In this document: positions 1 through 64,000 of the stretch, one piece after another
Layout of the letters: each line of letters begins with the position of its first letter
Position numbering within the stretch: the stretch's first letter is position 1
Source: Nitrosopumilus sp.
Lineage (GTDB): Archaea > Thermoproteota > Nitrososphaeria > Nitrososphaerales > Nitrosopumilaceae
Assembly: GCA_965249555.1 (NCBI GenBank)
Contig: OZ252243.1
Span: 896,001 to 960,000 of the forward strand
Length of the DNA stretch: 64,000 bases
Reading direction: 5' to 3'
Made by a program: the position numbers and the translations under genes
Notes under the pieces: model-generated
Told to the model about the DNA's origin: nothing
What the model saw: only the letters and a program-made list of their open reading frames with translations
The model's database searches: none

Positions 1-1
1 G

Positions 2-415
2 ATAGATTTACTAAAAGATGCTCTAAATGAAGGAAACAAACAACTCGAGTCATCAAAAATTCTAATTTTAGGGATTTCATACAAACCTAATGTTAAAGAT
101 ATTCAATTATCTCCTGCAGAAGTAATTATTTCAGAATTAAAAAAATTAGGTGCAGAAATTAGAATTTTTGATCCATATTTCAAGGCGACTTCAGTTTATG
201 GAATAGAAACTGCAAATGATTTAGATGAAGTTATTTCAGAAGTTGATGCTGTAATCATAGTCACAGCTCACAATGAATTCCAGAATATCAAACCAGAATA
301 TTTTACATCAAAAATGAAATCTCCAATAATAGTTGATTCTAGAGGAATAATTGATATTCATGCAGCAAAGAAAGCTGGTTTAGTTTTCAGAGGATTAGGT
401 CGTGGAAAAATCTAA
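2..415 (+). CDS. Nucleotide-sugar dehydrogenase (UDP-ManNAc/UDP-GlcNAc dehydrogenase family), C-terminal part; 5' end outside window
   Basis: Manual translation of frame +2: ILILGISYKPNVKDIQLSPA...DPY...DAVIIVTAHNEF...IVDSRG, ending in TAA at 413-415; typical C-terminal UDP-binding domain motifs. Confidence 0.85.
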   Translation: MDLLKDALNEGNKQLESSKILILGISYKPNVKDIQLSPAEVIISELKKLGAEIRIFDPYFKATSVYGIETANDLDEVISEVDAVIIVTAHNEFQNIKPEYFTSKMKSPIIVDSRGIIDIHAAKKAGLVFRGLGRGKI

Positions 416-1622
416 TTCGATTTCCTTATCACCTGATTCGATTAATAATATTCTAACATTAAGATATAATCCGTCAATAAGTCCAACACTACCAAAATTA
501 ACATGGAGTGATTTTACATCAACAAATAACAAATTATCAATAGAATTTATTGAAAAATCGATGAAAAAGACATTACAAAATTCCATTAATGATGATTGTA
601 AAAAAATATCAATTGCATTAAGTGGTGGAATAGATTCTACATTAAATTTAGCATTATTACGTAAGACTTTTCCCAATATACAGATATCAGCAATTTCAAT
701 GCATTTTGCAGATAGTGTTGATGAAACACCACAAGCTGCAAAGATAGCAGAACACTTTGATGTTGATCATGAAATTATACATTTAGATAATTTTCTTGTT
801 GAGCTGCCAAAAGCTATCAGTATAACAAAACAACCATTTTGGGATCTTCATTGGTACCATATTGTGAAGAAAGCAAAATCACATGGTGATTACTTAATTT
901 CAGGTGATGGAGGAGATGAGTTATTTGGCGGATATACTTTCAGATACCAGAAATTTCTGTCCTTAGTAAATCATGATTCATCACCTATTGAACGAGCAGA
1001 GTCCTATTTACAATGCCATGAAAGGGATTGGGTGCAAGATCAAGCAGATTTGTTTGGCAAAAAGATCAAATTCTCATGGGGAAAAATACATGAAAATCTT
1101 CTTCCATATTTTGATAATTCATTATCTTTAATACAACAAGTTTTCTTGGCAGATTACAATGGAAAATTGTTATTTAATTTTAGTCCAATGAATTCAGCAT
1201 TCCATGAACATTTTAGCATAAAATCAATTATCCCATTACTATCTGAAGAGATGATTTCATATGCTACTCATCTAGAAACAAATCAAAAATATGATAAAAA
1301 AAATAACATTGGAAAACTTCCACTAAGAAAGTTACTTTCAAATTACATTGATAATAATCTACTAACACAAACAAAGCAAGGATTCTCAGTAAACACTACA
1401 AATCTGTGGAAATCTCATGGTTACAAATTATGTAAAATGTATCTACATAATGCAAGAATAGTAAATGATGGATGGATTAATTTATCATGGTTAGAAAAGA
1501 ATCTAAAAAGCGAACTAGATGTAAAATATATCAATAAATTTTTAGGATTGTTAGCTTTTGAGATTTGGTATAGAATTTTTGTTACAAATGAGATGGATTC
1601 GAATACATTATTAGAAATATAA
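402..1622 (+). CDS. Asparagine synthase C-terminal domain protein (no glutaminase domain)
   Basis: ALSGGIDS PP-loop, SGDGGDELFGGY, KxxLR and KQGF motifs; GTG start. Confidence 0.85.
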   Translation: MEKSNSISLSPDSINNILTLRYNPSISPTLPKLTWSDFTSTNNKLSIEFIEKSMKKTLQNSINDDCKKISIALSGGIDSTLNLALLRKTFPNIQISAISMHFADSVDETPQAAKIAEHFDVDHEIIHLDNFLVELPKAISITKQPFWDLHWYHIVKKAKSHGDYLISGDGGDELFGGYTFRYQKFLSLVNHDSSPIERAESYLQCHERDWVQDQADLFGKKIKFSWGKIHENLLPYFDNSLSLIQQVFLADYNGKLLFNFSPMNSAFHEHFSIKSIIPLLSEEMISYATHLETNQKYDKKNNIGKLPLRKLLSNYIDNNLLTQTKQGFSVNTTNLWKSHGYKLCKMYLHNARIVNDGWINLSWLEKNLKSELDVKYINKFLGLLAFEIWYRIFVTNEMDSNTLLEI

Positions 1623-1695
1623 AAAATTCCTAATGTTGTGTGTTAAAAATTCTTACAACTGGTTTTTATTTCCCCCATTTTGAATCTAAATTAAC

Positions 1696-2739
1696 ATGAA
1701 AGACTCATTGGTAAAATATCTAATATGTCCAAAATGTAGTCAAAAGTTTACATTAAAAATTAAGAAAAAAATCAAAAAAGAAATTATTGAGGGGGATTTA
1801 GTCTGTTTAAAACAACACAAGTTTCCAATCATAAGAGGAATTCCTAGACTTGTTATAGATAAAACAATAAATTTTGTAAAAACTGAAGATTCTTTTTCAT
1901 CAAAATGGAGAAATTACAACAAAACATATCACACTAAGAAATGGTTTGATGGTCAAAAGAAATGGTTTCTTGAACGATTCGGTTGGAAAACATCATCTAA
2001 TTTCAATAAATTTTTGAAAACACGGAAAAAAATTTTAGATGCAGGAACTGGAATTGGAAATAGCGCAAAATTATTTTCATCCAACCCAAAAGCTGATGTA
2101 TTTGCAATAGATGCTAGTGAAAGCGTGAACTTTGCATACAAAAAATATGGAAATTTGCCAAATATCCATTTTTTACAGGCAGATATTAGAAATCTACCCT
2201 TTAAGAAAAATTTCTTTGATTTTATTTGCTCAGATCAAGTATTACATCACACAAAAGATACAGAGAGCTCATTTAAGATACTTGCAAAACTTTTAGCGAA
2301 AAAAGGAATAATTTCAATTTATGTTTACAAGATTAAAGGACCAATGCGTGAGTTTGCAGATAATTTCATACGAGAATCTACAACAAAGATGACTGAAAAA
2401 CAATGTATTGAATTCTCTAAAGATATGGCATTATTAGGAAAAAATCTCTCAAAAATTAAAAAAACAATAACCATTCCACGAGATATACCAACTCTTCAAA
2501 TTAAAGCTGGAACTTATGATGTACAGAGATTCATCTATTGGAATTTTCTAAAATGTTGGTGGTCTGGGAGTGTTCCATTTGAACAAAGTGTTGCAACAAA
2601 TTTTGATTGGTATTTTCCTGAATATGCATACAGACATTATCCAAAAGAAGTAAAAAAGTGGTTTAAAGACTCAAAGCTAATAATCACTCACTTTAATGAA
2701 ATTGAAAGTGGGATTAGTATTAATGGTAAAAAGATTTAG
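1696..2739 (+). CDS. Class I SAM-dependent methyltransferase with N-terminal Trm112-like Zn domain
   Basis: LICPKC...LVC...FPIIRGIPRL N-terminus; ILDAGTGIG motif I; FDFICSDQVLHH. Confidence 0.85.
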   Translation: MKDSLVKYLICPKCSQKFTLKIKKKIKKEIIEGDLVCLKQHKFPIIRGIPRLVIDKTINFVKTEDSFSSKWRNYNKTYHTKKWFDGQKKWFLERFGWKTSSNFNKFLKTRKKILDAGTGIGNSAKLFSSNPKADVFAIDASESVNFAYKKYGNLPNIHFLQADIRNLPFKKNFFDFICSDQVLHHTKDTESSFKILAKLLAKKGIISIYVYKIKGPMREFADNFIRESTTKMTEKQCIEFSKDMALLGKNLSKIKKTITIPRDIPTLQIKAGTYDVQRFIYWNFLKCWWSGSVPFEQSVATNFDWYFPEYAYRHYPKEVKKWFKDSKLIITHFNEIESGISINGKKI

Positions 2740-2757
2740 AAAATTCTTTTAAAAATT

Positions 2758-4422
2758 TTACATTGTTGCTTGTTCTGCGTCATGGAACATCTGACTTTTT
2801 GCACAACCAGCAGCAAGTTCATCGCCTGCACCACGTCTCATAAGACCACGATAAAGGCCATCTTCTAGTTTGACGCCTTCTCTTTCTTCCCATTCCTCTA
2901 CAGTAATGGAGAATTTCTTTTGAATTCTGTCTCTATACCATTCAGGAATTACATTAAATGCACAGAATGGAACTATTCTAAGGTCCGGAGTTACATAGTG
3001 TATATCACATCTTTGTAGTCTTTCCAAATCTTCGTTGTATTTGTCTTGAAAGTGCATCATTCCAAGGAACAATCCCTTGACGTGCCACGAACCAATTGAA
3101 TCAAATGATCTCTTCATGAGTATATTACCAAACATCTTTGCTAGGTCTAGTCCTGCTGGTTGCTTTTTAGAATCAACAAATCCTTTGAGTTTTCTAACCA
3201 CCTCTAGCATTGTAAAGTACTTGTTTTTACCAGAACGAATCTCTTCTGCCTTATCCTCAAATAATTCCAACATTCCCTGAATATCACAGAATTTTGTTAG
3301 TGGGACAAACTTCTTTGTGTCTGCATCCTCAAAGATGTATGTTCCAGCCCCGCAAGCAAAGTGAATTGATAATTCATATTTTGGTTTGCTTGAGAATGCT
3401 TCAATTACATTTGTTAGTGGCATACAACTCGGTACTGGGAACCAATCATCAACAGTTACCTCACCGTTTGTTTGCTCTTCAATTCTTTGAACACAATCAG
3501 GAACTGTAATTCTGTATTTTTCACGTTCAGTTTTGCCCATTCTTCCAGTTAATGATACTGGTTGAAAGTTTACAGCATGGACTATATCCATGTTCTTTTG
3601 TGCATATCTGATAATTCCACCTAATTCGTGATCATTAATTGATTTGATTACTGTTGGAACAAACACTACAGAAGTACCAGTCTTTCTGCAACTATCAAGT
3701 GCATATGGAATCTCCCAGTGGTTCTTTGGGTTTGTCCTTGCAGTTACGCCATCAAAGGAAAGATACAAGTTGTTACATCCAGCAAGTCTTACTTCTCTTG
3801 CTGCCTCTGGATCCATTGCGTGTCGGATTCCATTTGTGTTCATTTGGATATGGTCAACACCTTCCTCCTTCATTATTTTAATAACATCAGCAATGTCTTC
3901 TCTAAGCATTGGTTCACCACCAGTAATTTGCATAGAGTTTCCTGGAATTGGCCTTTCAGCCCTTAGAGTCTTCATCATTGCTCTGATTTGAGTATGATCT
4001 GGCTCATACATGTAAGCGCCTTCAAGGCCTTTCTTTACATAAAAGAAGCAATACCAGCACGTTAAATCACATCTGTTAGTTACAATCATGTTTGCAAGTC
4101 CGCTGTGAGATAGGTGGTTTGAGCATAATCCACAGTTATTTGGACAAGAACATCGGTCAACCATTACGTTTGGAGAATGAGCACCTTTGCCATCCACCCA
4201 GTATGTACTGAATTTTTTATACATTTGATAAGAGCCAAAATACAACTCCTCACATTCGCCGTGAGTTGGACAGACTTTGGTCATAAAGACCTGATTATCT
4301 CGCTCAAAGACTTCTGCATCCAAAATCATGTTACAATCAGGACAGATACTTTGAGTGAATCGAATAGTAGTCTTTTTGCTTAGATTTTTAGTCGTTTGAT
4401 TAGATATCTGAATTAGAGCCAT
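2758..4422 (-). CDS. tes: Tetraether lipid synthase Tes (GDGT-MAS), radical SAM
   Basis: N-terminal SICPDC...KVCPTHG metal site, CPNNCGLCSNH, radical-SAM CDLTCWYCF, C-terminal RCDIHY...PFC; start moved to ATG 4422 (MALIQ), with a TATA-like box at 4451-4457. Confidence 0.85.
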   Translation of the reverse strand: MALIQISNQTTKNLSKKTTIRFTQSICPDCNMILDAEVFERDNQVFMTKVCPTHGECEELYFGSYQMYKKFSTYWVDGKGAHSPNVMVDRCSCPNNCGLCSNHLSHSGLANMIVTNRCDLTCWYCFFYVKKGLEGAYMYEPDHTQIRAMMKTLRAERPIPGNSMQITGGEPMLREDIADVIKIMKEEGVDHIQMNTNGIRHAMDPEAAREVRLAGCNNLYLSFDGVTARTNPKNHWEIPYALDSCRKTGTSVVFVPTVIKSINDHELGGIIRYAQKNMDIVHAVNFQPVSLTGRMGKTEREKYRITVPDCVQRIEEQTNGEVTVDDWFPVPSCMPLTNVIEAFSSKPKYELSIHFACGAGTYIFEDADTKKFVPLTKFCDIQGMLELFEDKAEEIRSGKNKYFTMLEVVRKLKGFVDSKKQPAGLDLAKMFGNILMKRSFDSIGSWHVKGLFLGMMHFQDKYNEDLERLQRCDIHYVTPDLRIVPFCAFNVIPEWYRDRIQKKFSITVEEWEEREGVKLEDGLYRGLMRRGAGDELAAGCAKSQMFHDAEQATM

Positions 4423-4538
4423 ACCTACATTGGGAATTTTTCTGAATTGGTATATAATGCATTTCATACTTACCCCCGTGGGGAGTTTAGGAGGTAGGCA
4501 TATGTGATTTAAATACCAAAACTGATCGAAAAGATCGC

Positions 4539-5306
4539 ATGAGCATATCTGATAGAACAAAAAAGGCTTTAGAAAAAATTGGTCTTACAAGTTATGAAAT
4601 TAGAACATTCTCTGCTTTACTTAAGGCAGGAGAACAAACAGCATCAGATCTTAGCCAAAAGTCAGGAGTGCCATATTCAAAAATTTATGAAGTGCTGGGA
4701 ACTCTAGAAGAGAAAAGTTGGATTGGCTCAGATGATTCAAGACCAACAAGATATTTTGCAAAATCACCATCAACAGGACTAGAAACTACAAAACAAAGAA
4801 TGGAAAATGATTTTTTACAGCATCAAAGTGTGATTCTAAACGAATTAGTTCCATTGTATGAGAAAAGTGGAACAAGTGAAAAACCAGACATTTGGGTACT
4901 TTCAGGGGGAGCCAACATTGCTGCTAAAATTTTAGAGATGGTAGAATCGTGTAGAAATGAAGTAATGATTGCATTACCTCAAGCTGGAGAAGAACTAGTC
5001 AAACAAGCATTACCAAAATTAAGATCACTTCATGATAAAGGAGTAGATATTACAATACTTGCTTCAGATACAATGGATAAAGAACACATAAAGGCAATCA
5101 AAAGAGTTGCAACTGTAAAAATCAAGAAAGGGTTGTTTGGAGGAGGTATAATATCTGACAAAAAATATGTGGTAATATTGTTAGGTCCAGAAATAGCAGG
5201 CGAAAGCTCTTCAGATATAGTTGCAATTTGGGCAGATCATGCCGGATTGGCAGGATTTGCACGTCAATACTTTGAATATTTATTAAAAGACTCAAAGAAG
5301 GTATGA
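4539..5306 (+). CDS. TrmB-family transcriptional regulator
   Basis: LEKIGLTSYE...SGVPYSKIYEVLGTLEEK wHTH followed by an effector domain. Confidence 0.9.
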   Translation: MSISDRTKKALEKIGLTSYEIRTFSALLKAGEQTASDLSQKSGVPYSKIYEVLGTLEEKSWIGSDDSRPTRYFAKSPSTGLETTKQRMENDFLQHQSVILNELVPLYEKSGTSEKPDIWVLSGGANIAAKILEMVESCRNEVMIALPQAGEELVKQALPKLRSLHDKGVDITILASDTMDKEHIKAIKRVATVKIKKGLFGGGIISDKKYVVILLGPEIAGESSSDIVAIWADHAGLAGFARQYFEYLLKDSKKV

Positions 5307-5307
5307 T

Positions 5308-5757
5308 ATGGACGTACTAAATGATGAAATCCTATTTGTAGGAACTGCAGAAGCAGAACATATAGAGATGTATCTAAAGGCAATTTGGCATATAAAAGAA
5401 AGAGGAGGAGATGTCAAAATTAGTACTATTGCAAAAATGCTCAATGTTAGACAGCCAAGTGTGGTTCAAATGCTCAAGAAATTAAACACCAAAGAGTTAG
5501 TTCACTACAACAAAGCAGGAGTAAAACTCACAGAGGAGGGTCAAAGAGTTGGTGCAAGTATGATGAGAAATAGTAGATTATTAGAGGTTCTCATGGAAAG
5601 CGCACTAAAAGTAGAAATTGATGAGGAAATGGTATGTGGTATTGAGCATCATATGAACAAACAATTTACAGATGCTCTGTGTACAATGCTGAAACATCCA
5701 AGAAAATGTCCGCATGATCACGATATTCCAATAGGCGAATGTTGTAAATCAGCTTGA
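5308..5757 (+). CDS. DtxR/MntR-family metal-dependent transcriptional regulator
   Basis: EMYLKAIW, PSVVQMLKKL HTH, RLLE, CGIEHH, CPHDHDIP. Confidence 0.9.
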   Translation: MDVLNDEILFVGTAEAEHIEMYLKAIWHIKERGGDVKISTIAKMLNVRQPSVVQMLKKLNTKELVHYNKAGVKLTEEGQRVGASMMRNSRLLEVLMESALKVEIDEEMVCGIEHHMNKQFTDALCTMLKHPRKCPHDHDIPIGECCKSA

Positions 5758-5806
5758 GTGAAATTATATCCTAAAAGATATATCATCTTAGAAATTAAAT
5801 TTAAGC

Positions 5807-5971
5807 ATGACATGTTTTTGCGGCTGTGAAACATATGAAAAAAATGATGATGGATTCAAGATAGCATGTGTAAAGTGTGGACATGGACCTCAAAATCATG
5901 AGGATGAGTTTAGAGAAGCTGCAAGAAAGAATGAGTCACAAAGCCAAAAACGCGATGTAGACTTTGGATAG
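5807..5971 (+). CDS. Small Cys/His-rich putative metal-binding protein, 54 aa (not in ORF track)
   Basis: MTCFCGCETYEKNDDGFKIACVKCGHGPQNHEDEFREAARKNESQSQKRDVDFG; fills the intergenic gap, AT-rich promoter-like sequence upstream. Confidence 0.65.
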   Translation: MTCFCGCETYEKNDDGFKIACVKCGHGPQNHEDEFREAARKNESQSQKRDVDFG

Positions 5972-5975
5972 AAAA

Positions 5976-6395
5976 CTATTCGCCAATTATTTTAACTAAA
6001 ACTCTTTTTGGTCTCTTTCCATCAAATTCTCCGTAGAAAATTTGTTCCCATGTACCAAAATCTAATTCACCATTAGTAATAGCAACTACCACTTCTCGTC
6101 CCATTACTTGTCGTTTTAGATGAGCATCTGCATTGTCCTCACCAGTTTTGTTGTGATCATACTGATCAATTGGTTCATGTGGTGCCAAGCCTTCTAACCA
6201 TTTTTCATAATCCTTATGCAAACCACTTTCATTGTCATTAATGAAAACACTAGCAGTGATATGCATTGCATTTACAAGACAAAGTCCTTCTTGGATTTTG
6301 CTTTTTGTAACCAACTTACTTACATTAGGAGTAATGTTCACAAAGGCTCGTCGTGTTTTGACATTAAATGTCAAATATTCAGTTAAAGATTTCAT
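5976..6395 (-). CDS. yjbQ: YjbQ/UPF0047 family protein
   Basis: HITAS...[25 protein letters not shown] motifs. Confidence 0.9.
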
Positions 6396-6431
6396 ATTTG
6401 CTCAAAGTAAATCATCCATTAAAATCCTAAG

Positions 6432-6491
6432 GCAGGCTCAGAACTCAAGATCCTCATCATCATTCAAAGGGATAGGTTCATCACTGCCCGC
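6432..6491 (-). ncRNA. Box C/D 2'-O-methylation guide sRNA
   Basis: Minus strand reads GCGGGC-A-GUGAUGA(C)-ACCUAUCCCU-UUGA(D')-AUG-AUGAUGA(C')-GGAUCUUGAGUU-CUGA(D)-GCCUGC; the 6-bp terminal stem and 3-nt bulge give canonical K-turn geometry. Confidence 0.85.
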
Positions 6492-6566
6492 AAGTCATAT
6501 TTCAGGCAGATTCCTATTGAGTCTTTCAATAAGCTTGATAAATGGCTAATAGATCATTCATTCAAA

Positions 6567-6983
6567 ATGGTTACAATTGATACTCCAGCTTCAGTGGAAA
6601 GTTTTCGAAGATTTATCTTTTCAAGTACATGCAAATCTTATGCACCAAGAAGTTATTTGGAGGATTTTGAAGTATTTCCAGAAAGGGAAGATAATTTGGG
6701 ATCAGTTTACGTAGAAGCAGCTGATAAAGTAACTTTGAAAAAAATTAGAGACATTACATTTGTAAACGCAAGAGATATTCTTGGAATAATTTATAATTCA
6801 AAAAGTGGCAATACATCACTAAAATGGCGTCAGTTGCGAAGAAACAATGGTAAAGTAACAGGGGAAGCTTCTGCAAACTCTCTGACAAATCTATCAGAAT
6901 CAGGCGTTCTCACTTTAGATTGGGTTGAAAACTATCTGAAGAAAAAATCTGAAGAAACAAAGGCCAACGAAGTTACAAGCTAA
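6567..6983 (+). CDS. Hypothetical protein (probably conserved in Nitrososphaerota)
   Basis: 138-aa ORF with normal codon use, upstream of pelota. Confidence 0.75.
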   Translation: MVTIDTPASVESFRRFIFSSTCKSYAPRSYLEDFEVFPEREDNLGSVYVEAADKVTLKKIRDITFVNARDILGIIYNSKSGNTSLKWRQLRRNNGKVTGEASANSLTNLSESGVLTLDWVENYLKKKSEETKANEVTS

Positions 6984-7015
6984 ACTCTTTTCTTTTTGTA
7001 TATTAGAATAATATC

Positions 7016-8065
7016 ATGATTACAAAGATAATTGATGAGAATTCAATTTCTGTCAAGCCAGAAGATTCTGATGATCTTTTGAATTTACGTCGTATAATTA
7101 AAGAAGATGACAAAATAATTGGAGATACAACTAGAGTTTTAAAACAAGACAAGGATTATTCAAGACCTGACAAAGGAGAGAGGATCAAAGTCAGAATTGC
7201 ATTAATGGTGGAAAAAATTTCACTTGATGATGTCTTGGATAGATTAAGAATTGGTGGAACAATTTCTGAATCAAGTAACGAATCAGTACCACACGGCTCA
7301 CATCATTCATTTATTTTAAAAATTAATGATGGAATAACAATTTCAAAGAAAAAATGGTTACCAGTTGAAAAGAATCTTCTAGAATCAAGTAATAATCAGG
7401 TAGGTTTTGTACTTGTTGCAATTGATACTGGTGATTGTGGAATTGCAAAACTAAGAGGAACACATTTAGAGTTTATTCCAAATATCTATTCTGGTTCTAG
7501 TGGAAAAAGATACAAAACTAATTTTAATATTGAAAAATTCTTTGAGCAAGTACAACTAGCAATGTCAACTGTACTCAAGGAAGGAGATTCGATAGTAATT
7601 TTTGGTCCTGGTGAAACAAAAAAAAGATTTTCTAATTTCATTCAAAAATTGCAAAACACACAAAAATACAAAGTTCAAGTTGTTGACGGAGTTGATTCAG
7701 GTGGAGAAGATGGGATTTACATATTTACAAAATCTCAATCAATGAAGGAGATAATGTCAGATAGTAAGCTGGCCAAGGCATCATCAATTATTGATGAGGT
7801 AATGCTTCTTGCAAACAAGAAGAGTAGAAAATTCACTATGGGTTTTGATGAAACATTTAGTGCAAATCAAATAGGAGCAGTTGAATCTCTTGTATTTTCA
7901 GACAAAGCAATTCAAGATAATGAACAAAAAATGATAGATTTTCTAAATGATGTTGAAAGCAAAGGAGTAGAAATTTACAGCGTTGATTCATCCACAGATA
8001 TTGGTCTAAGAGTTACAGGTTTGGGTGGAATAATTTCTTTATTACGATATGCAGTAGAATCTTAG
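7016..8065 (+). CDS. pelA: mRNA surveillance protein pelota
   Basis: PEDSDDLLNL, RLRIGGTI, GSHHS, GPGETK, GLGGIISLLRY. Confidence 0.92.
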   Translation: MITKIIDENSISVKPEDSDDLLNLRRIIKEDDKIIGDTTRVLKQDKDYSRPDKGERIKVRIALMVEKISLDDVLDRLRIGGTISESSNESVPHGSHHSFILKINDGITISKKKWLPVEKNLLESSNNQVGFVLVAIDTGDCGIAKLRGTHLEFIPNIYSGSSGKRYKTNFNIEKFFEQVQLAMSTVLKEGDSIVIFGPGETKKRFSNFIQKLQNTQKYKVQVVDGVDSGGEDGIYIFTKSQSMKEIMSDSKLAKASSIIDEVMLLANKKSRKFTMGFDETFSANQIGAVESLVFSDKAIQDNEQKMIDFLNDVESKGVEIYSVDSSTDIGLRVTGLGGIISLLRYAVES

Positions 8066-8373
8066 TTTGTAGATTCTATTAGCCAATTTAGATATGATTT
8101 GTTAATCGAAGTGATGTCAACTTCTGCTATTTCAGGAACATCATATGGATGAGTTTCTTTAATTTTCTTTTTTAGCAATTTCTTGTTTTTTGTTGTAGTT
8201 TTGAATATTGCAAGATATTCAGATACATTTTCCACTTTTCCATTCCAAGAGTAAATTGAAGAAATTTTTGAGATATTGACACATGCAACTGTCTTATTTT
8301 TTACAAACTCATTTGCAATTTTTGTAATTGATTTTTTGTTAGGATAAGTTGAGATAATTATTACTGGTTTCAT
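8062..8373 (-). CDS. cutA: Divalent-cation tolerance protein CutA
   Basis: ACVNI...SIYSWNGKVE...KTT...HPYDVPEI. Confidence 0.93.
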   Translation of the reverse strand: MKPVIIISTYPNKKSITKIANEFVKNKTVACVNISKISSIYSWNGKVENVSEYLAIFKTTTKNKKLLKKKIKETHPYDVPEIAEVDITSINKSYLNWLIESTN

Positions 8374-8416
8374 AGTAACCGATAAATGTACGTACTTTAA
8401 AAAATTAACAATTAAT

Positions 8417-9613
8417 TTGGAACTTGATTTTATTACTCAGAATCCGATAATCTATGTGTTAATTGCTTGGGTTGTCATTGTTGCAGTTGCAAAAGGCCTG
8501 AAATTGGAAAAATATGGCTTTGAGATAAAGGCATACAGCCTCGTATACAAAAACAAACAAGTTAACTCAATTTTAATTAAAATTCTAAGTAGAACAAAGA
8601 GAGGAATCAGGGTTTTTGCGGATATAAGCGTAATTGCAGGTTTTCTAATGATGGGTTTTGCATTTTGGTTTTTGGGAAATAATGTATTAAACTATTTTGT
8701 TGCACAAGATGATTTTGCAGAATTAACAGTACTTATTCCAGGAGTTACATTGACATCAGCACCTGCAATTACATACTTTTTGCTATCGATTCCAATTGTA
8801 TTAGTTATTCATGAAGGCGCACATGGAATAGTAGCTGCTCTAGAAAAAATAAGGATCAAGACAGGAGGCTTTGCAATATTCATCGCATTGTTTGCAGGAT
8901 TTGTAGAACCAGATGAGGAAGAATTCGACAAGGCAAAAAAGATTTCAAAATTAAGAGTGATTGGAGCAGGAGCTACATCTAATGTACTTTTTGCATTTGT
9001 ATTAGGTGTCATTTTATTAACAAACCCATTTTTTGCAATTGTATTACCTGAACCACTTCTAAGTGTATTTTATGAATTACCTGAAGGAGTTTTAGTTCTT
9101 TCAATCATAGAAAATTCTGGAGCTGAAAAAGCAGGAATGCAAGCAAATGACATCATTACTTCAATTAATGGAATACCGATTTTTAGTCCAGTTGATTTTC
9201 CCAGCTTAAATCCTGGGGAAACTGCAAGTGTCACTGTACTTAGAGATAGTCAAACATTAGAATTTGGTGTAGACATTATGCCAGCACCTGAAGATTCTGA
9301 AAGAGGATTGATAGGCATCATGAGAGATAACTCATTTGCATACAAACCTGTAATGAATTTCATTGAATGGAATGATCCAAACGTTTCAATGTTCTTGTTA
9401 TGGCTCTGGATGATTTCATTTTTTATAGGAATAATCAATATGCTTCCTTTACCAATATTAGATGGAGGAAAATTCGTTCATACAATTATTGATAAAAGAA
9501 TTTCAGATAATGCAGTAAATGGCGTTATGTGGGGAATTTACGCATTTACCTTTGTATTGTTTGGTCTAAACATTGCTTTATCATACATGAAATCTGGATG
9601 GTTTACAATATAG
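8417..9613 (+). CDS. Site-2 protease (M50) with PDZ domain
   Basis: HEGAH zinc motif, NMLPLPILDGG, PDZ-like insert, several TM segments. Confidence 0.92.
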   Translation: MELDFITQNPIIYVLIAWVVIVAVAKGLKLEKYGFEIKAYSLVYKNKQVNSILIKILSRTKRGIRVFADISVIAGFLMMGFAFWFLGNNVLNYFVAQDDFAELTVLIPGVTLTSAPAITYFLLSIPIVLVIHEGAHGIVAALEKIRIKTGGFAIFIALFAGFVEPDEEEFDKAKKISKLRVIGAGATSNVLFAFVLGVILLTNPFFAIVLPEPLLSVFYELPEGVLVLSIIENSGAEKAGMQANDIITSINGIPIFSPVDFPSLNPGETASVTVLRDSQTLEFGVDIMPAPEDSERGLIGIMRDNSFAYKPVMNFIEWNDPNVSMFLLWLWMISFFIGIINMLPLPILDGGKFVHTIIDKRISDNAVNGVMWGIYAFTFVLFGLNIALSYMKSGWFTI

Positions 9614-9656
9614 AAAATACCTAAAGAATCATTAATGAAAAAAAGTACATGAATTT

Positions 9657-10571
9657 ATGAAATGTGATAGATGCGAAAACCAGGCAGTCTATACTAGAAA
9701 ATATTCAGGGCAGAAACTATGCTCACAATGCTTCTCAAATTCCATCGTAAGAAAAACTGCTAAAACTATTTCAAAATACAATATGATTCAAAACGATGAA
9801 TTAGTAGCTGTTGCAGTCTCTGGTGGAAAAGATTCCCTGGCATTACTAAAAATCATTCATGAAATGGCACTAACCCATAATTTTAGAATTAAGGCAATTA
9901 CAATTGATGAGGGGATTCCAGGGTATAGAGATGAGGCACTAGAAATCGTTGAAAAATTTTGCAGCAAATTAAACGTAGAACACAAAGTTTACTCTTACAA
10001 AGATCTGTTTGAGCTGACACTTGATGAAGCATTAGAATTAAGAGAAAGTAAAAAAACTTCTTCATGTTCAATTTGTGGAACCCTTCGAAGACGTGCAATG
10101 GATTTTGCAGCAAAAGATATTGGAGCAAATGTAATTGCAACAGGTCATAATCTAGATGACACATTACAAACATTTGTCATAAACATGCTTTCAGGTGATA
10201 CAAATAAAATTGGATGGATGGATCCTGATACATCTACAAATTCTTTAAGAAAAATAAAACCATTTTGCGAGATCTATGAATCTGAAATAGTTTTTTATGC
10301 ATTTACAAACGATATACCATTTCAATCAGAGCCTTGTCCACACATGAGTGAAGGAATAAGAACCGAAATTCGTGAATTTCTAAATTCATTGGAAAGCCAG
10401 CATAGTGGAATTAAGAATAATTTGTATCAATCAGTTCTCAAAGTATCTCAAATTGTAAAGAATTCTAATTATAAAGAAAAAACAATTTGTGAAAAGTGTG
10501 GTAATGAATGTACAGGCAACATATGCTCAGTTTGTAACATGGTTTTAAAACTAAAAGCGAACCAAACCTAA
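9657..10571 (+). CDS. tRNA 2-thiolation protein (TtuA/NcsA, TIGR00269 family)
   Basis: Terminal Zn fingers, SGGKDS, CSICG, ATGHNLDD, PCP. Confidence 0.88.
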   Translation: MKCDRCENQAVYTRKYSGQKLCSQCFSNSIVRKTAKTISKYNMIQNDELVAVAVSGGKDSLALLKIIHEMALTHNFRIKAITIDEGIPGYRDEALEIVEKFCSKLNVEHKVYSYKDLFELTLDEALELRESKKTSSCSICGTLRRRAMDFAAKDIGANVIATGHNLDDTLQTFVINMLSGDTNKIGWMDPDTSTNSLRKIKPFCEIYESEIVFYAFTNDIPFQSEPCPHMSEGIRTEIREFLNSLESQHSGIKNNLYQSVLKVSQIVKNSNYKEKTICEKCGNECTGNICSVCNMVLKLKANQT

Positions 10572-10603
10572 TGCAAATATAACATACTTTCTTTAGGAAA
10601 AAC

Positions 10604-10919
10604 GGTAGTAGGTAAGATCAGGGTGCCAGCCGTGCCCTATTCTGAAACCGGCTATATGCAGAGATCAGTAACTGTTGGGTAAATCTCTAGATGAGTAATT
10701 CCCGCTTGGTGTGCGGAAATGAAATCACGCCGAGGCGGATGGTTGCAGGACTAGAATTATCCGAAGGGATAACTTCTAAGACCGAGCCATTGAAAGGGAT
10801 GAGGTCCGGGAGGGAGCAATCCTAAGGTGGGACATCCATGCTTCCTCGTCAACGTGGCGGATCTTGTATGCCTTGAAATGGGGCTATTCGTCTAGACTGG
10901 AGCCAACAGATCTACTACC
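10604..10919 (+). ncRNA. ffs: Archaeal signal recognition particle (7S) RNA
   Basis: GC-rich 316-nt intergenic unit with paired ends GGTAGTAG/CTACTACC; helix 6 TTATCC-GAAG-GGATAA; helix 8 GGATGAGGTCC-GGGA-GGGAGCAATCC with the SRP54-binding AGG/AGCA loop. Confidence 0.9.
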
Positions 10920-10948
10920 TTTATAATTAAAATCAGATTTGCAAAATC

Positions 10949-11281
10949 ATGGAGGGAATAATCTCATTTGGCAATAAGAGAAGTTATGATGACTTTAAGA
11001 AACAAATTCCAAGTTCAGTATTGCCTCTTTTTGATTCAATTAGAGAATTTTGCTTCTCTTTGGGAGAAAATGTAGTTGAAGATATTAGAATGCACAGAGT
11101 GGTTTTTTGTAAATCAATGACATTTAGATGGTTTGTAGATGTAGAACCTCAAAGAGAAGGAGTCATCATTAAAATTCAGAAAAACAGAAAAGAACCTGTA
11201 CAAACTATTCAGATTAAAAAAGACCAGAAGATTTCAGAATTTAGTCAAATGCTCAAAGTTGCATTTGAAGAGATTCATTAA
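10949..11281 (+). CDS. Conserved hypothetical protein (DUF5655-like)
   Basis: 110-aa ORF with the LFDSIREFCFSLGENVVE pattern. Confidence 0.65.
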   Translation: MEGIISFGNKRSYDDFKKQIPSSVLPLFDSIREFCFSLGENVVEDIRMHRVVFCKSMTFRWFVDVEPQREGVIIKIQKNRKEPVQTIQIKKDQKISEFSQMLKVAFEEIH

Positions 11282-11556
11282 TACAAAACATCAAATTTTG
11301 AAAACTCGCCAGAAAATTTCTCATTACGTATCTCTACATCTTCAACTCTGGCATTAGCAGGTCCTCCATGAGACCATTCAACTAGTCTACTAACTTTTTC
11401 TTCATCTCCTTCTAAAACAGCCTCAACACGACCATTTTTGAGATTTTTTACCCATCCAAAAACATTATTTTTCTTTGCCATCACTTTTAGTGCTTGGCGA
11501 AAAAATACACCTTGTACTTTACCAGTTATAATAATTCTAATTCGTTGATTCGACAT
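11278..11556 (-). CDS. acyP: Acylphosphatase
   Basis: GKVQGVFFR, GWVKNLKNGRVEAVLEG, GPANARV. Confidence 0.95.
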   Translation of the reverse strand: MSNQRIRIIITGKVQGVFFRQALKVMAKKNNVFGWVKNLKNGRVEAVLEGDEEKVSRLVEWSHGGPANARVEDVEIRNEKFSGEFSKFDVLY

Positions 11557-11606
11557 TCAAATTGTATTTCAGTGAGCTATTAATCAATTTTAGGTTAAAA
11601 GAAAAA

Positions 11607-12341
11607 CTATCTTCTTTCTTTAATTCTAGCTCTACCAGTCTTTCTGGCAGCAATACTACCTACCTTTGCACCAGGAGGTGCATTTCTTGAAACAGTTGAA
11701 CTTTGTCCAACGTGCTGATGACGACCACCACCGTGTGGATGAACATAAGCAGCTTGAGCAACACCTCTAACAATTGGGAATTTCTTTCCTTTTGCTCTGA
11801 AATTTCTCCATTTATTACCTGCACTCATAAATGGTCTTTCACCAGATCCTCCTCCAGCAAGAGTACCAATCATGGCTCTGTTTTTTGGATTAAGAGTAGT
11901 AAATTTTCCAGAAGGAAGTTTAACTGTAACACCTTCATCACCATGAGAGAAAATAGTTGCATCAGTGCCTGCGGATTTTACTATAGCACCACCATCTCCA
12001 AAGTGCTTTTCAATGTTACATACAATTGTTCCATCAGGAATGTTTTGAACACTAATGACATTTCCTTTTTCAATTTTTGATTTTAATCCAAATTGTAAAG
12101 TTGTACCCACTTTGGTTCCTAGTACTGCAGGAACAAATGAAACAGAACCATCCTCAAATCGGATTTTAGCTAAAGGTGCCTCTCGCCCACGTTCATGAAC
12201 CAGATCGATAATTTCACCGTCATGTTGCTCTGATAGTGAAAAACGAGGATAATTTGCCTTGGAGCCTACTTTTCCAGTAGATGTAGATCTAAATTGATGT
12301 CCTCCACGGCCACGTCTTCTAACTAATGGTCTCTTACCCAA
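11607..12341 (-). CDS. rpl2: 50S ribosomal protein uL2
   Basis: MGKR...RRGRGG, VRGVA, HPHGGGRHQH; TTG start. Confidence 0.96.
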   Translation of the reverse strand: MGKRPLVRRRGRGGHQFRSTSTGKVGSKANYPRFSLSEQHDGEIIDLVHERGREAPLAKIRFEDGSVSFVPAVLGTKVGTTLQFGLKSKIEKGNVISVQNIPDGTIVCNIEKHFGDGGAIVKSAGTDATIFSHGDEGVTVKLPSGKFTTLNPKNRAMIGTLAGGGSGERPFMSAGNKWRNFRAKGKKFPIVRGVAQAAYVHPHGGGRHQHVGQSSTVSRNAPPGAKVGSIAARKTGRARIKERR

Positions 12342-12446
12342 GCTGATCGTTTCCTATGCACAGATGATTTTAAGCTTGTGATTTTTTCAGTGTTATTTAA
12401 GAAAATTACCACAAAGGTATAAGAATTAGACATGAGGCTTTTCTTT

Positions 12447-14633
12447 ATGAGTCAAAATGCTCTTTCACTCAAAGTACTTGAGGCATATACAAGAGATGTT
12501 GGAAGAGGAGTAGCAAGAATCGATTATGATTCTATGGATACACTAAATGCCTCTACTGGTGATGTCATAGAAATTAAAGGTAAAAGAAGGACAGTTGCAA
12601 AATGCCTTCCATTATATCCATCTGATGAAGGAAAAGGAATAATCAGAATTGATGGACTTGGTAGAAATAATTCAGGAATTGCTATTGGAGATACAATTTC
12701 TGTTAGAAAGATAAAGGCAGTAGCTGCAGAAAAAATAGTAGTTGCTCCACTAGAAGCAATTCCTCCAATTGATGAAAGATATCTTGCAGATGCTTTAGAG
12801 AGCGTTCCTTTGATTAAAGGAGACAATGTAATGGTTCCATATTTTGGCGGACGTTTAACTTTTCAAGTTATAGGAGTAACACCAGCAGCTGATGCAGTTT
12901 TAGTTACTCAAAAAACTGTTTTCCATATTGCAGAAAAAGGAGAGACTCTACGTGGAGTTCCACAAGTCACCTATGAAGACATTGGTGGTTTAACTGATGA
13001 GATTAAAAAAGTTAGAGAAATGATTGAGCTTCCGTTAAGACATCCAGAAATTTTTGAAAAGTTAGGAATTGAAGCACCAAAGGGTGTCTTATTGTATGGT
13101 CCACCTGGAACAGGAAAAACTTTACTTGCAAAAGCAGTTGCAAATGAAAGTAATGCTCACTTTATCAGTATTTCAGGTCCAGAAATTATGAGTAAGTTTT
13201 ACGGAGAAAGTGAAGCAAGACTAAGAGAAATTTTCAAAGAAGCAAGAGAAAAATCTCCATCAATAATCTTTGTTGATGAAATTGATTCCATTGCACCAAA
13301 AAGAGAAGAAGTTACAGGTGAAGTTGAACGAAGAGTTGTTTCTCAAATGTTATCATTAATGGATGGATTAGAGGCAAGAGGTAAAGTAATTGTTATTTCT
13401 GCAACAAATAGACCAAATGCAATTGATCCTGCACTTAGAAGACCAGGTAGATTTGATAGAGAAATTGAGATTAAAGTTCCAGACAAAAAAGGAAGAAAGG
13501 ACATACTTTCTATTCACAGCAGAAATATGCCATTAACAGATGATGTCAATATAGATAAACTCGCATCAGTAAGCCACGGATATGTTGGTGCAGATTTAGA
13601 ATATCTCTGTAAAGAAGCTGCAATGAAATGTTTGAGAAGACTATTACCTATTCTTGATTTACAAGAAGAGAAACTTCCTCCAGAAACATTAGACAAACTA
13701 GTTGTAAATCAGGAGGACTTTTCAAAAGCATTGATTGAAGTAATACCATCTGGAATGAGAGAAGTTTTCATTGAGAATCCAGACGTAAAGTGGACAGATG
13801 TTGGAGGTTTAGAGGAAGTCAAACGAGAGCTACAAGAAGCTGTTGAATGGCCAATGAAATATCCAGGTCTTTATGATAAATTAGGACATAAAATGCCAAG
13901 AGGTATCTTACTTCATGGACCAAGTGGTACAGGAAAAACTTTACTTGCAAAAGCAGTTGCTACAGAAAGTGAAGCAAACTTTGTTTCAGTGAGAGGTCCT
14001 GAACTTTTATCAAAATGGGTAGGTGAATCTGAAAGAGGTATAAGAGAAATTTTCAAAAGAGCACGTCAGTCTGCACCATGTGTAATATTCTTTGATGAAA
14101 TTGATTCAATAGCACCAATCAGAGGAGCAGGAGGAGAAACTGCAGTAAGTGAAAGAGTTGTTAGTCAATTACTTACAGAATTAGATGGAATGGAAAATAT
14201 GCACGGTGTTATAGTTTTAGCTGCAACAAACAGAGCAGACATGATTGATCCTGCATTGTTAAGACCAGGTAGATTTGATAAGATTATTCAAATTCCACTA
14301 CCAGATAAAGCAAGCAGAAAGAGTATCTTGAAAATTAGTGCTGCAGAAATACCAATGATTACTGAGGGAAATAATTCTCAAATCGTTGATTTTGAGAAAC
14401 TTGCTGATCTAACTGATGGACTTAGTGGTGCAGATACAGCAGCAATTGCAAATACTGCAGTTTCTTTAGTCATTCATGAGTTCCTAGATAAGCATCCAGA
14501 TGTCAAAGATATTGAGAAACAAAGTATTGATGCTAAAGTAACTATGGAACACTTTGAAAAATCAGTCAAGAAAGTCAGAGAACAAAAAGACCTAAAGTTG
14601 GGCGAAAAACTAGTAGCTTCCTATTACAGGTAG
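12447..14633 (+). CDS. cdc48: CDC48/VCP-family AAA+ ATPase
   Basis: N domain plus two AAA modules ([22 protein letters not shown]); start taken at MSQNAL. Confidence 0.95.
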
Positions 14634-14665
14634 TTTTAATAAAATAACAAATCTAATTCTCGTAA

Positions 14666-15955
14666 ATGTCAGAACATAGAGGATATGAGGGGGATTCATT
14701 AGAATTCCTAAAGACAAATCAGGTTTCAGTTGGAGATTCTGTTAAGATATTGGCAGATATCACTTATTCAGGCATAATAATGCCAAGATATGAACACAGT
14801 GACGATAAACATATTGTTTTGAAATTAAGAAGTGGTTACAATATTGGTTTAGAAACTGAAAAAATTGAGAAAATTGAGAAAATCAAATCTGCTGAAATAA
14901 TTGTTCAGCAAGATGAAAAACTAGAAAAAGTTGCAGGATTGCCAAAAATTCTGTTATTGTCAACCGGAGGAACAATTGCAAGCAAAATTGATTATAGAAC
15001 AGGAGCAGTTACACCTGTATTAACAGCTGAGGAATTGAATTCGTCTGTTCCAGAACTTGCTAAAATTGCAAATATAGATGCAGAAGCTCTATTGTCAGAA
15101 TATTCTGAAAATATAATGCCAGAGCATTGGTTACAAATAGCTGAAAAAATTAATGAGTATTCTAAATCAGATTATTCAGGAATCATTATTGCCCATGGTA
15201 CAGATACTATGCATTATACATCATCTTTTCTTTCATTTGCACTTGCAGGATTTCCAATTCCAATTGTATTGGTTGGATCTCAAAGATCATCAGATCGTGC
15301 TTCATCAGATGCAGCATTAAATTTGATTGGAGCAACAAAATTTATTACAGAAAGTAATACTAAAGGAGTTTACATTGTTATGCATCAAGATGAAAATGAT
15401 GACACTTTAGCATGTCATGCTGGAACAAGAGTAAGAAAAAATCATACAAGTAAAAGAGGAGCATTCCAAACAATTGGAGATAATCCTGCATTTATTATTG
15501 CAGAGAATCAAATCCAAAAAAATATTTCTGAAGATTTTTTCAAAATTAGTGAATTTCAACCAAGAATTAAACTAGACACACGTGTTGCTTTAGTAAAATA
15601 TTATCCTGGATACAATCCTAAGTTATTAGATCAAATTATTGAGATGGGGTATAAAGGAATAATTTTTGAAGGAACTGGATTAGGTCATATTGGAAATACA
15701 ATGTATGAAAGTGTAAAAAAAGCAAATGAAAAAGGAATCTTTCTAGGTATGACTTCTCAATGTATTGATGGTAGAATTAGAATGACAGTGTATGAAAGTG
15801 GACGAGATTTGCTTGATTTAGGCATAATTCCGTTAGAAAATATGATTCCAGAAGTAGCACTAGTAAAAGCAATGTGGGCAATGGGAAATGTTCAGAATGG
15901 GGAAGAAATGAAGAAAATTATGCTTAAAAATATTGCATCAGAAGTATCAAGTTAG
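14666..15955 (+). CDS. gatD: Glu-tRNA(Gln) amidotransferase subunit D
   Basis: LKLRSGYNIG N-domain, TGGTIAS, HGTDTM, GSQRSSDR. Confidence 0.95.
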   Translation: MSEHRGYEGDSLEFLKTNQVSVGDSVKILADITYSGIIMPRYEHSDDKHIVLKLRSGYNIGLETEKIEKIEKIKSAEIIVQQDEKLEKVAGLPKILLLSTGGTIASKIDYRTGAVTPVLTAEELNSSVPELAKIANIDAEALLSEYSENIMPEHWLQIAEKINEYSKSDYSGIIIAHGTDTMHYTSSFLSFALAGFPIPIVLVGSQRSSDRASSDAALNLIGATKFITESNTKGVYIVMHQDENDDTLACHAGTRVRKNHTSKRGAFQTIGDNPAFIIAENQIQKNISEDFFKISEFQPRIKLDTRVALVKYYPGYNPKLLDQIIEMGYKGIIFEGTGLGHIGNTMYESVKKANEKGIFLGMTSQCIDGRIRMTVYESGRDLLDLGIIPLENMIPEVALVKAMWAMGNVQNGEEMKKIMLKNIASEVSS

Positions 15956-15968
15956 ATAGGAGAATGAA

Positions 15969-17876
15969 ATGTCAGAATTTTCCATAAATGATGTTGGAGT
16001 AAAAGTAGGACTAGAAATTCATCAGCAATTAGCAACTAACAAAAAGTTGTTTTGTAATTGTACACCAGTAGAGTCAGATGAATATTTTATAAAATTTCAG
16101 AGAAAATTACGAGCATCAAAAAGTGAATTGGGAGAGTTTGATCCTGCTGCATTATTTGAAAAATCTAAATCAAAAACAATAATGTATTATGCAAACCCAG
16201 AAAGTAGCTGTCTAGTGGAGCAAGATGAGGAACCTCCACATGAATTAGATGAGGACGCAAGAAAAATTGCATTAATTATTGCTTCTGCATTAAAATCAAA
16301 TATTTTTAGTGAAATTTATCCTATGAGAAAAACAGTTGTTGATGGTTCCAATACAACTGGATTCCAACGTACGATGTTAATTTCACAGGGTGGATTTTAT
16401 GATGTAGAAGGAACAAAGATAGGAATTCAATCAATTTGTCTTGAAGAAGATGCTGCTAAAATCTTAGGGGGAGAAGGATCAATAAGAAAATATGGTTTAG
16501 AACGTCTTGGGGTACCTTTAGTAGAAATTGCAACAGAACCTTTTGAAGTAAAACCTCAAGAAGTTAGAAAAATTGCATTATCTTTAGGAAGAATTTTGAG
16601 AAGTACAAAAAAAGTGAAGAGAGGTCTAGGTTCAATCCGACAAGATGTAAATGTATCAATCAAAGAAGGAGGAGTTGTTATTGAAGTAAAAGGAGTGCAG
16701 CAATTAGAACAATTAGAAAAAGTTGTAGAATATGAGGCAAAAAGACAGCATGGATTACTAAAAATTTCAAAAAAATTACAAGAGAAAAATTGGATACATA
16801 ACTATAATGATGATAGAAAAGACATTACAGAATTATTTTCAAAATGTAAATCAGAGATTATTCAGAATGCCATAAAGAAAAATCAGAAAATTTTTGCCGT
16901 ATCTTTTAGAAATATGGCTGGAATGTTTGGATATTCACCATATGAAGGCATAAGATTAGGAAAGGAAGTAGCAGAATTAGTACGATTTTTTGGTCTAGGT
17001 GGTGTTTTTCATTCAGATGAATTACCTAATTATGGAGTAGAAGAACCAGATCTAGAAAATCTAAAAGAATTTCTAAAAATTAATGAAAATGATGGATTTT
17101 TGATATTAGCTATTCCTGAAGAAAAGATCCATACTATTGTTGGCCAGATAATTTTAAGAATTGAACACATCAAAAATGAAGGCATACCAATAGATACACG
17201 ATTAGCTACTCAAACAGGCGAAACAAAATTTCTTAGACCTAGGCCTGGTGCTGCAAGAATGTATCCTGAGACAGATATTCCTCCAATTATTATTTCAAAA
17301 GAAGAACTAGAAGATGCAGAAAAAAATATACCAAAATCATGGGATGAATCTATAAAAGAATTACAAACAAAATATGAAATTAATACACAACTTACAGAAC
17401 AGATTTTTGATTCACGATACATGGAATTATTTGAAAAAATTGTTGAAAAAACTAAAGTCAGTCCTACATTTATTGCATCTGTACTTTGTTCTACAATTAC
17501 TAATTTAGATAGAAGTGGATTAAATTCTAATTTATTACAAAACGAAGATATTGTAAAATCATTTGAATTGTTAGAAGTAGAAAAAATTGCTAAAGAATCA
17601 ATTGAGATAATTTTTGAAAATATTATGGCTGGAAAAGCCAGGACTACTGAAGAGGCAATGAAAAATACTGCAATTGAGGCTGTAAATGAGTCAGATTTGG
17701 AGAAAATTATTGAAGAAATAGTTGAAAATAATCAAGATATTATTAAAAATCAAAAAGAAAGAGCTGTTGGACCACTCATGGGAATTGCCATGAAGGAATT
17801 AAGAGGTAAAGCCTCTGGTGAAACAGTAAACAAACTTCTTTTAAAAAATATCAAGAAAAAGTTAGCAAGTATATGA
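15969..17876 (+). CDS. gatE: Glu-tRNA(Gln) amidotransferase subunit E
   Basis: GLEIHQQL, DGSNTTGFQRT, RPGAARMYPETD. Confidence 0.95.
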   Translation: MSEFSINDVGVKVGLEIHQQLATNKKLFCNCTPVESDEYFIKFQRKLRASKSELGEFDPAALFEKSKSKTIMYYANPESSCLVEQDEEPPHELDEDARKIALIIASALKSNIFSEIYPMRKTVVDGSNTTGFQRTMLISQGGFYDVEGTKIGIQSICLEEDAAKILGGEGSIRKYGLERLGVPLVEIATEPFEVKPQEVRKIALSLGRILRSTKKVKRGLGSIRQDVNVSIKEGGVVIEVKGVQQLEQLEKVVEYEAKRQHGLLKISKKLQEKNWIHNYNDDRKDITELFSKCKSEIIQNAIKKNQKIFAVSFRNMAGMFGYSPYEGIRLGKEVAELVRFFGLGGVFHSDELPNYGVEEPDLENLKEFLKINENDGFLILAIPEEKIHTIVGQIILRIEHIKNEGIPIDTRLATQTGETKFLRPRPGAARMYPETDIPPIIISKEELEDAEKNIPKSWDESIKELQTKYEINTQLTEQIFDSRYMELFEKIVEKTKVSPTFIASVLCSTITNLDRSGLNSNLLQNEDIVKSFELLEVEKIAKESIEIIFENIMAGKARTTEEAMKNTAIEAVNESDLEKIIEEIVENNQDIIKNQKERAVGPLMGIAMKELRGKASGETVNKLLLKNIKKKLASI

Positions 17877-17882
17877 TTGTAG

Positions 17883-17967
17883 TGCGGGAAGTGGGATTTG
17901 AACCCACGAACTCCTAGAAGATAAGGATCTGAACCTTACGCCGTTGACCAGGCTGGGCGACTCCCGC
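17883..17967 (-). tRNA. tRNA-Leu(CAG)
   Basis: GCGGGAG/TTCCCGC acceptor stem, anticodon arm TAAGG-TTCAGAT-CCTTA, long variable arm, GTTCAAATC T loop. Confidence 0.95.
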
Positions 17968-18044
17968 ATTGTAAATTTTTGAAATCTAGAATAAGTTTCT
18001 TTATTATACATGAAACAAACACATCCAGTTAATCAAGTGATAGA

Positions 18045-18209
18045 ATGGAATTTAGAGAAGTGTATTGTATAAATTGTAAAAAAATACTTGGACGCTATAA
18101 TATTAAATTCTATAATGAAGATAAAATTGGAGAGTTATTAAAAACAACTCATGTCACACATGTAAGAAATGGACATCAAGTTATTATTAAAAAAGTTGTA
18201 AAAGATTAA
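18045..18209 (+). CDS. Small Zn-finger-like protein, 54 aa (not in ORF track)
   Basis: MEFREVYCINCKKILGRYN...THVTHVRNGHQV: CxxC plus a His cluster. Confidence 0.6.
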   Translation: MEFREVYCINCKKILGRYNIKFYNEDKIGELLKTTHVTHVRNGHQVIIKKVVKD

Positions 18210-18745
18210 ATCAGTTTTATTTTTTCTGTTGCCTCTGAAAGATTTGAAATTCTATGAATACGATTGTCTGAAATATGTTTATTCCATGGTTGTGAATATA
18301 GAATTATTTTTTTGTTATGCTGAATAATGTTTAATGCATTTAGAGGTGAATCATCAATAAACACATCATAATCTAAATTAGCCTTCATTGGTCCATCAAT
18401 TACTGACACATAATTATCATATGATATATTATGATGATTGAGCCAATTTTTTACAAAAGAATCAGTAGAACGTTCTCTTGCTGTAACAATATCTACTTGA
18501 CCTATATTTGAAAGATCTTTTGTAGTAGATGATAAATTTTCTTCAGTAGTAGGAATAGAACTCCAATTTTTCCAACAGGAATTTAATTCAGCATAAAAAT
18601 CATAGCGATTGATCTGAAATTTCTTCCAAAAATTCCAATCAGTAATATCATGTTTAGAGATTTTTGGTCTAATTGTATTACTATAATTTAGCCATGATTG
18701 TATTACATCTGCAAGCACACCATCTACATCTAATGCAATTTTCAT
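18206..18745 (-). CDS. HAD-superfamily 5'(3')-nucleotidase, NT5C type
   Basis: IALDVDGVLAD, IVTAR, FIDDSP, QPWN. Confidence 0.88.
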   Translation of the reverse strand: MKIALDVDGVLADVIQSWLNYSNTIRPKISKHDITDWNFWKKFQINRYDFYAELNSCWKNWSSIPTTEENLSSTTKDLSNIGQVDIVTARERSTDSFVKNWLNHHNISYDNYVSVIDGPMKANLDYDVFIDDSPLNALNIIQHNKKIILYSQPWNKHISDNRIHRISNLSEATEKIKLI

Positions 18746-18755
18746 TTTTTCTCAA

Positions 18756-19838
18756 TTAGTCACTAGTTTTTTGAAATTCATCTAGAAGGTTTTTTTGATG
18801 TTTGTTGAGTTTTTTTGGAATATTTACTACAATTCTCACATATTGATCCCCTTTACCTCTAGAATTGATATGGGGAACTCCTTTTCCTTTTAATTTCATA
18901 GTTGTATTTGGTTGACTACCGGAATTAACTTTAATTTTTTCTGTACCCTCCAAGGTTGGCACTATAATTTCGCAACCTAATGCAGCATCAACCATTGAGA
19001 CATCCTGATCATAGAAAATATCTTTTCCATCTCTAGTAAATTTGGAATGAGGTTGCACTCTAACTCTAACAATCAAATCACCATTAGACCCACCAGGAAC
19101 TTCATTTCCTTCTTCTGGAACAGTGTAATCACCAGAATCAATTCCAGGTGGAATTTCAAAAGTAACTTTTTTTGAACCATTTTTCTTACCTTGTCCTTCA
19201 CAATCTCCACAAGGAGTTTCAATAACAGACCCATAACCTCTACAAGAAGGACATGGTGCAGTTGTTACAAATGAAGCAAATCCCATGTTACGAGTTTGTC
19301 GTACTTGTCCTTGACCGTTACATGTAGCACATGTTTTCTTGTTAGTACCGGGTTTACAACCAGAACCATGACAAATATCGCATTGGATTTGTTTTTGTAG
19401 ATTAATTTCCATGTTTTTTCCATGAAGAACATCCTCTAAAGTTACTGAGGTTTCAAAGAGAATATCAGAACCACGTTGTTGACTAAAACCAAATCCACCT
19501 CCACGACCAAAGATTGATTCAAAAATGGAATCAAATCCTCCACCTCCACGACCAAATATATCACTGAAATTTCCACGTGCACCTTGAAAAATATCTTCAC
19601 TGCTGTATCTACCACCTACACCAGCATGTCCATGTTGATCATAGAGTTGCCTTTTTTCAGTATTAGAAAGAACAGCATATGCTTCAGAGATTTCTTTGAA
19701 ATGCTCTGGTGCCTCTGAAGAATTGTTACGATCTGGGTGAAATTTTAATGCCAATTTTCTATACTGTTGTTTGATTTCATCTACAGAAGATGATTTTGTA
19801 ACTCCTAAAACTTCATAGTAATCTCGTTTTGCAGACAT
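18756..19838 (-). CDS. dnaJ: Chaperone DnaJ
   Basis: J domain with HPD and CxxCxGxG repeats. Confidence 0.96.
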
Positions 19839-19887
19839 GGTTTATTTCTTAATCATAATTATTGTATAAATGGTTGAATTTGAAAAA

Positions 19888-21828
19888 TTAGTTAGTTTTT
19901 GTTTCATCAGTTGGAGAAGATTCTGTTGTTTGGTCTTCAGTACCAGCACTTTGTTGTCCTTCATTACCAGCACTTTGTTGTCCTTCATTACCAGCACTTT
20001 GTTGTCCTTCGGCACCAGCACTTTGTTGTCCTTCGGCACCAGCACTTTGTTGTCCTTCGGCACCAGGAGGTGGTGATGCATTTTTGTAAAGTTCAGTTGT
20101 TACTTCGTTGACTAAAGATTGTAATGCGTCAAGTTTAGGCTGTAATTCAGTTGGGTCTTTATCTAAAACTTCTTTGACTTCTTTTACAGCATCAGTAATT
20201 TTTATTCCTTGTTCTTGAGAAATTTTATCCTTTAGATCATGGTTAACTAATTTTTCGGTAGTGTAAATATAACTCTCTGCTTCATTTTTAAGATCAATTT
20301 TTTCTTTCTTCTTTTTGTCTTCATCAGAGAATTTTTCTGCATCTTCTTTTAATTTTTCAATTTCTTCTTTAGATAGTTTTGATGAAGATTCAATAGTAAT
20401 TTTTGCTTCCTTTTGTGTTCCAAGATCTTTTGCTGTGACATTAATTATTCCATTTGCATCAATATCAAATTTTACTTCAATTTGAGGAACTCCTCTAGGA
20501 GTTGGTGGCAGATCAGTTAGATTAAAACTTCCTAATGAAACATTGTCAGTTGCCATTGGACGTTCACCTTGAACAACATGAATAGTTACAGCTGTCTGGT
20601 TATCAGCTGCAGTTGTGAAAACCTTACTCTTGGAAGTTGGAATTGTTGTATTTCTTTCAATTAATGGTTCTCTAACTCCACCCAAAGTTTCAATTCCTAG
20701 TGTTAGTGGAGTCACATCAAGTAAAACTATATCACTAGTAACATCTCCAGCAATAATTCCTGCCTGTATTGCGGCTCCCATTGCTACAGCTTCCATAGGA
20801 TCAACTCCGGATTCAGTTTCCTTACCAACAACTTCACTAACAAATTTTTTAACTAATGGCATTCTTGTTGGCCCACCAATCATTACTATTTTTTTAATAT
20901 CAGAGTTAGAGAGTTTGGCATCTTCAAGTGCTTTTGTTATAGAAGGCTTGCATCGTTCTACAATTGGTCCAACTAATTCATCCAGTTTGGATCTAGTTAT
21001 TCTTAATTCAAGATTTTTGGCACCTGTTGATTGATCATGTGCAAGAAAGGGTAAATTAACATCTGTTTCCATAACTGTCGATAATTCAATTTTGGCTTTT
21101 TCAGCAGCTTCTCTAATTCTTGCCATTGCAGTTGTATCTTGAGAAAGATCAATGCCTTCTTTTTTCTTGAATTCATCAGAAATGTAATCAATTAGAACTG
21201 CATCCATATCTGTGCCACCTAACTGAGTATCTCCAGATGTACTTAGTACTTCAAAGACACCTCCACCCATTTCCATAATTGTAACATCTAATGTACCGCC
21301 GCCAAAATCAAAGACAAGAATTTTCATGTCTTCTTTAGATTTATCTAATCCAAACGCCAAAGATGCAGCTGTTGGTTCATTGATAATTCTAACTACATCA
21401 AGTCCTGCAATTGTTCCAGCATCTTTAGTTGCTTGACGTTGATTATCATCAAAATATGCAGGAACTGTAATTACTGCTTTCTCCACAGACTCACCAACAA
21501 ATGCTTCAGCATCTTTTTTGATTTTTTGTAGAATATAGGCAGAGATCTGTTGAGGCTTGTATTCTTTATCTTGAATTTTAAAAGTATGATCAGAACCCAT
21601 TTTTCTTTTTGCTGCAACAATAGTGTTATCAGGATTTGTTACTGCTTGTCTTCGTGCAGGTTCCCCAACTAAAAGTTCACCATCTTTAGAAAATGCTACA
21701 ACTGATGGAAATGCTTTTCCACCTACAGTAGCTCCTTCTGCAGCAGGAATAATTGTTGGTTTACCACCCATTACAACTGCAGCAGCAGAGTTACTTGTTC
21801 CCAAATCAATACCAATAATTTTAGCCAT
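19888..21828 (-). CDS. dnaK: Chaperone DnaK
   Basis: [30 protein letters not shown]. Confidence 0.97.
19942..20066. repeat. Five tandem 24-bp repeats in the dnaK 3' end (G[A/N]EGQQSA)
   Basis: ACCAGCACTTTGTTGTCCTTC(ATT/GGC) x5. Confidence 0.95.
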
Positions 21829-21834
21829 ATTTTA

Positions 21835-22398
21835 TCATCCTTTTTTTGAAATTTCCACTAATGTTGGTCTTATAACCCTATTTTTAGAAATATATCCCTT
21901 CCTGATCTCTTTTGTAATTGTGTTATCATCTAAATCAGAGTCAGTAATAGTGGATATGGCTTCGTGAAAATTAGGATTAAAAATTTCTCCCAACGCATCA
22001 ATTGGGCTTACATTATATTTTTTCAACAATGAATTCATATTTTTCAAAATAGAATTTAGGCCATCAGAATTGACTTTACTTTCAGAAAAAACGTCTTTTG
22101 CTCTAATAAAATCATCATATATTTTTAAAAAATCTAAGACAAATTCATCAATTTTAGTATTAACGCCATTTTCTATATCAGATTGGGTTTTTCGATTAAG
22201 GTTCTGAAAGTCTGCTAAAACATGTTTCAATTTTTCTTCATGTTCTGATACTTTTTGTCTTTCTAACTCTAATAATTTTGATAATTCTTCAACACCTATT
22301 TCTGTTGGTTTTGGTTCTTCAGAAGAATCAGGTTCATTTTCAGATACCACATCTACAGGAATTTCGTCAGAATTATTTTCACTTGACAAGTTAAACAA
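21835..22398 (-). CDS. grpE: Nucleotide exchange factor GrpE
   Basis: ADFQN, FNPNFHEA, KGY...RVIRPTLV; directly upstream of dnaK. Confidence 0.93.
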   Translation of the reverse strand: MFNLSSENNSDEIPVDVVSENEPDSSEEPKPTEIGVEELSKLLELERQKVSEHEEKLKHVLADFQNLNRKTQSDIENGVNTKIDEFVLDFLKIYDDFIRAKDVFSESKVNSDGLNSILKNMNSLLKKYNVSPIDALGEIFNPNFHEAISTITDSDLDDNTITKEIRKGYISKNRVIRPTLVEISKKG

Positions 22399-22427
22399 AA
22401 TTATAATTTAGCTAATTTAAATTATTA

Positions 22428-23564
22428 TTAAATAGTTTCACATAAAGGATTAGCTTTGACAATAATTAGATTAGAATCTTGTTTAGTTTTTTCAATATTT
22501 TCAAGATCAGTTTTTGAACATGCCACAACAATTGTTGTTTTATCACTATGAAAAAGATCAAAGTTTGGATCTTCATAAGATTCTACATCACCTATGTAAT
22601 CACGTAATTTTGTGGTTAAATTTTGGAGCATTTCAATTTTATCTCCACGCATTGCATGTTGATCAAGAGTCCAAGATAACGCGATTTTAGTTCTACTAGC
22701 TTTAAGATCATTTTTCTTTAATGTTGTTCGAATTTCATCAATTAATCTCTTGATATATCCATCAATTCCTTTTACACTTCCATTAATTAGATACATGAGA
22801 GTGTTTGCACCCTCAAATGAGGAACCCAGGGATTTTAGATCAAGTAGTCCGCTAATCATATCATCAAGAAATATTTCCTGAAAATCATCTGAGGATAAGT
22901 CATTTTTGGTAATTTCATCTTGTGCATACTTGCACACTTCCAAAATACTACACAAACTAGAAAATCTAGATAATGTGTTAATAGCATGAAAATGTTCTGA
23001 TGATGAAATAGCAACAAATCTTTTCTCGTTTTTACCCATAATGAGTAAATCAGATAATGTAGAATCTTCCTTTCCATTAAAAGAACCAATAATCTTTGGT
23101 TGTTGACTTAGATCTTCTAATGGATAATAAAAATATGAAATTTGTTTTCCTACCTCAAAACCTGTTACATGTTCCAGTAATGAAATATTTTCATTGTTAC
23201 CTCCAAATCCTGTTGGGAGAGTAAAAATGACGGAACTATTCTTCTTTAATGATTTTACTGCATCCTTAAATTTAGAATGAATTTCAGTTTTAGTATCTTG
23301 CCCTGTTTTTCTAATTCTTGGAGTAAAGAAAAGATATTGAGCTTTGGAAATAGCTACGTCAATTGGTTCCATGGCTAATAATGGCTCATCTTCTTTTAGA
23401 GAAGACACATTTGGGTAAGTTTTAGCTATTTCTGCTTTAAGTGAAATTGCTGAAGGAGTAGACTCATCTATAATGTAAACATCAGCACCTTTTATTGCCA
23501 TTTGAGATGCAATAGCATATCCTTCTGTACTTAGGCCATAAACAACAACTTTTGTTCCCCTCAT
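22428..23564 (-). CDS. Divergent nucleotide-sugar dehydrogenase-like protein
   Basis: VVVYGLSTEG degenerate Rossmann start; overall layout resembles the family, but no GGxC catalytic motif. Confidence 0.55.
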   Translation of the reverse strand: MRGTKVVVYGLSTEGYAIASQMAIKGADVYIIDESTPSAISLKAEIAKTYPNVSSLKEDEPLLAMEPIDVAISKAQYLFFTPRIRKTGQDTKTEIHSKFKDAVKSLKKNSSVIFTLPTGFGGNNENISLLEHVTGFEVGKQISYFYYPLEDLSQQPKIIGSFNGKEDSTLSDLLIMGKNEKRFVAISSSEHFHAINTLSRFSSLCSILEVCKYAQDEITKNDLSSDDFQEIFLDDMISGLLDLKSLGSSFEGANTLMYLINGSVKGIDGYIKRLIDEIRTTLKKNDLKASRTKIALSWTLDQHAMRGDKIEMLQNLTTKLRDYIGDVESYEDPNFDLFHSDKTTIVVACSKTDLENIEKTKQDSNLIIVKANPLCETI

Positions 23565-23628
23565 TACACTTTCAGCTAGTAATAGACTAAGAAAAACTTA
23601 TTGAACTTACTACAATTACAAAAATTAC

Positions 23629-24657
23629 TTGAAAATATGGATAGATATTCTTACCCCAAAACAATTATTGTTTTCTGAATTAATAATTGAAAAATTAGGG
23701 AAAAAGCACAATATTTTGTGTACTTCTAGAGAATACGAAGAAGTTACAAAATTAGCAAAAATACGTAATTTTGACCTTATTTTTGTTGGAAAACACGGAG
23801 GAGCTGATAAAACAGCTAAACTTCAAGCCAGTATTGATAGAAAAGGAAAGCTTTCTAGAAAAATCAAGGCATTTTCTCCAGATATAACAATTAGTTTTTG
23901 TTCCCCCGAAGCAGCAAGGATTTCATTCGGTTTAGGAATAAGACATGTAGCATTTTGTGATTCACCACATGCTGATGCAGTTATGCGATTAACATTGCCT
24001 TTAATTCAAAAATTACTCATTCCAAGTGTTATCCCAAAAAATGAATTTTCTAAATATGGAATTGATAAGAAGAATATCATATCATACAAAGCAATAGATG
24101 CAGCTGTTACCATCAAAAGAAAAATAAATCAAGAAGAGTCATTGCCATTTAAAAAGAACAAAAGAAAAAATATTTTGATCAGAGTCGAAGAAGAAGAAGC
24201 GGCATATACATCAAAATCAAGTAAAATAATTCCAATTATTAAACAAATTGTAGAAGAGTATAGTGAAGAAAATATTGTAATTTTATGTAGATACACTAAA
24301 CAAATTCAAAATCTTCAAAAAAGATTTGGTAAAAAAGCTAAAATTGTAAAAATGTCATTTGATGGAAAACATTTGTTAAGCAATACAGATGTTTTTATTG
24401 GATCTGGTGGTACGATGACTGCAGAATCCGCTTTAATGGGAATTCCAACAATATCTTATAACGCAGTTCCAAATATCATTGAGAATTTTTTGGTAAAAAA
24501 ACATTTGGTGAAAAGAGAAACAAATCCAAATAAAGTTTATAATCACATTACAAAAATTTTTGGATCATCAAATAAGATGAGTCAAAAAAGAGCAAAAATA
24601 ATTGTAGAACAAATGGAAGATCCTATACAAAAATTGATCAAAGTAATCAAAGAATAA
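23629..24657 (+). CDS. DUF354 family glycosyltransferase-like protein
   Basis: KIWIDILTPKQ, GKHGG, SPEAARISFGLG, GSGGTMTAESALMGIP. Confidence 0.88.
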   Translation: MKIWIDILTPKQLLFSELIIEKLGKKHNILCTSREYEEVTKLAKIRNFDLIFVGKHGGADKTAKLQASIDRKGKLSRKIKAFSPDITISFCSPEAARISFGLGIRHVAFCDSPHADAVMRLTLPLIQKLLIPSVIPKNEFSKYGIDKKNIISYKAIDAAVTIKRKINQEESLPFKKNKRKNILIRVEEEEAAYTSKSSKIIPIIKQIVEEYSEENIVILCRYTKQIQNLQKRFGKKAKIVKMSFDGKHLLSNTDVFIGSGGTMTAESALMGIPTISYNAVPNIIENFLVKKHLVKRETNPNKVYNHITKIFGSSNKMSQKRAKIIVEQMEDPIQKLIKVIKE

Positions 24658-24722
24658 TTTTAGTTAAAAGAGTCAAATTCAAATAAAAAGTTCATTAAGG
24701 GAATGAGAGTGCTGGATTTAGC

Positions 24723-24795
24723 AGCCCGGTAGTGTAGAGGTCAAGCATATGGGCCTTTGAAGCCCGTGACGCCAGTTCGAGTCTGGCCCGGGCTA
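24723..24795 (+). tRNA. tRNA-Gln(TTG)
   Basis: AGCCCGG/CCGGGCT acceptor stem (A1-U72), anticodon loop CTTTGAA, GTTCGAGTC T loop. Confidence 0.95.
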
Positions 24796-24865
24796 CTATA
24801 TTTAAAAAATGAAGGATTGCTATAACACGAATATAACATAGATAGTTTTTCTGAAATTAGGTACG

Positions 24866-25603
24866 ATGACAGACATTATTTTGGGTATGGGTGAGGTAGG
24901 AGAGACACTATTTGACTTACTTGTTGAAAGAGGATTCAATTGCATTGGAATTGATCTGGATACCTCAAAATGCAGAAACTATTCTGAAAACTCTACAATT
25001 GAGGATCCAGAATATCTTCATATTTGTCTTCCAGGAGAATTAACAGAATTTGTCGATATTACATCAAATTGGATTAGTAAGATTGAAGGGTTGAAAGTAG
25101 TTCTGGTTCATTCTACTGTAAAACCAGGAACAACAAAAAATATTCAAGAAAAATCTGAAGTTCTAGTTTTATTTTCACCAGTACGTGGAGTACATAAAAG
25201 ATTTTTAGATGATATTAAAAAATATACAAAATTTATTTCATCAGATGACAAACAAATAGATCCAGAAATAAAATCAGATTTAGAGAAAAGATTTCAAAAA
25301 GTAGATTGGATGTCAACTACTAAAACAGCAGAACTTGCAAAAATATTAGTCGATACGACATATTATGGATGGTTAATCAATTATGCCCAGATTACAAAAA
25401 TGATTTGTGAAAAAGAAGGTGTTGATTTTGATGAAATGTGGAAATTTGCTGATGAAATTCATGAAAATTTAGGCAATAGACCAAAAATGTATCCAGGAAT
25501 TATTGGAGGACATTGTGTAATTCCAAATCTAAGTTTAGTAGAATATGAAAATCTAGACATAATTAAAAAAATTAATGAATTATATGAAAAGTTCAAAAAA
25601 TGA
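24866..25603 (+). CDS. Short GDP-mannose/UDP-glucose dehydrogenase-family protein
   Basis: GMGEVG, HSTVKPGTT, AELAK, GGHCV; lacks the C-terminal domain. Confidence 0.8.
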   Translation: MTDIILGMGEVGETLFDLLVERGFNCIGIDLDTSKCRNYSENSTIEDPEYLHICLPGELTEFVDITSNWISKIEGLKVVLVHSTVKPGTTKNIQEKSEVLVLFSPVRGVHKRFLDDIKKYTKFISSDDKQIDPEIKSDLEKRFQKVDWMSTTKTAELAKILVDTTYYGWLINYAQITKMICEKEGVDFDEMWKFADEIHENLGNRPKMYPGIIGGHCVIPNLSLVEYENLDIIKKINELYEKFKK

Positions 25604-25612
25604 TTTTAATTT

Positions 25613-26374
25613 CTAAAAATCTAGTTTTGTTAATAGTCTTGATGCAATAACAAAGAGAACAGATGCAATTCCCACAAGAACTATCATTTCATAAATTACA
25701 AATTCAGTGATTGTTCCAAAAATTCCTGCTCTAATTACATCTACAAGGTAGGTTAATGGGTTTAGATAAAATGCTGTACGTAATGGCTCTGGAGCCCCAT
25801 CAGCTGGATAAAATGCTGTACTAACAAAAGCAAATAATAGAAAAACAGTGTTAATAACTACATTAAATCCCTCACTTGAGCGTAATCTGGTAGAAATTAT
25901 TGATGCTAATGAGCCAAATAATACAGAACCTGTAATGGCACCAAAAATAATTATGGGAATTGTAATAAATGAGAATTCTGCAGACTCAAAAAACACGGGA
26001 TAGCCAACTATAACTATCAAAAATGCACTCACTAATCCAATTATGCCTATGGTGCAGATATTACTAAGAATATAATGACTTATGGTAAATGGTCCTGACA
26101 TAATTTGTTCAAACATACCATGCCTTCTGTCATTCCAAATAAGAATACCAGAAATGAGTGTACTATTCATGATGTTGAATCCAATCATACCTGATGCCAA
26201 AAATGCAGGATAATCAAGATCTTTACCACCAAAAGGAACTTCATTAATTAATGGTGCATATGCAAAACCTGCAACAAAAATATAGATTAAAGGAAAAATT
26301 ACTTGCCAAATTAAAAATCCAGGATTAAGAGAAATTGTTAGATTTCTATTCACTAATCTAATTATTGGATGCAT
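25613..26374 (-). CDS. ABC-2 type exporter permease
   Basis: Six TM segments, STAFYP, NPLTYLVD. Confidence 0.9.
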   Translation of the reverse strand: MHPIIRLVNRNLTISLNPGFLIWQVIFPLIYIFVAGFAYAPLINEVPFGGKDLDYPAFLASGMIGFNIMNSTLISGILIWNDRRHGMFEQIMSGPFTISHYILSNICTIGIIGLVSAFLIVIVGYPVFFESAEFSFITIPIIIFGAITGSVLFGSLASIISTRLRSSEGFNVVINTVFLLFAFVSTAFYPADGAPEPLRTAFYLNPLTYLVDVIRAGIFGTITEFVIYEMIVLVGIASVLFVIASRLLTKLDF

Positions 26375-27296
26375 TTTCTCTCACCATATTCAAAAAGATC
26401 TCTTCTAGATTGGTTGGGACAGCTGATAGATCTTCAATCTCTATACAGCTATCATTGAGTATCTTTAATACTTGTAATAATACTAATTCTGATTGCTCTG
26501 AATGAATAACTATGTTAGTTCCAGTATCAAAATCAATTTTACAGTCTGGAATTCCAGATAAGAGTGAAGATATGTTAGATTGTTTTTCTAATAAATGAAT
26601 TTTTATAGTTTTTTCTTTTCCAAATCTATTCTTTAATGCATCAGGTGAATCAACAGTAATTATTTTTCCCTTGTCAATTATTGCTATTTCATCACAAAGG
26701 TATTCAGCTTCGGTTAGAATGTGTGTTGTATAAAAAATTGTTAATCCGGTTTTTACTTTATTTTTTAAATAATCTAATAGTTTTCTTCTAGCACCTGGAT
26801 CTAAGCCAGCAGTAGGCTCATCTAAAAACAGTAGTTCCATATCATGCATAAATTCACGTGCAACTTGGACTCTTCTTCGTTGGCCAATTGAAAGATCTTC
26901 ATTTCTTTTTTTACGAATTTCTACTAGATCAAAATCTTTCAAAAGTTGCTCCATTCTTTTTTTACGTTCAGTTTTTGGAATATTCCACATCATCCCGTAT
27001 TTATCAAGGGATTTTTCAACAGACAGAGTAGGCTCATAACTTGGTTGTTGTAAGACAACACCGATTTTATGACGAACTTGAAGAGGGTTTTTGATAGCAT
27101 TTATGCCCAAAACAGAAAGCGAGCCATTTGAAGGTGGAATTAATGTTGTTAGTAATTTGATGGTAGTTGATTTTCCGGCACCATTAGGACCTAAAAATCC
27201 AAAAACTTGACCTGATTTAACAGATAAGACAAGATCATCTACAGCTTTGACTGAACCATACGATTTTGACAGATGGTTAACATCAATACAAAACAT
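26358..27296 (-). CDS. ABC exporter ATP-binding protein (DrrA-like)
   Basis: GPNGAGKST, LSIGQ, LDEPTAGLD. Confidence 0.93.
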   Translation of the reverse strand: MFCIDVNHLSKSYGSVKAVDDLVLSVKSGQVFGFLGPNGAGKSTTIKLLTTLIPPSNGSLSVLGINAIKNPLQVRHKIGVVLQQPSYEPTLSVEKSLDKYGMMWNIPKTERKKRMEQLLKDFDLVEIRKKRNEDLSIGQRRRVQVAREFMHDMELLFLDEPTAGLDPGARRKLLDYLKNKVKTGLTIFYTTHILTEAEYLCDEIAIIDKGKIITVDSPDALKNRFGKEKTIKIHLLEKQSNISSLLSGIPDCKIDFDTGTNIVIHSEQSELVLLQVLKILNDSCIEIEDLSAVPTNLEEIFLNMVRENASNN

Positions 27297-27510
27297 AACA
27301 AAACTGCGATCATCCCACTAATTTAGTTAATGAGTCAATTCAGAACATTTTTTGTAATAATATACTAAATCTAAATGAAACATATTCAAAATTAGAAAAT
27401 TTTAGCTTTTATCGTTGAAGAACTAGTAATAAAGCGATCAATTCTAATAAAAAACGAATTTTACAATTTAATGAAATTTTTATTAATAGAACAAGTTTAC
27501 CAACAATGAA

Positions 27511-28908
27511 TTGTCTGAATTTGAAAATCTTATTGAGAAATTACTTGAACAAAAACCTGAATTAACTAAAGAAGTTGTAGAAGAGCAAATTAAACAGAAA
27601 AAAGAAAAAATTGGCGCCGGATATTTGACAGATCAAGGAGCTCTATTTTTGATTGCAGCTGATTATGGAGTCACATTATCAGAACCGCTAAAAGTTGAAA
27701 TGAGGTTAAAAGATCTATATGCAGGAGCAAAAGAAATCTCATTAGAAACAAGAGTTTTAAATTTATCACCAGCAAAACAATTTTCAAGAAAAGATGGTTC
27801 TCCATTTTATCTTAGAACGATGACCGTATACGATGAAAATTCTACGGCAAGTGTAAAGTTGTGGGATGAAAAAGCGAATCTACCAGGTGTTGAAAATCTA
27901 AAACCTGGGGATTTAATCAAAATCATAAAGGCCTATGTAAAATCAGATCTTGATGGTTCACCAACAATAAACATTGGCTCTGGCTCAAATATTGAAACCG
28001 CAGATACAGAAAGTGAAATTCCAACTATTGATACCATTACAAAAGACATTAGCGAACTACAAGAAGGACAAAAAGATCTTGTAATTTCAGGAATAACTGA
28101 TGGATTAATCAGTGGGATGGAATTTACAAATTCTCGTGGCAAGCCTGGAAAAGCACTTAGAATGAGACTAAAAGGAAAAGATGGTAGTGCAATGAGAGTT
28201 GTTCTATGGGGAAAAGATGAATCATCTATCCCAAATATGATTTCTCAATCAGCTAAAGTAAGATTACTTGGAGTTAAAGTAAGATCAGGAAATCAAGGAT
28301 TAGAAATCCATGGCAATGATGCAACTATCATTGAGATTGAAGGAGGAAAAGAAACAGAACCAGTAATTACAAGAGTTCTTTCAATATCAACAACAGAAAA
28401 TGGCAAAAAAATGATTTTAGCTGTTGATAATAAAAAAAATATCTACAACATTATTGATTCTGCAAACTCAACTAGTATTTGTGTAGAAGGAGATGTGATA
28501 GAGTGTATGCCATCAAAAGTTTATGGAAATTCAATTACATTAGATGAAAATTCTTTTGTAAGAAAATTAGACAATGATGAATCTATTCCATCATTATCTC
28601 AACTTAGAACAAAAATTAATGATGTTAAAGTAGATGGAAATTATTGTATTGAATCCATAATATTGAAAGTTCCTGAAAGACGTGAAGTTCAAACAAAATC
28701 TGGAGAATCAATAGCACTATCAGAAATGTTTGTTGAAGATGACACTGGTCAGATTTGGATAAAAGGTTGGAGAAACCAAGCTAGGATAATTGACAAATGT
28801 GAATTGGGAGAAATAGTATCAATTACAGGATTAAATGCTAAAGCAGGACTTGAAGGAAGAATAGAGCTATTTGCAACAGCATTTTCTAAAATTACAAAGA
28901 AAAATTAA
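27511..28908 (+). CDS. rpa: Replication protein A / multi-OB-fold ssDNA-binding protein
   Basis: GYLTDQGAL N-terminus, FSRKDGS, repeated OB folds with D.TG...W motifs. Confidence 0.85.
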   Translation: MSEFENLIEKLLEQKPELTKEVVEEQIKQKKEKIGAGYLTDQGALFLIAADYGVTLSEPLKVEMRLKDLYAGAKEISLETRVLNLSPAKQFSRKDGSPFYLRTMTVYDENSTASVKLWDEKANLPGVENLKPGDLIKIIKAYVKSDLDGSPTINIGSGSNIETADTESEIPTIDTITKDISELQEGQKDLVISGITDGLISGMEFTNSRGKPGKALRMRLKGKDGSAMRVVLWGKDESSIPNMISQSAKVRLLGVKVRSGNQGLEIHGNDATIIEIEGGKETEPVITRVLSISTTENGKKMILAVDNKKNIYNIIDSANSTSICVEGDVIECMPSKVYGNSITLDENSFVRKLDNDESIPSLSQLRTKINDVKVDGNYCIESIILKVPERREVQTKSGESIALSEMFVEDDTGQIWIKGWRNQARIIDKCELGEIVSITGLNAKAGLEGRIELFATAFSKITKKN

Positions 28909-31640
28909 GAATCCCAAAAACCTCTTGTTACAACATATTGTCTTTCAGCTTCATAGATTTGCTTGAATAGATATTCATCATCCACCATATTTCGCAATAT
29001 TCTTGCAGCAGTGTCTGCCCCTACGCCATATCCAGACAATACAGTAATAGCAGTCTTGCCAAAATTTTCTATCAAAGAAGAGACTTTCCAGGCACGATCA
29101 AACTTGTGTTTTTCATCTGAAGAGAGTTTTTTTCCTGTATGTTTTTTTCGGATTATCTTTGGTAAATCATAGTCAGAATAGTAAGTGGCAGTAATTTGTC
29201 TGGCCTTACAATACGGACATAACAAGATATTTTTAACTTCATTAGTTTCTACCACACGTTCCCATTTTCCACATCTTGCACAGATCAAACGATGTCTAGT
29301 CTTTGCAAGTCTTGCTTTGACTAGATCAATTATTCCTTTATCAAGATTTGCTGGAGCTGCATAGTATTTTGCAGTATGATCTAAAATTGGTTCTGCTAAT
29401 TTTGAAAATTTGTCAACTTCTAACCATTTAACATGTATTTTATCTTCACGAATTTTTTTCAGAACTTTATCAGAATTTTTTAGATCATATTTATCATGAA
29501 ATAATTCACGTAGTGCTTCATGTACAAGTACGGTTTTAGAATACCGTTCATATAAAAATCTGGCAGATTTCCTTTCATAAATTGCTCCACGACCAACTAT
29601 TCCAAATTTTTTGGCAACACACCATGTCCTCCAATTAACATTATGAGTTCCAGCTAAAGATGCAGTAACAATAGAATATAGATCATAATCATCTGTTATA
29701 ATTTCAAGAAAAAGTTTTTCTGAAATTCGTGATCTAGAAGATAAAACAATTCGATAACCATCTGAACGAGAATCAACAACAGAACCCAACATTGAAGACA
29801 ACATTGAAGAAAGTAATGTAGATAATGTAGAATTAATTTTGGTGCCAAGACACGAATGAATTACAATTGAACCTTGAGATTTACTTGATTCAATTATTAT
29901 ATTATTTTCATCAGGAATTTCATTAAAATTTAATTTTTCAATAATTTTATTGGTTAATTCAAGTGAACCGTTCTTAACTTTACTGCGAAAATTTCCTACT
30001 TTTCTTGCAGTTTTGTAATCAATAGGAATACTTTCTCCTTCCCAGTATGGAACAGTAATTCCCCCTCCTCTAAAGGGTTCAACATTTACAGTAAATGATT
30101 TTTCATCAACATTTAGTATTCTCCATTGTAAACCTTTTAGAACAAAGATATTTCCCGAATCTCCAAAATCACCTACAAATCTTTGATCTAATGAGCCAAT
30201 AATTTTTTTTCCTACACTATCAAAGACTTTGAATTTTAGAATATCTGGAATTGTTGATAGATTCTCAAAATAATACTTGAATGCCCTCCCTTTCTTCCAA
30301 AAAGTCATTTTTGTTCTATCAAAAAATATCAGATAGTTTGAATCAAGCAAGTCCAATACGCCTATCAGATCTTCTAGTTGTAAATTCCGAAATGGAAAAG
30401 CTTTTGTCATCAGTTCAAAGGCTTGCTCAACTGAAATTTCCCCAAGCTGCATTGATAATCCAACTAAATGATGAGCCAAGACGTCAAGAGAGCCAACATG
30501 AATTTTTTGCTCTTCAATTGAACCTTCTTGAACACGATCAAGTATAGCTCGTGCTTCGAATTCATCATCAGGGCTGTTTGTTATAATCAGCCCCTTAGCT
30601 GATGCATTTCGATTATGTTTGCTTCTTCCTATTCTTTGAACTAATTTGGATACTTGTCTAGGAGAACCATAATGAATCACCAATTCAATTGAACCAATAT
30701 CCAATCCTAACTCAAGTGAAGATGTACATACAACAATACCACGTTTTCCTTCTCGCAAAGTAAGCTCAGTTTCTTCTCTAACTACTTTTGATAGAGAACC
30801 ATGATGTAATTCAATTTCAATAGAAGATTTTTCTTTTAAAATTGAAGCTAAAAATTCGGCTTCACCTCTAGTATTAGTAAATAGAAGTATTGGGGAGTTT
30901 AAATCTAGTTCTAAGAAATATTCGATGATTTTCTCTGCAACATCAGAAATTGTTCCTTCAACATACTTTACTTCTACATCATATTTTCTTACTGATTTAT
31001 CTCTAATAATCTCACATTTTCTTTTAGTACCCACAACAAATTTTCCTGCTTCTTCAAAATTTCCAACGGTAGCAGATAATCCTATTTTAGTGAGAGGATA
31101 TTTTGAATTAATTTCTAATCTCTCAATACTTAGGGATAATTGAGAACCTCTTTCACTAGCTAGTAATTCATGTACTTCATCAATTACAATCCATTCTAAA
31201 TCAGATAATGCATTCAGCATTTTGATTTGTGTTAAAAGAATTACTAGAGTTTCAGGTGTTGTAATTAGAATATCTGGAGGATTGTCTCTGATTTTTTTTC
31301 TATCTTTTTGAGAAGTATCTCCATGTCTGATTTCAATAGATAATTCGTTTTCATGAGCATATTTTGTAATTCTTCTAAATACATCACGATTTAATGCTCG
31401 AAGAGGAGTAATGTAAAGAGTTTTGATTTTTCCACTCTTCTTTGAATTTTTTAGTAGAGAAAAAATTGGAATTACAGAGCATTCAGTTTTTCCTGAACCT
31501 GTAGGAGCAATTACAAGACAATCTTTTTTTTGTAAAATAATTGGTGAGGCTTTTTTCTGAATTTCAGTTAGTTTGGAAAATCCAAATTTCTTAAATAAAG
31601 ATTCAAGAATTTGATTCGTCTGTTGATTTTGATCTTTCAT
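28905..31640 (-). CDS. lhr: Lhr-like SF2 helicase
   Basis: APTGSGKT, DEVH, SAT, HHGSLS, SSLELGLDIG, QRIGRS; C-terminal Zn ribbon. Confidence 0.9.
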   Translation of the reverse strand: MKDQNQQTNQILESLFKKFGFSKLTEIQKKASPIILQKKDCLVIAPTGSGKTECSVIPIFSLLKNSKKSGKIKTLYITPLRALNRDVFRRITKYAHENELSIEIRHGDTSQKDRKKIRDNPPDILITTPETLVILLTQIKMLNALSDLEWIVIDEVHELLASERGSQLSLSIERLEINSKYPLTKIGLSATVGNFEEAGKFVVGTKRKCEIIRDKSVRKYDVEVKYVEGTISDVAEKIIEYFLELDLNSPILLFTNTRGEAEFLASILKEKSSIEIELHHGSLSKVVREETELTLREGKRGIVVCTSSLELGLDIGSIELVIHYGSPRQVSKLVQRIGRSKHNRNASAKGLIITNSPDDEFEARAILDRVQEGSIEEQKIHVGSLDVLAHHLVGLSMQLGEISVEQAFELMTKAFPFRNLQLEDLIGVLDLLDSNYLIFFDRTKMTFWKKGRAFKYYFENLSTIPDILKFKVFDSVGKKIIGSLDQRFVGDFGDSGNIFVLKGLQWRILNVDEKSFTVNVEPFRGGGITVPYWEGESIPIDYKTARKVGNFRSKVKNGSLELTNKIIEKLNFNEIPDENNIIIESSKSQGSIVIHSCLGTKINSTLSTLLSSMLSSMLGSVVDSRSDGYRIVLSSRSRISEKLFLEIITDDYDLYSIVTASLAGTHNVNWRTWCVAKKFGIVGRGAIYERKSARFLYERYSKTVLVHEALRELFHDKYDLKNSDKVLKKIREDKIHVKWLEVDKFSKLAEPILDHTAKYYAAPANLDKGIIDLVKARLAKTRHRLICARCGKWERVVETNEVKNILLCPYCKARQITATYYSDYDLPKIIRKKHTGKKLSSDEKHKFDRAWKVSSLIENFGKTAITVLSGYGVGADTAARILRNMVDDEYLFKQIYEAERQYVVTRGFWDS

Positions 31641-31716
31641 AAACCATTATACCTACTAGACCTAGTGCAAACAAAACTACAGTAATTATTGGAATTGAAT
31701 CAAAAATATCTGCCAT
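31603..31716 (-). CDS. Small single-pass membrane protein, 37 aa (not in ORF track)
   Basis: MADIFDSIPIITVVLFALGLVGIMVYERSKSTDESNS; lies between the RadA paralogue and lhr on the same strand. Confidence 0.5.
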   Translation of the reverse strand: MADIFDSIPIITVVLFALGLVGIMVYERSKSTDESNS

Positions 31717-31738
31717 TAGTAAACTTCATGATTGACCG

Positions 31739-32398
31739 TTAAATATCTTCAGTATAATCAACTAATCCCGAAGTATGTATTTTGTAAGAAAAATATTCTT
31801 TGTTTAGTGCCCAGTAAATTTTTCCTGTAAATTTTGATTGATTTTTAGAAAGTTGTATTTTGATATGAGTAAAAGGATCAATAGCACTTTTCATATTTTC
31901 CACATTATTACCTTCAATATTTCTAATCATATTAGTAATTATGATAGGAATTTTTTTTGTAATTGCAAATTTTGATAATTCATGTATATATTTCATAAAT
32001 AATGAATTCTTTTCAAAAATAGATTCATCTTTTTTATATTCATAAGAAAATAAATCAGTTACATTATCAATTACAATTAAAGAAAAATCATTGTTTGTAA
32101 GATTTTTTATAGATTTTATTTGTTCTGAAGTATTAGTTAGTCTAGATACTGTGATTTTTTCAAGAAAATCAATCTGTTTTTCAGATTGATTTTGAATTTC
32201 CAGTATTCGCTCAGGTCTGAATCCACCTGTTGTATCTAAATACAGAACATGGCCACCATTTTTGATTGAATTTATTGATAATTGTAGTAAGAGTTGGGTT
32301 TTTCCTGTTCCATTTTCACCAAAAATATCTACAATTACACCATCAGGAATCCCTCCCGATAAGAATTCATCCAATTTTTGTAAACCAGTAGAGATCAT
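31739..32398 (-). CDS. RadA paralogue (RadB-like RecA-family ATPase)
   Basis: ISTGLQKLDEFLSGG, GENGTGKT, DTTGGFRPER, IVIDN. Confidence 0.85.
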   Translation of the reverse strand: MISTGLQKLDEFLSGGIPDGVIVDIFGENGTGKTQLLLQLSINSIKNGGHVLYLDTTGGFRPERILEIQNQSEKQIDFLEKITVSRLTNTSEQIKSIKNLTNNDFSLIVIDNVTDLFSYEYKKDESIFEKNSLFMKYIHELSKFAITKKIPIIITNMIRNIEGNNVENMKSAIDPFTHIKIQLSKNQSKFTGKIYWALNKEYFSYKIHTSGLVDYTEDI

Positions 32399-32506
32399 TT
32401 GTATAATTATTAGAAAAAGGAGAAAAAATTTAAAGAATTTTAATTTTTATAGAGTAGGTAAGGCTTTTATTCTAGAGAACAAAGTTGCAAAACAAGTGAA
32501 TAATTA

Positions 32507-32752
32507 GTGTCACAAACAACTAGTGCAAAAAGACCTTTAACTACTCTGCAAAAAAGTACCAAGAAGAAAGTTACTGTAAGACTGAAAAATGAAGTAGAAT
32601 ACAAAGGAAAGATGGATAATGTTGATTCATACATGAATTTGATTATGACTGATGCTGAAGAAGTACTTCATGGCAAAACAGTTGCAAACTATGGAAGGGT
32701 AATAGTAAGAGGCAATAATGTATTATTTATCAAACTAGAAAATGAACTCTAG
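32507..32752 (+). CDS. Sm/Lsm archaeal RNA-binding protein
   Basis: Sm1 [12 protein letters not shown] and Sm2 [10 protein letters not shown] motifs. Confidence 0.93.
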
Positions 32753-32763
32753 CTAGTGATTTT

Positions 32764-33930
32764 ATGACCAATAGTTTTCTATTTACATCAGAATCAGTAA
32801 CGGAAGGACATCCAGATAAAATATGTGATAATATTTCTGATGCATTTTTAGATGAATATCTCAGACAAGATCCAAACTCAAGAGTTGCAGTTGAAACAAT
32901 GGTTACTACAGATTTTGTGGCAGTATCTGGAGAGGTTACATCTAATGCAGATTTTGATCAAAAGGCTCAAGAAGAATTAGTTAGAAAAACAATTAGAGAA
33001 ATTGGGTATGATAACAAAGACTTGATGTTTGATGCAGATACTTGTCAAATCAATTTAAGACTACATTCACAAAGTCCGGATATTAGTCAAGGCATATCAG
33101 CTACTGAAGAAAAGGAACAAGGTGCAGGAGATCAAGGATTGATGTTTGGTTATGCAACAAATGAAACTAAAGAATTAATGCCTATGCCAATTTTACTAGC
33201 ACACAAACTTATTCAGAAATTATCAGAAGTTAGAAGAGATAAGACTTTACCATGGGTTAGACCAGATGGTAAATCACAAGTATCTGTAAGATATGAAGAT
33301 GACAAGCCAACAAAGATTGAAACAGTTATAGTTTCAACACAACATGCACCAGATGTTTCTCATGAAGAAATTTCAAGAGAAATCATAGATAAAGTAATCA
33401 AACCAGTTTTAGGGAATCTTTGGGAAGATGAAATTAAAATTCACATAAACCCTACTGGAAAATTTGTAATTGGCGGTCCACATGGAGATGCTGGTTTAAC
33501 AGGAAGAAAAATCATTGTTGATACTTATGGTGGATTTGGAAGACATGGAGGAGGAGCTTTCTCAGGAAAAGATCCTTCCAAAGTAGATAGATCTGCATGC
33601 TATATGTGCAGATATATTGCAAAAAATATTGTTGCAGCAGGACTAGCTGATAGATGTGAAGTACAACTTGCATATGCAATAGGAGTGGCTGAACCAGTAT
33701 CACTTTATGTCAATACATTTGGAACAAATAAAATTCCAGAAAATCAGATTGAAGATCTGGTTAGAAAGAATTTTGATATGAAACCATCAGGAATAATCGC
33801 ACAATTAGATTTGAAAAGGCCGATTTACAAAAAGACTGCATCATATGGTCATTTTGGAAGAAATGAGCCTGAATTCACTTGGGAAAAAACAGACAAGGCT
33901 GAAACACTAAAGCAATCTGCCGGACTTTAA
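32764..33930 (+). CDS. metK: S-adenosylmethionine synthetase, bacterial/eukaryotic type
   Basis: [35 protein letters not shown]. Confidence 0.96.
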
Positions 33931-34776
33931 TAATTCCACAACTGACTGAAATTTGATTTTAGTAATTTTTCTTAACTTGTTATGGTTTCCTTTAAAATTA
34001 CCAATGAGAATATTGAGATCATCAACCCCAAAATCAGAGTTTGAATTAATTATTGCAGTATGATAAACATCTTCGAGATTGATTTTTCTGATGCTTGTTC
34101 TAGTTCCTTTAGAAAAAAGTTTAACATATTGTTGAAAAGTAATACAATCGGGACCAACAAGATCAATAATTTTATTTTTAAATTTTGTTTGAAGAACTGA
34201 TTGAAAAATAATTTGTACTACATCATTAATGTGAATTGGTTGAATTGAATAAGTTCCAGTTCCTGGAATCCCAATTTTTCCTTTCTTAATTTGTTTTTTT
34301 AAATATTTTGTAAACAGATCATCCTTTCCAACAATATAGGAAGGTCTAAAAATTGTATAATTTAATCCAGAATTTATAATTAATTTTTCTGCTTTATATT
34401 TAGAAATAAAATATCCTAATGAGGTATTTGATGAAACACCAAGACCGCTTGTAAAAATAAATTTTTTAATTTTTGCTTTTTTACTTAAATTTACAATATA
34501 TTTTGTAAATTCAACATTTACCATATTATAATCAGTTTTAATAGATTGTTTTCCAATCCCAACAAGATGAATTAATGCATCTGAATTTTGAATTTTTGAA
34601 AGAAGACTCTTTTCATCATAATTTTTTGAGATGACTTTGTGTTCATTTTTAAATTGTTTAAAGTCATTTCGTGATATTGAAATTAGTTTAATATTTTTTT
34701 TAGACAAATATTTTCTGAGATTTCTTGCAATAAATCCACTTGCTCCAGTTATAACTATCTGATTACCTTTAACCAT
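33907..34776 (-). CDS. NAD-dependent epimerase/atypical SDR
   Basis: [21 protein letters not shown]. Confidence 0.85.
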
Positions 34777-34855
34777 ACAAATCTCAAGTTATTTTTAATT
34801 TTAAATCTATTTAGAAGAATTTGAACATTAAGCAAACAAGAATTAATACACTAAA

Positions 34856-35959
34856 ATGAATACAATAGGTGTGGAAGAAGAAAAGACAAAATTAAGAACA
34901 GGTTATACTACTGGAAGCTCAGCTACTGCTGCGTCTAAATCTGCATTATTATCAATAATTAATCAGCAAAAAACTGAAAATGTATCTATTAGATTACCTA
35001 AAGGGGATTTTATCGATATTCCAATACATTCTTGTGAATTTGAATCCAATAAAGCAAAATGCTCTGTAATTAAAGATGGAGGAGATGATCCTGATGTCAC
35101 TCATGGTGCAGAAATTATAGTTGAACTATCATTTACAGAGAAAGTAAGTGAAATTGATATTGATGGAGGAGAGGGAGTAGGAATAGTTACCAAACCTGGT
35201 TTAGGTTTGGAAATTAACAAACCTGCAATAAATCCAGTTCCAAAAAAAATGATTAATGAGAATTTAAGAGAAGTTGGAGAAAAAATTCTGGTAAAAAAGG
35301 GAATTAGAGTTGTGATTTCAGTTCCCAAGGGAAAAGAATTAGGACCTAAAACAGATAATCCAAGATTAGGAATTAAGAATGGAATTTCAATTTTAGGAAC
35401 TAGTGGAATTGTTATTCCATTTTCTACAGCATCTTATGCAGCATCAATTAGACAGAATTTGGATGTAACAATTGCAATGGGAAATGATACAGTAGTGCTA
35501 ACTACAGGTGGAAGAAGCGAAGATTTTGCAAAGAAGATAGTTGATTTACCAGAACATTGTTTTGTACAGATGGGTGATTTTTCAGGATATACAATTCAAC
35601 AATGTGGTAAAAAAAATATCAACAAAGCATATGTTGTTGGTTTTATTGGAAAACTTGCAAAGATGGCTGCAGGAGTAAAACAAACTCATGTTAAAGGTTC
35701 AAAGGTAGACATGAATTTTTTGGCAGAATTAGCAAAAAAGTCAAATGCAACAGAAACAACAATTGAAAGTATTAAAAAAGCAAATACAGCAAGACATGTT
35801 TCTGAAATAATTCAAGAAAATAATGTTGAAGGATTTTTTGAGTTAATTTGTAGTGAGACGTATAAACACATGAGAAAACATTCTGAGGAAAAAGTTCCAA
35901 TTGATGTAATATTGTTTAATTTTGATGGAAAGATTCTAGCTAGAAAGTCAGAAGAGTAA
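34856..35959 (+). CDS. cbiD: Cobalt-precorrin-5B C1-methyltransferase
   Basis: GYTTGS, KDGGDDPDVTHG, NPRLGI..GISILGTSG. Confidence 0.95.
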   Translation: MNTIGVEEEKTKLRTGYTTGSSATAASKSALLSIINQQKTENVSIRLPKGDFIDIPIHSCEFESNKAKCSVIKDGGDDPDVTHGAEIIVELSFTEKVSEIDIDGGEGVGIVTKPGLGLEINKPAINPVPKKMINENLREVGEKILVKKGIRVVISVPKGKELGPKTDNPRLGIKNGISILGTSGIVIPFSTASYAASIRQNLDVTIAMGNDTVVLTTGGRSEDFAKKIVDLPEHCFVQMGDFSGYTIQQCGKKNINKAYVVGFIGKLAKMAAGVKQTHVKGSKVDMNFLAELAKKSNATETTIESIKKANTARHVSEIIQENNVEGFFELICSETYKHMRKHSEEKVPIDVILFNFDGKILARKSEE

Positions 35960-35984
35960 GGTATTTTATGAAATTTAGAAAGTT

Positions 35985-37043
35985 TTGATTATGGAAAAAA
36001 CTGTAGTTCTCGCAATTACCAAAAATGGAGTCAATATAGGACAAAATCTAAAAGAACTATTTCCTGACTGGAATATTTTTGCACCGGTTAAATTCTCAAA
36101 TGAAGGTAACGAAATAACATGGTATTCTGAACCTACATCAGAAAAAATTATTGAACTTTTTGAAAACAATAATGCACTAGTGTGTATATTTTCATTAGGT
36201 GCAGTAATTAGATTAATTGCGCCACATTTGAAAGGCAAAAAAACAGATCCAGCTGTAATTGTAATTGATGATAAAACAAATTTTGTAATTAGTGTATTAT
36301 CTGGACATATTGGAGGAGCAAATGAGTTAACTCGAGAAATTGCAGAAAAGATAGGTGCTTTGCCAGTAATAACTACTGCAGCTGATGTTAACAAAACTAT
36401 AGCAGTGGATATGGTAGGAAGAGAATTTAATTGGAAAATTGACGATGATTCTACTGTAACTAAAATTAGTGCACATATGGTAAACGAAGAACCTATTGGT
36501 GTTTTTCAAGAAATAGGAAAAAAAAATTGGTATAAAGAATTACCAAAAAATGTCTCAATTTATGATAGTTTCAAAGATTTGAAGAATTCAAATTCTAAAG
36601 CGTATCTTATAATTTCTGATAGAATTATTGATAAGAATTTAGATAAGGAATCTGTAATATATCGCCCTCCAAGTTTAGTAATTGGTATTGGATTACATTG
36701 GGATACCTCAAAAGAAATAATCAGAGAAGGAATTGAACATTGTCTAGAAAAATTCAAACTTAGTTCAAAATCTATTGCAAAACTAGTATCAATAAAAAAA
36801 CCACAAGATGTTCAAGGACTGATAGATATTGGAAAGGAGATGGATATTCCAGTGGAATATGTAGATAGAGAAGATTTATCTGAGATTTCTGCACCAAATC
36901 CTTCAGAAACGGTAAAAGCGTTTGAAGGAACTGCAAGTGTATCTGAAGCTGCAGCAATCAAAGTTTCTGGTGGAAAATTAATTGTAGAAAAACAGAAATT
37001 CCCACCAAATTTGACTATAGCTATTGCGAGGATTATGAATTGA
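35985..37043 (+). CDS. cbiG: Cobalt-precorrin-5A hydrolase
   Basis: KKTDPAV, LSGHIGGAN, SVSEAAA. Confidence 0.93.
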   Translation: MIMEKTVVLAITKNGVNIGQNLKELFPDWNIFAPVKFSNEGNEITWYSEPTSEKIIELFENNNALVCIFSLGAVIRLIAPHLKGKKTDPAVIVIDDKTNFVISVLSGHIGGANELTREIAEKIGALPVITTAADVNKTIAVDMVGREFNWKIDDDSTVTKISAHMVNEEPIGVFQEIGKKNWYKELPKNVSIYDSFKDLKNSNSKAYLIISDRIIDKNLDKESVIYRPPSLVIGIGLHWDTSKEIIREGIEHCLEKFKLSSKSIAKLVSIKKPQDVQGLIDIGKEMDIPVEYVDREDLSEISAPNPSETVKAFEGTASVSEAAAIKVSGGKLIVEKQKFPPNLTIAIARIMN

Positions 37044-37792
37044 AGCGCGGATTACTAATTATTGATAGAGGAAGTAGAGAAAGAGAAGCATCTGAAGAAT
37101 TAGAGACTATTTGTGAGAGAATTAAGGCAAAAAGTGATTATGTATTCACAGATTTTTGTTTCTTAGAGGTAATTCCGCCATATATTGAGGCTGGAATTAC
37201 TAAATGTCTCAAAGAAGATATTGATTCGTTAACTATAGTTCCTTACTTTTTGTACCCTGGTAAAAAAGTGAAAAATGCAGTTACTGATGTAATGAAGTTC
37301 CAAAAAGATACCAAAGTGAAATTTGTTGTTACAAAGCAAATGAGTATGCACAAAACTTTGGTAGATGTAGTTGAAAATAGAATATCTACAACACTTAAAG
37401 AAAATCAAGTCACTTTTCCAAAAAAAGATGTAGATGTAATGATTATTGGACATGGTAGTAAAGATCCTAATGCACAAATGTCATTAAACTACATAGTAAA
37501 TAAACTAAAAGATTCCTATAGAAATGTAAGTCGGTGTTGGTTGGAAATTGAACAACCAGATATTTTTGAAGGAGTAAAAAAATGTGAAAAAGATAATCCT
37601 AAGGTTCTAATAATTGTTTTTTATTTTTTACATGAAGGAGCACACGTAAAAACTGACATCAATAATGATTTAACACCAGCACTTGAAAATTCTAATCTGA
37701 AAAAAACATACATTACAAAACATTTAGGAGTGGATGAGAAGATGATAGATTTGATAATAGAAAGGGCAAAAGAGGTAGAAGATGCAAACTAA
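37040..37792 (+). CDS. cbiX: Sirohydrochlorin cobaltochelatase CbiX (two-domain)
   Basis: GHGSKDP, FLHEGAHVKTDI, duplicated chelatase domains. Confidence 0.88.
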   Translation: MKRGLLIIDRGSREREASEELETICERIKAKSDYVFTDFCFLEVIPPYIEAGITKCLKEDIDSLTIVPYFLYPGKKVKNAVTDVMKFQKDTKVKFVVTKQMSMHKTLVDVVENRISTTLKENQVTFPKKDVDVMIIGHGSKDPNAQMSLNYIVNKLKDSYRNVSRCWLEIEQPDIFEGVKKCEKDNPKVLIIVFYFLHEGAHVKTDINNDLTPALENSNLKKTYITKHLGVDEKMIDLIIERAKEVEDAN

Positions 37793-38423
37793 AAAAGGTC
37801 AATCAATTGAAGATGCAAGTATGCAAATGATTGAAGATGAAATTGGTACACACCAATATAACAAAAAAGAATGGCCTATTGTTAGAAGAGTTATTCATTC
37901 TACAGCAGATTTTGATTTTGCAGATAAAAATAAAATAATTTTTCACAAAGATGCAATTGAGAGTGCCATGGGTGCTTTGAGAAATGGTTGTAGCATCATA
38001 GTTGATGTTAATGGAGTGATTGGTGGATTGAATAAGCAAAACCCAAAGGATTTTGGAAATAACATAATTTGTAATATTTCAAATCCAGAAATAATGGAAT
38101 TGGCAAAAAAAGAAGGAAAAACACGCTCTCAAGTCTCTATGAGAGCAGCTATATCGGATATTGATGGAGGAGTTGTAGCCATTGGAAATGCACCTACAGC
38201 TCTAATGGAGATAATTCAGATGGTAAAAGAAGGCATAGTAAAGCCTGCATTGATTATTGGGATTCCAGTAGGATTCATCTGTGCTGCAGAATCAAAAGAG
38301 GAATTATCAAAAATAGAAGGAACGCCATTTATCACCAACATTGGCAGAAAAGGAGGAAGTTCATCAGCATCTGCCATAATTAATGCAATCTTTAAGTTAA
38401 TTAGAGAAAAATCAGCTTCTTGA
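37782..38423 (+). CDS. cbiC: Precorrin-8X methylmutase
   Basis: RVIHSTAD, IGNAPTAL, PVGFICAAESK, GRKGGS. Confidence 0.95.
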   Translation: MQTKKGQSIEDASMQMIEDEIGTHQYNKKEWPIVRRVIHSTADFDFADKNKIIFHKDAIESAMGALRNGCSIIVDVNGVIGGLNKQNPKDFGNNIICNISNPEIMELAKKEGKTRSQVSMRAAISDIDGGVVAIGNAPTALMEIIQMVKEGIVKPALIIGIPVGFICAAESKEELSKIEGTPFITNIGRKGGSSSASAIINAIFKLIREKSAS

Positions 38424-39767
38424 ATATTTTAAGCAATTTTTAACAAAAATTTGGGCATAGTTTGAGCTATCAAAATAGAGATGACCGTATGAAGCAAGTG
38501 TATTGTGCTGCATCATTCCATCTTGATGTTTTTTGATTCCCTCACCAATTTCCAAGTCATAAGCAAATTTAGAATCAGAGGAGACTGAATCTAACTGCGA
38601 ATAATGAAATTCATGGCCTTGAAAATTATGTGGTTTTTCTGAGATGAGGGTTTTTGCAGTAATCTTACCTTTCGTATAATTAAGTCTCATTTTCTGAGTC
38701 ATTTTAGTTTCAGCATCAAACAGACCAACCATTTTGTATTTTTTGTTATGATAAACAATTGATTTTGTGAGATACATTAGTCCACCACATTCAGCATAAA
38801 TTGGAAGGTTATCTTCAGACAAGTTCTTGATAGTTTTTTTCATATCTTGGTTTTTTTCAAGTAAATTACCTAAAACTTCAGGAAAGCCGCCACCAATGTA
38901 AAGTCCATCACATTTTGGAATTTTCTTATCTTTAATAGGACTAAAAAATTTTAGAATTGCACCCTCTCTACGTAATGCTTCTAGATTATCTTGATAGTAG
39001 AAATTAAATGAAGTATCAAGGGCAACTGCAATGGTAGTTTTTATTTTTTTATGAACAGGTTTTGATTTTCTTGGAAGATCAATAGGATTTTTTAAAATTT
39101 TAATAATTTGAGAAACATCTAAAGATTTTGAAATTATTTTTGATATTTTTTCAATTTGGTTTTTTAAATTTTTGTTATCAGATGTTGAAATTAATCCCAA
39201 ATGCCGTGATTCCATATTTAGTAGAGGGTTTTTTTGAATTACGCCAATAATTGGAATTTTAGTTTTTTCTAATGCACTTCTACACAAAATTTCATGTTTT
39301 TTGCTACCAATTTTATTAAGAATAATTCCAGATATACGAGAATTTCTATGAAATTTTTGAAAACCTAGAGCAGTTGCAGCAATAGAACGAGCAGCTTTAC
39401 TTGCATCTAAAACTAAGAGTACAGGAGATTTTGTTATAGTTGCTACATGATGAGTGCTTGCATAATTAGAATCTCCACCAAAACCGTCATAGTAGCCCAT
39501 CACACCTTCAATAATAGATACATCAGATTTTGAATTAGAAATGAAACTATTCAAAAGTTGGTTCTTTCCCATCAACCAAACATCCAAGTTGTATGTATCA
39601 TGTTTTGAAATACTGGATAGATAACTAGGATCGATATAATCAGGCCCTACCTTAAAGGGTTGGACTGAATAACCCTGTTTTTGTAAGGCATGAATAATAG
39701 AACATGTTATGGATGTCTTTCCAACTCCACTTGTAACGCCTGCTAATACTATTCTTGGAATTTTCAA
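38412..39767 (-). CDS. cbiA: Cobyrinate a,c-diamide synthase
   Basis: SGVGKT, KVGPDYIDP, GGGFPE, AECGGLMYL, GHEFHYS. Confidence 0.95.
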   Translation of the reverse strand: MKIPRIVLAGVTSGVGKTSITCSIIHALQKQGYSVQPFKVGPDYIDPSYLSSISKHDTYNLDVWLMGKNQLLNSFISNSKSDVSIIEGVMGYYDGFGGDSNYASTHHVATITKSPVLLVLDASKAARSIAATALGFQKFHRNSRISGIILNKIGSKKHEILCRSALEKTKIPIIGVIQKNPLLNMESRHLGLISTSDNKNLKNQIEKISKIISKSLDVSQIIKILKNPIDLPRKSKPVHKKIKTTIAVALDTSFNFYYQDNLEALRREGAILKFFSPIKDKKIPKCDGLYIGGGFPEVLGNLLEKNQDMKKTIKNLSEDNLPIYAECGGLMYLTKSIVYHNKKYKMVGLFDAETKMTQKMRLNYTKGKITAKTLISEKPHNFQGHEFHYSQLDSVSSDSKFAYDLEIGEGIKKHQDGMMQHNTLASYGHLYFDSSNYAQIFVKNCLKYSRS

Positions 39768-39855
39768 TTTGCATGATTAGAATCATTTTTTGTTTAAATT
39801 GGTTTATTTTTGAGAAATGCTCAATGTTTTTAGTGAGATTATTTGAAGATCATCT

Positions 39856-40389
39856 ATGGAAGCAGATGGCTTAATCATTGTATATACAGGAAAGGGAAAA
39901 GGAAAGACAACAGCAGCATTAGGAATTGCATTACGAGCTACAGGTTATAAAAAGAAGATTTGCATGATTCAATTCATCAAGGGTTCATGGCACTATGGTG
40001 AAATGGATTCGTCTAAAAGGCTTGAACCGGAATTTGAAATGATTGCCATAGGTAAAGGATTTGTTGGAATTATAGATGATACAAGTCCAAAGGAAGATCA
40101 TAAAAAAATTGCCAAAGAGGCAATCAGGATTAGCAATGAAAAAATTCAGTCAGGAAACTATGATATTGTCATTTTAGATGAAATTAACTATGCAGTAAAT
40201 CTTGAACTAATTTCAGTGGATGATGTTTTAGATTTAATCAGATCAAAGCCGCAAGGAGTGGATTTAGTACTAACAGGAAATTATGCCAAGGATGAAGTTA
40301 TTGAAGTAGCGGATCTAGTTACAGAGATGAGAGAGATAAAACATCCATTTCAGCGTGGCATTAAAGCTAAAAAAGGGATAGATTTCTAA
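39856..40389 (+). CDS. cobO: Cob(I)yrinic acid a,c-diamide adenosyltransferase (CobO/BtuR)
   Basis: YTGKGKGKTTAALG, QFIKG, LDE, KHPF..GI.A..GIDF. Confidence 0.93.
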   Translation: MEADGLIIVYTGKGKGKTTAALGIALRATGYKKKICMIQFIKGSWHYGEMDSSKRLEPEFEMIAIGKGFVGIIDDTSPKEDHKKIAKEAIRISNEKIQSGNYDIVILDEINYAVNLELISVDDVLDLIRSKPQGVDLVLTGNYAKDEVIEVADLVTEMREIKHPFQRGIKAKKGIDF

Positions 40390-40429
40390 CCAGCAACATT
40401 AATTTACACACTTGAGAGTTTTAGAAGAA

Positions 40430-41227
40430 ATGTCTACTGAAATTCAAGAGATGCCTGAACAAGGAGAAATTGTTCTTGCCACTGTTACCAAAGTAATGGA
40501 TCATGGGGCTTATGTGACATTAGATGAATATGATGATATCCAAGGATTTTTACATATTTCAGAGATTGCTCCAGGTTGGATTAGATCAATAAGTAGATTT
40601 GTCAGGGATGGGGAGAAAAAAGTTCTGCTTGTAAAGAAAGTAAATTCTAAACGAGGAGATATTGATTTGTCATTAAAACAAATCTCAAAAGATCAGAAAA
40701 AACAAAAACTAAAGGAAGTTAAAAAATTTGAGAAGGGTAAAACACTATTACAAAATGTACAAGACAAGGCAAAATTATCAGATGAAGAAGTTGAAAAGCT
40801 GGAAGATAGTATTTTTTCAAAATTTGATTCAGTTTATGATGCATTCATTGAGATTGGAAGAAATGGAATTGGGTCAGTAAAGGAACTCAAACTTGCAAAA
40901 AAAACTTTAACTGTAATTGAGGAAATTTGCTCTAAAATAAAACTTCCATCAGTTGAGATTAGAGGAATTATGGAAATTACAAACAACAAAACTAATGGAG
41001 TAGAAATTATTAAAAAAACATTATTGGATGAACTAAAAAAAGACTCTACTATAGATATTACATATTTGGGAGCACCAAAGTATAGACTGTCAATAACTTC
41101 AGATAATTTCAAATCTGCTGAGAAGTCACTAAAGCCAATCATTGCTGAAATTCAAACTAACATTGAAAAGAAAAAAGGTTCGTTCAAATTTACTAGAGAA
41201 GACTCGAAGAAAACCAGAGAAAATTAA
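40430..41227 (+). CDS. eif2a: Translation initiation factor aIF2 alpha
   Basis: S1 domain GAYVTLDEY...LHISEI, IDLSLK, GAPKY; start taken at ATG 40430. Confidence 0.93.
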   Translation: MSTEIQEMPEQGEIVLATVTKVMDHGAYVTLDEYDDIQGFLHISEIAPGWIRSISRFVRDGEKKVLLVKKVNSKRGDIDLSLKQISKDQKKQKLKEVKKFEKGKTLLQNVQDKAKLSDEEVEKLEDSIFSKFDSVYDAFIEIGRNGIGSVKELKLAKKTLTVIEEICSKIKLPSVEIRGIMEITNNKTNGVEIIKKTLLDELKKDSTIDITYLGAPKYRLSITSDNFKSAEKSLKPIIAEIQTNIEKKKGSFKFTREDSKKTREN

Positions 41228-41228
41228 A

Positions 41229-41384
41229 ATGAGATTTCAATTAAGAAAATGTTCAAAATGTAATCATTATACATTAAAAGAAAAATGCCCCAAATGTAAT
41301 GAAGATACAGTTTCTGTACATCCAGCAAAATTTTCACCTGATGACAAATATATGAGATACAGATTAGCTGAGAGATACTCTTAG
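41229..41384 (+). CDS. nop10: H/ACA RNP protein Nop10
   Basis: MRFQLRKCSKC..YTLKEKCPKC...HPAKFSPDDKY; ATG at 41229, conserved position after aIF2 alpha. Confidence 0.93.
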   Translation: MRFQLRKCSKCNHYTLKEKCPKCNEDTVSVHPAKFSPDDKYMRYRLAERYS

Positions 41385-41388
41385 AAAA

Positions 41389-43527
41389 TTAAGACACTGG
41401 CTTGTACTCTTTATTTATTTCATAGATAAAAACACCAAGCATTGGTCCAGGTTTTTCTTCAACAAAGCCTGAAGAGGCATATACCAATCTTAATGGTCCA
41501 TCACCATCAAAAGGAAATTTGATATCTTTAGCATAGATGCCTACTGTTCCAGGCACATAAGTTGGAGATTGTTGTGAAAAATCATTTGGATTAACATATC
41601 CTAATGGAGAAAAGGGAAACATCTTACCAAGCAAAGTTTCATTATTGAAATAATCAGTGCCATCAGAATCATTTGAATGTAAGAATTTTGATTCATCGTA
41701 TCCTGCTATTCTCATAAACCATTGTTTTTTTGATTCATCACCACCTCCACGTAACACATAGAAAGAATCTGGCGAATCAATTTTTAGCTTTTCACCTGCT
41801 ACAAAAACAAGAATATAATCCGCTTGCATTTCTTGTAATAAGTGCCAAGCTTCATCAGGATTACTGAGTAACATTCTTGCAATATTTTCAATTATACGAG
41901 TATTAACAGTTGAATTATCTGCTAATGTGGCTCTTTCGCCCATTGTAGAAATCCAATAACCATAATCCCACCAAGCTGCAACTACAGCATCTTTTGGAGT
42001 GTTATTTTTTATCCACTCCATTGAATCAAGCCAGTCAGTAGTACTTATTGTATACGAGCTTCCACCATTTAGAATAGTAGGAGGACTCTTAGAGATAGTA
42101 AACAGATCTGCACCTACAGGATAAATCAGAGGGATTATCAAAAGAATGATTATTCCTGCAACAAATGGTAATTTGATCAATTTACTAATTGGTTTCTTAT
42201 TGTCAGGTTTATTTTTGAAAAATTCTTTCGTTAAAGCAGTTAATCCCAAAGATGCTAAAATAATTACTGCAATTGATGTAAATACTTCTAATCTAACAAA
42301 AGTTGAACCCACATATACTCCAACAAGTCCCAAAATTAATGAAAAAGATAACATATCATTTTTAATAAAACTAGAATTTTTATTTTGAATATTTTTAATA
42401 ATTAACCATATTCCTAGACCTGAAAAAATCATCAAAACTGAGTGAAACAGAAATGATTGTGCTTGTGTTGTAGTTGCATGCTCCGCTACAGAATCTACCA
42501 AGGGATCAGTTGTAGTCAAAAAAGGATTCAATGCATTAAGATATCTATGACTAGCTTCTGGTAAAAATTTAGAATCAGAATTAATTATCATTATACTTGG
42601 GGCAATAATTAAAAGTGCAACTAAGAACAGCAAGCCATTTCTTGTTTTGTTTTTTGAACTTTTGAGTTGAATAAAAATACAAATTACTAAAAATATGGTA
42701 GAAACTATTAATGAAATTCCACCCATCCCAAAAATAAAACTAGAACTTACTCGTTCAATTCCTAAAGAAATTAAGACAGTAGTAATTGTGTAAAGAGGAA
42801 TAGCCCATATGATGAATTTATGATCAGTTCTCAAAAAGGGTAATGCAATGAAGAAAAGTCCTATTGGAATAATAAAGAATTGATTTCCTCCCCAAGCTGA
42901 AATAGAAAAGGTAGTAAAAATTCCAGCTCCAACGAGTTTTGCAAATGCTATTTTTTTGTTTTGAGAATTTATCCCACTTAATAGTAAATATACCGCCAAA
43001 AGACTGAAAAACAATCCCAGAGGTTCTGATTTGAACCAACCAATTGGACCTCGAATTAGTATTGGTAATGAAACAGAAAACAACAGAGCAGAAAACAAAC
43101 CAGCAGTAGTACCACCTATGACTCTAACTAAAGCAAAAATAACAATTGCAGATAAAGAACCAAAGACCACTGGAAATAATATAGTAAAATCATAGAGATC
43201 TAAACCTCCACCAAAAATCCAATAAGTGGTAGCAGCCGTTAGATGAAGTACTACTTGGGAGTTTGAAGATACATCTCTACCTGTTGGATACCAACTCAGA
43301 CTATCATTCCATTCAAAATATGCGCCAATTCCATTATCGACAACATACTGAGTAGCTCTATAATTAAAAAAGGGATCAAATTCGTTTAATTCAAAACCAA
43401 AATCAGCTGGTTGTGAACGAAGTAAAAGAGAAACAGTGAATGACAAAGCAAGAATTCCAATTATTAAAAGATGATTTAATTTTAAATCAAAATTACCTAC
43501 AGAAACAAGCTTTGTATTTGTTAACAA
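41389..43527 (-). CDS. aglB: Oligosaccharyltransferase AglB (STT3)
   Basis: EFDPFF, SVAEH, WWDYG, multiple TM segments. Confidence 0.93.
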   Translation of the reverse strand: MLTNTKLVSVGNFDLKLNHLLIIGILALSFTVSLLLRSQPADFGFELNEFDPFFNYRATQYVVDNGIGAYFEWNDSLSWYPTGRDVSSNSQVVLHLTAATTYWIFGGGLDLYDFTILFPVVFGSLSAIVIFALVRVIGGTTAGLFSALLFSVSLPILIRGPIGWFKSEPLGLFFSLLAVYLLLSGINSQNKKIAFAKLVGAGIFTTFSISAWGGNQFFIIPIGLFFIALPFLRTDHKFIIWAIPLYTITTVLISLGIERVSSSFIFGMGGISLIVSTIFLVICIFIQLKSSKNKTRNGLLFLVALLIIAPSIMIINSDSKFLPEASHRYLNALNPFLTTTDPLVDSVAEHATTTQAQSFLFHSVLMIFSGLGIWLIIKNIQNKNSSFIKNDMLSFSLILGLVGVYVGSTFVRLEVFTSIAVIILASLGLTALTKEFFKNKPDNKKPISKLIKLPFVAGIIILLIIPLIYPVGADLFTISKSPPTILNGGSSYTISTTDWLDSMEWIKNNTPKDAVVAAWWDYGYWISTMGERATLADNSTVNTRIIENIARMLLSNPDEAWHLLQEMQADYILVFVAGEKLKIDSPDSFYVLRGGGDESKKQWFMRIAGYDESKFLHSNDSDGTDYFNNETLLGKMFPFSPLGYVNPNDFSQQSPTYVPGTVGIYAKDIKFPFDGDGPLRLVYASSGFVEEKPGPMLGVFIYEINKEYKPVS

Positions 43528-43590
43528 TTGTTTTTTCTCAAAAAACTTTGCTTATTACTCTTTGTATAAAAAATCACAGATATTTGGAAT

Positions 43591-44046
43591 TTATGGAGAA
43601 TATCTTCCTTCGAGTCTAGTTTTTGCAATAACATGATTCTTCATAGCTTCTTCTATTTGCTTTTTAGTTGAGTCTTTATCGGCATCTAATTTTTGATCTA
43701 ATGCATATAGTTTGAAGATGTATGTGTGTTCTTTATCTGGAGGAGCTGGTCCACCATAACCAATTTCGCCAAAATCAGTTTTACCTTCAAGACAATCTGA
43801 TGGAATAGAATTTTCTTTTAATTCCATAGTACTTGGATTAATATTCCATAAAACCCAGTGAACCCATACTTTTCCAACTGCGCCCATAGCATCAGGATCA
43901 TCCATTATAAGAGCTAGAGATGATGTGTTTTCAGGAACACCACTAATTTTTAGAGGGGGGCTTTGATTTCCATTTTTATAACCATATTTTCTAGGAATCA
44001 CTCCACCATTATCAAATGCTTCACTTTCTAAAGTAAAATCTTCCAT
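43591..44046 (-). CDS. YbhB/YbcL (PEBP) family protein
   Basis: DDPDA, WVHWV, GYGGPAPP, HTY. Confidence 0.92.
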   Translation of the reverse strand: MEDFTLESEAFDNGGVIPRKYGYKNGNQSPPLKISGVPENTSSLALIMDDPDAMGAVGKVWVHWVLWNINPSTMELKENSIPSDCLEGKTDFGEIGYGGPAPPDKEHTYIFKLYALDQKLDADKDSTKKQIEEAMKNHVIAKTRLEGRYSP

Positions 44047-44080
44047 ATCAGAATTTAGAAATACTCAAAGTTAAATTTTT

Positions 44081-44449
44081 CTAAGATTCTAAAACTATTC
44101 TGTTATTTGAAAAAGACATTATAGAACTTCCATGATTCTTGATCTGTTTTTTTAGTTGTTTATCCATTGTGGCAACAATTGCTTTATTGTTTAAAACATA
44201 ATCAAGTAACTCTTTGTCAGCAAATGTGCCAAAAATAGGAATTATTTTAAAAAATTTTATGTAATTAAGAGTTGATTGAATGTCTTGAGTTTTTTTTGGG
44301 TTTTTTTCTAATTTAGATAATTCATTTTTTACAACTTGTGGTACGACAAAGGTGATTTGACCGATTTCTACATCCAGATTATCAATATTTTTGATTCTTC
44401 TAGTTGCGAGATGAATTAGAAAATTTGTGTCACAGATTACTTCAACCAA
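44081..44449 (-). CDS. PIN-domain protein (Fcf1/Utp24-like)
   Basis: ICDTNFL, FADKEL, VATMDKQL; conserved position after aIF2 gamma. Confidence 0.85.
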   Translation of the reverse strand: MVEVICDTNFLIHLATRRIKNIDNLDVEIGQITFVVPQVVKNELSKLEKNPKKTQDIQSTLNYIKFFKIIPIFGTFADKELLDYVLNNKAIVATMDKQLKKQIKNHGSSIMSFSNNRIVLES

Positions 44450-45704
44450 CTATTCCTGCACCGATTAATCTCCATCTTTCAGAAATTCTTCTACTAATTG
44501 CTACATTTCCACCTTCAAAGATACATGCAGGTCTTCTAAGTTCAATCTCGATATTTTTTGATTTTATTTTGTTAACCTTACCCAATACAGGAGCAGTTCC
44601 AATATTTAGTCGAAGTAGTTCGCCTGATTGGATTGGCTGGACTTTGATATCTTCAGTAATTCCTACTGCAGAATCAAACAGATTCACTTCTAGTTTTAAC
44701 TGAACAGAATTTTCAGGAAGTGTATCAGGTTTTCCAATAACTGAACCGATAAATGAATCACTTCTAGTCATAGAAGGATCTAATTTTGTTCCAATAGCAA
44801 CCAAACCACCAGGCTTTACTGATTCAACAATTCCTGCAGCAGTTCCTAAAGAAGTAATTTCTGTCACTAAAGGTTCATAGGACTTTTTTTTCTCATTCAT
44901 AACACCAGGTTTAATTTCAATTTCATCACCAACATTGAAAACTCCTTGAGTTAGACTTCCTCCAATGACACCTCCCTTGATATTTTTTATTTTTGTACCA
45001 GGTTTGTTTACATCAAAAGAACGCAAAACATGCATTATAGTATCTTTTTTTTCATTTCTTTCTGGTGTTTTGATTGTTGATTCAATAGATCCAATTAATG
45101 CATCAATGTTTAATCCAGATTGTGCAGAAATAGGAATTACAGGTGATTTTGCAGCATGAGTTCCTTTAACAAATTTTGTAATTTCTTGATAGTTTGCTAA
45201 GACTTCTTTGTAAGAAAGTAGATCAACTTTGTTTTGGACTACAACTATTTGTTGAATTCCAAGAGTTTCAAGAGCTAAGAGATGTTCTTTTGTTTGTGGT
45301 TTGGGAACTTTTTCATTTGCAGCAACTAGTAATAATGCACCATCCATCAAGGCAGAACCTGAAAGCATGTTTGCCATCAAACTTTCGTGTCCAGGGCTGT
45401 CAACAAAACTAACAACTCTAGATAATTCACTTTTCTTTCCACAATTGGTACATTTTGGGGTTGTAGAATATCCTAAAGGATCCTCACAACTTTTGCATTT
45501 GTAAAATGCAGCATCAGAGTATCCTACACGAATAGTAATTCCACGTTTTAGTTCCTGACTATGCACACTAGTCCACGAACCAGTTAATGCCTGAATAAGA
45601 GTAGTTTTTCCGTGATCTACATGACCAGCAGTTCCAATGTTAACGCATGGTTGATATCCATATTTTTTGATGTACCAATTAGGAAGTGTGTCTCTCCAAT
45701 GCAT
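44442..45704 (-). CDS. eif2g: Translation initiation factor aIF2 gamma
   Basis: GHVDHGKTT, RGITIRVGY, Zn knuckle, DSPGHE, NKVD, WRLIG. Confidence 0.96.
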   Translation of the reverse strand: MHWRDTLPNWYIKKYGYQPCVNIGTAGHVDHGKTTLIQALTGSWTSVHSQELKRGITIRVGYSDAAFYKCKSCEDPLGYSTTPKCTNCGKKSELSRVVSFVDSPGHESLMANMLSGSALMDGALLLVAANEKVPKPQTKEHLLALETLGIQQIVVVQNKVDLLSYKEVLANYQEITKFVKGTHAAKSPVIPISAQSGLNIDALIGSIESTIKTPERNEKKDTIMHVLRSFDVNKPGTKIKNIKGGVIGGSLTQGVFNVGDEIEIKPGVMNEKKKSYEPLVTEITSLGTAAGIVESVKPGGLVAIGTKLDPSMTRSDSFIGSVIGKPDTLPENSVQLKLEVNLFDSAVGITEDIKVQPIQSGELLRLNIGTAPVLGKVNKIKSKNIEIELRRPACIFEGGNVAISRRISERWRLIGAGIVG

Positions 45705-45735
45705 GAGTCAAAATGTAGAATCGGTATATGTTAAG

Positions 45736-46146
45736 TTATTCTTTTTTATCTTCAGTTTTTTCTTCTGTAGACTCTGCTGCATCTTCAGCAGGTGCTTCAA
45801 CTGGTAATTCTCCATCAAATTTACAATTTACTTGATAGATTTCTTCTGATACTGTATTTCCACGCATTAATTTTCTCACTCTTTGTCCGGTTTCTGCATC
45901 TTGCAAACCTACTCCTTTAGAAAGTAAAACATATTTTCTTGCTGCACCATGAATATCATTTCTCATAGGAACACCAGATTTGTCACTTCCTCCAGTTAGT
46001 TTTAATTTTCCAGCTAGTCCTACAATTGTAGCATCAGTTTCATTTCCTAGTTGTAAACCTAGTAATGGATTTGCATCACTGTCTTTGAGTTCCTTTGATA
46101 CAGACTTTCCCTTGATATCTGAAATTGTAAGTTTGAAGTTGGCCAA
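45736..46146 (-). CDS. rps6e: 30S ribosomal protein eS6
   Basis: LTGGSDKSGVPM, RKLMRGN; start probably TTG at 46146. Confidence 0.93.
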   Translation of the reverse strand: MANFKLTISDIKGKSVSKELKDSDANPLLGLQLGNETDATIVGLAGKLKLTGGSDKSGVPMRNDIHGAARKYVLLSKGVGLQDAETGQRVRKLMRGNTVSEEIYQVNCKFDGELPVEAPAEDAAESTEEKTEDKKE

Positions 46147-46220
46147 GTATTCCAAAAAAAAGTTTGACGACTAATTAACCTTTGGACATTATTTTTAAAT
46201 CAAGACTTACAAAGATAGGC

Positions 46221-46343
46221 ATGGGAGAAGACATTAGATGTCCAAAGTGTGATAACAAGATGGTACATATGCAAGCATGTCATATGTTTTGTCCCAACTG
46301 TGGGTCTCATTTAGATTGCTCAGATAAAGGAAACTATTGGTAA
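46221..46343 (+). CDS. Zn-finger micro-protein, 40 aa (not in ORF track)
   Basis: MGEDIRCPKCDNKMVHMQACHMFCPNCGSHLDCSDKGNYW; two CPxC motifs and a DCSD ending. Confidence 0.7.
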   Translation: MGEDIRCPKCDNKMVHMQACHMFCPNCGSHLDCSDKGNYW

Positions 46344-46399
46344 CTATTTTGCCATATAGACAAAAAATTTAGGCTCAATTTTTGATAAAATCTAATGTA

Positions 46400-47109
46400 A
46401 TTTCCATACAATCAATCAGTTTTGAATTCTTTGAGTAACATCTATGAATTCCATCAAATCTGGCGGTACTGGTTATGTTCTATCCAATGTTGAGAAATAC
46501 ATTGGAATGAATTCTGAACGATTTGTAAATTGTTTATGTCCTTGTAACAGTTCTTTTTTAATATCTTTGAATAGAGAATATTTCTTTGCCAATTTTTTAT
46601 ATGATTTTCCAATTGAAAATAGGACATCTTCATTCAAAAGCATTGTAAATGCAAAATAATTAACTAGAGATTCTGGTTTTACTTTTGGCAAAAATGCAAC
46701 AAATGTAGTCATAAATCCTTGAGATCCTAACATTCTTTCTTCCTGCTCTCTAATTGTCGTAGTAAGATCTACAAAAAAATTCATAGTTAATGTATTCAAC
46801 CAATTAAAAATTAGAAACAAAGAAAATGCTACTATTACAGTAGGGACTAAGATTACAAAAAATATCCATTATTCTAATGGATATAATGAATTATAGCCTA
46901 AGAAAACTGTTACAAAAATTCCAAAAGCTACAAAGATGTAATTTCGCTTATATCCTTAATCTCTGAAGTGACTAATGTTGTAGCATTTTCAAATCTATCT
47001 TGTATACGTTTAACGAATCAATTGCTCCTGTATGATACAGATCAATTCTAGAAATTGCCCATTTCTTATCCTCATCTGTTTTAATTAGATCTAATGAAAT
47101 TTCATCCAT
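46400..47109 (-). pseudogene. Degraded membrane-protein gene
   Basis: Starts MDEISLDLIK at 47109; needs about two frameshifts and an in-frame TAA (YPLE*WIFFVIL) to join ORF 46473-46820; two hydrophobic segments. Confidence 0.55.
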
Positions 47110-47302
47110 GTTATTTATCACTTAATTATTGCCCACAAACTGGACATTGAATATTTTGGTTAGGTTTAGCAGGATGTATTTCATTTTCTGATGGGGAAAA
47201 ATCATGATAGTTTTGACATTCTTTGTTATAAGCTTCTTCAGAAGAATTTGCATGAATTACTTTGAAATGTGAGTGTGGATGCGTGTCTAGTCTCTGTTTT
47301 AG

Positions 47303-47411
47303 GGTACAGTGAAGTTATAGGGATACAGAAATACGGATCTTCTCTGAATTGAAATTCGTGCCTATTGTGGTTATGAGATATATGAAATCACGATCTTATT
47401 CGAATTCAAAA
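47303..47411 (+). repeat. 109-bp inverted repeat, left copy
   Basis: GGTACAGTGAAG...TATTCGAATTCAAAA is the exact reverse complement of 49799-49907. Confidence 0.95.
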
Positions 47412-47429
47412 ATTAACAGGTTTTGAAAT

Positions 47430-47702
47430 TCAGGGCTTTATCTCATCATAACATTTGTCACAAACGTTAATCTGCTTTTCTGTGTCCGGATCTTTTACCC
47501 TCTTGCCCTTCCTAATCTGCTCTTTGCACATTGAGCAGAAATTAAGTCTGTCCTCCGTAACCAATGGCTTTCCATTACATTTCTTGCAAAAATATACGGT
47601 AACAGTTGGGAACTGTGGGATGAATAATCCCAAAGCCCGTTCCTCCAAGTCATAAACGCACCTGCATCTGATACATCTGAACTTGTCTGATACGAACTCC
47701 AT
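47430..47702 (-). CDS. Cys-rich Zn-ribbon hypothetical protein
   Basis: Four CxxC motifs in 90 aa; its start overlaps the upstream stop (TAATG). Confidence 0.7.
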   Translation of the reverse strand: MEFVSDKFRCIRCRCVYDLEERALGLFIPQFPTVTVYFCKKCNGKPLVTEDRLNFCSMCKEQIRKGKRVKDPDTEKQINVCDKCYDEIKP

Positions 47703-47897
47703 TATTCATACCCCCTATCCATGGCTGCATTTTGAATAAGTGTCTTCCATTTGTTCTTACCATCAACATTAATCAGGGCTATTTCTGCCCGGGGTCTTTC
47801 CTTTGAGTGAGCCATGCTTTTTGGTGAAATTGTAAGACCCTCATTCCATCTAGTATTGGCGTGTCCATCTTTTTTAGACCTCTAAAGACTTTTTCCC
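47702..47897 (-). pseudogene. C-terminal remnant of a DDE/rve-type transposase
   Basis: EKVFRGLKKMDTPILDGMRV/fs/YNFTKKHGSLKGKTP/fs/AEIALINVDGKNKWKTLIQNAAMDRGYE*; YN...H..L.G.TP is the integrase-core tail; two frameshifts. Confidence 0.7.
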
Positions 47898-47997
47898 AAG
47901 CTTTATCATTTTGTGTGTTTTATCATTATGTAAAAATAATATTTGAATGATCAGACACTGACATGTATCAAATTCCCGTTAAAATAAAAGTCGCTGA

Positions 47998-49575
47998 TTA
48001 CTGGCCGATATTGACTCGTACGTAGTTGGATCGTTTGCTATCTCCTGCTTCATTAAATGCAACTACTCTGTAGACATATTTGCCATCATCTAATGACTCG
48101 ATAGTAAATGAATCCCTTGGCGAGTCATTACTTAGAGTATAGATATTACATACTGCCAAGTCTTTGGTACCACGCTCTTTACACAAGATGTTGTAACCAT
48201 CTATGGTCGAATCTTGTGGATCAGTCCAGGATAATTCTACTGTATCATTATTAGCAGATGCTTCCAAGTTTTGAGGTTTTGATGGAGGTTCGCTAGTAAT
48301 AGTTGATGATTTAACAGGGTTGGAAGGTACGGGTTCGCCAATAGTTAATAATTTAACAAAATTGGAGCGTGGTGATTCTCCGGACTCGTTAAGGGCAATT
48401 ACGCGAAAGACATAGACAGTATTGGATTTTAAATCATCAACAGTGTAACTGTTACTGACTGTTCCTGTATTTTCAATACAGGTTTTTAGACTGGATTCAG
48501 TTGCAGGGGTTCGGCATAATATCTTGTAGCCTGTAATAGAGTCATCATTAGGATTGTTCCAAGATAATTTTACTGTATTTGCATTTGATGCTACAAATGT
48601 CAAATTACTTGGTTTTGCTGGCGGTGCTAGTGATACTTGATTTCCTGAAGTTCCAAGATCAGAGAGATTGGTAATTGGTATAAACTCAGTAACCGCAGTA
48701 TCTCCACCTGAATATACAGACTTTATAGCTACAGACTTGAATAATTCTTCACCCAAAACAGTTATAGCTAAATCAACTGAAGATTTTGAATCAGGTGAAA
48801 CAACAAGATGATGTTCTATGGTTGTATCATCTGCATATTTTCCTATCAACACATAATTACTGATATCTGTGTTGTATGGACTAGTCCATTCCAGTTCTAG
48901 ACCAATAGTAGTAAAGTCTCTACCTTGTATAGTTTTAGTTTCAGGTACAGTTACTCCCTTTTTCTCAATAGAGTCAACGCTAAAAGCACGAGCAGATAAA
49001 CCACTTAATGCTACAGCAGGACTATTTCCCATAGTTGGTATTACACAGCTGCCAGTGCCGAGACTTAGATTTATCAAGCCTAGTCCCATATAGGATTTAG
49101 GTTGAATCTCTGCTACATTTAATTTCTCTATTGTTATGAGTGCTGCTTCTCCTCTACCTTGATCATTTACTGCTGATATTCTAAAATTCATAGATGGACC
49201 AGAAGTACCAGTAACTAATGCAGTTGATTCACAGATTTTCATATATGGAAATTCAGTGTAAAAATCTGGACTATCATTAGGTGCATAACCTTCTACATTA
49301 TATCTAGTGATATCAACTCTATGGGAATCCCATATTACTCTGTTAATAGAATCATTATATGAAAACTCTATATGATATCCAACGATATCACTGCTGCCAT
49401 TAGACTCTGGAGCATCCCATGTTATTACTTGGATCAATCCAGTTCCTCCACCAATAGGTAGTTCACTAATTGCTTCTAGATTACGTGGTACTGATGGAGG
49501 TTCTGATTGTGCATATGCAGAGGTTAATCCTACCACTAGAACCAGTGATAAAATTACACTTGCTACAACCTTCAT
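47998..49575 (-). CDS. Secreted fibronectin type III repeat protein
   Basis: Signal peptide (AYA-Q); repeated PPS.P.NL...LSW...I.GY.I...YVFRVIA.N..G.S..S FN3 units. Confidence 0.85.
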   Translation of the reverse strand: MKVVASVILSLVLVVGLTSAYAQSEPPSVPRNLEAISELPIGGGTGLIQVITWDAPESNGSSDIVGYHIEFSYNDSINRVIWDSHRVDITRYNVEGYAPNDSPDFYTEFPYMKICESTALVTGTSGPSMNFRISAVNDQGRGEAALITIEKLNVAEIQPKSYMGLGLINLSLGTGSCVIPTMGNSPAVALSGLSARAFSVDSIEKKGVTVPETKTIQGRDFTTIGLELEWTSPYNTDISNYVLIGKYADDTTIEHHLVVSPDSKSSVDLAITVLGEELFKSVAIKSVYSGGDTAVTEFIPITNLSDLGTSGNQVSLAPPAKPSNLTFVASNANTVKLSWNNPNDDSITGYKILCRTPATESSLKTCIENTGTVSNSYTVDDLKSNTVYVFRVIALNESGESPRSNFVKLLTIGEPVPSNPVKSSTITSEPPSKPQNLEASANNDTVELSWTDPQDSTIDGYNILCKERGTKDLAVCNIYTLSNDSPRDSFTIESLDDGKYVYRVVAFNEAGDSKRSNYVRVNIGQ

Positions 49576-49798
49576 ACAATATCCAAATACAGTAATGTAT
49601 AAGAGTATTTAGATCAATCATAGTGATCTAGCATATCTAGTGTTCAAAAGTTGACAAATATGGATTCTTATCTGGATTACCTTAACCACTTTACTGCTTT
49701 TTCATATTCTGGTATCTCCATTACTTAATTCATACAAAACTGAATTCTGTTGAGTTAAGATATTAAATCGATCTCATCTGAATTTAGAAATTAGTTGA

Positions 49799-49907
49799 TT
49801 TTGAATTCGAATAAGATCGTGATTTCATATATCTCATAACCACAATAGGCACGAATTTCAATTCAGAGAAGATCCGTATTTCTGTATCCCTATAACTTCA
49901 CTGTACC
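49799..49907 (-). repeat. 109-bp inverted repeat, right copy
   Basis: Reverse complement of 47303-47411. Confidence 0.95.
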
Positions 49908-49917
49908 TTATTGGTAA

Positions 49918-50091
49918 TTACAATCCAGATCTATCTGGAATATAGTCTGATGCCATATTGATTGCATTATCTTTCATGATTTCAAGATAGGTATCATAAT
50001 CTGCTTCAAAGTTACAGTGAGGACATTTAACTTTCGTAATTTCATCATCTAAAATTGCAACTTTTTCACACTCTGGGCACCTTGCATCCAT
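49918..50091 (-). CDS. Small Zn-ribbon protein, 57 aa (not in ORF track; probably a core gene)
   Basis: MDARCPECEKVAILDDEITKVKCPHCNFEADYDTYLEIMKDNAINMASDYIPDRSGL; divergent from the tRNA-Gly 5' fragment. Confidence 0.8.
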   Translation of the reverse strand: MDARCPECEKVAILDDEITKVKCPHCNFEADYDTYLEIMKDNAINMASDYIPDRSGL

Positions 50092-50143
50092 ATCTTAGTT
50101 TCACAATCAAGATATTTAATCATGATTATCAAATATGTCCTAA

Positions 50144-50185
50144 GTGGAGTTAGTTTAGTCTGGTATAACGTCAGCTTCCCAAGCT
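50144..50185 (+). repeat. att site: 5' half of tRNA-Gly(CCC) (direct repeat of 53330-53371)
   Basis: GGAGTTAGTTTAGTCTGGTATAACGTCAGCTTCCCAAGCT is identical at 50146-50185 and 53332-53371; one C>T difference at tRNA position 2. Confidence 0.95.
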
Positions 50186-50354
50186 CGGTGCCTACGGCGC
50201 AAGACACCTTCGGTGATAAATTGATGAGAGGTAATTCTTTTTCATAAAACATTTTTAGTTTTTTTATTGAAAATATAATTTTATACTCATAATTTTTGTT
50301 AGGATTAAAGTTTCTTGAGAGGAATTCTCGTTTTTTCTTACTAAACATAATCAT
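50146..50354 (-). pseudogene. Putative int(N) fragment of an att-partitioned (SSV-type) integrase
   Basis: MIMFSKKKREFL...ELPLI...ELGKLTLYQTKLTP runs antisense into the att repeat; after in-silico circularisation the frame continues at the other end. Confidence 0.5.
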
Positions 50355-50423
50355 ATCAGTAAACAACTAGATCTTAAAAATATTTATTCCCATATCACTT
50401 ACTTTTTAACCTAAAGAAAAAAA

Positions 50424-50711
50424 ATGAATATGTTGCAGAAGTTAAAAACTAATCTTTTACCTGAAATTAAAATACAAAATACTGTTTGTACTGCAGATCT
50501 TAACCAGAAAATAAACATTGCAGAATTTAACAGATATTATTTTTTGAGCTGCAATCTAGATCTGTATAGATGTGGGTATGTAAAGGATGATTCCATGATA
50601 GGAAGAACCACTGTGTTTGCAAATGGAAAATTAATTTCAGTTGGAACAAAAAGCCAAAAAGAAGCCATTAAGAAATTAAAAAAACTTGTAACAATAGTTA
50701 CACAGAAATAA
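50424..50711 (+). CDS. TATA-binding-protein-like protein, single TBP repeat (possibly truncated)
   Basis: IKIQNTVCTADL...TTVFANGKLISVGTKS matches the TBP repeat pattern I.NIVAS..L...LIF.SGK.V.TG.KS. Confidence 0.7.
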   Translation: MNMLQKLKTNLLPEIKIQNTVCTADLNQKINIAEFNRYYFLSCNLDLYRCGYVKDDSMIGRTTVFANGKLISVGTKSQKEAIKKLKKLVTIVTQK

Positions 50712-51988
50712 TTCTAATTCCTTCCCAGAGTCTTATTATTTTTCCTTCTATTCTCCCTATTGTTGATTCAATACCAAACTTTTGGGAAACTTTGTAATTG
50801 AAAGCTTTTTCTTTTTTTGGAGTGATTTTATTTTTCTTACACCACTTGCAAAATACCTGAAAGATGGAGACCTTGGAAGTTTGTCTCAAAATCCTGCTCA
50901 ACACAAGAATCCAAAAATGTGTCTATCGGATTGGCTTTTTGTGTCCAAATTTCTTGTAATTTTGAGGTATTTTCATCATATGTCAATTTTCCATTTTTCT
51001 TTATTTTTTGAATATATAGAAGAAGTAAATTTAGAATTCCTGAAAGTTTATGTTCTGTTGTTAATTCGTTGAAAAGATTTTGATTAATTTTGTATTTTTT
51101 ATTCTGATGAGTAAATTGTTGATTCCATTCAATCAAAACTAATCTTCGATAAACTGCATGTGAGTTTTCACCAAGTTCAGGTAATTCATTACATGAAAAG
51201 ATCGACTTTGCAGTGTTTCTCATCTTAAATCTATGTTGATTTTTCCTTTGAACTTCTATGGAGTCACTACTGATGATTGCTTTGATGGTGCCAAGTTCAG
51301 GAATTTCTCTTCTTGAAATATCTGCATAGATGTTTGCAAGTTTACTATCTAATCCAGCTTTTGCAAATCGATCTGATTCCATATCATGAATTGAGATATT
51401 AGAAACATTTTCTGAGCCTAAAAATCGTTCCATAACATTCAAGCAGGTACTTTTTCCATTAGCACCAGATCCTACATTCATGAACATTTTTTCTAGATGG
51501 ATATTTGGGAGTAATATAGAGGCAAACGCTTCTAATGCAGATATCTTATTTTTCTCCTCAGGAAGGCATTGATCTAAAAACCTCTGGAATTGTTCACATA
51601 TAGCATTTTGATCATATGTTACTGGTAGCTGAATTCTGAAAAGGAAGTTTGAAGAATGTGGTTGAAGTTGTTCTGTCTTTAAATTAAGAATTCCATTTCT
51701 TAGATTTATCAAGTTTTCATAACTATCAAATTCTTGATCTCGTGAAACATGTGTTTCTCGTCTAATAGTATTGATCACTTCTTTGCAATTGTGAGTTTTA
51801 CAGTCTGGAATTATTTTTTGGCATTCTTCTTTAATTATGATTTCTCCTCCACTTTTGTAGATACCATCTTCATAGACTAGAACTTGTTCAGAATCCCTTA
51901 AGGTCTTGAAATGAAAGGAGTTTCGGATAATGTCTGCATAATGACCATTTCCATACCTAATTTCACTCATTTTTAACTCAATTTCCAT
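50698..51988 (-). pseudogene. P4/D5-family (SF3) helicase of plasmid/virus primase-helicase type, frameshifted near the C-terminus
   Basis: INLRNGILNL D5_N motif, GSGANGKST Walker A, SCNELP, RRLVLI; the winged-helix-like tail (FCKWCKKNKI) lies in another frame after about 50880. Confidence 0.8.
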
Positions 51989-52200
51989 TGTGCTTCAATA
52001 ATTTCATTATTGCGATTATTGAAAGATATTTCCAATGCCCTGAACATGTCGTTTGAATTGTTATTTGTTGTTAGCATGATCTTTTCTATGGGAAAATCCA
52101 GATCTAAATACCTTTGTAGTAATTTTCTCAAAAAATATTTTTTCGGTTTGACTATAGAAATTGCAATTTGATTTTCTTTATGTTAAATTTTTTAAAATTA

Positions 52201-52746
52201 TTATTTTAACTCTGGGAATATGTCTGCATACATTAGTTTGAATTTGTCTTTTCTTTTTATTTCGGCAATTTGGTACTGATATTTTTTATAAAAATTAACT
52301 GCATCTTTAGTAAATAATACAATATATCTACATCCTACTTTGTCTGAGATAATTCGTGCTAATCCATTACACCATAATAATACATATTCTCCAAAACCTT
52401 TTCCTCTAAATTTTTTGTCAATACAAAAATCAAGAATTACTAATGCAGGATATAGATTGCCGTCACGAGTGGCAGGTCTCTTTTTTTTAATTATTTTATC
52501 TTTGTGAATATTAGATGTAGCTACTGTAACATAACCAATAGAATTTTTCTTGTAAGTTATGATGTAAGTAGTACCAAGATGTGCAGTTTGATTTTTTAAT
52601 GCTCTTTTATCAATAAAATATTGTAAGCATTGAGTGTCTTCACCTAATTCATTGGTACAATCAAAATGAGGTTTATGACTAGATTTTAATTTTGGAAAGC
52701 CAAATGCATCTTCGTCAATTTGAAATTTAGTTGAAGAACTAGCCAT
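52201..52746 (-). CDS. GNAT N-acetyltransferase, AtaT/TacT-like toxin type
   Basis: FDC...LQYF, IGYVTV, YPALVILDFCIDKKFRGKGFG, VGCRYIVL, AVNFYKKY. Confidence 0.75.
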   Translation of the reverse strand: MASSSTKFQIDEDAFGFPKLKSSHKPHFDCTNELGEDTQCLQYFIDKRALKNQTAHLGTTYIITYKKNSIGYVTVATSNIHKDKIIKKKRPATRDGNLYPALVILDFCIDKKFRGKGFGEYVLLWCNGLARIISDKVGCRYIVLFTKDAVNFYKKYQYQIAEIKRKDKFKLMYADIFPELK

Positions 52747-52774
52747 AAAAATTATGAATGTGTGTAGGTAATTA

Positions 52775-52936
52775 TTACTTACTTTTTGGTGCTTGTCTTG
52801 GTTGACAGTGTTTGAGATAAAACTTCTCAGATTTTTTAAAATAAGCTATCTCTTCTGGTGTTGCTTGTCTTTTCTGATATTTTTCAAATGCTTTTGCATT
52901 CTTGCCTGTAAGTACAATTGGTTCATTTGGATTCAT
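52775..52936 (-). CDS. Small putative antitoxin, 53 aa (not in ORF track)
   Basis: MNPNEPIVLTGKNAKAFEKYQKRQATPEEIAYFKKSEKFYLKHCQPRQAPKSK, ending 28 bp upstream of the GNAT gene on the same strand. Confidence 0.55.
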   Translation of the reverse strand: MNPNEPIVLTGKNAKAFEKYQKRQATPEEIAYFKKSEKFYLKHCQPRQAPKSK

Positions 52937-53246
52937 TATGTCATATACTCCTGTATAGAACGATTTTCTGATGTCATTATTAAATTAAGCATCTGATTTT
53001 CTCCTAGATTTTTTATAGATCCTTCTAGAGATAAGGTAGAATCTGTATTAGTTGAGCATAGACAGTTTTGCAGCATAAAATAGGCATAATCTGATTCCAT
53101 CATTTGATATTTCACAGTAAGGAGATCTAAGAAACAGGGACTGATATAATTGACATTATTGATAAATATCATCTTGCATATCTTGCATTTTTGTTAGAGT
53201 ATAACCAGTTCTTGTATGCCGGATCGGCAGACAAACCTTGGAGGGC

Positions 53247-53288
53247 CTTACTAAAAACAGTAAGATCCATCTTACTGAATTCAGTAAG
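53247..53288. repeat. Tandem palindromes CTTACT-N6-AGTAAG-N6-CTTACT-N6-AGTAAG
   Basis: Read directly: CTTACT aaaaac AGTAAG atccat CTTACT gaattc AGTAAG. Confidence 0.85.
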
Positions 53289-53329
53289 AGGAAAATTGTT
53301 TTTAGAGGGCTGACCGAAGGTCTGCGCAG

Positions 53330-53403
53330 GCGGAGTTAGTTTAGTCTGGTATAACGTCAGCTTCCCAAGCTGAAGGCCGCGGGTTCAAATCCCGCACTCC
53401 GCA
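53330..53403 (+). tRNA. tRNA-Gly(CCC)
   Basis: GCGGAGT/ACTCCGC acceptor stem, anticodon arm TCAGC-TTCCCAA-GCTGA, GTTCAAATC T loop. Confidence 0.95.
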
Positions 53404-54366
53404 TCATAGTTCTCTAATTGCTTGTTCTATTACTCCTCTATCTGGGGCTTGCGGAAAATATTTCAAATAACTTTTGAGATCCTCTTTTGCATCAGAATTT
53501 TTATTTTGTTTTTCTCTAAGATAAGCACGGTTTTTGTAAATTTTAGCAGATCTTTTTGGATTAATTTCAATAGATTTAGTGTAATAATTCTCTGCCTTTT
53601 CAAATTGATTTGTTTTAAGATAAAAATTTCCTAGACCATTGTATGTTAGATATGATCTGTGGTTGATTTCCAAGGATTTTTCATAAAACTTGATACATTC
53701 AGAAGAGTTTTGTTCATTCATCATTGAACCCAATAGATGTAAAGCAGTTGAGTTGTTTGGATCAAGTACTATAGCTTGCTTTAGTAATTCAAGTGCTTCA
53801 GAGGAATTCTTTAGAATATTTAATTTCTCAGAGGTAAAACACAATCGATTTGATTTGTTATTAGAATCATTTTCAAGTTTTACAGAAGACAAAATTTCTA
53901 GTGGGGCCAATATTATCATTAATCTTCCTTCCTCTGACCATTCCTTGTCAAAGATATCTTGCGGTATGGCTCCTTCTTGTTGTTCTCCTTCTTGATTACC
54001 TTTCTGGATATAATGAAGGATTGTCTTTTCTTCATCATTATAGCCTGTAATGACAGATGCATGTTGTGTAATTTCTGGAATTCCTGGAAGAATAACAATT
54101 GGAGGTATTCCAGAATCAATAATTTTTTTTAATTCAGATAGAGATGAATGAATTATTTTGCATGTAAGACCATGTCTTTCTGCAGATTCTATTCCTTCAA
54201 TTAGAACACTACCATTAGATTCTGAATATTGTTTTGCAGTTTCTATGGCTTCAGCCATAGGTAATTCAATATTCCAATATTTTGAAACCACGTTAATAGG
54301 CAATGGAAGACAAATATTCTCTTCATCAACAAGAGGCAATAATAATTCATGGCTTTCTTGTTCCAT
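53404..54366 (-). CDS. Peptidase C39-like domain plus TPR repeat protein
   Basis: ENICLP, QHASVITGY, followed by TPR repeats. Confidence 0.8.
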   Translation of the reverse strand: MEQESHELLLPLVDEENICLPLPINVVSKYWNIELPMAEAIETAKQYSESNGSVLIEGIESAERHGLTCKIIHSSLSELKKIIDSGIPPIVILPGIPEITQHASVITGYNDEEKTILHYIQKGNQEGEQQEGAIPQDIFDKEWSEEGRLMIILAPLEILSSVKLENDSNNKSNRLCFTSEKLNILKNSSEALELLKQAIVLDPNNSTALHLLGSMMNEQNSSECIKFYEKSLEINHRSYLTYNGLGNFYLKTNQFEKAENYYTKSIEINPKRSAKIYKNRAYLREKQNKNSDAKEDLKSYLKYFPQAPDRGVIEQAIREL

Positions 54367-54400
54367 GAAATGAGGAAATTTTGAGAGTTATTAAAATCAA

Positions 54401-54943
54401 TCAGAGAGAACAGAATTTTTCAATCAAATCATGACCATCTTGACTCATCTCTGGATGAAATTGAGTCCCAAAAATTTGCTTTTTTTCATATTGAATGATT
54501 TCGTATTTGCAATTCTTCGAGTCTGCAAGCGGAACTAGTACACCAGGTAACTTGGATATCTCGAATATATGACTCTCAAAGACGGTTAAAGAGTCATTTG
54601 AGATTGAATTTTCTTTAGAAATCGTGATTATTTCATTTCCTTTTTGAAGTGATGAAATCCTTCTGATTGTTCCTCCCAAAGTAAGTGCCAAAATTTCGGC
54701 ACCATAGCAAATTCCAAGTAATTTCATGTTGTTTTTAATTGAATAAATAACAATTTTAGAATTGATTTCATTAGTCTTTTTTTCATTTTTTCTTCTTCCA
54801 GATAGAATTACAGAATCATAATTTTCAAGTGAGTTTAGATCTAAAAGTTGAGGAGTTTGTTTTTCAAAAGAAATATTTTTTTTATTTAAAAAATCAGTTA
54901 AATTTTTTGTATATATGGAACCGTTATCAACAACTAGAAGCAA
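54401..54943 (-). CDS. Class I glutamine amidotransferase
   Basis: VVDNGS, LGICYG, GTQFHPE. Confidence 0.9.
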   Translation of the reverse strand: MLLVVDNGSIYTKNLTDFLNKKNISFEKQTPQLLDLNSLENYDSVILSGRRKNEKKTNEINSKIVIYSIKNNMKLLGICYGAEILALTLGGTIRRISSLQKGNEIITISKENSISNDSLTVFESHIFEISKLPGVLVPLADSKNCKYEIIQYEKKQIFGTQFHPEMSQDGHDLIEKFCSL

Positions 54944-57802
54944 TTAGTTGCCTACCTCAATTGAGATATAATGCATCTCAGGTATTCCATCTTTAACAAA
55001 CACTGTTCCAATATTGAGACTAGTTTCTTCTTGCCACATGAATACTCTATCACTACGTGGTTTTACAAAGTCATCAATGAATTTGGAGAGGAATTCTTCA
55101 GTATCTGCACGATCATTTTCAGTAAAGAAAATTAGTTCTCCTTCACTAAATGATAGTGGGACCTGAACAGATGTTGGTTCAGCAATTGTAATCTCATTTT
55201 CTTTAAAAACTAATTTTATGATACCAATTCTGTCATTTTTAGCTAGTTCAGTATATTCATCGTCTGTAGTTACAAGTATTGTTACACCAGAAACTTTCTT
55301 CAAATACGCTTCAAATGCTTCTTCTTGTGTATCGCCCAACCCAACAAAGTATTCTCCATTAAATGCTGCTCCAACTGCTGCAATAGTACCTATTTGGGCA
55401 ACTACTCCTCCAGCACCTGCAGTGTATACTGTGATAAAGTAAACGTCATGTTCACCTACATGATACAAAATATTATCACCAATTCTTGGATTTCTCAAGA
55501 GTGTCTTTAGTTGAGCAAAGTCTGGATCTCTATCAAGTGCCTCTCTAACTGCGGTTGGACCAATCAATTTAGTTGTAGAATTTAGTGGTACTTCATAGAA
55601 CTGCAAGTCTCCTAGAGTAGAAAGATCATTTTCAACAATCATGTATCCTGCAAGGTTCCTGCCTTGAGATCCTTTTAGTTCCAATGAAAGTAGTCCTATG
55701 AACTCAGTTTGTTCAAAACCAGGCGGTTTTGCTTCAACATAATAAGTATCAAGACCTCGTGGAATTTCATAGAATTCATTGGCTTGAATAAATGTCTCTA
55801 CATTAGTTACATGGTAAATATTGTACATCTCTGTTTTCCAATTAAATAATTCAACAGGATATCTAACTTGTTCTTCTAACCAAGAAGGAATTGGTATTAT
55901 TTGTTCAGAATATTGACTAGAAAACATTTCTGAAAAGAAATCATCTCCAGTTTTGAGTAGTTGAATATTACCATCGTATGTATCAACAAGTGCATAGCCT
56001 ACTAAACGTAAGAAAGGATTTCCAACAGACCAAGGAACATCACCTGTATCAAATCCAATGATTAATGGAATTAACCAATAGGAATTTTCTCCATCAGTGA
56101 CAGGAATTGAATCTAATTCTTTTCCAAACAAATTATAGAGAAAATAAGGATACAAAGCTTCCATTCTTTCGTGAACATCTTTGTATCTCATAACATGGAC
56201 TGGTTCAGTTGGAAATGAAAGCAAAAAGTTTGGCTCAAATGTCCAACTTATGGGTGGTGAAATGTCTATTCCACCTAAACCTGAATAAATGGCTCCTCCA
56301 AGCTCAGCACTTTCTGAACCTCTCGAAGTAGGATAACCAGACCAGGTTTGCTCAAATAGCCCACCCTCACCATAGTAAATCTCTCTTTGTTTGAAAAATT
56401 CACTACTATCGATAATTTGACCATCAGTTGCTTCTAGAGTAAGAAATCCATTTGGAACGTGAGTATAGACAAGATGCTCGTTATACCATCTGTTCTCAGC
56501 GCTTACAGTTGTTGGTAGAATTGGCTTCATTGAAGCAGTCCAATACAAAGTATTGTTAAAGCGAAGAATATCATTATCTTCAAAGTCTACATATGGAATA
56601 AGTCCGATTTCAGGCTTTAATTTGGCAAAAGCTCCTTCCCAATCCCAAACTCGAATTACATCAAGAACATCACTGTTTTTTTGTACATAATTATCAATAT
56701 TATTTGGAGAAACGGGTGTTAACTTTACATTATGAATATTTTCTTGTACATTATTTAACTCACCAAGATGTCGATTTACTCCAATTTGTTGGGCAGTGTA
56801 TGGTCCTAAATATTCAATCTTCTTTGCATCAGCAACACTATTGTTAACAGAAACAATTCCTGCGATAATAATTGCAATTGCAACAACTGTTATAATTCTA
56901 ATGTATACGTCTCTCTTAAACATGTGAGTTAGAACACGTGCTCGAATTCTATCTGCTACTGAAAATGCAATTAATGCAAAACCTATGACAAGTGTACCAC
57001 CAATCACATATCTTGTATTATAATCAATTTGATCTGTAAAGAAGAGATTAAATCCTATCCAGATTACGGCAATGCCAATTATCCCTTCAATAGTTGAAAC
57101 ATATCTTAGGTATCTAGGTTTTCCTTCAGTAGAGTCCTGAATGTACGAAATTACTACTTGAATAATTTTATGAATTCCAACATACAAAACTAAACGTAAC
57201 CCAATTGCTGCAAGTACTGGTGAAATCAATATCACCAAAGCAGGAATCATTGGAACAACATTCTCTACTGCATAATTTGGATCAGTATCAGGTGTTACAA
57301 AGGGTAGAGAAAATAATTTTGGTATATTTTCTATTCCTAGAGTATTTCCATCAATGAATGACATTGCTGCAAATCCAAACATAATATTTGCAAAGAATGC
57401 TCCAAAAAGCAAAATCTTGGTAATTTGCCAGATAACAAATTGTGCAGTAGATATTTTGTAATCTCTAAAACTTTGGATATCACTAGCTAAAGGTTGTTGT
57501 CCTCCTTTGGCAAGAAATCCGAGTGCTGTACTAATAGCATACCAGAAAATTGAAGATCTTCTAACAATATTTACACGTACAAGAGCAATTGTAGATAGAA
57601 TTATTGTAGAGACTAGAGTGTAAAAGAGAGGTTTGGTGAATTGATCACCAAATTCGGTGAAATTCATGGATAAAATTACTCCCTGATTTCCAACTGTGAC
57701 AAAAATTACAACAGCGATTATGGCTACAATGGCTAATCTGACGAATTTTCCAGCATCAGGAGGAGGTGTCTGCTTATCAGTAGAGGCACTATACAAAATC
57801 AA
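54944..57802 (-). CDS. UPF0182 family membrane protein
   Basis: N-terminal TM bundle, IRVWD, HLVYTH, IYYGEG. Confidence 0.85.
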   Translation of the reverse strand: MILYSASTDKQTPPPDAGKFVRLAIVAIIAVVIFVTVGNQGVILSMNFTEFGDQFTKPLFYTLVSTIILSTIALVRVNIVRRSSIFWYAISTALGFLAKGGQQPLASDIQSFRDYKISTAQFVIWQITKILLFGAFFANIMFGFAAMSFIDGNTLGIENIPKLFSLPFVTPDTDPNYAVENVVPMIPALVILISPVLAAIGLRLVLYVGIHKIIQVVISYIQDSTEGKPRYLRYVSTIEGIIGIAVIWIGFNLFFTDQIDYNTRYVIGGTLVIGFALIAFSVADRIRARVLTHMFKRDVYIRIITVVAIAIIIAGIVSVNNSVADAKKIEYLGPYTAQQIGVNRHLGELNNVQENIHNVKLTPVSPNNIDNYVQKNSDVLDVIRVWDWEGAFAKLKPEIGLIPYVDFEDNDILRFNNTLYWTASMKPILPTTVSAENRWYNEHLVYTHVPNGFLTLEATDGQIIDSSEFFKQREIYYGEGGLFEQTWSGYPTSRGSESAELGGAIYSGLGGIDISPPISWTFEPNFLLSFPTEPVHVMRYKDVHERMEALYPYFLYNLFGKELDSIPVTDGENSYWLIPLIIGFDTGDVPWSVGNPFLRLVGYALVDTYDGNIQLLKTGDDFFSEMFSSQYSEQIIPIPSWLEEQVRYPVELFNWKTEMYNIYHVTNVETFIQANEFYEIPRGLDTYYVEAKPPGFEQTEFIGLLSLELKGSQGRNLAGYMIVENDLSTLGDLQFYEVPLNSTTKLIGPTAVREALDRDPDFAQLKTLLRNPRIGDNILYHVGEHDVYFITVYTAGAGGVVAQIGTIAAVGAAFNGEYFVGLGDTQEEAFEAYLKKVSGVTILVTTDDEYTELAKNDRIGIIKLVFKENEITIAEPTSVQVPLSFSEGELIFFTENDRADTEEFLSKFIDDFVKPRSDRVFMWQEETSLNIGTVFVKDGIPEMHYISIEVGN

Positions 57803-57843
57803 ATTTCGTTGTGATTTGGTAAATTAATGTCTTACCAGCAAAA

Positions 57844-58965
57844 TCAAGCTATTGTTGCTAGTTTTTTGCAAACCATATAGACTGCAGCATATGTAGGAAT
57901 TGTGACTTTTTCATTGGTATATGGGCCAAATTTTTTGTTTTTGAGGGAAAATTCTATTGGACAGTTTGCAAAAACTTCTACTGAGTCATCACTAAGAAAA
58001 GATGCTTCAGTGTATGGATCAAACTTTGTTAAATTTTTACAAAGAATTTTTGTGAGACCACTTTTGCTGTTTATAGAACCAGATAATCTAAAAATTCTAT
58101 GAATATCCATAGTTACATTAGGATCAATTTTTACTCCAATTTTTTCTGAGACATCATCAAGAGTTTTTTGGAAAGAAGGATAACCATTTACAAGCAACTC
58201 TGAAATTATTTTTGAGCGTTTTGATTTAGAACCAAACACATGTTTAGAAAATCTTCCTCGCCATCCATTTTCATTAAAATCTGGGAAAGATGAGCGATTT
58301 GGTTTGAATCTCTTCATTCCAAATTTTTCAGGAATAGCTCCATTAAACATGATGTAATCTACAAGTTCTGATCTTTCTCTAGAACCAATTTGTTGAAATT
58401 GTGAATCACACACATAAACATGAAATCCTTCGTTACCTGAAAAATATACATGAATTTTTTCTTTAGCTATTGCCAGATCATCAATTAGAACTTCAGATAG
58501 TTTAGATACTTCAGTTTTTGATGAATCAATACAATTTTTACAAGGTAAAGATTTTTTTTCTATTTTTGTAGAATTACATTTTAAACAGTGATCAGAATTT
58601 TTTGAAACTTCATTGCATTCATTACATATTGATACAGTATGATTTTCTCTGCAAGACAAATTAAGATCTTTTGCGTCAATATCAAAAATCAGATCTGCTT
58701 CCTTCCATTCTTTTTCATTCATAGGTAAATTAGGAAATGTATAGTATGCATTTGAACAATAAACATCAGATGGAATGTTTTGCATAAATAATAGATGCAA
58801 TTCCTTATCATCTTTTAATGAGATATGACGAGTCATTCCAGAATTGAATTTTTGATATCCAAATTCTCTTTCAGATGTTCGTTCAGGTGCATGAATTAGA
58901 TCAAAATGTTCAAAATAATATTTTTTGAACGAGTCTTCTAAGAATTTGATGTCAGTTTCTTTCAT
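57844..58965 (-). CDS. priS: DNA primase small subunit
   Basis: REFGY, LIFDIDAKD, FSGNEGFHV, IDPNVTMDIHRIFRL. Confidence 0.93.
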   Translation of the reverse strand: MKETDIKFLEDSFKKYYFEHFDLIHAPERTSEREFGYQKFNSGMTRHISLKDDKELHLLFMQNIPSDVYCSNAYYTFPNLPMNEKEWKEADLIFDIDAKDLNLSCRENHTVSICNECNEVSKNSDHCLKCNSTKIEKKSLPCKNCIDSSKTEVSKLSEVLIDDLAIAKEKIHVYFSGNEGFHVYVCDSQFQQIGSRERSELVDYIMFNGAIPEKFGMKRFKPNRSSFPDFNENGWRGRFSKHVFGSKSKRSKIISELLVNGYPSFQKTLDDVSEKIGVKIDPNVTMDIHRIFRLSGSINSKSGLTKILCKNLTKFDPYTEASFLSDDSVEVFANCPIEFSLKNKKFGPYTNEKVTIPTYAAVYMVCKKLATIA

Positions 58966-59990
58966 TATTTTCTCTTCTTTCCAAATTGTAGTGGATTAAT
59001 GATATTATCGCATTCTGGAATTGCAAAACAAAGATCTTGTGTTTTTAGTTTCTCACAAGAAGGGCAAATGTATTTAGTTCCACTTCCAGAAGTTCCAGCA
59101 AGATGATTGAGTTGGTAAAGTGTAACTCGTTCGTTATAATCAGGAGCATTTTTGAATAATGGTGCAATTTGTTCTACTGATTGACCCTTTGAGAGTAAAA
59201 AAGTAGCCAACATGAATCTTCCAGAATGTGGAAGGTTTTCGCCTTTTTCAAGCTCTTCTATTGCATGTTTTATGCATGGAGGATATTCTCCAGTAGTTAC
59301 AGTAAAAGTAACAAATTTTTTTGATAATGAAACAAGTTTGTTTACTGAATCCTCAAAACCTGAAATCATTGCAGGAGTTTTTGCATTAATAATTTTTGAA
59401 TTGATGTATGTTCCCAATTCTTTTCTTATCAGTCTAACTGTTTCATGCGGAGTAAGAAAGACTTGTCCATGTTCTACATGTCTGTTGATTAATTTCCATT
59501 CTCTTTCATGGAAATTAATTGAATGTTTTAGATAATCAGATACTGGAATTACAAAGTAATCATCAAGTTTCTCAACTTGAACTGAAAAGAGATCATCAAT
59601 TACTCTGATTGCCAATTCTTTTTTTGACTCGTCTGAAATGTTTGCTAGATCTTTTTCAAGATATTTTTCTGCACGTCTAGCCTCTGCAAGTGAAAATCTC
59701 TTGATTAGAGTATGCATACCACTTAGTTTCAATAGTACGATAGCCAAAAGAAACGAGAAAACCTCTCTAGGCAAAGCTGCGTCTTTTGAGACATGATCTC
59801 CAATTAGATCAGATTTGTAGATTTTTCCATCTGCTGCAACCTGAATTCGATCAAATGCTTTGTCAACTAGCTGTTTTAGATCAGGATCTGTGCCAAACTG
59901 CTCCAGTGTAAATCCCTTATCTTTGAGATATTGACCAGCATCTGCCAAGAAGGGATATTTTGCAATTTCGTCTTGTCCAAGTTCTAGCAT
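58965..59990 (-). CDS. priL: DNA primase large subunit
   Basis: AKYPFL, YPPCI, H..RF, YICPSCEKL Fe-S domain. Confidence 0.93.
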   Translation of the reverse strand: MLELGQDEIAKYPFLADAGQYLKDKGFTLEQFGTDPDLKQLVDKAFDRIQVAADGKIYKSDLIGDHVSKDAALPREVFSFLLAIVLLKLSGMHTLIKRFSLAEARRAEKYLEKDLANISDESKKELAIRVIDDLFSVQVEKLDDYFVIPVSDYLKHSINFHEREWKLINRHVEHGQVFLTPHETVRLIRKELGTYINSKIINAKTPAMISGFEDSVNKLVSLSKKFVTFTVTTGEYPPCIKHAIEELEKGENLPHSGRFMLATFLLSKGQSVEQIAPLFKNAPDYNERVTLYQLNHLAGTSGSGTKYICPSCEKLKTQDLCFAIPECDNIINPLQFGKKRK

Positions 59991-60075
59991 GATAGTGATT
60001 TACCGAATTTACTTAAAAATCTGGTTTTATAATTTGAACACTAGTTTAAATTATGTTTTTTAGAAAATTATCTAA

Positions 60076-60915
60076 ATGCAGATCGGCTGTCATGTATCAA
60101 TAGCAGGGTCAATTGACAAGGCAATAGATAATGCCGTTGAAAGAGAATGCTCTGCTTTTCAGATATTTACAAGAAATCCAAGAGGTTGGCATGCAAAAGA
60201 ACTCATCAATGAAGATATTACTAATTTTAAATCAAAACTAAAAGAAAGTAAAATAGATAGATTTGCAACTTGTGCACATATGCCATATTTACCAAATCTT
60301 GCCACTCCAAAAGAAGAGGGATTTGAAAAATCAGTAGATACTTTGGTAAGTGAAGTTGAACGATGTGCACAGTTAGGAATTCCATACCTTGTAACACATC
60401 TTGGTAGTCATTTGGGAACAGGTGAAGAAGCTGGAATTAAGAAATTAGTGAAAGGCTTGACAAAAGCTGGACAAACAAAAAATGACGTAATTATTCTATT
60501 AGAGAATACTGCTGGTCAGAAAAACTCTGTAGGTTCAAAATTCAAACAGTTAGGAGAAATTTTCAATCAATTAAAACCTGCAAAAAAATTCGGTATTTGT
60601 TTGGATACTTGTCATGCATTTGTTTCAGGATATGATTTGAGAACTGAAGAGAAAGTAAAGGAGACTTTTGAAGAATTTGACAAGTATGTAGGAATAAAGA
60701 ATCTGAAAATTCTTCATCTAAATGATGCCAGAGGTGAAATTGGTTGCAATCTTGATAGACATTATCACTTAGGATTGGGAGGAATTGGAGAGAAAGGAAT
60801 TGCTGCGGTTGTAAAGTTTGCAAACAAGAAAAAAATTCCAATAATTTTAGAGACTCCAATTGATGATGACAGAGATGACTTTGAGAACATCAGAAAAGCA
60901 AAGGAATTTGCGTAG
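60076..60915 (+). CDS. nfo: Endonuclease IV
   Basis: GCHVSIAG, HMPYLPNL, LENTAG, LDTCH, HLND, DRH, ILETP. Confidence 0.95.
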   Translation: MQIGCHVSIAGSIDKAIDNAVERECSAFQIFTRNPRGWHAKELINEDITNFKSKLKESKIDRFATCAHMPYLPNLATPKEEGFEKSVDTLVSEVERCAQLGIPYLVTHLGSHLGTGEEAGIKKLVKGLTKAGQTKNDVIILLENTAGQKNSVGSKFKQLGEIFNQLKPAKKFGICLDTCHAFVSGYDLRTEEKVKETFEEFDKYVGIKNLKILHLNDARGEIGCNLDRHYHLGLGGIGEKGIAAVVKFANKKKIPIILETPIDDDRDDFENIRKAKEFA

Positions 60916-60934
60916 AAATTTATTCAATGGTTGA

Positions 60935-62404
60935 GTGAGTCTAATAATGGACTATGAAGCAGTTATGAAATTGGCACTTGAGCGTGGATTTTACTTTCCT
61001 AGCTGTGAGATTTATGCTGATGCACAAGCTGGATTTTGGGAGTATGGACCATCTGGAGTTAGTTTGAAAAATAAATTTCTTGAATTGTGGAGAAGAGAGT
61101 TAATCCGAAGAGATGGAATGCTTGAGATTGATGGTTCACAAATAATGTCTAAATCAGTTTTTGAGGCATCAGGGCATTTGAGTAACTTTGCTGATCCAAT
61201 AATAAAATGCACAAAATGTAATTCAACATTTAGAGCAGATAGAACAATTGCAGATGTCGCAAAAATTGAAATTCCTGAAAGTGCAGGTTTGGAGGAATTT
61301 GATAATGCTATTTCACAAAATAACATAAAGTGCCCAAAATGTAAAGGAGATTTTGAGAAAACAAAGAAGTTCAATATGATGTTCAGAGTTGGTATTGGTC
61401 CTGAAGAAGAAGAAGCATATCTTAGACCGGAGACATGTCAATCAATCTTTGTTGATTTTCCCAGACTCTTTAAGACCATGCGAGGAAAACTTCCTTTGGG
61501 AATAGCTCAAGTAGGAAAGAGTTTTAGAAATGAGATAGCACCAAGACAGAGTCTGCTTCGTCTTAGAGAATTTTATCAAGCAGAAATTGAAGTCTTTTGC
61601 AATCCATCAAAGTTAGATGAGATGGATAAATTCTCAGAAATTCAAGATACAGTGATTAGAGTCCAAACAGATGCAGAACCTATTTCTATGACATGTAAAG
61701 AAGCAGTAGAATCAGGTACTATTCCAAACAAGTTTGTTGCATACTATTTGGGAATTTTGACTGAATTTTATGAAAAGACAGGAATAGACATTGCAAAAAG
61801 CAGGTTCAGAAAACTTGGTGATAAAGAAAAAGCATTCTATGCTGAAGTGGCATTTGATTTTGAGGTAGAAACCACAATAGGATGGCTAGAACTAGTTGCA
61901 TGTAACTATAGATCTGACTATGATTTATCCAGTCATGCAAAAAAGAGTAAGGAGAAATTTGAAGTAATGGATAATGATGAAAAGGTTCTTCCTCATATCT
62001 TTGAGATTTCAATGGGGATTGACAGGAGTCTTTACACCATCTTAGAGCACAGTTTGAGAGATGACAAGGAACATAAGAGAATTGTTCTATCACTAAAGCC
62101 ATATCTTTCTCCTGTTCATGTTGGAGTGTTATCTCTAGTCAAAAAGGATGGTCTCAAAGAGAAAACAGATGAGATTTATCTTCAAATTAAAAGAAAATGC
62201 GATGCATTTTTGGATCATTCTGGTGCCATAGGACGAAGATATAGAAGATTAGATGAGGTTGGTTCTCCCTTTGCCATAACTGTTGATCATCAAACTCTTG
62301 AGGATGAAACTGTAACCATAAGAAAAAGGGATTCGATGGAACAAAGTAGAATTAAGATTTCTGATCTTGATTCTACAATATCTGAATCAATTGCATTTCC
62401 ATAA
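60935..62404 (+). CDS. glyS: Glycine-tRNA ligase (alpha2 type)
   Basis: LRPETCQ, KSFRNEIAPR..LLRLREF, GAIGRRYRRLDEVG; start may be ATG 60947. Confidence 0.95.
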   Translation: MSLIMDYEAVMKLALERGFYFPSCEIYADAQAGFWEYGPSGVSLKNKFLELWRRELIRRDGMLEIDGSQIMSKSVFEASGHLSNFADPIIKCTKCNSTFRADRTIADVAKIEIPESAGLEEFDNAISQNNIKCPKCKGDFEKTKKFNMMFRVGIGPEEEEAYLRPETCQSIFVDFPRLFKTMRGKLPLGIAQVGKSFRNEIAPRQSLLRLREFYQAEIEVFCNPSKLDEMDKFSEIQDTVIRVQTDAEPISMTCKEAVESGTIPNKFVAYYLGILTEFYEKTGIDIAKSRFRKLGDKEKAFYAEVAFDFEVETTIGWLELVACNYRSDYDLSSHAKKSKEKFEVMDNDEKVLPHIFEISMGIDRSLYTILEHSLRDDKEHKRIVLSLKPYLSPVHVGVLSLVKKDGLKEKTDEIYLQIKRKCDAFLDHSGAIGRRYRRLDEVGSPFAITVDHQTLEDETVTIRKRDSMEQSRIKISDLDSTISESIAFP

Positions 62405-62573
62405 ATCAATTATACAAGTTTTAGAAATTACTTTGAAAATGCTGTAATGGTTTCAGAGTGATATCTGTATTTTATCTTCACAGAGATGTCTTCCATTGCA
62501 TGTGCTTGTTGGATAAATCCATCCTCAGTCTCCACAGAAACAGTCCATTGACCAGTAATTGGATCAATGGAAG

Positions 62574-64000
62574 TTATTGAGAATCTCCATAGCTAACTTT
62601 TTTGATTTGACTTTGTCCAGCTGGAAGAACACGAACAAAATCATCAATGCTTATATTTTTTGCAATCTCTTCTTCTAATTTTAAAAATTCAATTCTAATT
62701 TTTTTAGCAGCATCTACCATTTCTGTTCCATGTGGTTCAATAATTACATAACAAATAGAATTTTTTTTAATTGTTTCAGTAGGACCGGATGTTAAAACAT
62801 AATTATCATCTTGTGGAATAATTCCTACAGCTAATCTAAGAGTTTCTGATTTAATAAAATTTCTTTGTCCTTCAATTGAAAATGATCCTTTTGGTAAAAA
62901 TTCTCCACTCGGTGCTGCTTTTTTTACTTGTTCAGGATTTACCCAATATGCACTTACTCCATACATTCCCTCTCTCCAAGCTCTACTAAAACAAACAGTT
63001 GCATGTGCAACTTCATTCATACTTAGTGTTGATGCATTCTCTGCATTTTTTAAAATAAAAAATGGTGAACCAAAAATATCTCCATGAAAGACTTTATCAT
63101 TTTTTGCAAGATGTTTTCGTATAACTGCAGAGTTTGATGCAGCATCACGTCCTCCAATTGCGAGAAATCCATCAGATGTAAAAAACCATCTATAACGTTC
63201 GTACCAACTTTTCTTTCGTATCTCTGAAATTACAATTGCATTTCTTTCAGTTTCTGTTTGACTTTGTAATTTTTCAAGTTTCTTTGCTGTTTTAGTTTTA
63301 ATTTCCTCGATTGATTTTATTGCAGCAAACTGTCGTTTAGCTTCATTGAATAACATTGATGCAATTGATTGTAATGATGAAGTTGGTTTTATCTTAATTT
63401 TTTCGTCTTGAATTACTAATAACGTAATTCCTTTTTCTGTAGTAAGTTTAGCGTTGTTATTAGCAAGAAGTTTCTGTGCATTTGGGTCTTCAATGGAAAT
63501 AATTCCTTGAGAAACCATTTCAAAAAGGGAATTTGCTACTTTAGTTATGTATTCTGATTTTTCTTTAACAATTTGAATTGCTTTTTCTTGTTCACTTAGT
63601 TGACTTTGTAGTTGTTGAATTTTTTTGTTTGAGCTACTAAATTGAATTGATTTACCCTGTTCAACAATACTTTCTGTAAACACTCTATCAAGTCCTTCCA
63701 TAAATCCAGGAACAGAAGTACATTCCTCATCACTTTCCATTAATCTAACTGGTAAGATCTCAGCTTTATCCCCATAGATAATTACACTATCATGTTTTCC
63801 AGTTGTTACATTTGTAACAATTTCTTTTGTTGTTTCATAGATTTTTTTGATTTGTTCGTGACTTAGAGTATTTCCAATCTGTTTTGAATCAAGTTCAGCA
63901 ATTTTAAAAATTCCTTCAACATATTTTTTTGGCAAACCTAATGTTCTTCCTAACCATTTTCCAGAAGTAATATCTAATGTTTTTAATTGATTAAAATCAG
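62574..64000 (-). CDS. rqcH: Ribosome quality-control protein RqcH/NEMF (NFACT), 5' end outside window
   Basis: WYERYRWF...GGRDAASN, HGDIFGSP, APSGEFLPKGSF; frame open to the window edge. Confidence 0.9.
   Translation of the reverse strand, partial: DFNQLKTLDITSGKWLGRTLGLPKKYVEGIFKIAELDSKQIGNTLSHEQIKKIYETTKEIVTNVTTGKHDSVIIYGDKAEILPVRLMESDEECTSVPGFMEGLDRVFTESIVEQGKSIQFSSSNKKIQQLQSQLSEQEKAIQIVKEKSEYITKVANSLFEMVSQGIISIEDPNAQKLLANNNAKLTTEKGITLLVIQDEKIKIKPTSSLQSIASMLFNEAKRQFAAIKSIEEIKTKTAKKLEKLQSQTETERNAIVISEIRKKSWYERYRWFFTSDGFLAIGGRDAASNSAVIRKHLAKNDKVFHGDIFGSPFFILKNAENASTLSMNEVAHATVCFSRAWREGMYGVSAYWVNPEQVKKAAPSGEFLPKGSFSIEGQRNFIKSETLRLAVGIIPQDDNYVLTSGPTETIKKNSICYVIIEPHGTEMVDAAKKIRIEFLKLEEEIAKNISIDDFVRVLPAGQSQIKKVSYGDSQ

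Follow-up and report, generated by a model that had tools for sequence, protein, structure and literature searches.

A stranded remnant of a putative SSV-type split-integrase element in the 5' half of tRNA-Gly(CCC) of a Nitrosopumilus genome, with a candidate replacement promoter

How is a tRNA gene transcribed when its native promoter and a copy of its 5' half lie on the far side of an insertion, and what is that insertion? The question is raised by tRNA-Gly(CCC) of Nitrosopumilus sp. (assembly GCA_965249555.1, contig OZ252243.1) in a stretch of 64,000 nucleotides (positions 896,001 to 960,000 of the forward strand; hereafter the window, in whose coordinates all positions are given). A preliminary description of this DNA had proposed that a mini-element integrated in the 5' half of the gene had duplicated its 5' 42 nt, leaving the partial copy upstream of the intact gene. 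The features concerned are as follows.

50144..50185, plus strand: attL, orphan copy of tRNA-Gly(CCC) nt 1-42 (position 2 T, not C)
50186..53371, no strand assigned: integrated element, 3,186 bp including one att copy, absent from 15 relatives
53330..53403, plus strand: intact tRNA-Gly(CCC), its first 42 nt being attR (ARAGORN; Rfam RF00005)

A direct repeat exact over 40 nt (50146-50185 = 53332-53371; a match was seen in 0 of 100 shuffled controls) can be extended by two bases to the first base of the tRNA, giving 42 nt with a single mismatch at tRNA position 2 (T at 50145 vs C at 53331), which confirms the proposed duplication. The repeat corresponds to nt 1-42 of tRNA-Gly(CCC), and takes in the anticodon loop as well as 4 nt on the 3' side of the anticodon stem. 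Its two copies are spaced 3,186 bp apart and are the only ones in the entire 2.23-Mb single-contig genome. There is one intact tRNA-Gly(CCC) (53330-53403; 74.1 bits with RF00005), which according to ARAGORN is the sole Gly tRNA with a CCC anticodon in the whole genome; a tRNA-Gly(UCC) is also encoded. The upstream copy is recognised as a tRNA by neither ARAGORN nor Rfam. The att of a related element in another genome, G004, is the same 42-nt segment (42/42 identical there, 40 exact in the genome studied here, G000), so that in both cases att is a tRNA gene segment of 40-50 bp. The attL and attR copies of G000 differ at position 2, those of a further carrier, G308, at positions 5, 31 and 40, and these patterns do not fix the crossover point.

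The insert is missing at the same locus in 15 relatives of the same genus, and their flanks join exactly at the 42-nt att. Among the 16 relatives' loci with an ARAGORN-detected tRNA, the Zn-ribbon gene, 'aagatatttaatcat' and tRNA-Gly are contiguous in 15, and the 16th, that of G004, is occupied by the related element. The empty-site comparison that the preliminary description had suggested thus gave the anticipated answer in 15 relatives, where the tRNA with its promoter lies between the Zn-ribbon and TPR genes, and these empty sites uphold the integration of a mobile element in the 5' half of tRNA-Gly(CCC). The duplicated part is the 5' portion of the gene, with the host promoter in front of the partial copy and element DNA in front of the intact gene. 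The GC content of the element is 0.26-0.33 vs 0.34-0.39 in the left flank.

The central feature of the element, overlooked by the preliminary description, is a split integrase, of which two parts are found in the window.

50144..50348, minus strand: int(N), N-terminal integrase fragment (peptide MFSKKKREFLSRNFNPNKNYEYKII..., homologous to int(N) of G004, G151 and G308)
53172..53371, minus strand: int(C) remnant, 66 codons from att (att included) to TGA, without the catalytic domain

The int(N) frame opens with an ATG at 50348, crosses attL and continues in host DNA to a stop at 50049. The int(C) stub shares 68% identity with residues 1-66 of the G004 integrase, residues 67-294 of which have no counterpart anywhere in the element; a genome search for an integrase of the same family returned this 66-codon stub and no other homologue. 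When the right end, att and the left end were joined in silico as a circle, a single open frame ran across att in both G000 and G004, yielding a rejoined integrase of ~345 aa in G004 and the same frame, ending in ...ARYAR and a stop, in G000. In the elements of G151 (5,297 bp) and G308 (5,051 bp), too, int(C) lies at one end and int(N) at the other, and both halves share the att-encoded peptide in the same frame. attP falls inside the integrase frame, whose halves, partitioned by integration, rejoin in frame in the G000 and G004 joins. Judged from these sequences, the integrase gene of the element is of the SSV type ("suicidal", type I), contains attP and is split upon integration.

The family assignment was approached from both sequence and structure. 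PF16795 (Phage_integr_3) matches 14 of 20 aligned family members (best E 2.9e-11) and PF00589 none of the 20, an alignment that includes L049 from the unpublished genome G294. The G004 integrase by itself falls under the Pfam cut-off (18.9 vs 27 bits). The top PDB fold match of its AlphaFold model (pLDDT 79.8) is the catalytic domain of the SSV1 integrase (3uxu; also 3vcf) with E 8.9e-4 and TM 0.67 on target; a sequence-profile search of PDB gave chance matches only, the SSV1 integrase not among them. In alignment A1 R171, K200, R237, R259/R260 and Y268 are invariant, with the motifs SGLRT, TKK, LRK and GRRG..S..HY, and are candidates for the catalytic residues of tyrosine recombinases (Arg, Lys, His/Tyr-x-x-Arg, Tyr). 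Overall, a PF16795/SSV1-like catalytic domain characterizes the family, and the window's own copy has lost it. The element family is widespread in Nitrosopumilaceae, with members in 24 of the 401 genomes searched, and relatives are encoded on 148 marine metagenome stretches. In many members the target is the 5' half of tRNA-Gly(CCC), and other genera harbour homologous elements that have the same ends. No free or circular form carrying an unsplit integrase turned up, either at 80 metagenome loci or in viral contigs.

Two TATA-like sequences are relevant to the transcription of the tRNA gene and of its orphan half.

50109..50120, plus strand: native tRNA-Gly promoter, AAGATATTTAAT, now apart from the intact gene (TATTTAA at -31..-25 of the orphan half)
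53299..53306, plus strand: element-borne TATA-like box TTTTTAGA, at -31..-24 of the intact tRNA and antisense to int codons Ser-Lys-Asn

Both had been pointed out in the preliminary description, and both are present (ATATTTAAT at 50112-50120 and TTTTTAGA at 53299-53306). That the native promoter now stands before the orphan half is borne out by the relatives, as the same 'aagatatttaatcat' lies directly 5' of tRNA-Gly(CCC) in the 15 with an empty site; it is also found at attL of five other occupied sites. The native promoter is similar to the AAGATTTTAA consensus that the regions upstream of 35 tRNAs in this genome yielded. From this displaced host promoter the orphan half would presumably be transcribed.

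The intact tRNA, as had been claimed, is preceded by element DNA alone. Since the element genes adjoining attR are all on the opposite strand, read-through cannot serve the tRNA. TTTTTAG occupies -31..-25 of the intact tRNA, the position of the native TATTTAA at attL, and the place of this candidate TATA-like box is conserved in the family. TTTTTA is found at -31..-26 in 10/10 aligned genomic attR sites, and the motif position is kept in 10 of 11 genomic elements, the exception being G089 with GAAATAGT at that place. Of 24 distinct metagenomic sequences from 31 loci, 19 have the exact motif, two have it shifted by 1 nt and three have A/T-rich variants, although such counts overstate independence because the sequences are interrelated and some metagenome loci duplicate genomic ones (L073 is 100% identical to G004). 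The 23-nt spacer between motif and tRNA is constant in length and variable in sequence, and indels of a ~15-codon linker seen in some members fall beyond the motif, never between the motif and the tRNA. A PWM of host tRNA promoters (35 upstream regions) scored the native promoter at 4.3 and the element at 4.7, the latter for a best site at -44 rather than for TTTTTAG, with the 95th percentile of random positions at 6.3; as it separates neither promoter from background, it counts neither for nor against. The bases 5' of the element's T-run (ATTG/ATCA) are unlike the AAGA at that place in host tRNA promoters. We conclude that TTTTTAG most likely drives the transcription of tRNA-Gly(CCC).

The motif lies within coding sequence, and protein constraint could therefore explain part of its conservation. 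Carried to its end, this argument would make TTTTTAG a product of constraint on the integrase residues (Thr/Ser-Lys-Asn) and nothing else, with tRNA-Gly(CCC) weak or silent and GGG read by the tRNA-Gly(UCC) available in the genome; the element of G089, which lacks the motif, and the failure of the PWM to discriminate would both be accommodated. We consider this unlikely, since the synonymous site of the motif Lys is fixed: its codon is AAA in 18/18 cases vs 57% for all Lys and 38% at five conserved Lys positions of the same genes. The residue preceding this Lys is variable (T/S/I/G) and yet the A/T pattern is retained, and in two sequences in which att is read in another frame the motif is still no more than 1 nt away from its usual place. 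Moreover, TTTTTA[AG] is found in 7/8 members targeting the 5' part of the Gly tRNA vs 1/16 members targeting other tRNAs, which need no promoter supply. A silent gene is also at odds with the still intact sequence of tRNA-Gly(CCC), reflected in its score of 74.1 bits.

Four further genes lie between the two integrase fragments.

50424..50711, plus strand: TBP-like ORF, 95 aa, first TBP repeat only (PF00352, E 6e-9)
50698..51988, minus strand: P4/D5-type primase-helicase (D5_N + DUF5906/SF3), frameshifted near 50840-50900
52201..52746, minus strand: GNAT acetyltransferase, cargo (PF13508 3e-6; phrog_1758 7e-16)
52775..52936, minus strand: 53-aa ORF upstream of the GNAT gene, conserved together with GNAT

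The TBP-like ORF shares 60% identity with residues 25-113 of a two-repeat TBP paralogue of 206 aa in G015, and it is probably truncated, its second repeat gone. The helicase (PF08706, PF19263, phrog_864, and TIGR01613 at 1e-46) consists of a 383-aa piece corresponding to residues 8-379 of an intact 445-aa homologue in G004 and, in a different frame, a 68-aa piece corresponding to residues 376-432. The 53-aa ORF had no family match in profile searches; G017 carries the same two-gene module, with a homologue of this ORF upstream of a GNAT homologue, and it is possibly an antitoxin-like partner of GNAT.

The preliminary description regarded the insert as a satellite- or plasmid-like unit with a circle of 3,186 bp. 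The gene content contradicts this and points instead to a decayed derivative of elements of 5 kb and larger: the loss of the integrase catalytic domain, the helicase frameshift and the one-repeat TBP argue for a stranded remnant rather than a working satellite or plasmid. One could still envisage a non-autonomous mini-element whose circle is excised by an integrase acting in trans. Both att copies are nearly intact (41/42 nt), relatives of the family are common in marine metagenomes, as the 148 stretches attest, and the text of a review (PMC8371274) states that a related incoming integrase can excise split-integrase elements. Such a satellite seems rather improbable, given that three genes are truncated or frameshifted, that the genome holds no integrase of the family beyond the stub, and that intact family elements are at least 5 kb long, each with its own integrase. 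In addition, the whole 3.2-kb unit did not recur among the 40 relatives searched, in which only the helicase and GNAT modules were matched, separately. As far as can be told from its genes, the window's copy is an ordinary decaying remnant.

In Nanoarchaeum-type split tRNAs, separate genes encode the 5' and 3' halves, with a complementary trailer and leader, and there is no intact gene. This arrangement was rejected here, as the intact gene is present, there is one extra 5' half only, and that half is absent from relatives. The bare repeat taken alone would fit a local partial tRNA duplication, an assembly artefact or such a split tRNA, but the absence of any mobile element is next to inconceivable in view of the relatives' empty sites that join exactly at att, the same-ended elements of other genera, integrase halves that rejoin in frame across att, and an intact tRNA without a 3'-half gene. 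An artefact, which the preliminary description had named as an objection, is unlikely because the genome consists of one contig and because G151 and G308 show the same architecture within large contigs.

Taken together, it is likely that the 3,186-bp insert is a stranded remnant of an SSV-type split-integrase element whose int frame carries a replacement TATA-like box. In the free circle, the integrase frame would run antisense to the tRNA and hold attP, which would match tRNA-Gly(CCC) nt 1-42 exactly. The circle would recombine with the chromosomal gene, and the SSV1 case suggests the anticodon stem-loop as the probable site of exchange. The integrase gene would thereby be split, int(N) coming to lie at attL behind the orphan tRNA 5' half, which retains the host promoter, and int(C) at attR, where it reads outward from the rebuilt tRNA. 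The rebuilt tRNA is therefore left with element DNA alone upstream. The family may compensate for this by an antisense TTTTTAG derived from the integrase codons (Thr/Ser)-Lys-Asn at -31..-25, the position of the native TATTTAA. Later decay in this genome deleted the catalytic domain, leaving the 66-codon stub with its TATA-like box, introduced the helicase frameshift and probably removed the second repeat of the TBP paralogue, and the element can no longer excise by itself. Selection may be what retains the int(C) stub.

A more far-reaching version of the remnant reading, to which we would give somewhat less than an even chance, combines a dual-coding int/TATA segment, a host tRNA dependent on the element, a domesticated stub and an antisense orphan RNA. 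The (Thr/Ser)-Lys-Asn codons would double on the opposite strand as a TATA box for a start at the first base of tRNA-Gly(CCC), and such a box would make 5'-half targeting by an antisense suicidal integrase workable. If the tRNA does depend on element DNA, the promoter-bearing 66-codon stub would for that reason be kept while the catalytic domain was lost, and its retention would amount to the domestication of mobile-element DNA into a host tRNA promoter. The displaced promoter, in turn, would produce an antisense RNA over int(N), comprising the tRNA 5' half and ~60-90 nt up to the T-runs at 50235-50270.

A bacterial element attributed to Zhao and Williams in 2002 reportedly reverses the usual orientation of the tRNA target, so that the 5' part of the tRNA is displaced and the element must bring a promoter; it is said to have a classical unsplit integrase. 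SSV1 duplicates the downstream half of tRNA-Arg, and the tRNA therefore retains its promoter. By contrast, in the present case it is the upstream half that is duplicated; the host is a marine mesophile, and the element is without virus genes. In other respects SSV1 and the fuselloviruses (review PMC8371274) resemble the Nitrosopumilus family: they share a PF16795-type catalytic domain, attP within the gene, the int(N)/int(C) partition and an att of 40-50 bp within a tRNA gene. For SSV1, strand exchange is known to take place at the anticodon loop, and the review describes suicidal integrases mainly from hyperthermophilic archaea. The pTN3/TKV4-type elements of Thermococcales, in the text of Cossu et al. 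2017 (PMC5495485), likewise have an attP-containing integrase gene that is split on integration and an att that takes up ~41 bp of a tRNA gene. They differ in residing in hyperthermophilic Euryarchaeota. The Nitrosopumilus integrase, unlike theirs as that text presents it, runs antisense to the tRNA, with a TATA-like box inside its frame; a replacement-promoter analysis was not seen in that text.

The closest setting is that of the thaumarchaeal cryptic integrated elements surveyed by Krupovic et al. 2019 (PMC6563490), which, going by the text, also combine a small integrase with a replication protein, lack virus and conjugation genes, and occupy a tRNA site in an ammonia-oxidising archaeon. 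A split integrase resembling that of SSV1 appears there once (NitEve-E3), as does an integration at a 5'-distal tRNA position (CalSub-E1), all other tRNA-targeting thaumarchaeal elements lying in the 3'-distal region. That text contains no mention of tRNA-Gly, TATA or TBP; its Table S2 may list members of the family. We found no report of a suicidal integrase in the literature on Nitrosopumilus, and no publication since 2019 on SSV-type integrases or tRNA integration in Nitrosopumilus that, by title or abstract, describes this family. The split-integrase type itself is already known, and what appears to be new is the combination of 5'-half tRNA targeting with a putative int-embedded TATA box. 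If this box works, a mobile element can displace the promoter of a host gene and leave the host unharmed; protein-coding and promoter information would then overlap under joint selection, and leftover element DNA would have turned into an indispensable part of a host gene.

Two minor observations concern the surroundings of att. A hairpin ahead of the tRNA, seemingly compensatory between G000 (GACCGAAGGTC) and G004 (AACCGAAGGTT), was considered and rejected, since G308 and G359 break it and the stretch encodes QTFG. An imperfect inverted repeat surrounds att (e.g. ..TCTGCGCAG[att]..GCGCAAGA) and may represent integrase binding sites or the relic of a formerly complete tRNA copy, the latter option being suggested by the attP side of G151, which shares 87% identity with the tRNA across 60 nt.

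The window holds a single intact tRNA-Gly(CCC) gene, of which positions 3-42 (40 nt) recur exactly 3,186 bp upstream, at 50146-50185; none of 100 shuffles produced any match. Only these two copies occur anywhere in the single-contig 2.23-Mb genome (G000). Counted from tRNA position 1, the repeat measures 42 nt and has a single mismatch (T at 50145, C at 53331). These coordinates bear out the preliminary description, which had seen a partial copy, the tRNA 5' half, lying upstream of the gene. The features of the locus are as follows:

50144-50185, orphan 5' half of the tRNA (attL)
50186-53371, the element
50424-50711, TBP-like protein of 95 aa (PF00352, 6e-9)
within the element, P4/D5-type primase-helicase (PF08706, PF19263, phrog_864 at 3e-76, TIGR01613 at 1e-46)
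52201-52936, GNAT acetyltransferase and, upstream of its gene, a conserved partner of 53 aa
53330-53403, intact tRNA-Gly(CCC) (ARAGORN; Rfam tRNA, 74.1 bits), its first 42 nt being attR

A search of window 49000-54800 against 41 genomes (G000 and 40 relatives) showed that in many genomes of the same genus the left flank (to 50185) and the right flank (from 53330) overlap by 42 nt. ARAGORN located the tRNA in 16 of 19 loci fetched from relatives, the other three ending short of it. In 15 of these 16, the Zn-ribbon gene that lies to the left of the insertion is joined directly to a conserved 'aagatatttaatcat' and the tRNA; the remaining one (G004) carries DNA of a related element ahead of its tRNA. 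Contrary to a possibility raised in the preliminary description, the 53288-53329 sequence is absent upstream of tRNA-Gly in the element-free relatives. This comparison shows the 3,186-bp stretch to be an insertion. Since the tRNA starts with GCGGAGT or GCGGAAT in all 15 empty-site loci, the orphan copy's T at position 2 is most simply explained as a later mutation in a copy out of use. In the relative G151 (L071) both att copies, intact tRNA-Gly(CCC) gene and orphan alike, begin GCGGTGT and the 3' acceptor strand is ACTCCGC, the working tRNA having a U5-U68 mismatch in its acceptor stem. To the left of the Zn-ribbon gene, the intergenic stretch 49615-49913 contains dispersed repeats, with a 94% identical copy on the other strand at window 47300-47433 and more copies (81-90%) at five other places in the genome; synteny between the window and relatives stops at about 49908.

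The preliminary description had overlooked a split integrase gene. In G004 a 249-aa ORF abuts attR, and a short conserved ORF (M[LF]SK..R.[FY]LS....PNKNYEYKII) reads towards attL in both G004 and G000. When the excised circle was rebuilt by script (right end, att and left end joined), G004 gave a single unbroken minus-strand frame of about 345 aa through att; G000 gave the same frame, but with a stop after ...LSADPAYKNWLYSNKNARYAR. As the frame runs uninterrupted across the joined ends, attP lies inside the integrase gene, which integration split into int(N) at attL and int(C) at attR.

Homologues of this integrase were found in 24 of the 401 Nitrosopumilaceae genomes searched (7 of 27 genera), the int(C) stub being the sole one in G000. 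Among 20 aligned members (including L049 from the unpublished genome G294, on which alone no statement depends), 14 have a match to the SSV-type archaeal integrase domain PF16795 (best E 2.9e-11), and none matches PF00589; the G004 integrase by itself scores under the PF16795 cut-off. The best PDB match of an AlphaFold integrase model (pLDDT 79.8) is the SSV1 integrase catalytic domain (3uxu, E 8.9e-4), followed by XerA and then HP1 integrase, and a sequence-profile search of the PDB gave nothing meaningful. Complete relatives occur in large contigs of G151 (5,297 bp) and G308 (5,051 bp), with int(C) at one end, int(N) at the other and differing cargo, which in G308 includes a restriction-modification set. 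The G308 element has a putative DNA methyltransferase, named from sequence only, with two small ORFs alongside (L072 3446-5035), which we read as defence cargo; the G004 element carries an Mrr-type restriction endonuclease with fused zinc ribbons (L030 4542-5453).

In other family members the int(C) frame begins in antisense tRNA T-arm-like peptides (e.g. GIRTPID, ERGTNPRPNAYE) and no intact tRNA adjoins; these members have the usual layout, with the tRNA 3' half duplicated. The family thus has two habits: tRNA-Gly(CCC) is targeted at its 5' half by one group, and other tRNAs at their 3' halves by some of the other members. The integrase of L037 (G124:C34), 73% identical to that of G004, begins in a T-arm-like peptide (..RELNPRPSAWEAE..) and not in the tRNA-Gly 5' half, an apparent target switch between close relatives that agrees with the model of Badel et al., in which int(N) and int(C) are reshuffled. 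One complete genome, G359, has three decayed int(C) stubs (G359:C1 about 1919654-1919905, L057; 1939071-1939235, L063; and G359:C1:192552-192707). Two of them adjoin oppositely oriented copies of tRNA-Gly(CCC) separated by about 19 kb, which suggests element-mediated duplication or inversion.

Archaeal tRNA genes generally need upstream TATA/BRE promoters. Positions -31..-25 are occupied by the native TATTTAA at the orphan half and by the element's TTTTTAG at the intact tRNA, where the adjoining element genes all lie on the strand opposite to the tRNA. TTTTTA stands at -31..-26 in all 10 aligned genomic attR sites (G000, G004, G151, G308, G424, G205, two of G359 and two of G220), whose 23-nt spacers are of at least four unrelated sequence types; an eleventh site, in G089, has GAAATAGT in place of the box. 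Metagenomes yielded 31 loci with int(C) beside tRNA-Gly(CCC), some of which repeat genomic loci (L073 and G004 are 100% identical), and these amount to 24 distinct upstream sequences. TTTTTA is exactly at -31..-26 in 19 of them and one base off in two, both reading att in another frame, and the remaining three have A/T-rich boxes of other sequence (TTTATAG, TATAATTAG, GATAAATAG). All 24 share a T at position -27, and the spacer columns vary strongly. In an integrase subgroup from metagenomes (L105, L106, L108) the tRNA-Gly att is read as ..AWEADVLPVWTNSA.., not ..LGKLTSYQTKLTP.., and despite the other reading frame the box lies at most 1 nt from its usual position. The spacer remains 23 nt long in members whose linker is shorter by about 15 codons, which places the indels on the far side of the box. 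A scan of the sequence from att to the conserved W-L anchor gave TTTTTA[AG] in 7 of 8 Gly-5' members versus 1 of 16 targeting other tRNAs, a count that omits six anchorless loci and includes a control (L047) with an early-placed anchor and little sequence scanned. All 18 sequences with the motif located use AAA for the lysine within the box (six sequences did not match the search pattern), compared with an AAA share of 57% over all Lys codons of these genes and of 38% at five conserved Lys positions.

On the other side, a weight matrix built on 35 tRNA upstream regions of G000 scored the native promoter at 4.3 and the element's best site at 4.7, the latter at -44 and not at the box, both below the 95th percentile of random positions (6.3). 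The bases directly before the element T-run differ from the host AAGA, and the compared sequences are akin, so that the counts overstate their independence. On balance, we consider it fairly probable that the box acts as the tRNA-Gly(CCC) promoter.

The G000 element itself is degraded. No integrase domain was found in it by family search, the PF00589 matches of G000 sitting elsewhere; G004's int(C) frame is represented by its residues 1-66 (68% identity, window 53369-53172), and residues 67-294 have no counterpart in the element, the catalytic part being gone. The helicase is split over two frames, with pieces of 383 and 68 aa aligning to residues 8-379 and 376-432 of an intact 445-aa G004 homologue, and the TBP ORF covers just the first of the two repeats (residues 25-113) of a 206-aa G015 paralogue (60% identical). 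The rest consists of small ORFs without family match. The whole 3.2-kb unit was not found among the 40 relatives, in which matches were limited to the helicase, in G004, and separately the GNAT module, in G017. Because of this decay and the absence of the whole unit from the relatives, the satellite or plasmid reading of the preliminary description is not borne out. The window copy is an ordinary decaying remnant; the observation itself is confirmed, and of its interpretation the geometry stands and the promoter takeover probably does. The integrase of a superinfecting relative, acting in trans, could still excise the element, as a review describes for other suicidal-integrase elements (PMC8371274). 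A related 69-aa TBP fragment lies elsewhere in G000 (L007 1515-1724), adjoining the specificity gene of a type I restriction-modification system; these TBP paralogues are divergent, some being carried on mobile DNA. The GNAT and 53-aa ORF pair recurs in G017 (L033 5483-6312), with the GNAT gene frameshifted; the 53-aa ORF had no match in the family search. This pair may be a GNAT-type toxin-antitoxin module aiding persistence of the remnant.

Split ('suicidal') SSV-type integrases are well described (PMC8371274; Badel 2020, PMC7253208). As the systems covered in the review have an int(C) that could be read from the tRNA promoter (PMC8371274), they imply an int(C)-tRNA orientation opposite to that of the tRNA-Gly(CCC) family. 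For Thaumarchaeota, the text of Krupovic et al. 2019 (PMC6563490) places all tRNA-targeting elements but one at the 3' side, the 5'-side case being CalSub-E1 in tRNA-Ser, and gives one SSV1-like split integrase, NitEve-E3; the running text makes no mention of tRNA-Gly or TATA. No description of the family was found in the literature on Nitrosopumilus with suicidal or SSV-type tRNA-integrated integrases. The family is a marine, mesophilic suicidal integrase targeting a tRNA 5' half, a variant of the known SSV-type split integrases, with a positionally conserved TATA-like box antisense within the integrase's own reading frame.
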